Shown here in pieces: positions 1 to 27,886 of a stretch of 27,886 bases of DNA (the first letter of the stretch is position 1; each line of letters begins with the position of its first letter). The stretch is taken from positions 1 to 27,886 of the forward strand of contig JAYPIC010000019.1 of NCBI GenBank assembly GCA_038127595.1, written 5' to 3'. This DNA comes from a bacterium. GTDB taxonomy: Bacteria > Fidelibacterota > Marinisomatia > Marinisomatales > UBA1611. The translations under genes were made by a program, and so were the position numbers. Under the pieces are notes generated by a model that made no database searches, was not told the DNA's origin, and was given only the letters and a program-made list of their open reading frames with translations.

Positions 1-760
1 CAGTATCACCTTGGCTATAATTGGGCGTCATGAACCTAGGGTCAATAAACCCTCTTAAAAAAGGATTATCCCTACCATGAAGTGCCCATAAAACAGAACT
101 ATTACTACTCAAACTATAAAGCTGATCATATATTGTCTCTAGTGTATCTCTCACTCCAGTTGGCAATGTTATAAATGAGTTTGTTTGAAAGAAAGAATCA
201 ATCTTTGTTTTTGCATTTTGGTGATAATTAATGATACCGTCTGCACCATAAACGCGATCTATCGTAGCAGAATTACTATATTTCTCATTTAAAGAACCAA
301 TAGTTGGTACTTCTATACTTAACATTATATCATTGGAAATTCCATAATCTATTTTAATACTCCTGCCTGATTCATCTTGTTTTCTTTCTTCTGATAATAA
401 GCCATTTGAAATAACAGATCTTGAAGTATCAACATAACCTGCATCAAATATTGGCAAATTTGTTCCATAATTTGAATTAAACTCATTAAGAAAAGATCCA
501 ATTGTAACAAACTGACTTAATTGGTTTGAGCCAATATGATATAAATCATTTGAGCTAGTATATGCTCCAAAATCATTTTTTATGGTATTGTCAAAATATG
601 CTTTACTAATGCCATGAATACCAAACTGTTGTTCATTTGAGATCATGCTACTTGAGCTATTATAATTCTGCACTGAAATTCTAAATATATTAGCTGGTAC
701 TGTAGGTAATACCTGACCATAGGTAAATGATACTAGAATAATTAGAAGCGTATAAATCAA
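1..760 (-). CDS. Hypothetical exported protein, possibly an outer-membrane beta-barrel; 3' end runs off the window
   Basis: Not in the ORF track. I read a stop-free minus frame from TTG (758-760) to the window edge: (M)IYTLLIILVSFTYGQVLPTVPANIFRISVQNYN...GRSIKIDYGISNDIMLSIEVP...FIDPRFMTPNYSQGDT. N-terminus looks like a signal peptide (TYG|Q). Starts 2 nt after the stop of the DUF1343 gene. Confidence 0.8.
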   Translation of the reverse strand, partial: MIYTLLIILVSFTYGQVLPTVPANIFRISVQNYNSSSSMISNEQQFGIHGISKAYFDNTIKNDFGAYTSSNDLYHIGSNQLSQFVTIGSFLNEFNSNYGTNLPIFDAGYVDTSRSVISNGLLSEERKQDESGRSIKIDYGISNDIMLSIEVPTIGSLNEKYSNSATIDRVYGADGIINYHQNAKTKIDSFFQTNSFITLPTGVRDTLETIYDQLYSLSSNSSVLWALHGRDNPFLRGFIDPRFMTPNYSQGDT

Positions 761-762
761 AT

Positions 763-1908
763 TTAGTATAACAAAAACTTTTTTCTAAACTTACTGAATT
801 CTATTTCATCATGCATGTATTGAGGAGATAAATATGATGGTGGTTTTTTTTGGGCTACAAATAATCTTAATTGATTGGACCCATACAGTTTATCTAAATA
901 ACCATGTGGGGCCCATTGAAACTCTCTAGGGTGTAACCTCTCAATCAATGTAATAATCGTAGTAGCAACCTCAACTGGCTTAACTACATATTTATCTTCA
1001 ACAATTATTTTTATTCCACTACAAAACCTATTTATGTACTTTGGAATAATTTTGTTATAGATAGTCCCTTGCGGCTTATATTCAATTTCCTCAAACCTAA
1101 CTCCAGATAGCTCAAGCATGTCTAATTTTTCTTTAAAAAACCCAGTAGCTAACCAAGGAGCTCCAAAAATTAAATAAGGATGATCTGTTCCAATGCCAAT
1201 GTTCAAGTTCGTCCCGCGCATTAAATCCATGCCTGAATACATTATTAAAGCATCAATATTATTAATAAAAGGAGTTGGATTTTTCCAGGGTAATTTGGTA
1301 TCGTTCAAATACTGGGACCTACCCCAGTTGACAGCAGGAATGATATTAAGGTCCACTCTCAAAAGATCTTTTGCCCAGCCCATTTCATTTACCATCAATA
1401 AGATCTCACCTATTGTCATGCCATGCCTAATAGGCAAAAGATGATAGGCTTCAAATGATTGATAACTCGTTCTTGGAAGTGGGCCCTCAATTTTTAATCC
1501 ACCAATGGGGTTTGGTCTATCCAGAACAAGAATTGGAATTTTATGTCTGCTCGCTGATTCAAATAATTTTGTAATTGAAGCAATGAAGGTTGAATATCTT
1601 GAACCTGTATCCTGAATATCTATCACAATTAAATCCAATTCCTTTAAAATCCAGTCTGGTGGATATAAACTTCTTTTTAATAAATTAAAAATCTTTGCTC
1701 CTGATATAGGATCTGTTCTATTACCACCACTTAACTTCGCCCTACTATCATCTACTCCCCAAATTCCATATTCAGGTTCAAAGATTGCTTTCACATCTAT
1801 ACTTTTATCTTTACCAATTAAATCTAAAATATGATTATCATTCCTGTTTACAGCTGTTTGATTGCAAAAAATACCAATGCTTTTATTCCTTATATGTTTG
1901 TAATCCAT
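763..1908 (-). CDS. DUF1343 / NamZ (GH171 exo-beta-N-acetylmuramidase) family protein, divergent; true start probably upstream (about 2061-2073)
   Basis: Family motifs NQT, PEYG (PEHG), DIQDTGSR, LDRPNP, PIRHGMTIGE, FGAPW, DKLYGS and F...R..FLLY. The frame stays open upstream to 2076. Confidence 0.85.
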   Translation of the reverse strand: MDYKHIRNKSIGIFCNQTAVNRNDNHILDLIGKDKSIDVKAIFEPEYGIWGVDDSRAKLSGGNRTDPISGAKIFNLLKRSLYPPDWILKELDLIVIDIQDTGSRYSTFIASITKLFESASRHKIPILVLDRPNPIGGLKIEGPLPRTSYQSFEAYHLLPIRHGMTIGEILLMVNEMGWAKDLLRVDLNIIPAVNWGRSQYLNDTKLPWKNPTPFINNIDALIMYSGMDLMRGTNLNIGIGTDHPYLIFGAPWLATGFFKEKLDMLELSGVRFEEIEYKPQGTIYNKIIPKYINRFCSGIKIIVEDKYVVKPVEVATTIITLIERLHPREFQWAPHGYLDKLYGSNQLRLFVAQKKPPSYLSPQYMHDEIEFSKFRKKFLLY

Positions 1909-2057
1909 TTGTTCTAAGATATCTAAACCTGTATATACATGATTGAAAAATGAAAGGTCTGGAACTTCTATGATTTTTGAATACTCAAACTCACTGCGCT
2001 GGGCCTGAGCAACATTGAAACAATTATTAATTAAAAGATATAATAAAAATATTTTTA

Positions 2058-3482
2058 CTATTTTGTTAATGATACATTATCCTTCTTTATAAGTAGCAAT
2101 CCAAAACAAACAATTAAACCATTTATTAATAAAATTTCAAATCCAATAGAGAAATTCTTTTGAATGAAATAGCTTAAAATTGGAGCGATAATTGCAACGT
2201 ATGGTACAAATTTATCATGAACTTTATATGAGGTAAATAATCCAAAAAAATACAAGCCTAAGAGAGGCCCATATGTAAATCCAGCCACACTGAAAATAGC
2301 ACTTATAATACTTTGGTCATTTATGAAGTCTAATAATACTATAACCGAAAAAATTAAAACTGAAAATGATAAATGAACATATTTCCTTTTAATAATGCTC
2401 AATTTATCTTGAACATTAATATTTAATATGTCCACGCAAAAGGATGTAGTTAACGATGTTAAAGCAGAATCCGCGCTAGAATATGCAGCTGCTATTAAAC
2501 CTAAAATAAAAATTATAATTAAGGGGAAACCCAGAGTTTCGCTTAATACAACAGCTGGAAAGAGATCATCTGGCTTAGAGAAAATAATCCCGTGCTTACC
2601 AGCAACAGTGTATAGTAACGCTCCCAGACATAAAAACATCAGATTTACAAAAATCAAACTTATGCTGAAATAAAGCATATTTTTTTGAGCTTCACCAATG
2701 TTTTTGCAGCTAAGATTTTTTTGCATCATATCTTGATCAAGACCAGTCATGACAATAGCGATAAATGCTCCAGTAAAAAACCGTTTTAAGAAATGTTGGT
2801 CTCCTTCCCAAAAGAATATTTTTGAATATTCACTTTCAGCGATAAATGGAATGATATTTGTAAAACCTAAACCAAGATCTCTGGATATTAAATACACAGA
2901 AATAAGTAATGCTAAAAGCATAAAAAATGTTTGTAATGTATCTGTCCATATTATTGTTTTAATTCCGCCGCGAAAGGTATAAAACCATATTAAGATTATG
3001 GTGACTAATACTGTTAGAAAAAAAGGAGTTCCTAGGTCTTCAAATATGCTTAGATGCAAAACCCTAGCTACGATGTATAATCTAAATGAAGCACCAATTG
3101 TTCTTGAAAGGATAAAAAATAATGAACCTGTTTTGTATGAAAAGAATCCGAACCTATCATATAAATACGTGTAGATAGATGTAAGATTCAATTTGTAATA
3201 CAATGGCATTAAGACAAGTCCTATAAAGGCATAACCTAATAGGTACCCTAGTACCATCTGCATGTAACTAAATTGACTTGATGCAACCCATCCAGGAACA
3301 GATATGAACGTAACACCTGAGAGCGAGGTGCCGATCATTCCAAAAGCAACTATGTACCAAGGAGATTCCTTATTACCTAAAAAGAACGATTCATTTCCAT
3401 CATTTTTTCCTGTCAACAGAGAGATTACTGAAAGAAATAAAAAGTATACTATAATACATAGTATTATATAAATGGAATTCAT
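2058..3482 (-). CDS. Sodium:solute symporter (SSS/SLC5 family)
   Basis: 474 aa with many hydrophobic segments. Motifs FFLGNKESPW, SLSGVTFISVPG, GGIKTIIWTDTLQ, GLDQDMMQKNLSC and AAAYSSADS. Confidence 0.92.
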   Translation of the reverse strand: MNSIYIILCIIVYFLFLSVISLLTGKNDGNESFFLGNKESPWYIVAFGMIGTSLSGVTFISVPGWVASSQFSYMQMVLGYLLGYAFIGLVLMPLYYKLNLTSIYTYLYDRFGFFSYKTGSLFFILSRTIGASFRLYIVARVLHLSIFEDLGTPFFLTVLVTIILIWFYTFRGGIKTIIWTDTLQTFFMLLALLISVYLISRDLGLGFTNIIPFIAESEYSKIFFWEGDQHFLKRFFTGAFIAIVMTGLDQDMMQKNLSCKNIGEAQKNMLYFSISLIFVNLMFLCLGALLYTVAGKHGIIFSKPDDLFPAVVLSETLGFPLIIIFILGLIAAAYSSADSALTSLTTSFCVDILNINVQDKLSIIKRKYVHLSFSVLIFSVIVLLDFINDQSIISAIFSVAGFTYGPLLGLYFFGLFTSYKVHDKFVPYVAIIAPILSYFIQKNFSIGFEILLINGLIVCFGLLLIKKDNVSLTK

Positions 3483-3487
3483 AGACG

Positions 3488-3517
3488 ATAGTAAAATTAA
3501 TTATTGAAGTAATTCAA
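3488..3517 (-). promoter_or_regulatory. Putative sigma70 promoter of the SSS operon
   Basis: Minus strand TTGAAT-N18-TACTAT, ending 5 nt before the ATG at 3482. AT-rich background limits confidence. Confidence 0.45.
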
Positions 3518-3552
3518 TATAATATGTTTCATTTTATGAAATAAATTTTTTC

Positions 3553-3581
3553 TTGCATCAATGAAAATATTTAACCATTTT
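3553..3581 (+). promoter_or_regulatory. Putative sigma70 promoter of the DASS gene
   Basis: TTGCAT-N17-CATTTT, ending 6 nt before the ATG at 3588. The -10 element is weak. Confidence 0.3.
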
Positions 3582-3587
3582 TAAAGC

Positions 3588-5117
3588 ATGTCAAATAAAA
3601 AAGAATCTGGAGGCGGTTTCGATAAAACAACTGATTTCAAATGGTTTGGAATCGGTTTACTTGTTTTTGTATTGATTTGGGCAATGCCAACACCTGAATC
3701 CATGACCGCAAAAGCGCAGGATTTATTTAGTGAATTAAGTGCAGAAGAAATTTCAAACAAAGCATTTAATATGAAAATAATAATTGCTTTGCTTGGATGC
3801 TGTACAGTGTTTTTCGCAACAGAAGCGTTACCTATGCCTGCTGTTGCACTTTTCATTGGATTAGTTCAATTATTTTTTGGAATTACTGAACCTAAAAATG
3901 TTGTAGCAACATATGCCCACGATGCTGTCTGGTTCATAGCTGGATCTCTAGCTATGGGGGCAACAATGGTCAAATATGGGCTAGATAAGCGCATTGGTAT
4001 GCTAGTTATGAATTTAGCAGGAACTAAAGTTAGGAATATCGTTCTGGGAATTTTGGTTGGCACAGCTATACCATCTGCATTTATAAGCGAAGCCTCTATC
4101 GCTCCTATGTTTTTACCAATTGCAATGGCACTTTACACGTTAACTAGTAAAAAAATTGGAGACGCAACCCAACTTGGTAAATTACTAATGATGTCGATCG
4201 CTATAGGCTGTATGGTTGGAGCGCCGATGAGTCCTACCGGAGGTGCTAGAAATGCCATAATGATTGGTTTTCTTGGTAATCTAGGTCCAGAATATGAAAT
4301 AAGTTTTATGCAATGGATGATACTAGGTTCTTTCTACACGGTATTCCTTGGTTTATTTTTTGCATTTCTATTACCTTTCTTATATAAACCAGAAGTAGAT
4401 GATCTTTCAGATGCAGTTAATACATTGAGGGAAGATTTGAAAAAACATGGTAAAATGACCCGTGAACAATGGATGGTTGCTGGCATAGCACTATTAATGA
4501 TCATTGCCTGGATAACAGATAAAGATTTAATCGCTCCGGTGCTTGGATTCCCTCTAGGTTTAGGCGGCGTAGCAATGACAGGAACAGTGTTATTTATGTT
4601 GTTAGGTCTAACCTCATGGTCTGATTATGAAAAAAATGTTAGTTGGGGAGTTATTGTACTTTATGCAGGAGCGATAAGCCTTGGTGCTGTATTTAAATCA
4701 AGCGGTGCCGCTAAATGGTTAGCAGATAGTTTGATTAATATTTTAACAACATTTAATATTCAAGAAGGTCTTCCTTTGGCAATCCTGGTAGCATTAATTG
4801 GAGCTCTAATGACAAATCTAATGAGCGCAGGAGCTACTGTTGCCGTTATTGGACCTGTTGTGCTTGAAATGGCTGTAAGCTCTGGGACTAACCCAATAAT
4901 TGTTGGTGTCGCGCTTGCCATTTCTACATCTATGGCATTTTGGTTAGTTATCGGAACACCCGCAAGCTCAGTAGTGTATTCTGCTGGACTTTTAGATGCT
5001 AAAGATTTTATCAGAATGGCAACTTTTGCCTGGCCAGCTGCATTAGTAATTATCATTGTTATGATAATATTTTACTGGGTTGGACTAGGTATACAACCGA
5101 TTATGATTGGAGGTTAA
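3588..5117 (+). CDS. DASS/SLC13 family sodium-coupled anion symporter (dicarboxylate, sulfate or similar)
   Basis: 509 aa polytopic membrane protein. Motifs FFATEALPMPAVAL, GLDKRI, SPTGGARNAI, VSWGVIVLYAGAISLG, TNLMS and GTPASSVVY. Confidence 0.9.
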   Translation: MSNKKESGGGFDKTTDFKWFGIGLLVFVLIWAMPTPESMTAKAQDLFSELSAEEISNKAFNMKIIIALLGCCTVFFATEALPMPAVALFIGLVQLFFGITEPKNVVATYAHDAVWFIAGSLAMGATMVKYGLDKRIGMLVMNLAGTKVRNIVLGILVGTAIPSAFISEASIAPMFLPIAMALYTLTSKKIGDATQLGKLLMMSIAIGCMVGAPMSPTGGARNAIMIGFLGNLGPEYEISFMQWMILGSFYTVFLGLFFAFLLPFLYKPEVDDLSDAVNTLREDLKKHGKMTREQWMVAGIALLMIIAWITDKDLIAPVLGFPLGLGGVAMTGTVLFMLLGLTSWSDYEKNVSWGVIVLYAGAISLGAVFKSSGAAKWLADSLINILTTFNIQEGLPLAILVALIGALMTNLMSAGATVAVIGPVVLEMAVSSGTNPIIVGVALAISTSMAFWLVIGTPASSVVYSAGLLDAKDFIRMATFAWPAALVIIIVMIIFYWVGLGIQPIMIGG

Positions 5118-5119
5118 AT

Positions 5120-5443
5120 ATGGATAGTGGCATAATACTTATCATTGCTCTCATAATAATTGGATTTGCTATTACGTGGAGTAATCAAGGCCAAGTCAAA
5201 GAAGTCGAACGTCGTCAGTCTCAATTTGAAAAAGAAAAAAACGAACTAGCTGAGCATGATAATAGAAGTTCAAATGATGTTGATACACAAAGAAATGAAA
5301 TGTTAAAAACACTTGATGATTCAATTAAGGATAATCCAGAACAATTAGAACGAATTAAACATATTGTAAACGATTGGGCAGATATGAAAATTAAATCGTT
5401 TAGAGACAGGCGCTCATGGGTCAGAAACCCAGATGATGACTAG
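5120..5443 (+). CDS. Hypothetical single-pass membrane protein with a charged helical C-terminal domain
   Basis: 107 aa with N-terminal hydrophobic helix. GGAGG SD lies within the end of the DASS gene; 2-nt gap. Confidence 0.8.
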   Translation: MDSGIILIIALIIIGFAITWSNQGQVKEVERRQSQFEKEKNELAEHDNRSSNDVDTQRNEMLKTLDDSIKDNPEQLERIKHIVNDWADMKIKSFRDRRSWVRNPDDD

Positions 5444-5447
5444 AAAA

Positions 5448-6086
5448 TTAAGTAAATAAGATACTCTCCCCTTTCTTATCTTCCTCCCAAACTTCAAACT
5501 TATTCATCATCTTAGAAAAAATTTCTAACGATATTAAGCTTTGTTTCCATTTTGATAGAAAACTAAACCTGTTATTAAAATAACCACTGTCCACATTGGA
5601 AAATTGACGAATGAAAGGCATGACAGCAATATCTGCTAGAGATATTGTAGCGCCAAAAAAAAAGGATTTATCTTTAAGTCTATCTTCATAAATATCTAAT
5701 ATTTTTTCACACTCTTTTCTATAATACTCTAATGGATATTCTGGAAAACGAACGTGGTATTTATACTTATCTAACCATTTTTTAAATTTATCATCATTTA
5801 GCTTTATCAGATCAACTTGCTCTTCCTTGTGCTTATCAAACCACATTTCTGGATCATTTATAGATAGTGCCCATTTCATAATATCAAAACTTTCATCAAT
5901 TACATCACCACTTGGCAGCTCTAGTACTGGAACAGTCCCTTTTGGCGACAGTTGATATAATTTTTCGGGCCTATCTTTAAGTAAAATTTCACGATGTTCA
6001 TAATTTATTTTAGAATAATATAAGGCCATACGAGCTCGCATAGCATATGGGCATCGGCGGAATGAATATAGAATTGGCAATTTCAA
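5448..6086 (-). CDS. Glutathione S-transferase family protein
   Basis: TTG start. Motifs LYSFRRCPYAMRAR, SPKGTVPVL, IDESFDIMKWAL, LDKYKY and SLADIAVMPFIRQF. Confidence 0.92.
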   Translation of the reverse strand: MKLPILYSFRRCPYAMRARMALYYSKINYEHREILLKDRPEKLYQLSPKGTVPVLELPSGDVIDESFDIMKWALSINDPEMWFDKHKEEQVDLIKLNDDKFKKWLDKYKYHVRFPEYPLEYYRKECEKILDIYEDRLKDKSFFFGATISLADIAVMPFIRQFSNVDSGYFNNRFSFLSKWKQSLISLEIFSKMMNKFEVWEEDKKGESILFT

Positions 6087-6097
6087 TTTTTTATAAT

Positions 6098-7111
6098 TTA
6101 AAGTTTAGTACTTTTAAAATAGCGTCTTTTATCGACATATTTCTGATTCTTTCTATATTTTATCTGCTCGTCAATTGGTAAGGAGGCTATATTTTTGCAC
6201 TTTACAGAGCAGCATCCATTTAACTTTTCATCGCATTTTGAACACTGTATAAAGAGAATATGACAAGCATCATTTTTACAATCTTTGTGACTATCAGATT
6301 TCTCACCACACAAATGACATGTTGAAATAATATCTTCCGTTACTCTTTCACCAAGCCTAGCATCAAATACAAAATTTTTACCTACAAATTTAGACTCTAA
6401 GCCCTCTTTTTTAATATCATGGGCATATTGAATTATACCGCCTTGCAACTGCTTGACATTTTTTATGCCTTCATTAATTAAAAATGAACTAGCTTTTTCA
6501 CAACGTATACCCCCAGTGCAATAGAGCAATACTTGATGATGCTCTCTACCTTTTAACATTCTCCTTACTTCAGGAAGTAGATCTTTTGATTTTTCAACTT
6601 GTGGTATTTCTGCTGAAATGAACTGCCCGACTTCGCTCTCATAAATATTACGCATATCTATAACTGTAGTATTCGAATTCTCAATAGCTTCATTAAATTG
6701 CTTTGTATTTAAATGCTCACCAACAACATCCATATTAAACTTATTCTTTGGGATGTTATAAGCAACTATTTCTTTTTTTACTTTCACAATTAACTTATAA
6801 AAAGAAATGCCATCATTAATGGCAGTTTTTATATCAACATCATAAAGCAATTTTATACTGCTTATCAATTTTAAAAATAAACCCCAATTTTTATCAGGCA
6901 CGCTGATTTGAGCATTAATTCCTTCTTCAGCAATATAAACCCTTCCTAAAATTTCAAGATTATCAAATTCTTCATAAATTTTGTCTCTAAATGTTATGGG
7001 ATCAACAATGGTCACATATTTGTAAAATGAACAGGTTGTCCGATTGAAGTCTTCAGCTTCAAGTTTTTTTACTAATAAATCTTTGCTTTTTTGATTGTAC
7101 AATTTCTTCAA
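6098..7111 (-). CDS. trhO: Oxygen-dependent tRNA uridine(34) hydroxylase TrhO (YceA/UPF0176, rhodanese domain)
   Basis: TTG start. Motifs SFYKY, GRVYIAEEGINAQIS, DMRNIYE, YCTGGIRCEKAS, QLQGGII.Y, GKNFVFDAR, and a Cys-rich C-terminus. Confidence 0.92.
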   Translation of the reverse strand: MKKLYNQKSKDLLVKKLEAEDFNRTTCSFYKYVTIVDPITFRDKIYEEFDNLEILGRVYIAEEGINAQISVPDKNWGLFLKLISSIKLLYDVDIKTAINDGISFYKLIVKVKKEIVAYNIPKNKFNMDVVGEHLNTKQFNEAIENSNTTVIDMRNIYESEVGQFISAEIPQVEKSKDLLPEVRRMLKGREHHQVLLYCTGGIRCEKASSFLINEGIKNVKQLQGGIIQYAHDIKKEGLESKFVGKNFVFDARLGERVTEDIISTCHLCGEKSDSHKDCKNDACHILFIQCSKCDEKLNGCCSVKCKNIASLPIDEQIKYRKNQKYVDKRRYFKSTKL

Positions 7112-7117
7112 AATAAA

Positions 7118-8242
7118 TTATTCATCTATATAAATTAATTTTGTTCTTCCTCCGATAGCTGTGAACAAAACATAAGGTGTGCTATTTATCTGATCAGCAA
7201 TTATCTCAACAGGCAAGTGTCCAATCTGATTTTCACCAAAAAACAAAACATCATCACCTAGCTCTGGAACTACATCGCCAAGATCAATCATCAATTGATC
7301 CATGCAAACTCGTCCAGCAATCTTAAATTTTTCCCCATTATAAATCACATATCCATTCTCAAACCATGGCCTGGGGAACCCGTCAGCGAAACCTGTCTGT
7401 ATTACTGCAATATTTGTATCTGATGCTGTCTTATAGACACCTCCATAACTGACTGGCGTATTTTTTTTGACTTTTCTAACATTTACAATACTACCACAAA
7501 AGCTCATAACTGGCTTAATGCCAATATTATCAATTACTTCATTGGAGGGCAATGCACCATATAAAAGCATTCCAACTCTTACCATATTAAAATACGATTT
7601 CTCTAAGTTCAATACAGCACCACTATTGGAACAATGAATAAATTTAAATTTTAAACCAAAACTTTCAACTTTTCTAACCACCATTTTAAAATCACTTAAC
7701 TGTTTTTTTGCATAAGATAAATCACCTTCATCTGCTGTAGCAAAATGTGTGTATACACCCTCAACATAAGGATGTAAAGGTTTACTTAAACTCTCATAAA
7801 TAGCTTCTGCATCATTGAGGTCAAATCCAAGACGCGTCATTCCTGTGTCAAATTTTAGATGATATTTTGGTGATACTTCATTCTTTAAGTAAAATGATTC
7901 AATATGCTCTATATCATCAAAAGATGAAAGGTTGAGAATGATATTTTCCTTATAGGCTAACTCTATGTTATTTTTATTCAATTTGGAAAATACTAATATT
8001 TCATTTTTTATTTTTGCTTTACGTAGTTCTAGTGCTTCATCAATTGAAAAAACAGCAAATTGTACATTTTTTATATTTGCGATGGATTTTGCTATTTGGA
8101 CCGAGCCATGCCCATAACCATTTGCTTTGACTACACAAAGAAGCTTTTTATCTCCAACTGTTTTTTTTATAGCTATAAGGTTTGATCTACACCTATCAAG
8201 ATTAATATATGCTTTAGGCCCTATAATCTTGTCATTCTTCAT
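7118..8242 (-). CDS. alr: Alanine racemase
   Basis: PLP lysine motif VVKANGYGHG, plus HLKFDTGMTRLG, THFATAD, VSYGG and GRVCMDQ. Confidence 0.96.
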   Translation of the reverse strand: MKNDKIIGPKAYINLDRCRSNLIAIKKTVGDKKLLCVVKANGYGHGSVQIAKSIANIKNVQFAVFSIDEALELRKAKIKNEILVFSKLNKNNIELAYKENIILNLSSFDDIEHIESFYLKNEVSPKYHLKFDTGMTRLGFDLNDAEAIYESLSKPLHPYVEGVYTHFATADEGDLSYAKKQLSDFKMVVRKVESFGLKFKFIHCSNSGAVLNLEKSYFNMVRVGMLLYGALPSNEVIDNIGIKPVMSFCGSIVNVRKVKKNTPVSYGGVYKTASDTNIAVIQTGFADGFPRPWFENGYVIYNGEKFKIAGRVCMDQLMIDLGDVVPELGDDVLFFGENQIGHLPVEIIADQINSTPYVLFTAIGGRTKLIYIDE

Positions 8243-8252
8243 GGAAGGAAAT

Positions 8253-8282
8253 AATCTATATTAAATGATTTTTAAACTACAA
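8253..8282 (-). promoter_or_regulatory. Putative sigma70 promoter of alr-trhO-gst
   Basis: Minus strand TTGTAG-N18-TAGATT, ending 10 nt before the alr ATG. No SD in between. Confidence 0.35.
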
Positions 8283-8287
8283 CAGAC

Positions 8288-9037
8288 TTATTGTCTAAGT
8301 TTATTTCTAATTAATATTGAATTTAGGCTTAATAATAATAAACCCGTTAAAAAAGGAATGACCGTAAAAACCCAGTTAATAAACCCGCTAAACAAATAAG
8401 ACTGCATTGATTTGATTACCATAGCTAAAGGGAGTACAGATAGTAAACTTTCCAACGAAGGTGGATAAAAACTAGGGCTGATGATTAATCCACTCCCAAA
8501 AAGTAAAAAGAATATGAATGCAAACACTGATATAAGTATTGTAGATAATTTATCCGATAAAATTGCAATTGTTATGAATACATTGGATAAAAGAAATATA
8601 TAAATACTAAAATAAAATATAAACCCAATAGTTTTGATAAATCCAAAAGGATAAGGAATTAATGTAGAAAATAAAATAATGGACACTAAACCAAAAATTA
8701 AACTTTCAACAACTGAGACGATAGAAAAACTCAATATCATGTAACGTTTCGAATGCGGAGATAAGGATAAATAGGATAATACTTTCTTATGAACTCTTAA
8801 ATCGAATACATCTCGAAAAATTGATGGTAATATGCATAATCCAGTTACCAAAAATATCATACTCGGATAGATCCATACATCAAACTCAATATCATATAAT
8901 CCAATTGAAGGTACTTTCCTAAGCGCTAAATTTGTAAAAATAAAAATACTTAATGGGAACAAAAACAGAATGACAACACTGGTTGTTAAATTATTTCCTA
9001 ACAGCCAAACCCTCCTTAATAACATTGCTCTGATCAA
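8288..9037 (-). CDS. ABC-2 type transporter permease
   Basis: 249 aa with about 6 TM segments and a GSGLIISPSFYP..L..L..VLP ABC-2 pattern. TTGA overlap with the ATPase gene. Confidence 0.82.
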   Translation of the reverse strand: MIRAMLLRRVWLLGNNLTTSVVILFLFPLSIFIFTNLALRKVPSIGLYDIEFDVWIYPSMIFLVTGLCILPSIFRDVFDLRVHKKVLSYLSLSPHSKRYMILSFSIVSVVESLIFGLVSIILFSTLIPYPFGFIKTIGFIFYFSIYIFLLSNVFITIAILSDKLSTILISVFAFIFFLLFGSGLIISPSFYPPSLESLLSVLPLAMVIKSMQSYLFSGFINWVFTVIPFLTGLLLLSLNSILIRNKLRQ

Positions 9038-9960
9038 TCCAAACCTCCACCTGCAAATTCAGAATCCATTAAGTCACCAAGACCAAGTTTTTTTACATTT
9101 AGATCAATCATATAATTTTCTGATGCCGCCCTGACTATGTCGAAAAACACATTCCTTTCACGACCATAAAAATGAAAAATATTATTAATTCTGCTTGGAG
9201 AGACTACAGTCGCTATGTTAATTAATGAGTTGTATAGTTCATCACTCAAATTTTCAAATTCTATCTGAAATTGATGATAATCTAGAGTACTCTCCAGTAA
9301 TTTATCCAAATTACCATCCATTATTATCCTACCATCTTTAAAAACAAGTATTCTATCATGAGCTTGCTCAACTTCTAGTAAGGAATTACTAACATAAATA
9401 ATCGATTTTTCACCCTTAATTTTTTTTAATAAATCCCAGGTTAGTCTTGATGATGGAGCATCCATAAAACCAGTAGGCTCGTCTAAAATTAAAATCTCCG
9501 GATCATGAATTAGTGCTCTGACAAGCATTGCTCTTTTCTGAATTCCATATGAGACATTTGAGGATATTTCATGCAAAAAATCTTCAATTCCTAATATTTT
9601 AGAAAAAGATTGTAATTTTGAACGATAATCATGATCACTCACATTATATAATAATGCAGAAAATCTAATGTTTTGCTCTATAGTTAGCCAAGGATCTAAG
9701 TCAGTCTCATTTGGTACAAAACCAACTAGGCGTCGGGTTTTTCTTTTACGCTTTTGCATATCCAGGCCATGAATGAATATACTACCATAATCTGGCCTTT
9801 CAGTTCCAGAAAGTAATCTCAAAAGTGTAGATTTCCCAGTATCATTAGCACCTATGATTGCAACTAAAGAACCTCTCTCTATTCCAAAGGTTAATCCAGC
9901 CACAATTGTTTTATCATCAATTTTTTTGCCGACTTTTTTTAAAGTAATACTTGCTTCCAT
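9034..9960 (-). CDS. ABC transporter ATP-binding protein (ABC-2/DrrA-like) with degenerate motifs
   Basis: Walker A GANDTGKST, Walker B ILILDEPT, signature region VSYGIQKR. AAGGA SD upstream. Confidence 0.9.
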   Translation of the reverse strand: MEASITLKKVGKKIDDKTIVAGLTFGIERGSLVAIIGANDTGKSTLLRLLSGTERPDYGSIFIHGLDMQKRKRKTRRLVGFVPNETDLDPWLTIEQNIRFSALLYNVSDHDYRSKLQSFSKILGIEDFLHEISSNVSYGIQKRAMLVRALIHDPEILILDEPTGFMDAPSSRLTWDLLKKIKGEKSIIYVSNSLLEVEQAHDRILVFKDGRIIMDGNLDKLLESTLDYHQFQIEFENLSDELYNSLINIATVVSPSRINNIFHFYGRERNVFFDIVRAASENYMIDLNVKKLGLGDLMDSEFAGGGLD

Positions 9961-9969
9961 TACATATCC

Positions 9970-12675
9970 TTAATGTGCTTCAAACCAATCTTTTCCAAAA
10001 CCATAATCTACAATTATTGGAACTTTAAGACTCATCGCATTCTCCATAGATTTTTTTACCATTGATATTAGATGTTCTTTCTCATCAAGAGGATATTCAA
10101 ATAATAGTTCATCATGAATCTGTAATATCATTTTAGAGTTTAATTTATCATTTTCTATATTTTTTTGAATATCAATCATTGCAATTTTAATCAATTCAGC
10201 TGCTGATCCTTGAATCGGCATATTAATTGCTACTCTCTCTGCGGCTTGTTTTTTAAGTGCATTTTCACTATTTACATCCCATACATATCTTCTTCTTCCT
10301 AAAATAGTTTCAACATAATTATCAGACCTTGCCTTTGAAAGTGTATCATCAATGTAATTTTGGATACCAGAATATTGAATGAAATACTGCTTTATAATTT
10401 CTTGAGCCGCTTTTCTAGATATTCCAAGCTCTTGACTTATTCTAAATGGCCCAGCTCCGTACATAATACCAAAATTAATAACTTTTGCTGTTCTTCTCAT
10501 TTCAGGCTGAACATCATCCAATGGTACATTATATATTAAGCTAGCAGTACGATCATGAATATCAAGATTATCTTTAAAAGCTTTACATAATTCTTTATCT
10601 TCTGATAAATGGGCCATTATCCTTAATTCAATTTGTGAATAATCTGCAGAAAAAATTCCCCAATTTTTTTGTTGAGCTATAAATGATTTTCTGATCTCTC
10701 TTCCATCGACAGTGCGTATGGGTATGTTCTGAAAATTTGGCCCTGTACTTGATAACCTACCAGTTGCTGCTATCGTTTGATTAAATGTGGAATGAATCCT
10801 TTTTGTATTTTTATTTATCGATTCAGGTAAAGCATCGATGTAAGTATTTTTTAATTTATTTAGCTTGCGATAAGACAGTATCAGTTCAGGAAGCTCATGC
10901 TCATTTACAAGTTCTTTTAATACATTTTCAGCAGTAGACCTTTTCTTTATTTGAGTAAGTTTTAAATCGTCAAATAATATTTTGGCAAGCTGTTGTGTTG
11001 AATTAATATTAAACTCTTCTTCAGCCATATTATAAATCTCCTTTACAAGCAGATCCAATCTCTCACCAATATTTAAAGACATTTCATTTAATAAATCTTC
11101 ATCTACATAAACACCTTCGTTTTCCATTTTCATTAAAACATCTATTAATGGCATTTCAATATCAGAGAAAAAATTTAATTGACCATTTTCTTCAAGCTTG
11201 GGTGCAAAAATTTCAGCTAGTTGAAAGACAATGTCTGCATCTTCAGCTGCGTAGTATGATATTTTATCTAATGGCACAAGATCCATAGTTATTTGATCTT
11301 TACCTTTACCAATAAGATCTTCAATAGGAACCATATTGTAATTTAAAAATTCAATGCTCAGCGCATCTAATTTATAGGATTTAGCAGCAGGATTTAAGAT
11401 ATGCGCTGCTATCATAGTGTCTAAAAATATATTAGATACTTTTACACCATGCCTGTATAGAATCAAGGCATCATATTTTATATTTTGTCCAACCTTCCTG
11501 ATATCATTTTTTTCAAGAAATTCTTTCATTACACTTAAAGTAACTTCGAGGTCATTATCACCAAAATTATTTTTCTTTTTTTCAGGATAAAGTATGGGTA
11601 TGTAAAAAGCAGAGTCTTTGTTATATGATAAACTTATACCAACTATTTCTGCAAGCATTGGGTTTACAGAGGTCGTCTCTAGATCAATAGACACATATTT
11701 GGCATTCTTTAGTTCATCAACCATCTTTTTCAAAGCTTTAAGATCTAATATAGTCTGGTAATTTTTTTCTTCCTTTTTTGTAATCGTTTCAGGTGCATCA
11801 ATAGCAAGATATTTCAATAATGCGTAAAATTCTAATTCTTCAAATTTTTTCCCTAATGCCTCTTGATCAAAAGATTTCAATAAAAAATTTTCAACATTAG
11901 TATCCACATCAACGTCCTTGATAATTGTTACTAATTCTTTACTCAAAAAAGCTTTATCTCTGCCATTCATTAGACCGTTATGAACTCGCTTATTTGATAT
12001 TTTTGAAGCGTTATCTAAAACAGATTCAATGTTATCATATTCTTTCAACAATTTAACAGCTGTTTTAACGCCAACACCTGCTACACCTGGAACATTATCC
12101 GAGGAATCACCCATTAGGGCTAATAAATCAATTATTTTCTCTGGAGGTAATCCCCATTTTTTAATAACACCATCTTTATCATATATATCGGGAGCAGAAT
12201 TTCTTTTACCAGGGGTGTAAAGAAAAATTTTATCATTAATAAGCTGCATGAAATCTTTATCACCGCTTACTATATATGATTGAATTTTTTTATCTAAAAC
12301 AGATTCAGTTACAGTACCAATAATATCATCCGCTTCATAACCTGGCTTTCTTAAAACTGGGATATTCATTCCATCTAGCAATTCCCACAAATGAGGAATT
12401 TGCTTTTGTAATTCCTCAGGCATCTCAGGTCGATTAGCTTTATAATCAGAATAGATTTTATGACGAAAGGTCTTTTCCTTCGAATCAAAAGCACAAACTA
12501 AATAGTCAGGGTTTTCATCTTTGATAATCTTAATTAATTGGTTTGTAAAACCAAATAAAGCACTGGTATGAAACCCATAGCTAGTAATAAGAGGATTTCG
12601 AATTAATGCATAATGGGCTCTATACAATATAGCATAACCGTCTATGATAAAAAGTTTTTTCAATTTTTGTTTCAT
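9970..12675 (-). CDS. polA: DNA polymerase I
   Basis: 5'-3' exo (IIDG..YRAHYA, YEADD, GDSSDN). 3'-5' exo intact (DLETTS, QNIKYD, YAAEDAD). Polymerase motifs DYSQIELR, RRTAKVINFGIMYG and QIHDEL. Confidence 0.98.
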   Translation of the reverse strand: MKQKLKKLFIIDGYAILYRAHYALIRNPLITSYGFHTSALFGFTNQLIKIIKDENPDYLVCAFDSKEKTFRHKIYSDYKANRPEMPEELQKQIPHLWELLDGMNIPVLRKPGYEADDIIGTVTESVLDKKIQSYIVSGDKDFMQLINDKIFLYTPGKRNSAPDIYDKDGVIKKWGLPPEKIIDLLALMGDSSDNVPGVAGVGVKTAVKLLKEYDNIESVLDNASKISNKRVHNGLMNGRDKAFLSKELVTIIKDVDVDTNVENFLLKSFDQEALGKKFEELEFYALLKYLAIDAPETITKKEEKNYQTILDLKALKKMVDELKNAKYVSIDLETTSVNPMLAEIVGISLSYNKDSAFYIPILYPEKKKNNFGDNDLEVTLSVMKEFLEKNDIRKVGQNIKYDALILYRHGVKVSNIFLDTMIAAHILNPAAKSYKLDALSIEFLNYNMVPIEDLIGKGKDQITMDLVPLDKISYYAAEDADIVFQLAEIFAPKLEENGQLNFFSDIEMPLIDVLMKMENEGVYVDEDLLNEMSLNIGERLDLLVKEIYNMAEEEFNINSTQQLAKILFDDLKLTQIKKRSTAENVLKELVNEHELPELILSYRKLNKLKNTYIDALPESINKNTKRIHSTFNQTIAATGRLSSTGPNFQNIPIRTVDGREIRKSFIAQQKNWGIFSADYSQIELRIMAHLSEDKELCKAFKDNLDIHDRTASLIYNVPLDDVQPEMRRTAKVINFGIMYGAGPFRISQELGISRKAAQEIIKQYFIQYSGIQNYIDDTLSKARSDNYVETILGRRRYVWDVNSENALKKQAAERVAINMPIQGSAAELIKIAMIDIQKNIENDKLNSKMILQIHDELLFEYPLDEKEHLISMVKKSMENAMSLKVPIIVDYGFGKDWFEAH

Positions 12676-12731
12676 TTTCGAATCAAAAAATTACTTAAGC
12701 CATCTTTTATGAACATGAAGTTTTTATAAAT

Positions 12732-12759
12732 AAAAAAGCCCCATAAAAATGGGGCTTTT
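12732..12759 (-). terminator. Rho-independent terminator after groEL (potentially bidirectional)
   Basis: Minus strand AAAAGCCCCAT-TTTT-ATGGGGC-TTTTTT: perfect stem and U-tract, 30 nt downstream of the groEL stop. Confidence 0.9.
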
Positions 12760-12789
12760 CCTATAATTTAGAACCTTATGAGTTGATGA

Positions 12790-14436
<1,647 letters not shown>

Positions 14437-14446
14437 TTATAACTCC

Positions 14447-14737
14447 TTACATTACTGCGAGAATATCACTCTCGCGCATGATTATGTAGTCAGTACCAGC
14501 AACATTAACTTCGGTGCCGGAATACTTACCATATAAAATTTTATCACCTTCTTTAACAGACATTTCAATTAATGCCCCAGAATCACTTACTTTACCTGGT
14601 CCGACAGCAACAACAGTTCCTTGCTGTGGTTTTTCTTGAGCAGTGTCTGGTAAGATTATACCACCAGATGATTTTTCTTCCGCAGCAGCTGCTTCAATTA
14701 CAACTCTGTCAGATAATGGTTTTAAACTTAAACCCAT
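14447..14737 (-). CDS. groES: Co-chaperonin GroES
   Basis: Motifs [40 protein letters not shown] and RESDILA. AAGGAG SD at 14746-14751. Confidence 0.99.
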
Positions 14738-14795
14738 TTTTTTAACTCCTTATTTGTGTTTTAACGAAATTTTAAACATTTAAATAACGGGCGGA

Positions 14796-14824
14796 AAAAT
14801 AACTAATTTTGGTAGAATTTTCAA
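14796..14824 (-). promoter_or_regulatory. Putative promoter of groESL
   Basis: Minus strand TTGAAA-N17-TATTTT, ending about 58 nt upstream of groES. Confidence 0.5.
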
Positions 14825-14892
14825 CAACCATTAAATAAATGTATTCCACACACCTGACACAAATATTATTCCAAATCTAGATTTCGTGCATA

Positions 14893-14921
14893 ACATCATA
14901 TGAATGAAACATATATGATGT
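14893..14921. repeat. Perfect 9-bp inverted repeat (operator or weak terminator) between dut and groES
   Basis: ACATCATAT-N11-ATATGATGT, 20 nt downstream of the dut stop. Confidence 0.5.
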
Positions 14922-14941
14922 CATTTTGTCAGAGAAATTAA

Positions 14942-15379
14942 TTATTTTCCTGTGCTACCAAATCCACCTGTACCTCTAGATGAATCTGACAAGCTATCGC
15001 TAATGTCAAATCGAATAGATGAACCATCCATAGCAACAATTTGAAATAGCCTCTGCCCAATCTCAACTTTGTAAGGTATATCTTTAATATTGTCAACCGC
15101 AGCCATTATTTCACCTCTATAACCAGCGTCTATCAATCCAACAGCATTAGCTAAACGTAGTGGTGTTTTTGAAATGCTTGAGCGGGGCATTAAAAAATAT
15201 GAAATCCCATCAAGATTTTCACAAGATATCCCAAGTTTAATTCGAACTGTTTCTTTAGGATTTATTATTTGGTCCTCAACAATATAAAGATCCAACCCAG
15301 AATCTCCCTGATGAAAATGACTGTGATTTTCATACATTTTTCTTACAACTTCGTTGACTGGCTTTATTTTAAGATTCAT
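14942..15379 (-). CDS. dut: Trimeric dUTP diphosphatase
   Basis: All five motifs present: GDSGLDL, PRSS, GLIDAGYRGEI, RLFQIV and RGTGGFGSTG. Confidence 0.96.
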   Translation of the reverse strand: MNLKIKPVNEVVRKMYENHSHFHQGDSGLDLYIVEDQIINPKETVRIKLGISCENLDGISYFLMPRSSISKTPLRLANAVGLIDAGYRGEIMAAVDNIKDIPYKVEIGQRLFQIVAMDGSSIRFDISDSLSDSSRGTGGFGSTGK

Positions 15380-16679
15380 ATTTATTTTCTTTCTTTAATA
15401 CGTAAAATAATCCCAAACTAATTATCATCAAACATATTCCAACAGTTGATTCTATTGGTTGTATAGTGAATGTATAAAAAAGTACCCATAAATTTAGAAT
15501 TACGAATATAATGGGAGTATATGGATACCCCCACGTCTTGTAAGGTCTTTTAAGGTCTGGTTCTATATTTCGTAAATATAAAAGAGAGCAAACAGTAATA
15601 GTAGTCGTAATAATTAGTATAATCCCCGTGTATAGAACTACCTGCTCAAATGTTGAAGTCAATATAAAAATTAAACTTATGACAAGCTGAGCTATAAAAG
15701 CATTAAATGGGATACCATTCTTATTTGTTTTTGATAAAAATGATAACTGATCATAATCTTTGCCCATTGCTTGAATAATTCTAGGTCCTACATAGATGTA
15801 GCTGCTAACAGTTGAGAGCAATAATAGCCCAATTAATAGTGATATATAGACTGCATATTCAGCTCCAAATAAACTTAATCCTGAAATGTAACCTACCTCA
15901 ATTTCACCTTTCAAATCACTGATTGGGGACACAATGAGAAATACATAATTTAAAAGTAGGTATAAAAATGTGACCACGGTTGTGCCAATCAAGATTGATC
16001 TGAAAATATTTTTGCCTGGTTTCTGAATTTCTCCGACAACATATATACTAGAATTCCAACCTGCATATGCATATGAAACCCATACAAGATTAACAGCAAA
16101 CTCTGGGCTGAACAATATATCCAAATCGGATAAATTTGGAAGAAATGAAATATTCTGCTTATCAAAAGAAAAAATACCAGCAAAAATAAATAAGAACATT
16201 ACAAAAAGTTTAAATGATGTAGACCAAGTCTGAAAAAATTTTCCGAATCTAAGACTGAATGCATGAATGGCGTTTATAGCCAATATAACAATGATTGCAA
16301 AAAAATTTTCATTGATGATCGGGAAAACTGGTTTCAAATAATTTGCCAATGCAATTGCTGCTATAACCGCAGGTGCAGAAAAACCAACTGTTGCGGATAC
16401 TATGCCAGCAGATAAACCAATTGAAGGGTGCAAGATTCGAGAGAGCAAATGATACTCGCCACCTGACTTAGGTAATGCTGCCCCTAATTCACTGTAACAC
16501 AACGCACCAAATAAAGAAATAACTCCGCCAGTGAGCCATAACATTAAAATTGAAAATCCAGATTGAATATCATTTAATTGATATCCGAGACTAGTAAAAA
16601 CACCTGTCCCAATCATACTTGAAACAACAAGAGACATGGCTGCAAATAAACTTAAATGCCTTTGACTAACACCTTTCAA
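15369..16679 (-). CDS. Amino acid permease (APC superfamily, LAT-like)
   Basis: TTG start. Motifs SMIGTGVF, YSELGAALPKSGGEY, SYAYAGWN, GEIQKP and RPYKTWGYP. Overlaps dut by 11 nt. Confidence 0.92.
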   Translation of the reverse strand: MKGVSQRHLSLFAAMSLVVSSMIGTGVFTSLGYQLNDIQSGFSILMLWLTGGVISLFGALCYSELGAALPKSGGEYHLLSRILHPSIGLSAGIVSATVGFSAPAVIAAIALANYLKPVFPIINENFFAIIVILAINAIHAFSLRFGKFFQTWSTSFKLFVMFLFIFAGIFSFDKQNISFLPNLSDLDILFSPEFAVNLVWVSYAYAGWNSSIYVVGEIQKPGKNIFRSILIGTTVVTFLYLLLNYVFLIVSPISDLKGEIEVGYISGLSLFGAEYAVYISLLIGLLLLSTVSSYIYVGPRIIQAMGKDYDQLSFLSKTNKNGIPFNAFIAQLVISLIFILTSTFEQVVLYTGIILIITTTITVCSLLYLRNIEPDLKRPYKTWGYPYTPIIFVILNLWVLFYTFTIQPIESTVGICLMIISLGLFYVLKKENKYES

Positions 16680-16686
16680 AAATGTC

Positions 16687-17055
16687 TTATACTGTTTTGT
16701 ATGTATTATAGGCTAACAACAACCAACTAACAATTAATAGTAGTCCACCAATTGGAGTTACCATACCTAATTTTTTAAAATCAAGCATTGCTATTAAATA
16801 CAAGCTGCCTGAAAAAATAGAAGTACCAACAATCATCATTATAACAGGTATTTCTAAGGATTCTTTAGGTAGTTGAAATCCTAGAAGAGCTATTAAAAAT
16901 ATACCAAGTGCATGGAACATTAAATATCTAGTAGCTATATCATACACTTCAAGGCTTTGGGCACTAAGACGTTCTTTTAACGCATGAGAACCAAAAGCAC
17001 CAAATAATATTGCCAAAGCAGCAAATAAAGAGGCTATAATTATATAACCTTTCAT
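16687..17055 (-). CDS. DUF423 (YgdD/TMEM256) family membrane protein
   Basis: Motifs GAFGSHAL, RYLMFHALG, IFSGSLY and GMVTPIGGLLLIVSW. Confidence 0.9.
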   Translation of the reverse strand: MKGYIIIASLFAALAILFGAFGSHALKERLSAQSLEVYDIATRYLMFHALGIFLIALLGFQLPKESLEIPVIMMIVGTSIFSGSLYLIAMLDFKKLGMVTPIGGLLLIVSWLLLAYNTYKTV

Positions 17056-18122
17056 TGCTTTTCATTTTTATGAATTATGGTCCTCATCGGAAAAGGTATT
17101 TCTATTCCAGCTTCTGCATATTTTTTATGCAAAAGTTTTATGAAAGAATTAATTATGGGGTTTTGGTCTCCATATCTATTCCCTCTAAAATAAACCATAA
17201 GATTAATACTAGACTCCCCAAAGTTCTGAAATCGCATGGCTGGCTGATAATGTTTATTAGTTTCCTCTAATGAGTTTTGTATTTCATCAATGACCTCTTG
17301 AGTCACTTTTTCTACTTTTTCAAGGTCAGAGCCATAACCAACACCAACAGGTATCTTGATAGAAAAGCTTGGGTCTCCACTATCAAAATTTTTAATAATT
17401 GCTGATGATAACCTCGTATTAGGAATATGAATTATATTATTTGTTCTCTCCATTATTGTTGTATTTCTCCAGGAGATATTTTGAACATAGCCCATATCAC
17501 CAGTATCTATTTGAACAAAATCACCAACCTGAACTTTTTTACTTAACAATATATGTAAACCTGCAAAAACATCAGACAATGTATCTTTTAACGCTAATGA
17601 TACCGCTAAACCTCCTACTCCCAAAGCAGTAATCATTGGAGCAATAGAGATATTTAAAGAATCTAAAATAATCAAGACACCAATAACATAGATCGCAATG
17701 CGAACGAAATTTGTAAACATTGTTGTAGAGGGAAACCCCTTTTCTTGATCTTTTGCCCATAGATTAAATAAACTAACTGCCAACTTTCCAACAGCAAGTG
17801 TAATTGATCCGATAAGAACTATGATTAAAAATTGGGATACGTACTCATTTAAAATATTTTTTACAAACGTGTTGGAAACACTGGTTGATTCAATATTTGA
17901 GGCAGCAATGGAAAGAGACCCAAGGAAAAACCAAACAACAATATGCGGTTCGATCGCATCAAGTACTGCATCGTCCCCAGCCCAATCAGATTTTTTTGCT
18001 ACTAACTTTAATCTTGAATGAATATACCTTTTAAAAATAAGACCAAGTACTATACCAATAACTATAATAACAATTGGAGGAAGGTAAACTTCTAAGTTAT
18101 TTTTTATCCAATCAGTGCTCAT
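17052..18122 (-). CDS. Small-conductance mechanosensitive channel (MscS family)
   Basis: Motifs ALGVGGLAVSLALKDTLSDVFAG, GDFVQI, IPN, VGYGSDLEKV, FGESSIN and GIEIPFP. Confidence 0.92.
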   Translation of the reverse strand: MSTDWIKNNLEVYLPPIVIIVIGIVLGLIFKRYIHSRLKLVAKKSDWAGDDAVLDAIEPHIVVWFFLGSLSIAASNIESTSVSNTFVKNILNEYVSQFLIIVLIGSITLAVGKLAVSLFNLWAKDQEKGFPSTTMFTNFVRIAIYVIGVLIILDSLNISIAPMITALGVGGLAVSLALKDTLSDVFAGLHILLSKKVQVGDFVQIDTGDMGYVQNISWRNTTIMERTNNIIHIPNTRLSSAIIKNFDSGDPSFSIKIPVGVGYGSDLEKVEKVTQEVIDEIQNSLEETNKHYQPAMRFQNFGESSINLMVYFRGNRYGDQNPIINSFIKLLHKKYAEAGIEIPFPMRTIIHKNEKQ

Positions 18123-18123
18123 A

Positions 18124-21100
18124 TTAGTCGAAACTAACTGAAACTAGTTTCGAAACTCCTTTCTTTTCTTGAGTTACTCCATACATGTGATTTGCTATCT
18201 CCATGGTAAGTTTATTGTGCGTTACAATGATAAACTGAGTCTCATCCGCAAATTGTTTCAGGACTTTAGTGAATTTATGAATGTTTACATCATCTAAGGG
18301 TGCATCTACCTCATCTAAAATGCAATAAGGACTAGGTTTAACTTGATAAATAGCAAAAAGAAGGGAAATCGCAGTCAATGCTTTTTCTCCGCTAGATAAT
18401 AGCCTAAGTGACGTATTTCTTTTGCCAGGAGGTTGAGCATCGATAACAATATCGGCCTCCAATGGATCAGGGTCACCTACTAATCTAAGATTACCATACC
18501 CACCCTCAAAAAATAGGTTGAATAACTTTTCGTAATTTTTACTAATGTGCTTAAATGTCTCTTGAAATTTTTTCCTTGCGATTCGATCAATTTTTTGAAT
18601 AGTCTCACGTAAATTTTCTTCAGATTCAACTAAATCATCACGCTGTTTGCGTAAATGATTTAGGCGCTCGTTATCTTCATTATATTCATCTTGAACAGCC
18701 ATATTGACTGGGCCAATATTTTCCAAGCTTCGTTGTATTTTTTCTACTTGATATGCTAATTCATCTTCAGAATCATCTACGATTAACTTATCTGGAACAG
18801 AAGTATTGTACCTTTCTTTAATTTGTTGAAAAACAATCTCAATTTTTTGCTTCAAATCATTAAGTTTGAATTCCGATGATTTTAAATTTTCTAAAATTGA
18901 TTCACGATCTTTTTGCTCTAGTTTAATTTTAGTTTGAATTTGATCAATCATATTATAGGTTTCTCTAAAAACCGACTTTTTCAAATCAATAATTGATCTT
19001 TGTTTCTGCAATTCAGCATTTATCTTATTTAGTTCTTTTTCTCCATTTTTTATTTTTTGATCTAGATCTTTTTTTAATGCTTTTAAGTTTTTTTCTTCGT
19101 CTAGAATAATAACTTGATTCTGCTTTATTGCCTCAACTTGTTCATTTGCAGAGTTTGATTTATAAATTAGATTATCTCTTTTTGATTCAACATTAACCAT
19201 TTCAACCCTAGCATCTTGCAAAATCTGTTGCTGTGCATCTCTTTTTTTTCCAGCACTTACCACACTTTGATTAGCTTCATTTATCTTTTCTTGAAATGAA
19301 GATAAGATCTTTTCGGCTTTTTCAATATCTGGCTCTATTTTTTTAACTGCAATTTTTGAATCATTTATGATTTGCTCCGTATCAGTAATATCTTTCTTAA
19401 TGATTTTGATATTATCTAAACACTGGGTTTGATTTAAATGGTTCCTCATTAGATTCGACTCTAGATCATTTAATTGGTCTTCAACTGACCGGACAGAATT
19501 TTTATTTTCTGCCAGCTTTTCATTCAAACTCTCTATTTCAACTTCAATAGATGATTGCGCTTTTAAAATTTCCTCTTCTTTTATTTTAGATTTATTTATT
19601 TGTTTAGATAACATTTCAAGCTTGCTTTTTCGGCCTAATAAATTTCCATGCTCTGAAATTTGTCTACTTTTTATAATGAGATCTTTTCCCGTGTAAGACC
19701 CTTTAAGATCAACTAGTCTCCAACCTTCAAGTTTTTTATCCTTTGCAGCTTGTTGTATATCTTCAACAATTATTAAATCGCCCAAAATATAATCTGCTAA
19801 CGGTCTCAGCCTTTTGCTTGTATTTACAATTTCTGATGCTCTTGCTATAATATTTGAAGTTTTAGGAACCGGGTCAAGCTTCACCTTTAATTCTATGGCT
19901 TCTTTGAATGGTATAATTGTTAAATCACCAGCGTTGGCTTCTGTTGCTTTTTCTAAAGTTTGCAACCCAGTTTTTTTATCTTTTGATATAAGACAATGAG
20001 ATAACTCACCTAATCCATTTTCTAAAGCATCCCTGTACTTATCCTCTACACTAAATACATCTGCCACTGTACCAAGCACATTTGAAAAAACTTTAGGATT
20101 TTCAAGTACATATTGGGTACCCTCAGGAAAACCCTCATTTGATTCTATAAGTTCGCTATAAAATTTAGCCTGATCATTTAACGACTCGGTCTTTACAATT
20201 AAACTGTTGTAGTCTTTAATTATGTCTTGCTGCTTGATGATTTTTTGTTCAAGCTGTAGCTGAAGTTTATTCGCAATCTTTTTTTCACCAGAAAGATTTT
20301 TTTCAAGGGCTGATTGCTTTTTTTCTAATGAAGTTATTATTCCCCTTATATCTTCAGACTTATCTTTTTCTAAAGACAATTTTTCAATTAAAATATTATT
20401 AGCTTCAGTTTTATCATCGATTAAACTTAATGTTCTATCATAGATTGAGCGGTTTGAAACCATTTTTTTCTGATGATTCCATCTTTCATTTTGTATTTGA
20501 TCAAGATGCTTGAGCTCTTTATGATATTCTACCTCAATTTTTTCTAAACTCTCTTTTTCATTTTTATACAGAGTTAAGGACTTATCAAGAGCACTCTGCA
20601 ATGACTCACTTTCTTTTAAAAAAGTGCTACCATCTTTTATTAGTATTTCTATACGATCCTCATTTGATTTGTAATTACTTTGCCCTCTTTCAATTGATAA
20701 CAAAGATGACCTACCTTTTTCAGTCCAGATCAAAATATTCTGTCTAATGTCTTGCTGACTCTCAGTTAACTCTAATAAATTGCCTTGCAATATATTAAGC
20801 TCTTCTTCCTGCTTTTTGTAAACTTCTCTATTTTTCTCCAGTTCTTCTTCATGCTTCGAGGACTGATCAGTCTTGGAGCTCCTCAAATGATTATATTCTT
20901 TAATTTCATCTTGAAGCGGAAGCATTATTCCACGATATTTGTCAACCCTTAGAAAAGCAAGCGCGATATCTGTCTCTCTTAATTGTTCAGTTAGTTTTTC
21001 ATGCCTTTTAAATCTTTTTAATTGCAACTCTAGTCCATGAACTTTCTGTTCCACTTCTGATATAACATCATTTATTCGTTCAAGGTCAAACCTAGTAGCA

Positions 21101-21645
21101 TCAAATTTTCTAAGAGTAGATTTTCGCTGCTTTCTATATTTGTTAATACCAGATGCCTCTTCAAACATTCTCCTTCTGTCGTCACCATTTTCAGATAGAA
21201 TCTGCTCAATCATTTTTAATTCTATGACACTGTAGGCATCTGAACCCATTCCCGTATCAACAAACAAATCATTAATATCTTTTAATCTACAAGGAGTTTT
21301 ATTAAGACTATATTCACTTTCTCCGTTCCTGTACACCCTGCGACCAATTTCAATATCATTGTATTCGATTGGCAGCTTGCCTTTGTTATTATGAACTGTT
21401 AGGGTAACATCGCAAACACTCAATGGCTTCATATTTTCAGCACCATTAAAGATGACATCTTCCATTTTCCCGCCTCGAAGCACTGTAGACTTTTGCTCAC
21501 CTAATACCCATCTTATTGCATCTACAATATTCGTTTTACCACAACCATTTGGGCCAACAACTGTGGTCACACCCTCACTAAGCTTTAAAACTTCTTTTTT
21601 TGCAAAAGATTTAAAGCCGTGCATTTTTAATTCCGAGATATACAC
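18124..21645 (-). CDS. smc: Chromosome segregation protein SMC
   Basis: GTG start. GFKSFA, Walker A GPNGCGKTN, long coiled coils with a central hinge, GPVN..A, LSSGEK, LDEVDAPLD and VTH. Confidence 0.97.
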   Translation of the reverse strand: MYISELKMHGFKSFAKKEVLKLSEGVTTVVGPNGCGKTNIVDAIRWVLGEQKSTVLRGGKMEDVIFNGAENMKPLSVCDVTLTVHNNKGKLPIEYNDIEIGRRVYRNGESEYSLNKTPCRLKDINDLFVDTGMGSDAYSVIELKMIEQILSENGDDRRRMFEEASGINKYRKQRKSTLRKFDATRFDLERINDVISEVEQKVHGLELQLKRFKRHEKLTEQLRETDIALAFLRVDKYRGIMLPLQDEIKEYNHLRSSKTDQSSKHEEELEKNREVYKKQEEELNILQGNLLELTESQQDIRQNILIWTEKGRSSLLSIERGQSNYKSNEDRIEILIKDGSTFLKESESLQSALDKSLTLYKNEKESLEKIEVEYHKELKHLDQIQNERWNHQKKMVSNRSIYDRTLSLIDDKTEANNILIEKLSLEKDKSEDIRGIITSLEKKQSALEKNLSGEKKIANKLQLQLEQKIIKQQDIIKDYNSLIVKTESLNDQAKFYSELIESNEGFPEGTQYVLENPKVFSNVLGTVADVFSVEDKYRDALENGLGELSHCLISKDKKTGLQTLEKATEANAGDLTIIPFKEAIELKVKLDPVPKTSNIIARASEIVNTSKRLRPLADYILGDLIIVEDIQQAAKDKKLEGWRLVDLKGSYTGKDLIIKSRQISEHGNLLGRKSKLEMLSKQINKSKIKEEEILKAQSSIEVEIESLNEKLAENKNSVRSVEDQLNDLESNLMRNHLNQTQCLDNIKIIKKDITDTEQIINDSKIAVKKIEPDIEKAEKILSSFQEKINEANQSVVSAGKKRDAQQQILQDARVEMVNVESKRDNLIYKSNSANEQVEAIKQNQVIILDEEKNLKALKKDLDQKIKNGEKELNKINAELQKQRSIIDLKKSVFRETYNMIDQIQTKIKLEQKDRESILENLKSSEFKLNDLKQKIEIVFQQIKERYNTSVPDKLIVDDSEDELAYQVEKIQRSLENIGPVNMAVQDEYNEDNERLNHLRKQRDDLVESEENLRETIQKIDRIARKKFQETFKHISKNYEKLFNLFFEGGYGNLRLVGDPDPLEADIVIDAQPPGKRNTSLRLLSSGEKALTAISLLFAIYQVKPSPYCILDEVDAPLDDVNIHKFTKVLKQFADETQFIIVTHNKLTMEIANHMYGVTQEKKGVSKLVSVSFD

Positions 21646-21651
21646 TATATA

Positions 21652-21681
21652 AGTCTAAATAATTATAATTAAATCTAGCAA
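21652..21681 (-). promoter_or_regulatory. Putative sigma70 promoter of the smc operon
   Basis: Minus strand TTGCTA-N18-TAGACT, ending 6 nt before the smc GTG. Confidence 0.5.
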
Positions 21682-21727
21682 TTTTACTAGTTATTTACAC
21701 GAAGAGAATGGTCCAGTTAAGAAACTG

Positions 21728-22318
21728 TTAGTCTTTAATAAATCGATTAAAAGATATGTGAATTAGTAAACCGCTATAATTTGTTTTTTGATCTGCTTTT
21801 TTCTTTAACTTAATTATATCAGAGCCAATATGTAGAGCAATTGAACTTTGGTTATACCATCTAAATTCTATTCCTCCTCCTATAAACCCCGCAGTTGACC
21901 ACTGAGTATCTGCTTTTCTCCATGTTTCTTTGTAACTACCATTTCCCTCTTTGCCATCAATAGAAAAATTTAAACCACCTCGGAAAGTTATAAATGGAGA
22001 AAAATTATTAGCTATTTTCCCTGCAAAAGGATGGTAATTAAATCCAACGAGCATGGGTATAAATAATAAATTTTGACCGCTTATTGTTACATATTGATTT
22101 GTCCAATAATCATAGACGATACTTTCCGTATCCCCTTTTATATCGAAGTATCTAATTTCACCTACAAGATCGAAATTTTTCTCAACATTTCCAGATAAAT
22201 AATTGAAAAAAATACCTGACCCTTTGGAACCAATATCTAAGCCAGCACCGTATCTTTTATTTGATGATGCAATGGTAAAATTCAAACTAATTAATAAAAG
22301 AAATAGAAACCTTATCAT
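21728..22318 (-). CDS. Hypothetical exported protein, probable small outer-membrane beta-barrel
   Basis: Signal peptide followed by Gly/aromatic alternating strands (YGAGLDIG, VGFNYHPF, PFITFRGGLNF, FIGGGIEFRW, LLIHISFNRF). Confidence 0.7.
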   Translation of the reverse strand: MIRFLFLLLISLNFTIASSNKRYGAGLDIGSKGSGIFFNYLSGNVEKNFDLVGEIRYFDIKGDTESIVYDYWTNQYVTISGQNLLFIPMLVGFNYHPFAGKIANNFSPFITFRGGLNFSIDGKEGNGSYKETWRKADTQWSTAGFIGGGIEFRWYNQSSIALHIGSDIIKLKKKADQKTNYSGLLIHISFNRFIKD

Positions 22319-22320
22319 GA

Positions 22321-22650
22321 TTAATTATTCTTTAATTGACTATCATCGGCAATTAATTCAAGTGCTGGTTTATTGCTAAGAATAGAAGTATCAAAAATTC
22401 TTTTTAAATCCTTTTTCTCAACACCTAGGTACCAATGACCTTCTGGATAAATTACTATAGCAGGGCCATGCTCACAAACATCTAGACAACCTGACTTGTT
22501 AGCTCTTACTTTACCTTTCAAACCATTATCATTAATCATCTTAACAAGCTCTTTTCTTAGATCCATACCACCGCAAGAGCCACAACTTTTTCTTGCACTC
22601 TCTTCACCTCTATCATTTGTACAAATAAATATATGCTTTTTAAATTTCAT
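22321..22650 (-). CDS. Thioredoxin-like [2Fe-2S] ferredoxin
   Basis: Motifs HIFICTN.R...SC, VRANKSGCLDVCEHGP.IVIYPEG.WY. Confidence 0.92.
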   Translation of the reverse strand: MKFKKHIFICTNDRGEESARKSCGSCGGMDLRKELVKMINDNGLKGKVRANKSGCLDVCEHGPAIVIYPEGHWYLGVEKKDLKRIFDTSILSNKPALELIADDSQLKNN

Positions 22651-22817
22651 AAATCTTCATACTCAGCATCTTGAATATCCATATTACTGACCTTGCGCCT
22701 GAAATCTGCTTTTGTTTCTTGCTGGTTTAATTTTGATTTCATTTTAAAGATTGGAAGCAAAAAATGGACTATCTTGTATACAGAGTATCCAAGAAAAAGC
22801 AATATGATTAATTTCAT
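22647..22817 (-). CDS. Small membrane-anchored protein (56 aa), not in the ORF track
   Basis: MKLIILLFLGYSVYKIVHFLLPIFKMKSKLNQQETKADFRRKVSNMDIQDAEYEDL*. Fills the gap exactly: starts 3 nt after the kinase stop and has an ATGA overlap with the ferredoxin start. Confidence 0.82.
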   Translation of the reverse strand: MKLIILLFLGYSVYKIVHFLLPIFKMKSKLNQQETKADFRRKVSNMDIQDAEYEDL

Positions 22818-22820
22818 ATT

Positions 22821-23462
22821 TTAAAATTCTGTTACAGGATTAAAAAACTTTGTCCCAGAAACAGGTTGACGAATGTAATCTATGACCTCTTTTAAATCAT
22901 TCTCATTTTCAACAAAGTCTATATTATTCGTATTTATAATAACCAGTGGTGTATCTTGGTACCTAAAAAAGTATTCCGTATAAACTTGATTTAGAGCATC
23001 AATATATTCCCAGGTAACATTCTTTTCCATATTTCGACCACGCTTTTCGATGTTTTTCATCAGCACATCAGTATCGGCTTGAAGATAAATAACAATATCA
23101 GGCCTTATAATATTTCGCTCTAATAAACTAGCGACAGTATCATAGAGCTGCATTTCTTTATCACCTAAATTAAGAGAGGCAAATAAACGGTCTTTGACAA
23201 ACATGTAATCAGTTATTAAAAGTTTTTGAAACATATCTACCTGCCGAAGATCTTGCTGCTGCCTGTACCTTTGCAGAAGAAAAAATAACTGTGTTTGGAA
23301 ACCAAATCTTTCAGGATCATTATAAAAATCTGGTAGAAATGGATTATCTTCAAAGTCCTCTAAAACTAATCTTGCACCCAATTCTTTAGATAATAATTGA
23401 GCTAAGCTGGTTTTTCCAACGCCAATAGGACCCTCTATGGCTATGTAGTATAAATTTCTCAT
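22821..23462 (-). CDS. Deoxynucleoside kinase (dNK family)
   Basis: P-loop IAIEGPIGVGKTSLA, plus NPFLPDFY, FQTQLFFL..RY, PDIVIYLQAD and lid RGR..E. Confidence 0.92.
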   Translation of the reverse strand: MRNLYYIAIEGPIGVGKTSLAQLLSKELGARLVLEDFEDNPFLPDFYNDPERFGFQTQLFFLLQRYRQQQDLRQVDMFQKLLITDYMFVKDRLFASLNLGDKEMQLYDTVASLLERNIIRPDIVIYLQADTDVLMKNIEKRGRNMEKNVTWEYIDALNQVYTEYFFRYQDTPLVIINTNNIDFVENENDLKEVIDYIRQPVSGTKFFNPVTEF

Positions 23463-23968
23463 GCTTTATTTTCTAATTCATATAATCTGACCATTGATCT
23501 ATCAGCACATCGTCCAAGAAGTTCATTAACGGTCAAATTTATATGTGGTATCTTAAAATCAGTAGCAATCTCATCAAATGGAATTAATACAAATTTTCTA
23601 TTTATTAAACCAGGATGTGGGATTATCAATTCTTTTGTTTCCATAATAGCGGAACCATGAACAAGAATATCAATATCAATAGTTCTTGGCATATTTTTTT
23701 CAATAGATTTTTTACGACCTAACATACGTTCAATATCCTGAATATGATCTAAAAACTCAAATGGCTTTAAGTATGTATCCAGCCCCACAACGGTGTTAAT
23801 AAAAAACTCTTGATTTTGGTTGTATAGTGGCTCAGTAAGATAAAAAGATGCAGAATCTAAATTATAATTTTTTTCAGAAACTTCAAGAGCTGATATTGCT
23901 TGAGCAATATTTGATTCTCTATCTCCAATATTCGAGCCAATAGATAAATATACTCTGCTACTCTTCAT
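23459..23968 (-). CDS. folK: 2-amino-4-hydroxy-6-hydroxymethyldihydropteridine diphosphokinase
   Basis: Motifs YLSIGSNIGDR, PRTIDIDIL, IPHP and RKFVLIP. Confidence 0.95.
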   Translation of the reverse strand: MKSSRVYLSIGSNIGDRESNIAQAISALEVSEKNYNLDSASFYLTEPLYNQNQEFFINTVVGLDTYLKPFEFLDHIQDIERMLGRKKSIEKNMPRTIDIDILVHGSAIMETKELIIPHPGLINRKFVLIPFDEIATDFKIPHINLTVNELLGRCADRSMVRLYELENKA

Positions 23969-24324
23969 TTTTTTACTCTAGTCAGCTCAACCTCTACATT
24001 TTTAAAATCAGCTTTAATAGGCGCATGCGGTTTTCGAACTCGTATTACTACTTTTTCAATTTGAAACTCCTTTAACAATCTTCTACAGACTGACTCAGCA
24101 ACAGCTTCAACTAACTTATAACGCTTTTTAGTAAACTCTTCAATTGTGAAAGAAATTATTTCCTGATAGTCCAGCGTATCTCCAAGACGATCAGATATTC
24201 CTGCTCCCTTTAAATTGCAGAACAGTTCTAAATCAATTTCGAATATACCATCTTTCGATTTTTCAAAATCATATACCCCGTGCCTAGCTGGGATTTTTAA
24301 ATCATTAATACGTATACTGTCCAT
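23965..24324 (-). CDS. folB: Dihydroneopterin aldolase
   Basis: Motifs HGVYDFE, SD.L.DTLDY, LVEAVAE and VRKPHAP. ATGA overlap with folK. Confidence 0.93.
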   Translation of the reverse strand: MDSIRINDLKIPARHGVYDFEKSKDGIFEIDLELFCNLKGAGISDRLGDTLDYQEIISFTIEEFTKKRYKLVEAVAESVCRRLLKEFQIEKVVIRVRKPHAPIKADFKNVEVELTRVKK

Positions 24325-24338
24325 TATAAAGTTATAAA

Positions 24339-26297
24339 TTATTTTAAAAATAGAATTTTTTGAGAATCAATATAATTATCTGTAGCTAATTGAATAAAGT
24401 ATACACCACTAGATTTTCCATTTGCGTTCCAAAACGTAGTATGATAGCCCGGCATAAATTCATTATCTATTAAACTCTCAACTATCTTTCCTCTTGAATC
24501 AAAAATATTTACGTTTACATGAGTATCACCAAATTGAGGATTTATATAAAAACTTAATTTCACCTTTGAATTAAATGGGTTTGGAAATGCTTTTTCTACT
24601 TCAACTCTATCTGGTAAAATATTATCAATTTCATTAACTGAGTAAGTAGCCTCTTTTAAAATCCAATTTTCAGGATCTAACATAACATTTTCTACTAGAA
24701 AATTAAATCCAGAGAACTCATATAATTGACTAAAGTTATTATTTTCAATAACTATTGTCGTATCAACCAACATTGGGCCGGCACTTCCGGAAAATTTTAA
24801 ATCTATTGGCATTGAAAAAAAGTTATACGACTGAACCTGATCAATTTTTACATTATAAATTCCATTTCCCTCATGCCACCATGACAACTCATATTTAGGA
24901 TACTTTTCGCCATAAATCCACTGTTGGAAAAATTGTTCAAAGTCTAAGCCTGATATATCTTCACACACTTTTTGAAAGTCTGATGTAGAAGCTGCATTGT
25001 ATGAAAGCGAATCATTTGAAGCATAGCTTTTTAAGATATCAAAAAACATAGTTTCGCCAACTTTATGTCTAAGCATGTGCAACACCCAAGAAGCTTTATT
25101 ATAGGAAAGTCCAGCGCTAAAGATTTGAGAATTTGATGATGGATTTTCAACATATATTGTCCCTGCACCGTAATAAGCGTGATTGTTCATAAAATCAAAG
25201 TAAGCCTCTCTACCATACATATGCTCAGCCCAAAGTGCTTGGCAATAACGTGCAAAACCCTCATTTAACCAAATGTCATTAAATGTCTTGCAAGTGATTA
25301 AGTTACCCCACCAACTATGACCGAGTTCATGTACCATTAAATTTTGTGAAAAGGATCCCATACTACTTAAGGTTTGATGTTCCATACCACCACCCCACGT
25401 AAAATCTGCATGCCCATATTTTTCAGATATGAATGGATATTCGCCAAATAATTCAGAAAAAAAACTAAGCATATCTTTTGTTAATGAATAATTTGGATAA
25501 GATGCCTCATACCTATCAGGAAAAACGTAGTGCTCTATTAGCATAGTATCACTAGAAATTGGTGACACATACTGATCAACCCATTTTGTATAGGGATAAA
25601 TTGCTAATGATACTAAATATGTAGTTATAGGATACCTTTCTTTCCAAAAGTATGTTTTTTTATTATTATTTATTGTTGTACTGCTTAGAAGGCCATTAGA
25701 TGCTACAATATAGGCTGGTTCTAAAGGCACTGAAATAATGATATTTACTGAATCAGCTTTATCACTGGGGTCATCTTTGCAAGGCCACCAACTTCTAGCA
25801 CAATATGCCTCAGATAAAGTCCATACATGCCCTATATTTTGGTGTTCATCAAATTTAAATCCTCCTGCTCCACAATGATCTGGAGTACCTTGATAAAAAA
25901 TAGTCAAGGAAAATAAATTTTCATCATCTAAGGTGATATCTGATAGAGGTATTTTTAACATATCATTTTCATGTAAATACAATATTGGTATGTTATTTTG
26001 TAAAATTGAATCAACGGTCATATTATCGTAAAGATCTAACTCAATGAAATCTGGATAAATGTTTCCAATAACTCCATTAACAGTTACTGAACCATGTATT
26101 CTAGACGAGTTAAAATCAATATCCAAATTAAGCTCATAAAATTTTATATCAATTTTTTCTTGGTTCTGGTTCAAAGTGGAATTTTGAGTTTGCCATCTGG
26201 AAGCTGATTTTTCATGGGAACAAAGATACTTTGGTTCAATATCTTCTCCATAAAATGGTGTAAGAAATATGAAAAAGGAAAAATATATTTTTTTCAT
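24339..26297 (-). CDS. Secreted M1 family zinc aminopeptidase with a T9SS type A-like C-terminal domain
   Basis: Signal peptide; motifs WWPCKDDPSDKA, GGMEH, HELGH...WLNEGFA.Y and YNKASWVLHMLR; C-terminal FPNPFN...SSGVYFIQL...KILFLK. Confidence 0.9.
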   Translation of the reverse strand: MKKIYFSFFIFLTPFYGEDIEPKYLCSHEKSASRWQTQNSTLNQNQEKIDIKFYELNLDIDFNSSRIHGSVTVNGVIGNIYPDFIELDLYDNMTVDSILQNNIPILYLHENDMLKIPLSDITLDDENLFSLTIFYQGTPDHCGAGGFKFDEHQNIGHVWTLSEAYCARSWWPCKDDPSDKADSVNIIISVPLEPAYIVASNGLLSSTTINNNKKTYFWKERYPITTYLVSLAIYPYTKWVDQYVSPISSDTMLIEHYVFPDRYEASYPNYSLTKDMLSFFSELFGEYPFISEKYGHADFTWGGGMEHQTLSSMGSFSQNLMVHELGHSWWGNLITCKTFNDIWLNEGFARYCQALWAEHMYGREAYFDFMNNHAYYGAGTIYVENPSSNSQIFSAGLSYNKASWVLHMLRHKVGETMFFDILKSYASNDSLSYNAASTSDFQKVCEDISGLDFEQFFQQWIYGEKYPKYELSWWHEGNGIYNVKIDQVQSYNFFSMPIDLKFSGSAGPMLVDTTIVIENNNFSQLYEFSGFNFLVENVMLDPENWILKEATYSVNEIDNILPDRVEVEKAFPNPFNSKVKLSFYINPQFGDTHVNVNIFDSRGKIVESLIDNEFMPGYHTTFWNANGKSSGVYFIQLATDNYIDSQKILFLK

Positions 26298-26301
26298 TTA
26301 C

Positions 26302-26493
26302 CTAAAAACAAGAACTGAAATGTTTAAACCCAACCCAAGGAATGATAATATACAATAATGAATCTCTGACAAGGTAAAAAAGGAAAAAAGCAACAATAAC
26401 TTTCCATCCTTTTTGAGTTAAAAGTTCTTTTACACCGCCTTTTTTATAAGCCTCAATCCAAGGTTTCATGAATTGAGGTTTAAATAAGGACAC
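26302..26493 (-). CDS. Small hypothetical membrane protein (63 aa)
   Basis: GTG start overlaps the upstream TAG by 1 nt. Hydrophobic segment VIVAFFLFYLVRDSLLYIIIPW. Fills the intergenic gap. Confidence 0.7.
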   Translation of the reverse strand: MSLFKPQFMKPWIEAYKKGGVKELLTQKGWKVIVAFFLFYLVRDSLLYIIIPWVGFKHFSSCF

Positions 26494-26936
26494 TAATCCC
26501 CCTTGGGCTTGATCTTTTTAAATTGAAGATCTTCATATTTTTCCAAAAGAGTACTACCTGCTGCTTGTTGAAACCTGAATGCAAATTCTAGCGCCTCATA
26601 AAATGGCCTATTAGCATATTCGCCATGAGAATAAAATTCATCTACCCATTTGACCATCTGATAAATATCTATTTGATCTAAATAATCAAAAATACCATAT
26701 ATTAATTCAGCTCTGTTATCATAGTACCACTCTGTAATACCTCCGTAGCCTACATCTTTTTTTAATTCAGTATGGGTTTCATAAACTTGCACAAGATATG
26801 AAAATAAAAAAGTTTCTTTTTCTTCAATACTAAGGGTCTTCCAATATGTTACTACCGGAGATAGTGCAACATCATTTTTTGACTCTTGCCCAATCAGTAA
26901 TGAGAAAATATAAAGCAATAGAAGATATTTCTTCAT
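26493..26936 (-). CDS. Hypothetical exported protein
   Basis: 147 aa with signal peptide MKKYLLLLYIFSLLIG|Q and a GAGG SD upstream. Confidence 0.8.
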   Translation of the reverse strand: MKKYLLLLYIFSLLIGQESKNDVALSPVVTYWKTLSIEEKETFLFSYLVQVYETHTELKKDVGYGGITEWYYDNRAELIYGIFDYLDQIDIYQMVKWVDEFYSHGEYANRPFYEALEFAFRFQQAAGSTLLEKYEDLQFKKIKPKGD

Positions 26937-26976
26937 AGCTACCTCTTTTTAATAAAGTGTTAAAATATTATACCTA

Positions 26977-27006
26977 ATTATACAATGTAGTTAAAACCAG
27001 GGACAA
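26977..27006 (-). promoter_or_regulatory. Putative sigma70 promoter of the operon beginning at 26936
   Basis: Minus strand TTGTCC-N18-TATAAT, with a second TATAAT at 26967-26972. Confidence 0.55.
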
Positions 27007-27014
27007 TGCTTATC

Positions 27015-27886
27015 CTAAACGGGATCAACCCAATCGCCGTTGTCCTTGATAAGTCTAATTAATGCATTTACAGCTTCAGCTGCTGGTATATTACTTTTTA
27101 CGACCTCTTGACCTTTATACAGAGAGATTTTACCTACGCCGGTCCCCACATAACCATAATCAGCATCTGCCATTTCTCCTGGACCGTTTACAATACAACC
27201 CATAATTCCAATCTTAACTCCTTTTAAGTGATCTGTTACAGATCGTATTTCATTTGTGGTTGATTGTAAATCAAATAAAGTTCTACCACAAGAAGGGCAG
27301 GAGATATATTCAGTTTTTGATATTCGCAATCTAGAAGCTTGTAAAATTCCAAAAGATGTTTGATTGGATAAACCTTGGCCTATATCTGACCTCAAACTCA
27401 ATCCATCAATTAGCCCATCAATTAGTAATGAGCTTAAATCAGTAGAAGAATCTAATTGAAATTCTGATGATGGAATATTCGCATAGTCTTTTTGAATGAT
27501 TATTGGAGTTCTGAGACCACTCAAAATTATATCAGTAATAAAATCACGGTGTGACATTATGGTATATTTATCGTCATAATCTAAAATTATAACCACTGTT
27601 TTATCAGTTTGTAATATGTGTATCAAATCTGGTTGAAGTTGTTTTTCTTTAACGTGAATAAAATTCAAAGTTTTTGATTTTGATATATTATCATTGTACT
27701 CATCAATACTAAATATTGGAAAAGAAGAAGAATTGTCTACCCAAACTGAATGATTTTGAATAGCCATTAAAAGTCCCGGTAATTCAAAATTTATTTGATT
27801 ATTGCCTATGTATACATAATCAACAGCCTGATCAGATATATGCCATTTATCTTCTTCAACAGAATATAAGTATCCTAAAGGAGCTA
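27015..27886 (-). CDS. ispG: (E)-4-hydroxy-3-methylbut-2-enyl-diphosphate synthase, long three-domain form; 5' end lies outside the window
   Basis: Fe-S motifs YISCPSCGRTLFDLQ and IMGCIVNGPGEMADADYGYVG. The frame stays open from the listed Met (27767) to the window end (APLGYLYSVEEDKWHISDQAVDYVYIG...). Confidence 0.95.
   Translation of the reverse strand, partial: APLGYLYSVEEDKWHISDQAVDYVYIGNNQINFELPGLLMAIQNHSVWVDNSSSFPIFSIDEYNDNISKSKTLNFIHVKEKQLQPDLIHILQTDKTVVIILDYDDKYTIMSHRDFITDIILSGLRTPIIIQKDYANIPSSEFQLDSSTDLSSLLIDGLIDGLSLRSDIGQGLSNQTSFGILQASRLRISKTEYISCPSCGRTLFDLQSTTNEIRSVTDHLKGVKIGIMGCIVNGPGEMADADYGYVGTGVGKISLYKGQEVVKSNIPAAEAVNALIRLIKDNGDWVDPV

What the first reader, a model, noticed from the sequence alone, without database searches (positions are those of the whole stretch)
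14942..15379. dUTPase resembles the Plasmodium/alveolate type rather than typical bacterial Dut
Seen: MNLKIKPVNEVVRKMYENHSHFHQGDSGLDLYIVED...KLGI...PRSSISKTPLRLANAVGLIDAGYRGEIMAAVDN. From memory, P. falciparum dUTPase reads MHLKI...EVREMYKNHKTHHEGDSGLDLFIVKD...KLGI...PRSSISKTPLRLANSIGLIDAGYRGEIIAALDN. Typical bacterial Dut has LP.Y.T.GSAG.DL and PRSGL instead. The gene overlaps its bacterial neighbour by 11 nt and ends a core operon, which argues against contamination. Inference: cross-domain transfer among this lineage, alveolates and/or large algal or protist DNA viruses, displacing the ancestral dut. The direction is unknown.
Basis: partly seen in the sequence, partly recalled or inferred. 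Interest (0 to 1): 0.75.

Follow-up and report, generated by a model that had tools for sequence, protein, structure and literature searches.

The report
Malaria-type dUTPase in marine bacteria
This marine bacterium's only detected dUTPase, a DNA-precursor cleaning enzyme, belongs with the unusual malaria-parasite type rather than the standard bacterial one, is shared by many genomes of its phylum and by viruses, and was likely gained in an ancient gene transfer whose direction is unresolved.

Summary
Observation confirmed. The 145-aa Dut scores 153 bits against Plasmodium falciparum dUTPase; the next solved structure scores 68. It is the genome's only detected dUTPase. It is no recent or private transfer: 82 of 151 sampled genomes of the phylum (Marinisomatota) carry this type, mostly just upstream of groE(S)L, as do 15 of 251 Verrucomicrobiota. 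Named eukaryotic carriers are Myzozoa (apicomplexans, chromerids, Perkinsus, Oxyrrhis), and giant viruses and some phage-like contigs carry it too. Its model matches the 'non-classical', unswapped C-terminal fold described for Plasmodium and ASFV (0.8–1.2 Å on the best-fitting Plasmodium chains, about 9–13 Å on most classical enzymes), while a canonical control behaves oppositely. Trees separate the subfamily from canonical Dut (97–98% bootstrap) and give separate bacterial and myzozoan clades, neither nested in the other. Bacteria-plus-Myzozoa grouping is weak (82/88, 68/50, absent under LG+G4; AU p=0.37). Cross-domain transfer is likely; direction and 'displacement' are unproven. Verdict: a new, widespread bacterial branch of a known structural class, with ordinary function.

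The parts
14942..15379 (-). dut: trimeric-type dUTPase of the Plasmodium-like ('non-classical') subfamily, 145 aa
15329..15352 (-). Residues 10-17, predicted N-terminal helix; absent from the canonical control model. The segment from residue 3 to D26 is 23 aa in 61 of 63 bacterial and 18 of 18 eukaryotic rows, against 19-20 aa in 79 of 81 canonical rows
15287..15307 (-). Motif I (GDSGLDL, 25-31)
   Evidence: motif numbering from general knowledge of trimeric dUTPases
15170..15187 (-). Motif II variant (PRSSIS, 65-70; canonical rows have RSGL)
15113..15139 (-). Motif III (GLIDAGYRG, 81-89) with D84 and Y87, invariant in alignment A1
15023..15055 (-). Motif IV (QRLFQIV, 109-115) and the four following residues AMDG (116-119), three of four from the 'non-classical' library of Liang et al.
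15002..15013 (-). Residues 123-126, strand predicted to pair within its own subunit (no such strand in the canonical control model)
14951..14977 (-). Motif V (RGTGGFGST, 135-143)
15369..16679 (-). Upstream APC-family amino-acid transporter gene, overlapping the dut start by 11 nt
12790..14737 (-). groES-groEL directly downstream; this dut-groE(S)L order is conserved in relatives across classes (names from sequence recognition, not from a family scan)

Best explanation
The gene is this bacterium's only detected dUTPase and belongs to the Plasmodium-like subfamily; it is predicted to fold its C-terminal strand back into its own subunit, likely hydrolyses dUTP to dUMP and pyrophosphate as a homotrimer, and likely entered an early Marinisomatota ancestor once, from a virus-rich pool of such genes. 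Function (inferred from intact motifs I-V and family knowledge): it keeps uracil out of DNA and supplies dUMP to ThyX, the only thymidylate synthase found in the genome. Architecture (predicted): active sites built from two subunits, as solved for ASFV dUTPase, instead of three. History (inferred): one old acquisition, then vertical inheritance next to groE(S)L through several classes; later bacterium-to-bacterium transfers into Opitutales- and Kiritimatiellae-type Verrucomicrobiota; the myzozoan ancestor separately acquired a close relative from the same pool.
For: Sole PF00692 match, no dimeric dUTPase, no Dcd over cut-off, ThyX present, ThyA not found, three UDG matches in a 95.8% complete genome. 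This type in 39 of 41 order-level genomes and 82 of 151 phylum genomes: own class 54 of 55, families f23 22/24, f26 3/3, f28 3/4. groES/groEL adjacent in 22 of 26 own-class loci and groEL in 7 of 12 loci from other classes, several misses at contig ends; 0 of 15 Verrucomicrobiota loci. Bacterial rows form one clade: 93/88, 95/90, 99/94; Verrucomicrobiota rows nest inside Marinisomatota rows in at least three places (92/92). Model pLDDT 90.7, no templates: top 18 Foldseek hits are P. falciparum chains (0.8 and 1.2 Å on two, 2.6-6.0 Å on the rest), then ASFV (3.4-4.3 Å); most classical enzymes 8.6-13.1 Å. A canonical Dut from the same phylum put through the same pipeline fits classical enzymes at 0.9-3.3 Å and lists no Plasmodium chain among the ranks shown (to rank 50). 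Viral breadth: at least 119 IMG/VR motif hits, 48 named GVMAG; BFVD best hits are Satyrvirus, Mimivirus AB-566-O17, Catovirus, Tupanvirus, CeV-01B, abalone asfa-like virus; one copy lies beside an NCLDV major capsid gene (L463); three lie on phage-like contigs with PhoH or transglycosylase genes and one beside a ribonucleotide reductase (L447). In the rooted PMSF tree the first splits in the subfamily are viral or unassigned rows.
Against: The viral-donor step is weak: the basal viral splits have 81/76 or less, and fast viral branches may be drawn to the outgroup. No viral row is a supported sister of the bacterial clade; 2-3 unassigned metagenomic rows lie inside it. Both PMSF trees put bacteria next to Myzozoa (82/88 with five unassigned rows and one virus inside; 68/50), and a myzozoan profile scores bacteria above viruses (best 226 vs 198 bits, median 207 vs 115), which favours a direct link. 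None of 606 tblastn-matched records among 50,697 GenBank phages was of this type among the 30 shown (best 78 bits). Only 145 columns. No activity assay, no trimer prediction (tool unavailable). Two classical chains with short resolved tails (2xy3_D 3.9 Å, 3h6x_B 4.4 Å) also give low rmsd. No species tree was built, so vertical inheritance rests on synteny and monophyly.
Confidence: 0.5

Rival explanations
1. Same enzyme, but a direct cell-to-cell link: the ancestor of Myzozoa took its dUTPase from a bacterium of, or sister to, the Marinisomatota lineage (for example from prey), and viruses drew their copies from cells.
For: After myzozoan-like rows, all 27 of the 145-aa hits in the top 120 of a myzozoan profile search have bacterial best matches. 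Bacteria and Myzozoa share the 23-aa N-terminal segment, H19, H23, G25 and a small-residue post-motif-IV turn, whereas most sampled viruses have xPxL there. Both PMSF trees group them; AU p=0.37 does not reject the clade. Two Cryptosporidium records are named 'deoxyuridinetriphosphatase bacterial origin' by their source.
Against: Myzozoa do not nest inside sampled bacteria (bacterial clade 95/90, 99/94). LG+G4 tree does not group them. Slow rates alone raise mutual scores. Some NCLDV-like and phage-like copies also have the AFDG/AFNG turn, so that character is not exclusive.
Confidence: 0.3
2. Transfer from an early myzozoan protist, or from a virus that had just taken the gene from one, into the Marinisomatota ancestor.
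For: Same similarity evidence as above; AU test cannot reject even bacteria plus Plasmodium as a clade (p=0.158); long viral rows fall inside the myzozoan clade (L153, L466).
Against: Bacteria do not nest in Myzozoa (98/93, 85/93, 87/99); the gene is shared by several bacterial classes at one locus, which suggests great age (not dated here).
Confidence: 0.08
3. No transfer between domains: an ancient paralogue kept by Marinisomatota and Myzozoa and lost elsewhere.
For: Separate monophyletic groups; canonical and non-classical types never seen together as clear Dut genes in one sampled Marinisomatota genome.
Against: 53-59% identity across domains; 86 of 90 named titles in the GTDB motif sample belong to two phyla, so very many losses would be needed.
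Confidence: 0.07
4. Artefact or ordinary gene: a misbinned eukaryotic or viral contig, or an ordinary bacterial Dut resembling Plasmodium by chance.
For: Such misbinning does occur for this family: L208 in a 'Sediminibacterium' bin lies beside an Rpb3/Rpb11-type RNA polymerase gene.
Against: Bacterial neighbours, conserved synteny, matching GC3, presence in 39 of 41 relatives; AU rejects grouping with canonical bacterial Dut (p=0.022).
Confidence: 0.02

Closest known systems
Plasmodium falciparum dUTPase (PDB 1VYQ, 2Y8C, 3T64), 'non-classical' trimeric dUTPase
   Same: Best sequence and structure match; N-terminal helix region, PRSSISKTPLRLAN motif II region, small-residue turn after motif IV, predicted unswapped C-terminal strand.
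   Different: Lacks the roughly 25-residue Plasmodium insertion between motifs I and II. The two residues that PMC6889535 names as the trityl-inhibitor pocket (Phe46, Ile117) align to Arg46 and Met92, so inhibitor sensitivity cannot be assumed. Bacterial, chromosomal.
African swine fever virus E165R dUTPase (PDB 6LJ3, 6KY8), two-subunit active site (Liang et al., PMC7948977)
   Same: Next-best fold match after Plasmodium over the full length (3.4-4.3 Å); post-motif-IV AMDG vs AQGD.
   Different: Only 27-29% identity and 55 bits; not included in my trees.
Myzozoan dUTPases (Besnoitia, Cystoisospora, Eimeria, Cyclospora, Cryptosporidium, Polyplicarium, Chromera, Alphamonas, Colpodella, Perkinsus, Oxyrrhis)
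   Same: 52-56% identity; same subfamily in all trees.
   Different: Form their own clade; carry a variable insertion before motif II.
Canonical bacterial Dut (TIGR00576, E. coli type)
   Same: PF00692 fold, motifs I-V, presumed reaction.
   Different: Below NCBIfam cut-offs; 27-42% identity; RSGL motif II, no N-terminal helix, swapped C-terminal arm; separate clade (98/97, 97/95).

Membership tests
Trimeric dUTPase (PF00692) | Profile match above curated cut-off | tested here: met
   64.3 bits vs cut-off 22
Trimeric dUTPase (PF00692) | Five conserved motifs with motif III Asp/Tyr, motif II Arg-Ser, motif IV Gln, motif V Gly-rich loop | tested here: met
   D26, R66, S67, D84, Y87, Q113, R135, G141, S142 invariant in 63 rows; motif definitions from general knowledge
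Trimeric dUTPase (PF00692) | Homotrimer assembly | not testable with these tools
Trimeric dUTPase (PF00692) | Mg-dependent dUTP hydrolysis | not testable with these tools
   Needs an assay
Non-classical dUTPase (Plasmodium/ASFV; PMC7948977) | Four residues after motif IV drawn from Ala, Asp, Gly, Ser, Thr | tested here: met
   AMDG, 3 of 4; mean 2.84 of 4 in 64 bacterial rows, 2.61 in 18 eukaryotic rows, 0.24 in 82 canonical rows; viral rows intermediate, 1.5-1.8
Non-classical dUTPase (Plasmodium/ASFV; PMC7948977) | Groups with Plasmodium apart from classical enzymes in a tree | tested here: met
   98/97 and 97/95, using P. fragile, P. yoelii, P. gallinaceum; P. falciparum and ASFV were not in the trees
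Non-classical dUTPase (Plasmodium/ASFV; PMC7948977) | C-terminal strand not swapped (folds into own subunit) | tested here: met
   By prediction only: monomer model with strand 123-126, close fit to Plasmodium chains, poor full-length fit to classical chains; canonical control shows the reverse
Non-classical dUTPase (Plasmodium/ASFV; PMC7948977) | Two-subunit active site closed by the subunit's own motif V | not testable with these tools
   Residues 131-145 have pLDDT 74 then 52; needs a liganded structure
Canonical bacterial Dut (TIGR00576 / PRK00601) | Score above curated cut-off | tested here: not met
   92 vs 102.55; 93.1 vs 103
Canonical bacterial Dut (TIGR00576 / PRK00601) | One clade with canonical bacterial Dut | tested here: not met
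   AU p=0.022 against eight canonical Marinisomatota and Verrucomicrobiota rows
dCTP deaminase (TIGR02274) | Score above curated cut-off | tested here: not met
   28.6 vs 92.8

The most novel reading that the evidence does not exclude
The dUTPase of Plasmodium and other Myzozoa, an antimalarial target, is a gene taken by the myzozoan ancestor from the marine bacterial lineage Marinisomatota or its sister, and these bacteria are the cellular home of the unswapped 'non-classical' dUTPase class that giant viruses, ASFV-like viruses and some phages also carry.
Probability: 0.25. Interest if true: 0.7.

Novelty: new member of a known kind. Interest (0 to 1): 0.45.

Why it matters
The 'non-classical' dUTPase was defined from two solved enzymes, Plasmodium and ASFV (PMC7948977). 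This shows it as a broad subfamily that is the resident dUTPase of over half the sampled genomes of an abundant marine phylum, of named Verrucomicrobiota isolates (Pelagicoccus, Pontiella, DG1235), of Myzozoa from Oxyrrhis to Plasmodium, and of many viruses. It gives candidate relatives for the 'bacterial origin' label on Cryptosporidium records, harmless bacterial models for studying the unswapped fold, and a testable question on the origin of a parasite drug target. The chemistry is ordinary, and dUTPase genes are known to move often (NCLDV dUTPases are polyphyletic, PMC3493329), which caps the surprise.

Tried and rejected
Contamination or recent transfer: rejected. Plasmodium-specific ancestry: not favoured; no tree shows it, though AU has too little power to reject it (p=0.158). 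Co-existing canonical, dimeric or Dcd-type enzyme in this genome: none found. GenBank phage collection: no close member among the 30 of 606 rows shown. Trimer prediction: tool unavailable. VIA-align comparison: machine busy three times. Search for contigs of unnamed proteins inside the myzozoan clade: one unrelated GVMAG locus, nothing in metagenomes; 20 cluster look-ups of candidates named few, so 46 of 109 and 25 of 87 tree rows stay outside the named groups or unassigned. Of 22 metagenome motif hits, several were non-Dut chance matches. Intergenic hairpin downstream of dut: not better than shuffles (z=-0.28); no terminator found, four promoter-like sites vs 1.8 expected; no Rfam match in the window. 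Protein atlas added only dUTPase clusters of mixed bacterial and viral make-up. Earlier scan findings: none. Literature: ten searches found no paper on this type in Marinisomatota or Verrucomicrobiota.

Full report
Observation. The ORF at 14942-15379 on the minus strand encodes 145 residues with all five trimeric-dUTPase motifs. Against the PDB it scores 152.8 bits with P. falciparum dUTPase and 68 bits with the next entry, and it falls below both NCBIfam dut cut-offs. The 11-nt overlap with the upstream APC transporter gene is real, and GC3 matches the neighbours.

Host and genome. The window is contig C19 of G000 (95.8% complete). Relatives of the protein are named Candidatus Marinimicrobia, and 64 of 119 GTDB motif hits carry Marinimicrobia, Neomarinimicrobiota or Fidelibacterota titles, so I read the phylum as Marinisomatota. 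The gene is the only PF00692 match; no dimeric dUTPase, no Dcd above cut-off and no ThyA were found, while ThyX and three UDG matches were. This is the setting of a housekeeping dUTPase that feeds dUMP to ThyX; the activity itself is inferred.

Distribution in bacteria. 39 of 41 genomes of the family and order have it; the two misses are 63-64% complete. Of 151 phylum genomes, 82 carry this type at 56-100% identity (own class 54 of 55; f23 22/24, f26 3/3, f28 3/4), 26 give only weak matches (f25 21/23 and f30 2/2, canonical by sequence; f29 3/6) and 43 give none with this query. One genome of this type, G144, has a second weak match in a 181-aa frame that I did not examine. groES/groEL lie next to the gene in 22 of 26 own-class loci and groEL in 7 of 12 loci from other classes. 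In Verrucomicrobiota 15 of 251 genomes have it at 58-67%, each as the single match and without that synteny; 117 give weaker matches and 119 none.

Eukaryotes and viruses. Named eukaryotic carriers are Plasmodium, Besnoitia, Cystoisospora, Eimeria, Cyclospora, Cryptosporidium, Polyplicarium, Chromera, Alphamonas, Colpodella, Perkinsus and Oxyrrhis, all Myzozoa by general knowledge, plus one pika-assembly protein that groups with coccidia (100/93). No ciliate was named; ciliate Dut was not tested. At least 119 IMG/VR contigs carry the motif II pattern, 48 of them named GVMAG; named giant viruses lead the BFVD fold search; one metagenomic copy adjoins an NCLDV capsid gene; others lie on phage-like contigs. 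Because viral and GTDB loci were picked by the motif, its conservation in them is by construction; the genome-wide searches were not motif-selected.

Structure. Liang et al. (PMC7948977; I read passages, section 5 and the text of supplement 1, not the figures) define 'non-classical' dUTPases from ASFV and P. falciparum: no C-terminal strand swap, a two-subunit active site, and four small residues after motif IV. The window has AMDG there; bacterial rows average 2.84 of 4 such residues, eukaryotic 2.61, canonical 0.24, viral 1.5-1.8. A template-free model (pLDDT 90.7) has an N-terminal helix and an intramolecular strand 123-126; its 18 best PDB matches are P. falciparum chains, then ASFV, and most classical enzymes fit only at 8.6-13.1 Å. 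A canonical Dut of the same phylum, modelled the same way, lacks both elements and fits classical enzymes at 0.9-3.3 Å. The unswapped fold is thus predicted with a control; trimer and active-site make-up are untested. The trityl-pocket residues Phe46 and Ile117 (PMC6889535, passages) align to Arg46 and Met92.

Phylogeny. Of 830 matching rows, 678 passed length and redundancy filters (two possible animal-virus loci, 118 near-identical metagenomic relatives and long tandem proteins were left out) and 425 remained after 80% dereplication for FastTree. I hand-picked 109 rows with outgroup and 87 without for IQ-TREE, 145 columns each. The subfamily separates from canonical Dut at 98/97 (LG+G4) and 97/95 (PMSF); joining the bacterial rows to canonical bacterial Dut is rejected (p=0.022). 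Bacterial rows form a clade (93/88, 95/90, 99/94) with 2-3 unassigned rows, and Verrucomicrobiota nest among Marinisomatota. Myzozoa form a clade (98/93, 85/93, 87/99) with unassigned rows and, in two trees, one long viral row. Neither nests in the other. Bacteria and Myzozoa group at 82/88 with five unassigned rows and at 68/50, but not under LG+G4, where the forced clade is neither rejected nor shown (p=0.37). A myzozoan profile ranks bacteria above viruses, while the window protein scores equally with its best virus and best myzozoan (169 vs 168 bits). The bootstrap had not settled.

Reading. Shown: identity, sole copy, wide and syntenic distribution, membership by sequence and tree in the Plasmodium-like subfamily. 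Predicted: unswapped fold. Inferred: dUTPase activity, one old gain in Marinisomatota, later spread to Verrucomicrobiota, at least one cross-domain transfer. I put separate captures from a virus-rich pool at about 0.5, a direct bacterium-to-myzozoan transfer at 0.3, the reverse at 0.08, and differential loss at 0.07. Displacement of an ancestral Dut is plausible in Verrucomicrobiota, where most hits are canonical, and unproven in Marinisomatota.

Prior knowledge. The structural class is known (PMC7948977; PMC6819664, passages), NCLDV dUTPases are reported as polyphyletic (PMC3493329, passages), and two Cryptosporidium records already say 'bacterial origin'. Ten searches found no paper placing this type in these bacteria; passages of PMC6001144, PMC13558084, PMC2938197, PMC4108317, PMC12524310 and bioRxiv 10.64898/2026.09.23.753693 were not informative. 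The library lacks most subscription papers, the original P. falciparum structure paper was not read, and the eight species that Liang et al. classify in Figs 2E and S2 are not named in the text I could see, so a bacterial member may already be in print there.

Verdict. A real and correctly spotted likeness: a new, widespread bacterial branch of a known dUTPase class, ordinary in function, with an open and testable origin. Interest 0.45.

Noticed in passing
P0304 (XP_058515672.1): A dUTPase named from the pika Ochotona princeps groups with Besnoitia and Cystoisospora (100/93) on a 31.6-kb contig; probably a coccidian parasite in the host assembly.
   Followed up: partly
L208:358-2752: A contig in a 'Sediminibacterium' bin carries this dUTPase type next to an Rpb3/Rpb11-type RNA polymerase gene and branches among viruses; probably a misbinned giant-virus contig. 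That genome has three PF00692 matches.
   Followed up: partly
L180:2100-2534: A 1.0-Mb genome titled Flavobacteriaceae has the mscS-dut-groES-groEL order and a Dut inside the Marinisomatota clade; the title is probably wrong.
   Followed up: partly
families f22, f24, f27 of the window's phylum: 33 sampled genomes gave no hit with this protein, at most weak Dcd-length PF00692 matches, and no dimeric dUTPase match: possible dUTPase-less lineages (draft genomes, not shown absent).
   Followed up: no
L485-L488 (families f29, f31): A third, divergent Dut type (about 157-163 aa, 27-30% identity to the window protein) in the same phylum.
   Followed up: no
P0122, P0403-P0406: Tandem two-domain versions (335-348 aa) of the myzozoan-type dUTPase, one from an MMETSP transcript; other tandem forms occur among unnamed representatives such as P0145, P0147, P0165.
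   Followed up: no
L471, L474: In two family-f23 genomes dut lies only 209-242 nt upstream of groEL with no room for groES.
   Followed up: no
L447:1289-5236: Phage-like contig with this dUTPase type overlapping a ribonucleotide reductase gene and near an RNase H-like exonuclease.
   Followed up: partly
window 22821-24324: folB-folK-like genes followed by a deoxynucleoside-kinase-like gene on the same strand upstream of smc (names from sequence recognition; the kinase scored below the dTMP kinase cut-off).
   Followed up: no
window 27015-27767: ORF resembling the C-terminal part of IspG at the contig end (recognised from sequence, not scanned).
   Followed up: no
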